Source: Scenedesmus sp. PABB004
Taxonomy: Eukaryota
Assembly: GCA_014905635.1 (NCBI GenBank)
Contig: JABVCE010000010.1
Coordinates: forward strand, 1,240,001-1,269,045
Length of the DNA: 29,045 nucleotides
Direction: 5' to 3'
Part shown: positions 1-29,045 of the stretch, piece by piece
How the letters are laid out: every line of letters begins with the position of its first letter
How positions within the stretch are numbered: the first letter of the stretch is position 1
Translations under genes and position numbers: made by a program
Notes under the pieces: model-generated
What the model was told of the DNA's origin: nothing
Databases searched by the model: none
The model's input: only the letters and a program-made list of their open reading frames with translations

Positions 1-131
1 CGCGCGTCGCCCGCATGAGGGCTGCTGTTCACGCCGGGCCGACCGGACGCGGCAGTCAGCGCGGGGAAATGCCGGTCCTGCAGCTCAGCGGCGGCGCGCG
101 CCCTGCTGCTGCTCACTGAGCAAGCGCCGCC

Positions 132-3100
132 ATGGCCCTCGGCCCCGCAGTATGGCTGTGCCTGGCCGCGGCGGCCGCGGCCCTGGCGCCGGCCGCAGCG
201 GTGCGGGTCGGGGAGCAGCGCGGAAGGGCGCCCGCAGGGCGCCCGCCGAGCAGCGCTCGCGCCGCGCCCGCGCCCGCGCGGCGATCAGCCCTGGCAGGCT
301 GCCCGACGTCGCCGCGCCGGGGCGCGCGCGTTGCTCTCGGAGTCACCGCGGCCGCCGCTGCTCCGCCGCAGGGCGTCGCGCCGTCGCTCATCGGCGCCGA
401 CGGCCCGGAGCTGACGCAGGTGGGTCGACGGCGGCAGCACCGGCGGCGGAGGCCCGCTGCCGCGCACGCGCGCCCGCCGCGCGACGCTCGTGCCGCCCGC
501 GCCGCGCAGGTCGCGGCCGCGCAGGCGCTCGGCCTCTCGGGCGCGGGCGTGCGCGTGTGCGTGGTGGACGACGCCGTCGACATCACCCACGCAGCATTCG
601 GCGGCTGCGCGGCCGCGGGCGACCCCGCGCCCTGCCGCGTGTTCTATTCGTACGACGCCTTCTCGCCCGGCGCCCCCGAGCGGGTGCGGCGCGCCGCCGG
701 CACGCGCAGGGCTGCGCGGCTGCTGCTGCTGCTGCTGCGGCGGCGGCGGCCGCGGCCTCGCGGAGGACCCGGCTCACGCGGCCGGCCCGCGGCCCGCGCG
801 CGCCCCCCGCCCGCGCGCGCAGCCGCCGGCGGCGTCGGTGGGGCACGGCACGCACGTGGCCGGCATCGCCGCGGGGCAGTTCCCGGTGCAGCTGCTCGAC
901 GCCGACGGCGTGCCGCTGCCCGGCCAGCGCGGCGTCGCGTATGGCGCCAGCCTCGGGGCGTTCAAGGTGCGGCGCGGCGCGGCGCTGCCCGTGGGGCCGT
1001 GCGCGGCCGGCGCCCCCGCCGGCCCGCCATGCGCGCGCGCCGGCCCCCGCCCGCCGCGCCCGCGCCCGCGCGTGCTGCCGCCGCGCCCTGCCCTCTAAAC
1101 CCCTGAACCGCCGCAGATCGGGAACGACCGCTTCGGCAACATGGATGACCCGGAGGTCGAGTGGCGCGCGCTGGCCGTGGCGCGGCGCGCCAAGTGTGAC
1201 GTCATTAACATGTCATACGGCTCCCAGCTCGGTGCGCCGCGCCGGCGGCGACGGACGGCGGCGCGTGTGGGGGCGGCCGGCGGCGCGCGCGGCGCTGGAC
1301 GCGGCGGCGCCGGCCGCGCCCAGGCTCTTTCCTCCGCCCGCCCGCGCGCCGGCCGCCGCCGCCCGCCGCCGCCGCCCGCCCACGTCCCCGCCCTCGCCCG
1401 CGCAGCATCGCCGTTCTCCGAGCAGTGGCAGCCGTACGCCGAGCTGGTCAAGGCAGGGGTGTCGGTCGTGGCGGCAGGCGGGAACGACGGCGTCGAGAAC
1501 GGCGCGCGCGGGCTGTTCACCACGGCGGGCCTGCCCGACGGCCTGCCGGGCATCATCTCGGTCGCGCCGGTCATGTCGGCGGCGACGCCCGGCAGCCTGC
1601 TGGCGCTCAGCGCGCCGGTCGACACGCCCGCGGGGCGGCGCGACACGCTGGGTGCGGCGCGGGGCGCGCGGCGCGCGGGCAGGGCAGGGGCGCGCGGCGC
1701 GGCGCGGTGCGCTCACGCCGCGGCCGCGCGCACGCTGCAGTGGCGATCAACCGCGCCGACACCGACGCGCTCACCAACTGCAGCGACGGGCGGGCGGGCT
1801 GCCGCCCGCTCGTGCTGCCCGCGCCGCTCGTGCTGCTGCGCACGCGGCCGACACTCGACCGCACCGGCTGCTTCCCGCCGGTGGTCGTGACCAACACCTC
1901 GGCGCCGCGCGGCAAGGTCGTGGTCGTGCAGGTGACTCGCCGCGCCGCGCCGCGCCGCGCACGCTCCCCGCCTCGACGCCGGCCGCTCAGCCCCTGACCT
2001 CCTCAGGGAGCCCTGAGCCCCGCTAAACCCTGCACGCGCCCCCTGCACGCGCCCAGGTCACGCAGGAGTGCTACCTGATGTACGTGGAGCACATCATCGA
2101 CAAGGAGGAGCTCTGGGCAGGCGAGCGGGCACCACGCTGTTATTCCTTGCCTGCTATGCCATGTCACTGTCACTCTCTGTTTGTTTGCCGGCCGCCGCTC
2201 GACGCGGCGCCGGGCGCTGCGCCGCGCCTCACATGGCGCGCCGCCGCGGCCCCGCAGGCGTGCTGGCGCTGCAGCCGCGCCTCGTGCTGATGGTTTTTCC
2301 GAGCGACGAGCTCGCGGCCGAGGCGTCCGAGGTGGATGTCAAGAACCGCCAGGCGAGGCGGCGCGGCCGCGGGGGCGCCGCCGCGCCCGCCGCGCCTGCC
2401 GCCCACACTCATGCCTCCCTCACGCTTCCCTCACGCGTGCCCTCCCCACCCCCAGGTGCCCGTGCTCTTCCTTCGCTCCGACGACGGCGCCGCGCTCGCC
2501 GCCGCGCTCGCGGCCGACCCGGGCGGCCGCCTCGCGCTCGCGGGCCTGCCCGGCGCGATTGAGGCGCCGCTCTCGCCCGACGTCGCGGGCCAGCCGGCCG
2601 TGTACGGCAGCCTCGGCCCCGCGGCGGACCTCTCGGTGAAGCCCAACATCGCCGCGCCAGGTGCGGGGCGGTTTTGTGACCTCGCAGGGCTCAGGGCTTG
2701 GGAACTGGCAGGGCTCAGGGGTTGTGGAGCACGGCCGCCTGCGCCGGCCGCCGCCGGCTCAGCCGCCGCCCCCTCCAGCCCTGCCCTGTCCCGCCTCCCT
2801 CCTTCAGCCAACCTCTACAGCTCCCTGCCCGGGTCGCGCTACCAAGTTTGGTCGGGGTGCGCCCGGGGGCGCGGCGAGGGGCGCGCGGGCGCGTCGGCGC
2901 GCCGCCTGCGCCTCGCGCGCTCACTCTCCAAGCTAGAGCGCGCCGGCCTGCCCGTCTCCCTCCCTCCCCTGCTCTCTCTCTCTCTCTCTCTCTCCCTCTC
3001 TCTCTCTCATACGCCGCGACGCCCGCCCGCCCCCTGCCCATCCTCAACCCTAAACCCTCGCCGTAACCGTCTCGCAGCACCTCCATGGCGTCGCCGTACG

Positions 3101-4446
3101 TCACCGGCGTGGTCGCGCTGTACCGCGAGGCGGCCGCGCGGCGCGGCGGCGCGTCCGCGTCCCCGCCGCCCGGCGGCTGGCCGGCGGCGGTCGCGGCGGC
3201 GCTCAAGAACACGGCGCGGCCGATGCGCTACCGCGACACGGCGCGCTTCTATCCCCCCGCGGTCGTGGGGTCGGGGCTGGTGCAGGCGCTCGCCGCGGCG
3301 ACGACGCGCGTGTCGGTCGCGCCCGCCGAGCTCGCGCTGCGCACGGGCGTGGCGGCGCAGGCGCTGTCGCTCGAGCTGTCCAACGACGGCGACGCCGACG
3401 TGACGTTTGTGGTGGGCCACGCGCCCGCGGTGGGGCTGAGCCTCGTGCGCGCGTGGTACGGTCAGCTCTACGACGAGGCCGCGCCGAGCGCGGCGCTCGA
3501 CGCGCCGCCGCGCGTGACCGTGCCCGCGCGCGGCGACGCGACGCTGGCGCTGCGGCTGTCGCTGCCGCCGGCGCTGCGCGCGGGGCACAGCATCGTGTCG
3601 GGCTACGTCACGCTCACGCCCGAGGGCTCAGGCGGCGCCGGCGGCGACGGCGCTGGCCCGGCCCAGCCGCCGCTTGCGGTCGCGTATCAGGGCGCCAGCA
3701 GGGACTACAGCAGTTTCACCGGCGCCGGCGCCCTCGCGCTCTTTGCGCCGCCGATGCCGGAGCTCGACGCGGTGCTCGCGGGCCAGCTCGCGGGGCGGCC
3801 GCCCGTGCACGTGTGCGACGCCGCGCGCGACCCGGGGGCGTGCTGGTTCCCCGGCCCGGCCGCGCCAGTGCGCGTGGTCGAGCGCGGCGCGGTCGTGCTC
3901 GCGGCGGCGCTGCTGCGCCCGGTGGCAGACCTCACGGTGCAGGTCTTCTGCGTCTCAGGGCGCTGCCCCGACGCGTCCGGACCGCCGCCCGGCGCCAGCG
4001 CCGGCGGCGGGAGCGGCGCCGGCGCGGGCAGCGGCGCAGCGGGCGGCGCGCGCGCCCCGCGCGAGGGCCGCCGCCCGCGCGCCGACGGCGCGCGGCGCGC
4101 GGCCGCCGCCGCCGCGGGCGCCGGCGGCGCGGCGCCGCCGGCCAACGGTACCTTCCTCGGTGACGTCTCGTTCGGGCCGTGCCGCGCGAGCGCGCCGCTC
4201 GCGGTCTCGCGGCTGTCCGAGGGGCAGTGTGATCTGATGGACAAGTGGCGGGGCGTCTACTTCCCTAGCTATTCGGACACCTCGCCGCTCACGTCGCTCG
4301 CGCCGGGCGCGACGTACCGCCTGCGCCTGCTGCTGACGCCGTTTGTCGCCGCCGGCGACGCCGCGGCGGGGCGGCGGCGCCCGCGGCCGCTCGTGCTCGA
4401 CGTGCCCAACCCGATCGTCGTGCTGCCGCGCCCCGGCGGCGAGTGA
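132..4446 (+). CDS. Secreted subtilisin-like serine protease (peptidase S8) with a PA-like insert and an Fn3-like C-terminal region; about 13 exons
   Basis: Signal peptide MALGPAVWLCLAAAAAALAPAAA. Catalytic motifs: VRVCVVDDAVDITH (Asp), GHGTHVAGIAAG (His), VINMSYG, VVAAGGNDG (oxyanion Asn), KPNIAAP, and WSG|TSMASPYVTG (Ser, split by intron 2857-3077). Exons approx 132-200, 372-419 (uncertain), 510-683, 823-966, 1117-1231, 1406-1651, 1741-1931, 2057-2120, 2258-2352, 2456-2660, 2808-2856, 3078-4446. Confidence 0.9.
2972..3008 (+). repeat. (CT)n microsatellite in a subtilisin intron
   Basis: Direct reading of the sequence. Confidence 0.9.
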
Positions 4447-4549
4447 GCGCGGCGGCGGCGGCGGCGGCGGCGGCGAGGTGGGGGCGGGGCACGGGGGCGT
4501 GCTCGGGCGGAAGAATTGGAGCGAGCGCATGCGCGCGGCCTGCGGCCGC

Positions 4550-4575
4550 CCGCACACAAGCTAGCTTGTGTGCGG
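4550..4575. other. Perfect 26-bp palindrome in the presumed subtilisin 3' UTR
   Basis: CCGCACACAAGCTAGCTTGTGTGCGG. Confidence 0.85.
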
Positions 4576-5264
4576 CACACAAGGCTCTCTGGTGGTGGGC
4601 CGGCTTGAGGGGCGCCATTCCAGCTCAGCTGTGCGACTTCCGCCACCTCTGTTAGGGAGTTCAGGCTTGCTGATCACTGGCTGGCGGCTGCAGTGGGCCT
4701 CTCACAGCACAAACCACACACCCATCGCGCGCGCGCGCGCGCGATTTCATGCGGTGTCATGCGGGGCATTCGAAAACACGGCGACCACGGGGCGCGGCGG
4801 GACGAACGCACGCGGCGGCGGCGCCGCCGCGCACGTTCACGCGTGCGCGTGTGCTGCGCGCGCGGGCTGGCCGCCTGGCTGGCGCGCGCGCGGCAGGGCC
4901 GACTGCTCGGGTGGGGGCAGAAAGGTACTTGTCGTTGAGCTTGTGTTGCAAGCTGGGTGTAGAGCTGGGCTGGGCTGCAACGAGACGGGGGTGGCGGCAG
5001 CGGCGCGGGCGCACTAGGTCTTGAGTCGAAGCCCTCGCGCGTGCCGCCGCGACGCCTGGCGCGCCCCGGCATGCGACCCAGCGCGGCCCGCACATCCCGA
5101 GACCTGCCGCGCGCCCGCACACGCCGGCCTGGCGCACAGGGCTCGCGAGCAGCAGCGAGAGGTGCCGGCCTCGACACACCGCCAACGCGCCGACGGCCGC
5201 CGCCCGTGCAGCGTACAGTCGCGGCTCTTGCCCAGCGCTTGATCGGGGCAGGCGGGCGGCAGCG

Positions 5265-7200
5265 ATGCAGGCGGCCGGCGTGGCGGCGCGGTTGCGCGCC
5301 GTCTGCCTCTGCCGCGCGCTCTGCTCTGGCAGCTGGGCGGGCGATCTGGCGCACGTCGGAGGCCCGCGGCCGGGCGCCGGCGGCAGCGGCGGCGGCAGCG
5401 GCGGCGGCGGCGGCAGCGGCGCGCGGCTGCAGCAGCAGCGGCGCGCGGCGACGCTGCGCGACCGCCATCGGCCCGCCCAGCTGCCACTGCCGCGTCTTGA
5501 GGGACTGTGGCCGGCGCAGCAGCGCCACGCGGCGCTCCTGGGCGGCGGCGCCAGCGTGGGAGCGGCGCTGCTGCAGCCGGCGTGGGCGCTCGACTCTGTT
5601 CTTTCGCGCCGCGCGGCCTCCTACCACGCGGCGCGCGCGACGGGTGCGGCGCCCGCGCGGCGCCGCCGCGCCGCGACCTGCGCCGCGCGCGCTCACGCTG
5701 CCGCGCCCCTGCGCCGCCGCCCCGTCGGGCCGCCACAGAGTACAAGATGGAGAGCCTCCTATACTTTGATTCCTGCTGGCGGCGCTTCGAGGAGCGCTAC
5801 GGCGCGGTGCGCCGCCGGCGGCACAGAGCAGAGCAGAGCGCGCGGCAGAGGCAGGCGGCCGCGGCGCCGGCGGCGGCCGCGGCGGCGCCGAGTGCCGGCG
5901 CCGCAACGGCCGCGGCCGCGCCGCGCCCATGCCGCAGGAGTTTCGCGTGCCGCGGGAGATCGTGTGGCTCAACGGCGCGCCCGGCTCGGGCAAGGTGCGG
6001 CGGCGGCGGCGGTCGTGTCGCCCCCGCGCGGGCGGGCGCCGCAGAGCCTGTGCGCCGTTGCGCCGGCGCGCGGCAGCCGAGCCCGCCCCCGAGCCCGCCC
6101 CCCGCGGCGGCCGCCGCCCCGCCGCCGCCGCGGCGCGCAGGGCGTGAACACGCAGCACATCCTCAAGACGCGCGGCCTCACCAAGCACCTCACCATCTCG
6201 GGACTGCTGGTGCGCCGCCGCGCCGGCTCCGGCGCCCGGCAGCAGCCCCGCCCTCCCGCGCGCCGCGCGCGTCGCAGCGGCCGCCGCCGCCGCAGGGGCC
6301 GCCGCGGCCGCCTCGCGCGCCGCGACCCACCGCGGCGCGCCCCCGCCCCGCCGCCCGTCCGCCCGCGCGCTTGCAGGAGAGTTACCCCGAGGCGCGGCGG
6401 CTCGTGGACGCGGGCGAGATGGTGCCAGACCAGGCGCGGCGGCCGCGGCTGCTGCCGCGCCCGCGGCGCGCGCCGCCGGGGCCCCTCCGCGCCCGGGCGG
6501 CACGCCTCGGCGGCGGCAGCAGCGGGGTGCAGCCGCGCACGCGCCGCATGATGGTCCCGTCGGCGGTGAAGCACACCACCATCACCGCCAGTCTCGACGC
6601 CCGCCGCGCCGCCGCGCCACCACGCCGCCGCGCCGCCGGCGCCGCCTGGGGTGGCTCGCAGATGGTGGGGGATCTGCTGCTCGAGGCGCTGCTGCTGGAC
6701 GAGCCGGGGCTGCAGGACGACCTGGGCTTTGTGGTCGACGGCTTCCCACGCACCGCGACGCAGGCGCGTGGGCGCGGCCTGCACGGGCGCGCGCGCGGGA
6801 CACACACACGCCGCCGCCCTGCAGCCCCGGCGCGCCCGCGCGCCTGGCGGGGCGCGCGCGGGTGGGTGGGGTGCCGGCGCGCTGTGTTTGACCATCCCAC
6901 ACATGGTCAAACGAGCTGGTCAAAGGTGTGACCCGCCCGCCCGCCCGCCGCCGCCCCGCCCCCGCCGCCTGGCTATCAACCTAGGTTGACTTCCTGAAGC
7001 TGCTCTTTGACAAGCTCTCCGAGCTGCACCAGCGCCACGCCGACACGCCCGAGGCCATCGCCTTCCCGCGGCCCTCGTTCAAGGCGCGGCACAGGGCGCA
7101 GACGCTGGGCGGCGCCGCGCCCGCCGGCAAGCGCGCGCGGGGGCTTTAGAGTGCCGTGCTGTCGCCCCGCTCCGTCCGCTGTGCTTCGTGCCCCCCCCCC

Positions 7201-7288
<88 letters not shown>

Positions 7289-9550
7289 ACACTCACACAC
7301 CACAGGTGGTCATCCTGTACGTCGACGAGGAGACGAGCATACGGCGCCAGCTGCAGCGCGCGCGCGTCGCCAACCTGCACAACCGCCGCGTCCTCGACGC
7401 GGGTGCGCGCCGCGCGGGCCCAGGGCTTAGGGTTTAAACCCTACGTGGCGCGGCACCCGCCCGCCTGCCGCCCGCCCGCCAGCGCCTTGCCTCGGCCGAC
7501 CTGTGCAGCGCGGCGCGGCGCCCGCCTTCGCCTGCAAACAACGCCCGCCCGCGGCGCCGACCCCGCCCCGCACCCGCCCCGCCCCGCGCCCGCCCCGCCG
7601 CGCCCCGCCGCGTCCCGCCCCGCCCCGCCCCGCCGCGCAGGCGCGGGCCACTTTTACGAGGAGCGCAGCACCGACACCGACATCGACAAGTGCCGCAAGC
7701 GCTACGCGATATTCAAAACACACTACGCCGCGACGTGCGCGGCGCGCCCGCACGCGCGCGCCGCGCCCCGCGGCGGCGGCGGCGGGGGGCTCGGGGCTCG
7801 GGGCGCGCCGCGCTGCGCCGCGCTGCTGGCCCGCACGGGCCGCGGCCGGCGCGAGAGCGCGCGCCTGCCCGCCCGCTCACCCGCCGCTCACCCGCAACGC
7901 TTGCCCCACACACATGCACACGGTGCACTGCTGCTGCCTGTGTACCCAGGCTGCGCCTCAAGCAGTTCTTCCCCTTCACGCTCATCGACGCGATGGGCAG
8001 CCTCGAGGAGACGCGGCAGCAGATCACCAAGGAGCTGCGGTGCGGCCCTCTGCCGCCGCCGCGCCCGCCGCGCCGCCGCCCGCCGCTGCCGCCGCCCGCC
8101 GCTGCCGCGCGCCCTGCCGCCCCGCCGCGCCCACACCACGCGCACTCCACGCACCGCCCCTGCCCGCCATCTGTCCACGCCGCCGCCCACGCCACCCACG
8201 CCCCCCGCCCCCCCCAAACCCTAAACCCTGAACCCTAAACCCTAAACCCCCCAACTAGATACCAGAGCAGCCTCGACCTGAGCACGAGCACGTACGAGCT
8301 CATCCGCCACCTCCCGCTCGCCAAGGACGTCGTGCTCAGCGCGCGGCAGGAGCTGGTCATGCGCCTCGACGGCTACGCGGAGGCGAGCTTCGACCTCTTC
8401 GTCGAGGTGGGGGCGCCTGTGTGCTGCTGCGTGAGTGTGTGTGGGTGTGTGTGTGCACAGGGGGGCCTGTGCGTGGGCCTGTGCGTGTTGCTGTGTGTGT
8501 GTGGGGGGGGGGGGCAGGGAGCTGTGGACTGTTCGTTCGAGGAGCGCGCGTGTGCGTGACAGCAGGGCTGGGCTGGTTGTCTGTCGGTGGGTGCGTCTAG
8601 ACGCGGTTTACTTGCGTGGGCGGCGCCGCGCCTGCACGCGTCGTGTGCGCGCGCGCCGCCCCGCCCGCGCCCCGCCCTGCCGGCCGCCCAGCACCCCGCC
8701 GCCGCGCGCCGCCCGCCGACTGCCACCGACTGCCGCGCGCGTCGCGTCTGCGTCGCCAGGTGGTGGACCGCATCATCAACGACGTGCTGCCGGTCGTGCG
8801 GCAGAGCGGGCTCGCGGGGCACGCCGAGTACGTGACGCGCAGCCCCTTCTTCACCGACCACCCGGTCGCGATCGACATGCTGGTCGACGTCCTCACAGAC
8901 AGGCGCGGCGGGGCGGGCAGGGGGGAGGGGGGGGGGGGGGCGCTGGCGCGGGGTGGTGGGCGGGGCGGCGGCGTGGCGGGCGGCGCGGCGGCGAGCGCGC
9001 GGGAACGCGGCGGGTGCGGGGCCTCCCTTGACACGCCGCGCGCCGCGGGGCTTGCGCGGGGCGTGGCGCAGGGGGTTCCACGTGTGCTACATTCGCGAGG
9101 ACACGGCGGTGCCCGAGGCGGTGGACCTGGCGACCGGCGCGGTGCGGTCGAGCCTGCGGCCGTGCCACAAGTTCCGCATCTCCTTTGACGCGCGGGGGCC
9201 GCGCGACGAGATGAAGGTGCGTGTGGGGGGCTTAGGGCTTGAGACGGGAGCTTAGGGTTCACGGGGCGCTGGCGGCGCCGCCGGCGACCCCGACCGACCG
9301 ACCGACCGACCGCGCCGCCCCTCCCCCCGCCCCCGCCCGCGCCCCGCCCGCCTCGCGACGCGTGCGTCGCTGCCGGGCTCAGGCCATGGAGATCGCGGCG
9401 CGCATGGCAGAGTCGAGCGCGACGCTGCAGCGCGACGTGCGCATCAGCCACAGCGTCATCCCAGAGGCCTTCCTCGACGGCGGCGCCGAGGACGACGACG
9501 ACGCGCCGCGCGCCGGCGGCGGCCGCGTCGCGGGGTTTATGGGCTCCTGA
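5265..9550 (+). CDS. Adenylate kinase-like (NMP kinase) protein with a long C-terminal extension and a probable organelle transit peptide; 14 exons
   Basis: P-loop WLNGAPGSGK|G, GEMVPD and GFVVDGFPRT motifs. Frame-consistent exons: 5265-5643, 5739-5806, 5938-5994, 6141-6209, 6377-6433, 6662-6763, 6985-7083, 7306-7402, 7641-7734, 7950-8039, 8259-8406, 8760-8902, 9072-9216, 9383-9550. The start codon is less certain than the rest. Confidence 0.88.
7204..7304 (+). repeat. (CA)n microsatellite abutting the acceptor at 7305
   Basis: Direct reading of the sequence. Confidence 0.95.
8216..8249 (+). repeat. Interstitial plant-type telomeric repeat, (AAACCCT) x5, just before the intron acceptor at 8258
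   Basis: AAACCCT AAACCCT GAACCCT AAACCCT AAACCC. Confidence 0.85.
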
Positions 9551-10408
9551 GCCCTGGGGGCCCTGGTCTGCGTGTGTGGCGCGTGGGCCGCTGACCCGCC
9601 GTGGCGGCGTGGCGGCGCGTGGGCGTGGGCGAAGGCTTTGGTGCCGGCGGGGGGCGGGGATGCGGCAGGGGGCGGTGCGGCGCGCGGCCGCGGCCGCGCG
9701 CGCCCCGGGCCCTGGCGGAGCAGCAGCAGCTTTCTTCTCATGCCCCCATTGTCTTTTGCGGGACGCCCCGCGTTGTTTTTTGTCGCGCGCGGGCAGGGCC
9801 TGCCGCCAGGCCCGCCCCCAGGGTGTGGTTAGCCATTCTTTGCGCATGCCAAGCGGCAGCGGAGGCCTGGGCAGCGGCAGCTGCAGCTGCGCAGCAGCAC
9901 CAGCACTGTGGGTGCTGTGCGCACCTACACACCATCAAAAGCCTCTCTGCTGCCTCTGGACAACTTGCAAGCTGCTGCTGTGAACGGCGAGCCGAGGCAG
10001 GCAGGCAGGACGCGCCGCCGGCCGGCGCCGCCGGCAGTCACAGCGCGGCCGGCCACTGCGGTGGCCGCCGCGACGCGCGCTCGGCGCTCGTGCGGCCCCC
10101 AGACGCTCCAGCGCGCCGCGCCGCTGCGCGGGGAGCTCGACGGGCCCACGGGGAGCACAGCTCCCACGTGGGGCACGCGCGTTTCACGTGCAGTAGGCGG
10201 GCCAACCGGCCGAGATGTGTTAGACTGTTTGCCCGCGTTTGAGCTGCGCGCGGCGCGCACATAAAGCCGCAGCGCCCCACGCACTGCCCACAGGTAGTAC
10301 AGCGAGTACGTTGGCAGCCGCATCGACCGGCCTAGCCCCCCGCGCCGCCCGCGAGCCAGCCCGCCCGCCAGCCGCGCCCCGACTCGCAGCGAGGCCCAGC
10401 AGCTCGCC

Positions 10409-11040
10409 ATGGCTTCGTGTACGCTCAACGCGGTCGCCATTGCGGCGCTGATGCTGCTGGGTGAGCGAGCGCGCAGCTCGCGCGCTTGATGGCGGGCGGG
10501 AAACGGGCGCCCCGGGTTGCCCGCACCGGCACCAGGGGAGGGCGAAAGCGCACCTGCAGCTAAACCTGAGCAGACCCTTGTTTTTTGACGTGGCGCGCGG
10601 CCGCCGCGGCGCTCCGGCGCCTGTTCAGGGCCCCCCGCGCGCGTTGGTCTCGCCTCGTTTGACCCCGCCGCCGCCACCGCCGCCGCCGCCGCCGCCGCCT
10701 GCAGCCGCCGGCGCCGCGCGCGCGCAGGGCGCGGACAAGTGGGGCCGGGCCAAGCAGTGGACGCCCGGGCTGCACCGTGAGACGCAGGCCAACGCGTACA
10801 GCTCGGCCAAGGGCCAGAACCCGGGCGGCCCTGGTGACGCGTTCACCTACTACAACACCGAGTCCTCCTCCACCAGCAACTACAACGGCGTCTACTACAA
10901 CACCGGCGACGGCAAAACGGTCGAGGCGGGCGACAAGGCCAAGGGTGGCTGGGCGGGCGCGTACAACAAGAACGACCCCGACTTTGGCACGACCTACGCC
11001 ATCGCGGGTGAGTTAACTCAACCCGGCACGCCCGCCCGCC

Positions 11041-11083
<43 letters not shown>

Positions 11084-11776
11084 GGGCGGCCGCGCCCGCG
11101 CCCGCGCCTGCCGCCGCCACCTGCACACCCGCCCGCTCACCCCCGCCCCGCCGCCGCCGCCGCCGCGCCCGCCGCGTCGCCGCAGCCAACTTTGACCCCG
11201 AGTACGCGACGCAGCAGGGCACGCAGTCGATCTCGGGCACCTACGAGGGCGCGCGCGCGGTCGCGGGGTCGGGGTCGATGTTTGGCGCCGCGCACGGCGC
11301 GGCCGTGACCAACACCATCGACGCGTACGGCCCGACGCCCTTTGAGCCCATCACGCGCGGCCCCGCCTCGTCCGTGGCGTCGGGGCCCGACGGCCTGCGC
11401 GTGCGCAGCTTCACCAACATCGCCCCCAAGTCGGCCGCGCAGAGCGGCATCGGCTCCGGCCCCGCCGCCATCGCGAGCGGTGAGAGGCCGCGCGGCCGCG
11501 CCGCGCGCGCCGGCTGGGGCAACCCCCCGTGCCGCGCCCCGCCCCGCCCTCGGCCGCGCGCGCCCGCTGACCACCGGCTGCCGCTGCCGCGCCGCCGCGT
11601 CCCGCGCAGCCTGGGAGGTGTCGGCCGCCGCGCGCGCCGGCCGCGACAAGGCGACGCCGCCGGTGACCGTCGGCAGCCGCGAGGCCGGCGACGCCTACCA
11701 GGACAAGGCTGGCCTCGGCCGCCGCTTCGCCAAGCTGCGCCACCGCCGCGCGCTGCTGCTGCGCGGCGCGCACTGA
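10409..11776 (+). CDS. Secreted Gly/Ala/Ser/Thr/Tyr/Asn-rich protein of unknown family, 271 aa; 4 exons
   Basis: Signal peptide MASCTLNAVAIAALMLLAAGAARA. Exons 10409-10460, 10705-11007, 11186-11479, 11610-11776 are joined by three phase-1 GTGAG...CAG introns. Strong GC3 codon bias; ends ...KAGLGRRFAKLRHRRALLLRGAH*. Confidence 0.8.
11041..11082 (+). repeat. (CGCA)n tetranucleotide repeat in an intron
   Basis: Direct reading of the sequence. Confidence 0.9.
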
Positions 11777-12662
11777 GCGCCGGCGGCTGGCGCGACCGGG
11801 GCGGCGGAGGGTTGCCTGCACTGCAGTCAACCCAACGGCCAGCGCCCAACCAACCCGCGGAGTCTGCCCTCACTCAAGCCAACCAACACAAGAATAAGGT
11901 CTGCGACCAACCAGCGGCAGCAAGACCACCCCACCCGATGATGACCGGCGCAGGAGCGACAGCACAAATCAAAGGCCCGGGCGCCCAGTGGCGCCCGCGC
12001 GCCCGCAGCCCGTGCACGTGCGTGGCGCGCCGCCACGCGGGCGCTTCCGCGAGAGAGACCCCACCCTGTGTGCCTGCTGCTCTCGCCCTCCTCCTGCATG
12101 CAAGCGTGCAGCAACGAGAGCGCCCCGCTCTGAACCCCCTCCATGGTTCCCCCAAAACGTGTGTGGCGACGACGTTCAGTCAACTTTAATCACGGGCGTG
12201 CGAGTGGTGTCGCTGCAGCGGGTGTGCGTGCCAAACCAAAACCCAAATTCATTTAGTTTGTGTGTGCGACCAGCAGTGACGACTGACGCGTGCATGTGCG
12301 CACCGGCGTGGCGCCCGCGCGCCCGCCTCGCACAGACTCGGATGACCTGATCTGATGCACCCCCGCCGCGTGCCGCCAGCGCGTGCACCTCCGCGGCCGT
12401 GCGCGGCCTGCCGCTGCCCAACCCTCTGCACGCCGACGGCTGCCATCGAGGGCCGCCCTGCGCGCGCGCGCGCGTCGATTGCTCGCGCGCGCGCGCGCTG
12501 CCCGGCTCGCTGACATGGCACCGTGGCTTCCCCTCCCGCCTGCGTGTCACCTGTGCGCCGTTGCGCACGCCCATTTATTCAACCTTGATTCGACAGATCT
12601 CTCTCTTCCGACCGACCGACCGACCGACCTGGGGCCAGCAAGCAGGGGCGCGAGTTTTGCCT

Positions 12663-12686
12663 TGTGTGTGTGTGTGTGTGTGTGTG
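12663..12686 (+). repeat. (TG)n intergenic microsatellite
   Basis: Direct reading of the sequence. Confidence 0.85.
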
Positions 12687-13247
12687 GAGAGCCGAGGGCA
12701 CAGACCAGACCAGCAAGCGCCCGGCGCCGCATGGCCTGTCGTCGCATCTACTTCTGGCGTGGTGTGCGCGCGCGCGCGTGTGTGTGTGCGCGGCCGTGCA
12801 CGCGGTGGGCGCTGCCAGCTGCTGTGACTGCACAGCCCCCTTGGCTTTGATCGCCACCGACCCCTCCGCGGCAGCAGTCGATCGGCTAGCGGGCGCAGCA
12901 CGGGCAGTCACACGCCGCACACAGTCTTGCGCTGCGCAGCCTCACGGCGCGCGGGCCCCCCCAGGTGCTGCTCTCGGCGCGCAAGTTTGCAGCCGCCGTC
13001 CGCCCGCTGCTGCGCTGTTCCAGCAGCAAAGTGAGTCCAAGGGCATCATCATCAGCGACATCCTGCAGGATGCAGCAGCAGCTGCTGCTGCGCGCGCACC
13101 GCCAGACCTGCCTGCCTGCCTGCCTGTCTGCCAGCCTCCAGCCGCCTGCCTAAAATGATCTGTGGATCACACAATCACCAGGGACCGATCAATGAGGGAT
13201 CAGCCCACACTCCACACACAGCACACACTCCACACACGCCCACACGC

Positions 13248-14793
13248 TCACACGCGCGGGTGCAGCTGCCCCGCCGACGGCAAGGCCAGCACCTCCACCT
13301 CCACGCCGCTGCCGCACAGCTGGCCGCCAGCCCCAGTGACGCCCACACTGGGCGCAGCACCCTCGTCGGGGCCGTCGGCACCGGCGCCGGCGTCCGTCGC
13401 GAGCCAGCCCGCGGGCAGCACGCGGCCGAGCGCGCGGCGCCCCGCGGCGGTGACGGCGCGCTCCCAGTCGCCGTACGCGAGGCCGTACGCGGTCGCGACG
13501 GCGAGGCCGCCGCCGAGCAGGTTGCCGATCGTGGCGGGGATGAGGTTGGCGGTGAGGAAGCGGCCGACGGTGATGGGCGCGCCGAGGCGCATGCCGAGGG
13601 GAATGATGAACTGGTTGGCGATGCAGTGCTCAAAGCCCATCGTCACAAACGCGGAGATGGGGAACCACACGCCCAGCAGCTTGCCCGTGATGTCCTGCGC
13701 CGCGTTGGCCTGCCACACGGCGATGCAGACCAGCCAGTTGCACAGCACGCCCTTGGCCACCGTCGCGCTGAACGAGTGGCTGCACTTTTTGAGCGCCAGC
13801 TCGATCGTGAACGCCTCGCGGTGCTCAAACACGTGGCCCGCGACCATCAGCTGCCCCAGCAGCAGCGCGCCTGGGCGGCACGACGAGGGCGGCGCAGCGC
13901 GGGCGGCGCACGCGTCAGCGGCTGCCGCCGCTGCCGCCGCCGCCGCCGCGGCGCCGCCGCCGCACGGGCGCGGCACGCGCACCCGCGAGGTTTGTGAGGT
14001 AGCTCCACACCAGGATGTAGGCGGCCTGGGTCAGGCTGGCGCGGCGCTGCATCGCGGCGACGGTCATGTAGGCGATGTTGGAGGTGAAGAGGCTCGCGCC
14101 GTTGATGACGCACATGCTGAGGCCCACGGGGAAGCCGTACGCGCCAAAGAGCAGGTTGAACATCCCCGGCTCGGCCTTGCGGTACTCGGGGCTCAGCTGC
14201 CCCGCTGTTGGACGCGGCGGGCGGGCAGGTGGATGGGTCAGCGAGCGCGCGGCGGGCGGCGCGCGCACGCCAGCGCGGCCGCGGGGCGTGTGCGGCGCGC
14301 GCACCCGCAATCATGCAGGTGCTGAAGCCAAAGCCGATGAAGGCGCCGGCCAGGACGCCGAGCACCGTCTCGCGCAGCAGGCTGTTGCGCGGCTTGGCCG
14401 CGCCTGCGCACGGCGCACGGCGGCGGTGCGGCAGGGGCGCCAGGGGCGCCAGGGGCGTCAGCCAGGCGCGCGCGGGGGGCGCGCAGCCGCCGCCGGCCGC
14501 GCCGCGCCACGCTGGCGCGGCGGGCGCTGGCGCCGCGGGCGCTGCCGCTGCTGTCGCCGCCGGCGTCAGCCGTAGCCGGCGCCACGCGCAGCGGCTGCAC
14601 CGTGCGCGCCCCCGACCCACTCACCGCTGTCGGCGATGTGCGCATAGGTCTCCGCCGGCCCCAGGCAGCGCGTGCGGCTGTCGTGCGCCGCGGCGGGCGG
14701 CGGCGCCGCCGGCGCCGCCGCTGCGCAGGCGGCGTACTTGGCGCTGGGCCGCAGCCCGGCTTCGCAGGCGGAGTCGGCCGTGATCCGCTTCAT
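13248..14793 (-). CDS. NAR1: Formate/nitrite transporter (FNT) family, NAR1-type, 370 aa; 4 exons
   Basis: FNT motifs LAGAFIGFG, FPVGL, LFTSN, GVLCNWLVC, FEHCIAN and TIGNLLGG. Exons (minus strand) 14793-14625, 14403-14305, 14204-13983, 13870-13248, all with phase-1 introns. The paralog number cannot be assigned. Confidence 0.93.
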
Positions 14794-15345
14794 GGCGCAG
14801 CGGCGAGCCTGCGACGGCGCGCGGCGAGTCGGCGCCGCAAAAACGGCGGGAACAGCCGCCGCGCCTCGCTCCGATCCCGCGGCGCCCAGCCCTGGCGCGG
14901 GAGGCTTGCAACAGCCGCGAATCACCTCGGGGCGGGCGCACGCGCAAATCCAGGCAGTGGGCGCGGCGCGAGAGCGGCGGCAGCGTTCGGGCGGGCGCGC
15001 GTGGCGGGCGAGCTGAAAAGGGGCGTCTGCTGGGGGCGAGCGTTGGTGGGAACGATGCAGGGAGCGCTCCGGTCGCGGGTATTTGTGGCGCGCCGTCGCG
15101 CCGCGGCGGTTCAAGGTTCAAACACTGACGCCCCGGCGACGCCGTCCGCAGACAGCCGTTGAGGCACGCAGTTCTAGCAGCTCCAGCCATGTACAAGGAT
15201 TGGGCTGGTTGGGCCGCCCACAAAGCCCACAAGCAAGCTCCGTGCTGATGTGGACGCAAGCACAGTCGGGAAAAAAAAAACCGCCCCGCAGCCGCGGCAG
15301 CCGCCGCTCGAACATCGACGCTCAAACTCAACCCCGCCCGAGCGC

Positions 15346-17030
15346 TTAGCGGTTGGGGCCGGCGTTGATTTGAGCCATCATGTGGCTGCCCCGCTTGCTC
15401 AGCTTGCAGCGGGGCTTGCGCAGGCGCACGCCGGGGCGGTGCGCCTTGTCGGCAAACGCGTTGGCATACTCCGCGCAGCTGTGCTTCCCGTCACCTGCGC
15501 CACGGCGCGGCGGCGCGGCGCGGCGGGGCGGTGAGCACGGCGGCTGGCTGCGCTGGGCACGCGCGGCTGCTGCGCGCGGCGCGTGGGCGCACCGTCGGCG
15601 TCCATGTGATCCAACACGGCGCCGGCGAATGCAAAGCCCACGAACCCGCCTGGCGAGGGAGAGGCGGGAGAGCGCAGGGAGGGTCGGCCCGCGCCGCCGC
15701 CGGCGGGCGCCAGCCGCCCGCGCGCGCCAGCGCGCACCTTTGCCGTCGGTGCGGTCGCCCTCGAAGCCGTCCAGGCAGAAGGCGTTGCTCAGGCGGCGCG
15801 CCATTTCACCCATTGACGTCCCCAGCACCTCTTCCATGTCGGGGCACACGTCCGCCGGCGCCCCCGCGGCGGGGCTGGTGTCGGACGCCGCCCCGGCGAG
15901 GCGGATCGTTGAGCCGGTCCCACACTTGGGGCAGCCGACGCTGGTGTCCGTGTTGCTGCGGGCGGGCGGCGGCGGCGCGGCGCGGCGCAGCGCGGCTCGG
16001 CGGGGGCCGTGCGCGCAGAGCGCGCGGCGCCCGGGGGCGCGGCGCGCTCACGCGTTGTTGCAGTTGACGTCGCACGCGCCGGCGGCCCTGCGGGGGCGGG
16101 GGCGAGGCGGCTCGCCGTGAGCCGAACAGAGCGAGCGCGGTCATCGCGCGGCGCGCAGCAGGGCTGGCAGGCGGCGCGCGGCGGCACGCGGAGCAGCGAC
16201 GCACGTGGAGCAGCCCTTGTCGGCCGCCTCGGCCTTGGAGCACGACGGCCAGCCCTGCACGTGCGCCAGGGGAGGAAGGGGGTTGGCAGCTGGCTCACCG
16301 CCGGCAACTCGCTCGGCATCGGCAGCTCGCTGGCGCGGCTGCGTGGCGCGGCGCGGCGCGGCGCGGCGCCGCACCCCCGGGTATGTGACCTCCTTGTCGT
16401 CAAGTACTGTCACAAACTCACGGCCGCAGCTGTAACACGGCTCGCAGTTGCATCCCCAGCTGCAGAGGGGCGCGCGGGGGGGGGGGGTGCAGTTGGCAGG
16501 CGGGCCCTGGAGGGGCGAGGCCAGCCCGGCGCCGCGGGCGCTGCAAGCGCGGCGCGGCGCGGCGCACTCACATGTTGCACTGCGGGGCCGGCGGCGCGGC
16601 GCCGGGGGCGTGGTTGGAGCGGCCAGGGGCGGCGGGCGGGGGTTGGGGTCAGACTAAGCGGCGGGCGTCGGTGCGGCTGGGCAGGCGGGGCGCCGCGAGC
16701 TTGCCCTGCCGCACGCACATAACCAATGATGCCGTACATAGGGTACGTATAGTTTTTGCCATTATACACCTGCGGCGGCGGCGGTCAGGTGACCTCTGCG
16801 GCGAGGCGGCGCGCCCGGCTGCGTGGGGCGCTCCTGCCCCTCACCTGCGTGTACATCCGAGTCTCGGTGCACGTGGACAGGTGATACCACCACTCCTCAC
16901 TGAAAACGCCGTAGTAGTTGTAAGAAATGCAAGAATCACTCGGGCTGATGCAGCCGGCGACAGGACCGGCGCCGAGCAGCACCAGCGCCGCGGCCGCCAG
17001 CGCGGCGCGTTGAGCGGCAGCGCCAGCCAT
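15346..17030 (-). CDS. Secreted cysteine-rich protein (18 Cys) with a Diedel-like CNIWGCNC motif and a C-terminal EF-hand loop, 279 aa; 9 exons
   Basis: Signal peptide MAGAAAQRAALAAAALVLLGAGPVAG. Exons (minus strand) 17030-16845, 16769-16719, 16579-16572 (8 nt), 16459-16375, 16254-16205, 16087-16052, 15955-15738, 15649-15593, 15494-15346 give an 840-nt open frame. EF-hand loop DADGDGKHSCAE. Confidence 0.78.
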
Positions 17031-17759
17031 CGTGCTACGACTGCGCCTGCAGTGGCAAAGCGCGACCAGCCGGCGGCGCGGCGTGTTCAGTGTGCGCTGG
17101 CGCCGCACGACACCCGAACAGCTCGCGGCAGCCGGCCGGCCCGCCCCTGCCCCGCCGCGGCCCGCCTGCCTCAGCGAGGCCACCGGATGTGTTGGAAATG
17201 CGACAGCGCCTCACCTGGTGTTGCGTGCGCGGCCTGGGAAGTTGCGGGCGAGAGGTGCAGCGAAGGGTCGGGGCGCGCGCGGGTCGATCGGGCGTGCTGC
17301 GTGCGCGCTGGTTGCACCGTGCGCGACGTGTCTGAGCTCGGGCCGGCGGCGCGGTGGGCGGGGGCAGCTGGGGAGCGCGGGGGGAGCGCGTTCGTACGGG
17401 AGTTCCGCGTGCTGCGCTTACGCCCGCGGTCACTCCCGCGCTCGCGAAGGAAGCAGGGCGCCGATCGGCAGGGCGGGCTGGGGGCCTGTGGCGCTCGCTC
17501 GACGAGCGCGCAGTGCTGCGGGAGGGCCGCCGCCCGCACGCGCTGCGCTGCGCCGGCGGCGTGGTCGCGGGCGCGGCCGGGGGTGCTTGTTGCATCGCGC
17601 TGCCGTGCTCCGCCCAGGCCCGCCGCGCGGCCCCCGCGGACGAGCTCAACCAAGACGGCGAGCCGCGCGGCCCCCGCGTGCGCGCCGCCAGCTTGCCTCC
17701 GACCTCCTGCGAGCAGACGGCCGGCGCCCCGGGCGGCGTGCGCCCCGCCCCCGCTCCAG

Positions 17760-17790
<31 letters not shown>

Positions 17791-17819
17791 CTGCTGCTGC
17801 TGCTCCCCGCGGCGCCGCG

Positions 17820-27403
<9,584 letters not shown>

Positions 27404-27929
27404 GGCGGCCGCGGGAGGCCGGCGTCGATGGGCCCGCCGCCTGCTGCTGCGCGGGTGGGTCGGTTGAACGGCGCGCGGGCCGCCCCGGCGTCTTGAGAGA
27501 TCGTGCGATCGCCTCCGCGCGCCACCACGTTTCGCGCGCGCCGGGTAGCGAGGAGGCGGGCCGCCCGGTGGGCTCCGGTGGGCTCGCAGCGCGGGCGATC
27601 GCGGCGCGCAGCGCGGGACACTGTCGGAGCCACGGCCGATCCACACGCGCTGCGCAGGCGCCGCGAACGCCCTCCGCGCGGGCCGCAGCAGCAGCTCCGG
27701 GGCGGTTCGAGCCGCGCCAGCCCCGCCACGGCCCGGCAGGCGTCCGGACGAGCGCAGGGAACCCACTCAGAGCGCCGGCAGCAGCGGCAGCGGCGTCAGG
27801 CGGCGCTTGGCGCCTAGACAGCGGGTGCTGCTCTTGATGGCAGTCGCCTGAGGCGCCCCCTGAGGCCAGGGAGGCCAGCCGGCGGCGCCCCCGACCCCGC
27901 ACCGCCCGGCGGACGGGCGCCAGCGCGGC
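27404..27929. promoter_or_regulatory. Divergent (bidirectional) promoter and 5' UTR region between eIF5B and SPT6
   Basis: Head-to-head ATGs with 526 bp between them; E2F-like TTTCGCGC at 27530-27537. Confidence 0.55.
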
Positions 27930-29024
27930 ATGGCGGTGCGCGCCGCGCGCACGCGGGCGCACGGCCGCGCGCCGCGCCGCCGCTGCCGCCGCTGCTCCGC
28001 CGCGCCCGGCGGCCGCGGCGCGCCGCGGCGGCCCGCCCCGCGCTCGCCCGCCACGCCACACCCCCGGGCGCGGCGGCCGGCGCCGCGCGCCGCGGCCGCG
28101 CGGCGCCGCTGACCGCTGATCGCCGCCCGCCGCGCCGGCGCTGCTTGCAGCAGCAGGGCGGGGAAGATGAGTTTGCCGGGCTGCCGGAGGAGGAGGACGA
28201 GTTTGCGGGGCTGCCGGAGGACGAGGAGGAGTTTGATGACGCCGACGGCAGCGGCAGCGGCAGCGGCAGCGGCAGCGGCAGCGACGGCGGCGACGAGCCC
28301 GCCGGCAGCGGCGACGGCGAGGCCGGCGCCGCCGGCGGCGGCGCGAGCGGCGGCGCCGGCGGCGGCGACGCGAGCGGCGGCGCCGGCGGCGGCGGCGACG
28401 ACGAGGACGGCGCGCCGCCGCGCAAGGCGCGGGCCAAGCCGCGCCGCGCGCGCCGCGCGCGCCCGGCAGCGGCAGCGGCGACGGCGAGGACGGCGGCGGC
28501 GGCGCGCCCGCGGGCGCCGACGCGAGCGCGAGCGCCAGCGCCGACAGCAGCGAGGAGGAGGAGGAGGAGGGCGGCAACGAGTACGAGGCCGACGGCTGGG
28601 TCGTGGACGAGGCCGACGACGAGCCGGCAGCGCGGCGGCGAGCCCGGCAGCGGCGACGGCGAGGCCGGCGGCGCGCGGCGCGGCGCCAAGAAGAAGAAGC
28701 GGCGCCGCAACTTTGCGCTGGACGAGGAGGACTACGAGCTGCTGGAGGACAACCAAGTCAGGGTGAGGGGCGGGGCGGGCGGCGCTGGGCGCCGAGGCTG
28801 CGGGCTTGCCTTGCGGGCCGCCGGCGGCGGCGGCGGCGGCGGCGCGGCTGCCGCGCGCGGAGCGCGGCCGCGCGCGGCCGCTCACGCGCCCCCGCGTGCC
28901 CGCAGGTGAAGCGCCCGGCGGAGCGCAAGCGCCTCAAGCGCAAGGGCGAGGAGGGGCGCGACGGCGGGCGCAGAGAAGGCGGCGGGCGCGAAGCAGCTGC
29001 AGGAGGCACTCTTCGGCACTGGCG
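27930..29024 (+). CDS. SPT6: Transcription elongation factor / histone chaperone SPT6, N-terminal acidic region (partial; continues beyond the window; several apparent frameshifts)
   Basis: Motifs NEYEADGWVVDE, KKKKRRRNFALDEEDYELLEDN, RKRLKRK and LQEALFG match the SPT6 acidic N-terminus. Exons: 27930-27935 (ATG GCG), 28151-28762, 28906-29024. Confidence 0.8.
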
Positions 29025-29045
29025 GTGCGGCGCGCGGGCGCGCGG

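Follow-up and report, generated by a model that had tools for sequence, protein, structure and literature searches.

Strand-sorted telomere-type repeats near the splice sites of introns in a GC-rich segment of the green alga Scenedesmus sp. PABB004

The stretch of DNA analyzed here (the window; 29,045 nucleotides from Scenedesmus sp. PABB004) is gene-dense, with a GC content of 76%, and all counts given below refer to this one 29-kb window. Genes were modeled with a purpose-written dynamic programme combining coding potential and splice sites, and the models of two of them, encoding eIF5B and an adenylate-kinase-like (AK) protein, were corrected via tblastn with homologues. In the resulting model 58 introns take up 11,011 nt, exons 10,743 nt and other DNA 7,291 nt; homologue alignments back the eIF5B and AK genes, and the other four genes are prediction-only. 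The blastn comparisons and branch-motif counts refer to a 56-intron version of this model. The nearest relatives of the eIF5B are those of Sphaeropleales green algae, and when metagenomes were scanned with an eIF5B exon, 80 loci came up (best identity 84%), mostly intronless or plant-like and with no close relative among them. For the subtilase (S8) gene, a word-based search gave no homologue and an exhaustive search only four weak matches; with no close homologue found, its junctions are therefore prediction only. Roughly 15 introns are predicted to be GC-AG, GC donors making up a quarter of the predicted donors, and an Rfam scan of the window gave no match. The genes that carry telomere-type tracts, and the tracts themselves, are as follows (G-strand and C-strand are read in the sense of the gene).

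69..4446, plus strand: subtilase (S8 protease) gene, ~12 predicted exons, our own model, Pfam Peptidase_S8 on exon 829-957; three predicted introns with C-strand boxes and one with a degenerate G-type heptamer array
1095..1102, plus strand: intron 967-1116, C-strand box CTAAACCC lying 14 nt ahead of the acceptor
2023..2031, plus strand: intron 1932-2056, C-strand box CTAAACCCT lying 25 nt ahead of the acceptor
2683..2723, plus strand: degenerate heptamer array of CTCAGGG type near the donor of intron 2661-2807, two mismatches from the telomere unit, with no match at ≤1 mismatch
3046..3058, plus strand: intron 2857-3077, C-strand tract AACCCTAAACCCT lying 19 nt ahead of the acceptor
5747..9550, plus strand: adenylate-kinase-like gene, 13 exons, every junction confirmed by tblastn with P0122 (transcript-derived) and P0127; weak Pfam ADK match
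7427..7443, plus strand: head-to-head palindrome of G-strand and C-strand, 25 nt past the donor of intron 7403-7640
8216..8249, plus strand: longest C-strand array, ~5 units including one CCCTGAA variant, ending 9 nt before the tblastn-confirmed acceptor of intron 8040-8258
9231..9259, plus strand: two CTTAGGG variant units, 15-43 nt past the donor of intron 9217-9382
10560..10566, plus strand: single mid-intron C-strand 7-mer, against the polarity, in intron 10461-10704 of an unnamed gene
17820..27403, minus strand: eIF5B gene, ~26 exons, nine introns with tracts, modeled with tblastn homologues
18698..18706, minus strand: C-strand box, 15 nt before the acceptor of GC-AG intron 18683-18932
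19040..19341, minus strand: two-armed intron (G tract 19301-19317, C tracts 19087-19095 and 19056-19066), with one long predicted hairpin pairing the arms
19700..19709, minus strand: G tract starting 4 nt past the donor of intron 19430-19712, whose 3' part is CA-rich
20350..20383, minus strand: G-strand array of three exact units plus variants, 24-57 nt past the donor of intron 20094-20406
20865..21092, minus strand: two-armed GC-AG intron (G tracts 21045-21054 and 21061-21072, C boxes 20885-20892 and 20911-20918), predicted whole-intron hairpin
21248..21258, minus strand: intron 21240-21450, C-strand tract lying 8 nt ahead of the acceptor
21279-21349, minus strand: 13-nt C/A-rich minisatellite upstream of that C tract in the same intron, 21240-21450
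21570..21576, minus strand: AAACCCT inside CCCAAAACCC repeats near the acceptor of intron 21546-21769
21991..21999, minus strand: G tract, 8 nt past the GC donor of intron 21849-22006
22804..22849, minus strand: intron 22789-23000, three variant units (CCCAAAA/CCCTCAA) close to the acceptor
25675..25683, minus strand: intron 25646-25794, C-strand box CTAAACCCT lying 29 nt ahead of the acceptor

Exact copies of TTTAGGG, which is the telomerase product in three tested Sphaeropleales according to PMC3318450, number 14 over both strands of the whole window against 0.23 expected, a count reached by none of 100 dinucleotide shuffles; at ≤1 mismatch there are 62 matches (13.9 expected, shuffle maximum 23). 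All 14 exact copies (TTTAGGG/CCCTAAA) lie in introns, and of the 109 tandem-repeat 7-mers counted in any register 108 are intronic (46 G-sense and 62 C-sense), one is exonic (at 9533) and none lies elsewhere, which upholds the restriction to introns described in an earlier note on this DNA. That exons are avoided is trivial, since either strand of the unit includes a stop codon; the comparison that informs is that of introns with the 7.3 kb of non-intronic non-coding DNA. The excess also stands out from local composition: 20-nt block shuffles gave on average 1.0 and 2.2 register-free 7-mers in place of the 46 and 62 seen (maximum 11 in 500), and the 8 and 6 exact copies compare with ≤0.1 and ≤0.3 in block shuffles, 0 of 300 reaching these numbers at each of three block sizes. 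The repeats reported in the earlier note are real, and 14 of the 16 sites listed there hold an exact or one-mismatch copy, the other two being 2683-2723, where the array is degenerate (two mismatches), and 25673-25684, which matches the tandem repeat read in another register (CTAAACCCT).

The tracts are 7-19 nt long and include heptamer-periodic variant units. Successive AGGG are spaced by exactly 7 nt 11 times in the 5' parts of introns (0.3 expected), and successive CCCT by 7 nt six times in the 3' parts (0.6 expected). With 14 exact units, tracts of up to 19 nt and this 7-nt periodicity, they are interstitial telomeric sequences in the sense of telomere units in tandem. The 3' core CTAAACCC is present in nine introns and CTAAACCCTG in six, and 8-mers spanning a tandem junction occur in one or two introns. 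Tracts are carried by 16 of the 58 introns (three in the S8 protease gene, three in AK, one in the unnamed gene and nine in eIF5B) and by no intron of the FNT and SPT6-like genes. Within eIF5B they cluster, with eight of 12 consecutive introns (18683-22569) affected against one of 11 further upstream. So few and so clustered a set is easier to see as a product of local history than as something generally required. Furthermore, the eIF5B loci of other GC-rich algae (70-73% GC) hold 0-1 copies, and the motif is therefore not demanded by high GC alone.

The tracts are oriented according to their position in the intron. All ten G-strand tracts lie at 3-23% of intron length and 14 of the 16 C-strand tracts at ≥76%; among the exact copies, the eight G-strand ones fall at 0.03-0.20 of the intron and the six C-strand ones at 0.83-0.93. 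With two exceptions, the distance from the donor to the start of a G tract is 4-39 nt, and that from the end of a C tract to the acceptor 8-47 nt. The exceptions to the C-strand polarity are the head-to-head palindrome 7427-7443 and the single 7-mer 10560-10566. Relative to transcription, the polarity is identical in plus- and minus-strand genes, as claimed originally, and introns 19040-19341 and 20865-21092 do carry both strands.

The same polarity runs through the whole composition of these introns. GC skew changes from +0.26 to -0.39 along the intron and AT skew from -0.40 to +0.37; the opening fifth, with A 6, C 32, G 49 and T 13%, closely resembles the closing fifth once this is reverse-complemented (A 7, C 27, G 53, T 13%). 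Intron ends are, in other words, compositional mirror images, from a G/T-rich start to a C/A-rich end. Other complementary repeats follow suit: between 5' and 3' halves, (GT)4+ divides 7 to 1, (AC)4+ 2 to 12, G5+ runs 32 to 4, C5+ runs 11 to 48, GGG 216 to 59 and G-quadruplex-type motifs 19 to 2. By position (GGG within ~70 nt past the donor) the G-runs are candidate intronic splicing enhancers. The polarity is shared with these repeats and is not special to the telomere motif: judged by block shuffles and by the other repeats, none of it goes beyond the general G-5'/C-3' skew and AG avoidance, an outcome that the earlier note had itself named as counting against its idea. Tracts in discordant orientation are as frequent in the window as in block shuffles (one seen, ~1 expected); since they are undepleted relative to composition, a selective filter is not directly demonstrated. 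A general reverse-complement symmetry of k-mer enrichment was also considered and rejected (correlation 0.43 against 0.40 in the same-k-mer control), only the telomere-derived pentamers standing out.

The 3' part of these introns is C/A-rich, G-poor, AG-free and U-poor. AG has a frequency of 0.005 in the last 20 nt (0.037 expected) and is depressed over ~60 nt; this exclusion bars the AG-containing G-strand from the vicinity of acceptors. T amounts to 7% in the last fifth, in agreement with the U-poor acceptors described before. As for the branch point suggested in the earlier note, the C-strand motif fits the CURAY type in location and not in sequence: CUAAAC, like CUGAAC, has A at the last position where Y is required, and the motif sits 11-52 nt from acceptors (the nearest CTRAAC 11-35 nt away in nine of nine introns, with further copies to 51-52 nt in two). 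The position of its adenosine fits the ~15-40 nt typical of branch points, and six of the nine CTRAAC introns have no YTNAY alternative in the 56-intron model. Canonical CTRAY occurs in eight of the 56 introns, 26-62 nt from the acceptor, and 26 of 56 have neither YTNAY nor CTRAAC. Given a polarity that lies within the general gradient, unsupported pairing (see below) and the CURAY mismatch, a co-option of telomere repeats as splicing signals is reasonable as a conjecture.

The reading that we favor, with a tentative probability of roughly 0.4, is that telomere-type micro-repeats have been retained in the orientation that suits an asymmetry imposed on introns by splicing. The sequence itself shows where the tracts lie, their polarity, their excess over what composition predicts, their 7-nt periodicity, the gradient along introns and the exclusion of AG; the origin of the seeds and all functional steps are what we infer. 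The telomere tracts are the most sequence-specific member of a family of complementary low-complexity repeats with fixed intron polarity. Telomere-type seeds would be born by telomerase at breaks or by slippage, and would be kept and expanded only in the orientation matching the splicing asymmetry. On the donor side, G-strand tracts could then supply GGG/UAGGG-type intronic enhancer elements or RNA quadruplexes. On the acceptor side, C-strand tracts might provide an unstructured C-rich stretch with an A-island (CUAAACCC) in substitution for the missing U-rich polypyrimidine tract, the A-island offering a possible branch adenosine. The complementary composition of the two ends may also allow a generic, register-free zipping of the intron.

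A more ambitious possibility, quite doubtful in our view, is a two-part intron-end code built from the two telomere strands (UUUAGGG after the donor, CCCUAAA before the acceptor), which would act through strand-specific RNA-binding proteins or direct pairing and replace the U-rich tract and U2AF-type recognition; a binder of G-strand RNA, Gbp1p, was reportedly described in 1999. Similarly improbable is that the selected function is specific RNA pairing between a donor-side G tract and an acceptor-side C tract, bridging the splice sites and rendering splicing independent of a polypyrimidine tract. The two-armed introns 19040-19341 and 20865-21092 are what one would expect, their predicted whole-intron hairpins pairing both tracts and being ~4 sd more stable than block shuffles (the former with an MFE of -212 kcal/mol, z -3.1 and 1 in 100 dinucleotide shuffles as stable; the latter with z -2.4 and 2 in 200). 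The mirror in both G/C and T/A contents, which a polypyrimidine-type signal does not predict, agrees with pairing as well, as does the predicted pairing of first with last thirds, which is 0.29 in the introns and 0.18 once they are globally shuffled (Wilcoxon p = 0.0045), and a precedent is provided by complementary AC and GT repeats said to bridge teleost introns (PMC4691745). Against gradient-preserving shuffles, however, bridging is 0.29 to 0.26 (p = 0.67), and the mean z of fold stability over block shuffles is only -0.36. Duplexes of 5' with 3' ends are no stronger within than across introns (-28.8 and -29.9 for 30 nt, -59.5 and -59.4 for 60 nt), and those between two 5' ends are stronger than either. 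G and C tracts co-occur in three introns (~1.5 expected, Fisher p = 0.16), only two of which have them at opposite ends, the third being the adjacent palindrome 7427-7443; and C-only introns (e.g. 8040-8258, 22789-23000) fold more weakly than their own shuffles. Permuting the ends among introns leads to the rejection of intron-specific complementarity, and the end-to-end RNA pairing suggested in the earlier note is not supported as an intron-specific feature, duplexes and tract co-occurrence being at the level of chance and bridging at that of the gradient. The predicted pairing of intron ends is generic, with G and C tracts paired to each other in just the two introns named above, and complementary composition would let it be register-free.

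Three other readings are less probable than the favored one. If the tracts were neutral scars, left by telomerase, repair or slippage and tolerated where no AG arises near acceptors, one would expect several of the features seen: heptamer periodicity with variant units as in degenerate telomere arrays, a head-to-head palindrome (7427-7443) such as should form where a break is capped and then rejoined, a concentration of tracts in one region, the downstream part of eIF5B, and an absence of the G-strand near acceptors that AG exclusion explains. We nevertheless regard this as unlikely, as scars at the density of 16 tract-bearing introns per 11 kb predict ~10 in the 7.3 kb of non-intronic non-coding DNA, where there are none, the placement is confined to ~60 nt of splice sites within introns of 60-430 nt, and the single-copy core CTAAACCC(T)G recurs in six to nine introns. 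The tracts could instead mark the birth of the introns themselves, from a break in coding DNA that was telomere-capped on both sides and rejoined around filler, or from insertion of a foldback or terminal-inverted-repeat introner. A doubly capped break reads G-strand and then C-strand on either DNA strand, and would therefore give the observed polarity in both gene orientations without selection; the termini form consensus inverted repeats (first 14 nt GTGCG..., last 14 reverse-complemented CTGCG...), and five eIF5B introns, of which three carry G tracts and the others C tracts or both kinds, fall in what is a single exon, residues 344-531 of P0002, in five plant-like metagenome loci (L018, L025, L037, L064, L080). 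This terminal consensus, on the other hand, is the plain donor/acceptor consensus of all 58 introns, 13 of the 16 tract-bearing introns have one arm only, direct repeats at junctions (mean 2.59 nt) do not exceed those of permuted pairs (2.69), and introns share no complex sequence, all blastn matches being simple repeats; this makes such a birth very unlikely. An introner or transposon origin was rejected on the same all-versus-all blastn of the 56 window introns, which gave no family of similar introns, and on the lack of target-site duplication. The least probable, to the point of being far-fetched, are DNA-level telo boxes, bound by telomere-repeat-binding factors and controlling genes of the translation apparatus as in land plants. 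eIF5B is indeed a translation gene, and plant genes have the identical sequence in their 5' UTRs and first introns (PMC3022908). The eIF5B tracts, however, lie 5.4-8.7 kb from the start codon, protease and kinase-like genes carry tracts too, and promoter and 5' UTR regions of the window have none; a telo-box-like placement is ruled out by this depth within eIF5B and this absence from 5' regions. The plant motif declines from 5' to 3' and is enriched in the first two introns by the account in PMC3022908, the opposite of what is found here, and sorting by position within each intron is unexpected for a DNA-binding site.

No prior report of polarised telomere repeats at intron ends was found in the literature searched, and several described systems resemble the favored reading of oriented, retained micro-repeats in part. 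One is that of the structured teleost introns with (AC)m-(GT)n repeats (Lin et al. 2016, PMC4691745), for which the source describes complementary simple repeats at opposite boundaries, no U-rich acceptor tract and register-free pairing; in the window, likewise, (GT)n lies on the donor side and (AC)n on the acceptor side, and acceptors are without a U-rich tract. Unlike those introns, the present ones belong to a green alga rather than a vertebrate, include the telomere heptamer, show same-intron co-occurrence at chance and bridging at the level of the gradient. In GC-rich human introns, G-rich and C-rich intronic enhancers are described as offsetting weak polypyrimidine tracts (Murray et al. 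2008, PMC2481429), and structured human introns as opening with GGG and closing with CCC (PMC4691745). The likeness to these two accounts lies in G-runs past the donor, C-runs towards the acceptor and short, GC-rich, U-poor introns; the units of the window differ in being telomere-type, heptamer-periodic and endowed with T/A islands instead of consisting of G or C triplets only. Plant telo boxes, as presented by Gaspin et al. 2010 (PMC3022908), share the motif (AAACCCTA/TTTAGGG) and the occurrence as short interstitial copies within genes, and differ by being concentrated in 5' UTRs and in introns one and two, with an action at the level of DNA, whereas the copies in the window are deep in genes, at both intron ends and strand-sorted. 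Introners, in the description of Gozashti et al. 2022 (PMC9860276), share the algal genome, the many short introns and the inverted-repeat-like termini, but the window has neither a family of similar introns nor target-site duplications.

If the pattern extends genome-wide, it would represent a second, independent lineage in which complementary end repeats replace canonical splicing signals, here built from the organism's own telomere unit, and would trace the material from which splicing elements are made back to telomerase or to repair. It would also offer a system for studying intron recognition in extremely GC-rich genomes, where acceptors have ~7% U and a quarter of the donors are predicted to be GC. 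A two-part code, were it true, would give the U2AF2-independent AC/GT introns of fish an independent counterpart derived from telomeres. Even if neutral, the tracts and the mirror-image gradient matter for annotation, as they are strong markers by which gene prediction could recognise introns in algae of this kind.

All 14 exact copies of TTTAGGG found on both strands of the window (0.23 expected) are intronic. Read in the sense of the gene, eight are G-strand copies (TTTAGGG) at 3–20% of intron length and six are C-strand copies (CCCTAAA) at 83–93%. With one mismatch allowed, the window holds 62 matches (13.9 expected). Counted regardless of register, tandem-repeat 7-mers number 108 in introns, one in exons and zero in the other 7.3 kb. 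Either strand of the unit contains a stop codon, so nothing can be concluded from the lack of copies in exons; the informative contrast is between introns and non-intronic non-coding DNA. Tracts occur in 16 of the 58 introns; all ten G tracts lie at ≤23% of intron length and 14 of the 16 C tracts at ≥76%, with two exceptions:

7427–7443, plus strand, 17-nt head-to-head palindrome (G-strand unit abutting C-strand unit) 25 nt inside AK intron 7403–7640
10560–10566, lone 7-mer

The polarity follows transcription, being the same in the plus-strand S8 (subtilase) and AK (adenylate-kinase-like) genes and in the minus-strand eIF5B gene. The observation of the earlier note, that the repeats are real, intronic and oriented by intron position on both strands, is confirmed, and by the statistics it lies well outside what chance and local composition would produce. 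Among the 16 sites listed there, 14 are exact or one-mismatch copies, while 2683–2723 holds only a degenerate array of CTCAGGG-type heptamers and 25673–25684 matches in another register. TTTAGGG is reported as the telomerase product in three tested Sphaeropleales (PMC3318450).

Gene models were built with a purpose-built dynamic programme (codon bias plus splice sites) and then mended by homologue alignments. The eIF5B junctions downstream of 23290 were set by tblastn of three homologous proteins (P0002, P0035, P0037), and all AK junctions were confirmed by P0122, a protein derived from a transcript, and by P0127 of Chromochloris, from which two exons missed by prediction were recovered. The S8 protease model combines prediction with a Pfam match, no close homologue having been found in the collections searched. 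The final model comprises six genes and 58 introns of median length 183 nt; introns take up 11,011 nt, exons 10,743 nt and other DNA 7,291 nt. Pfam backs the subtilase, a formate/nitrite transporter, eIF5B, the SPT6 N-terminus and, weakly, ADK. The 29,045-nt window averages ∼76% G+C, third codon positions of confident exons reach 85–100%, and one minus-strand eIF5B exon shares 96% identity with the eIF5B of Scenedesmus sp. NREL 46B-D3 and 94% with that of Monoraphidium minutum, which makes a sphaeroplealean green alga the most likely source of the DNA. Some 3 kb (14794–17819) contain neither a convincing gene model on either strand nor a telomere-type 7-mer.

The abundance of the tracts exceeds compositional skew; their polarity does not. 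When each intron was shuffled within 15-, 25- or 50-nt blocks, which keeps local composition and its gradient, 5′ halves were expected to hold ∼0.1 exact G-strand copies but hold 8, and 3′ halves 0.2–0.3 exact C-strand copies but hold 6; none of 300 shuffles at any block size reached these counts. Register-free 7-mers numbered 46 and 62 (1.0 and 2.2 expected). The arrays are truly heptameric, with AGGG-to-AGGG spacing of exactly 7 nt found 11 times in 5′ parts (0.3 expected) and CCCT-to-CCCT spacing of 7 six times in 3′ parts (0.6 expected). No other motif is as strongly enriched in 5′ parts together with its reverse complement in 3′ parts as the telomere pentamers; the general reverse-complement symmetry of k-mer enrichment (0.43) barely exceeds the same-k-mer control (0.40). 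High GC alone is insufficient, as other eIF5B loci of 70–73% GC carry 0–1 copies. On the other hand, a discordant orientation was seen once, about as often as block shuffles predict (∼1), so the polarity is what the composition gradient predicts and does not go beyond the general G-5′/C-3′ skew and AG avoidance that the earlier note had set against its proposal of splicing signals.

This gradient is pronounced. Along introns GC skew runs from +0.26 to −0.39 and AT skew from −0.40 to +0.37, and the last fifth (A 13, C 53, G 27, T 7%), when reverse-complemented, has very nearly the base composition of the first (A 6, C 32, G 49, T 13%). (GT)n versus (AC)n, G-runs versus C-runs and quadruplex-type motifs are sorted like the telomere tracts. 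The dinucleotide AG is scarce before acceptors, with a five- to seven-fold deficit over the last 20 nt and low frequencies over ∼60 nt, which alone suffices to keep the G-strand, with its AG, out of these regions; in 3′ parts AGGG is found 7 times (14.9 expected). The orientation rule is part of a wider mirror-image pattern in the introns of this alga, keto-rich at the start and amino-rich at the end. Upstream of the C-strand tract in eIF5B intron 21240–21450 (minus strand) lies a C/A-rich minisatellite with a 13-nt unit (CCCCCAAAACCTCT-like, ∼5 copies, 21279–21349).

Our tentative reading (probability roughly 0.4) is that telomere-type micro-repeats were kept and expanded only in the orientation serving, or at least not violating, this architecture. 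After the donor, G-rich elements would act as enhancers; before the acceptor, a C/A-rich region that is unstructured, lacks AG and contains A-islands would replace the U-rich tract; and the two ends would have a generic zipper potential. A different and less likely origin would lie in the birth of the introns, a break being capped on both ends and rejoined with telomere repeats left behind. On either DNA strand such a junction presents the G-strand first and the C-strand second, giving polarity for free, and one palindrome of the expected form exists (7427–7443, plus strand), but a single arm is present in 13 of the 16 introns with tracts, and arms stand 100–250 nt apart with other sequence between. 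A metagenome scan found no close relative; among metagenome eIF5B loci, introns occur in plant-like ones only, and in five of these (L018, L025, L037, L064, L080) P0002 residues 344–531 are encoded by one uninterrupted exon; the window has five introns there, all but one tract-bearing, as intron birth would have it. A transposon or introner origin was rejected: all-against-all blastn of the introns in the window gave simple-repeat matches only, direct repeats at junctions were no longer than in permuted pairs, and the inverted-repeat look of the termini (GTGCG.../...CGCAG) is that of the donor and acceptor consensus. A role as plant telo boxes, which are described as concentrated in 5′ UTRs and in a gene's first two introns (PMC3022908), was likewise rejected, because the window tracts lie 5.4–8.7 kb into the eIF5B gene and occur in genes outside translation as well.

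End-to-end RNA pairing, also proposed earlier, is possible according to predicted folds, in which introns 19040–19341 and 20865–21092 form whole-intron hairpins joining G- and C-tracts (z −3.1 and −2.4). It appears generic rather than intron-specific, given the duplex, shuffle and co-occurrence tests. Predicted pairing of first and last thirds (56-intron model) exceeded global shuffles (0.29 versus 0.18, p = 0.0045) but not gradient-keeping ones (0.29 versus 0.26, p = 0.67), and 5′/3′ duplexes within one intron were no stronger than cross-intron duplexes. G and C tracts co-occur in three introns (∼1.5 expected, p = 0.16), one of them through the adjacent palindrome of intron 7403–7640. The 5′/5′ duplexes were stronger than 5′/3′, and 3′/3′ duplexes were weak (−18.5 versus −28.8 kcal/mol for 30 nt), so the C/A-rich acceptor regions are intrinsically unstructured. 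Across all 58 introns the donor consensus is GTGCG(G/C), and the acceptor consensus, reverse-complemented, reads CTGCG(G/C); judged from sequence, donor and acceptor regions could thus pair with each other over ∼7 nt.

The closest precedents include human GC-rich introns with G- and C-rich enhancers (PMC2481429, as described there), structured human introns with a GGG...CCC arrangement and fish AC/GT-bridged introns (both as described in PMC4691745). The window shares the GT/AC polarity of the fish introns, but in different introns: in AK intron 7084–7305 (plus strand) a (CA)51 array (7204–7304) reaches the acceptor, and in eIF5B intron 17856–18115 a long (GT)n array (∼18060–18110) runs from the donor. 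The window introns cannot yet be assigned to the fish-type class, because the two tracts co-occur no more than chance predicts and predicted bridging exceeds global shuffles but not gradient-keeping ones. No report of polarised telomere repeats at intron ends was found in the literature searched.

The suggested CURAY-like branch point fits in its distance from the acceptor but not in consensus. CTRAAC, which departs from CURAY in its final base, is present in 9 of 56 introns, 11–52 nt from the acceptor (nearest copies, 11–35 nt), six of these introns having no YTNAY alternative; canonical CTRAY occurs in eight (26–62 nt), and 26 have neither motif. Most copies of the 3′ element are single boxes that share a conserved core (CTAAACCC in nine introns, CTAAACCCTG in six), and the 8-mers required for tandem continuity appear in only 1–2 introns, which hints at a constraint acting on the box itself.

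GC-AG introns are unusually common, with GC donors predicted in 15 of 58, mostly (C/A)AG/GCGCG. Homologue alignments fix eight of the 15, where there is no in-frame GT alternative or GT would need insertions. From prediction and homologue alignments, GC-AG donors include:

18932, 21092, 22006 and 22569, minus strand
6434, 6764, 7084 and 8903, plus strand

In eIF5B exon 23215–23354 (minus strand), a one-base frame shift at a CCC run (∼23289–23293, after ‘...SVLRS’) is probably a homopolymer assembly error and not a real frameshift, because homologues read straight through. The low-complexity N-terminal part of eIF5B (25795–26484, minus strand) contains a repeated module of ∼21 residues, with one copy in each of three consecutive exons, suggestive of exon duplication.
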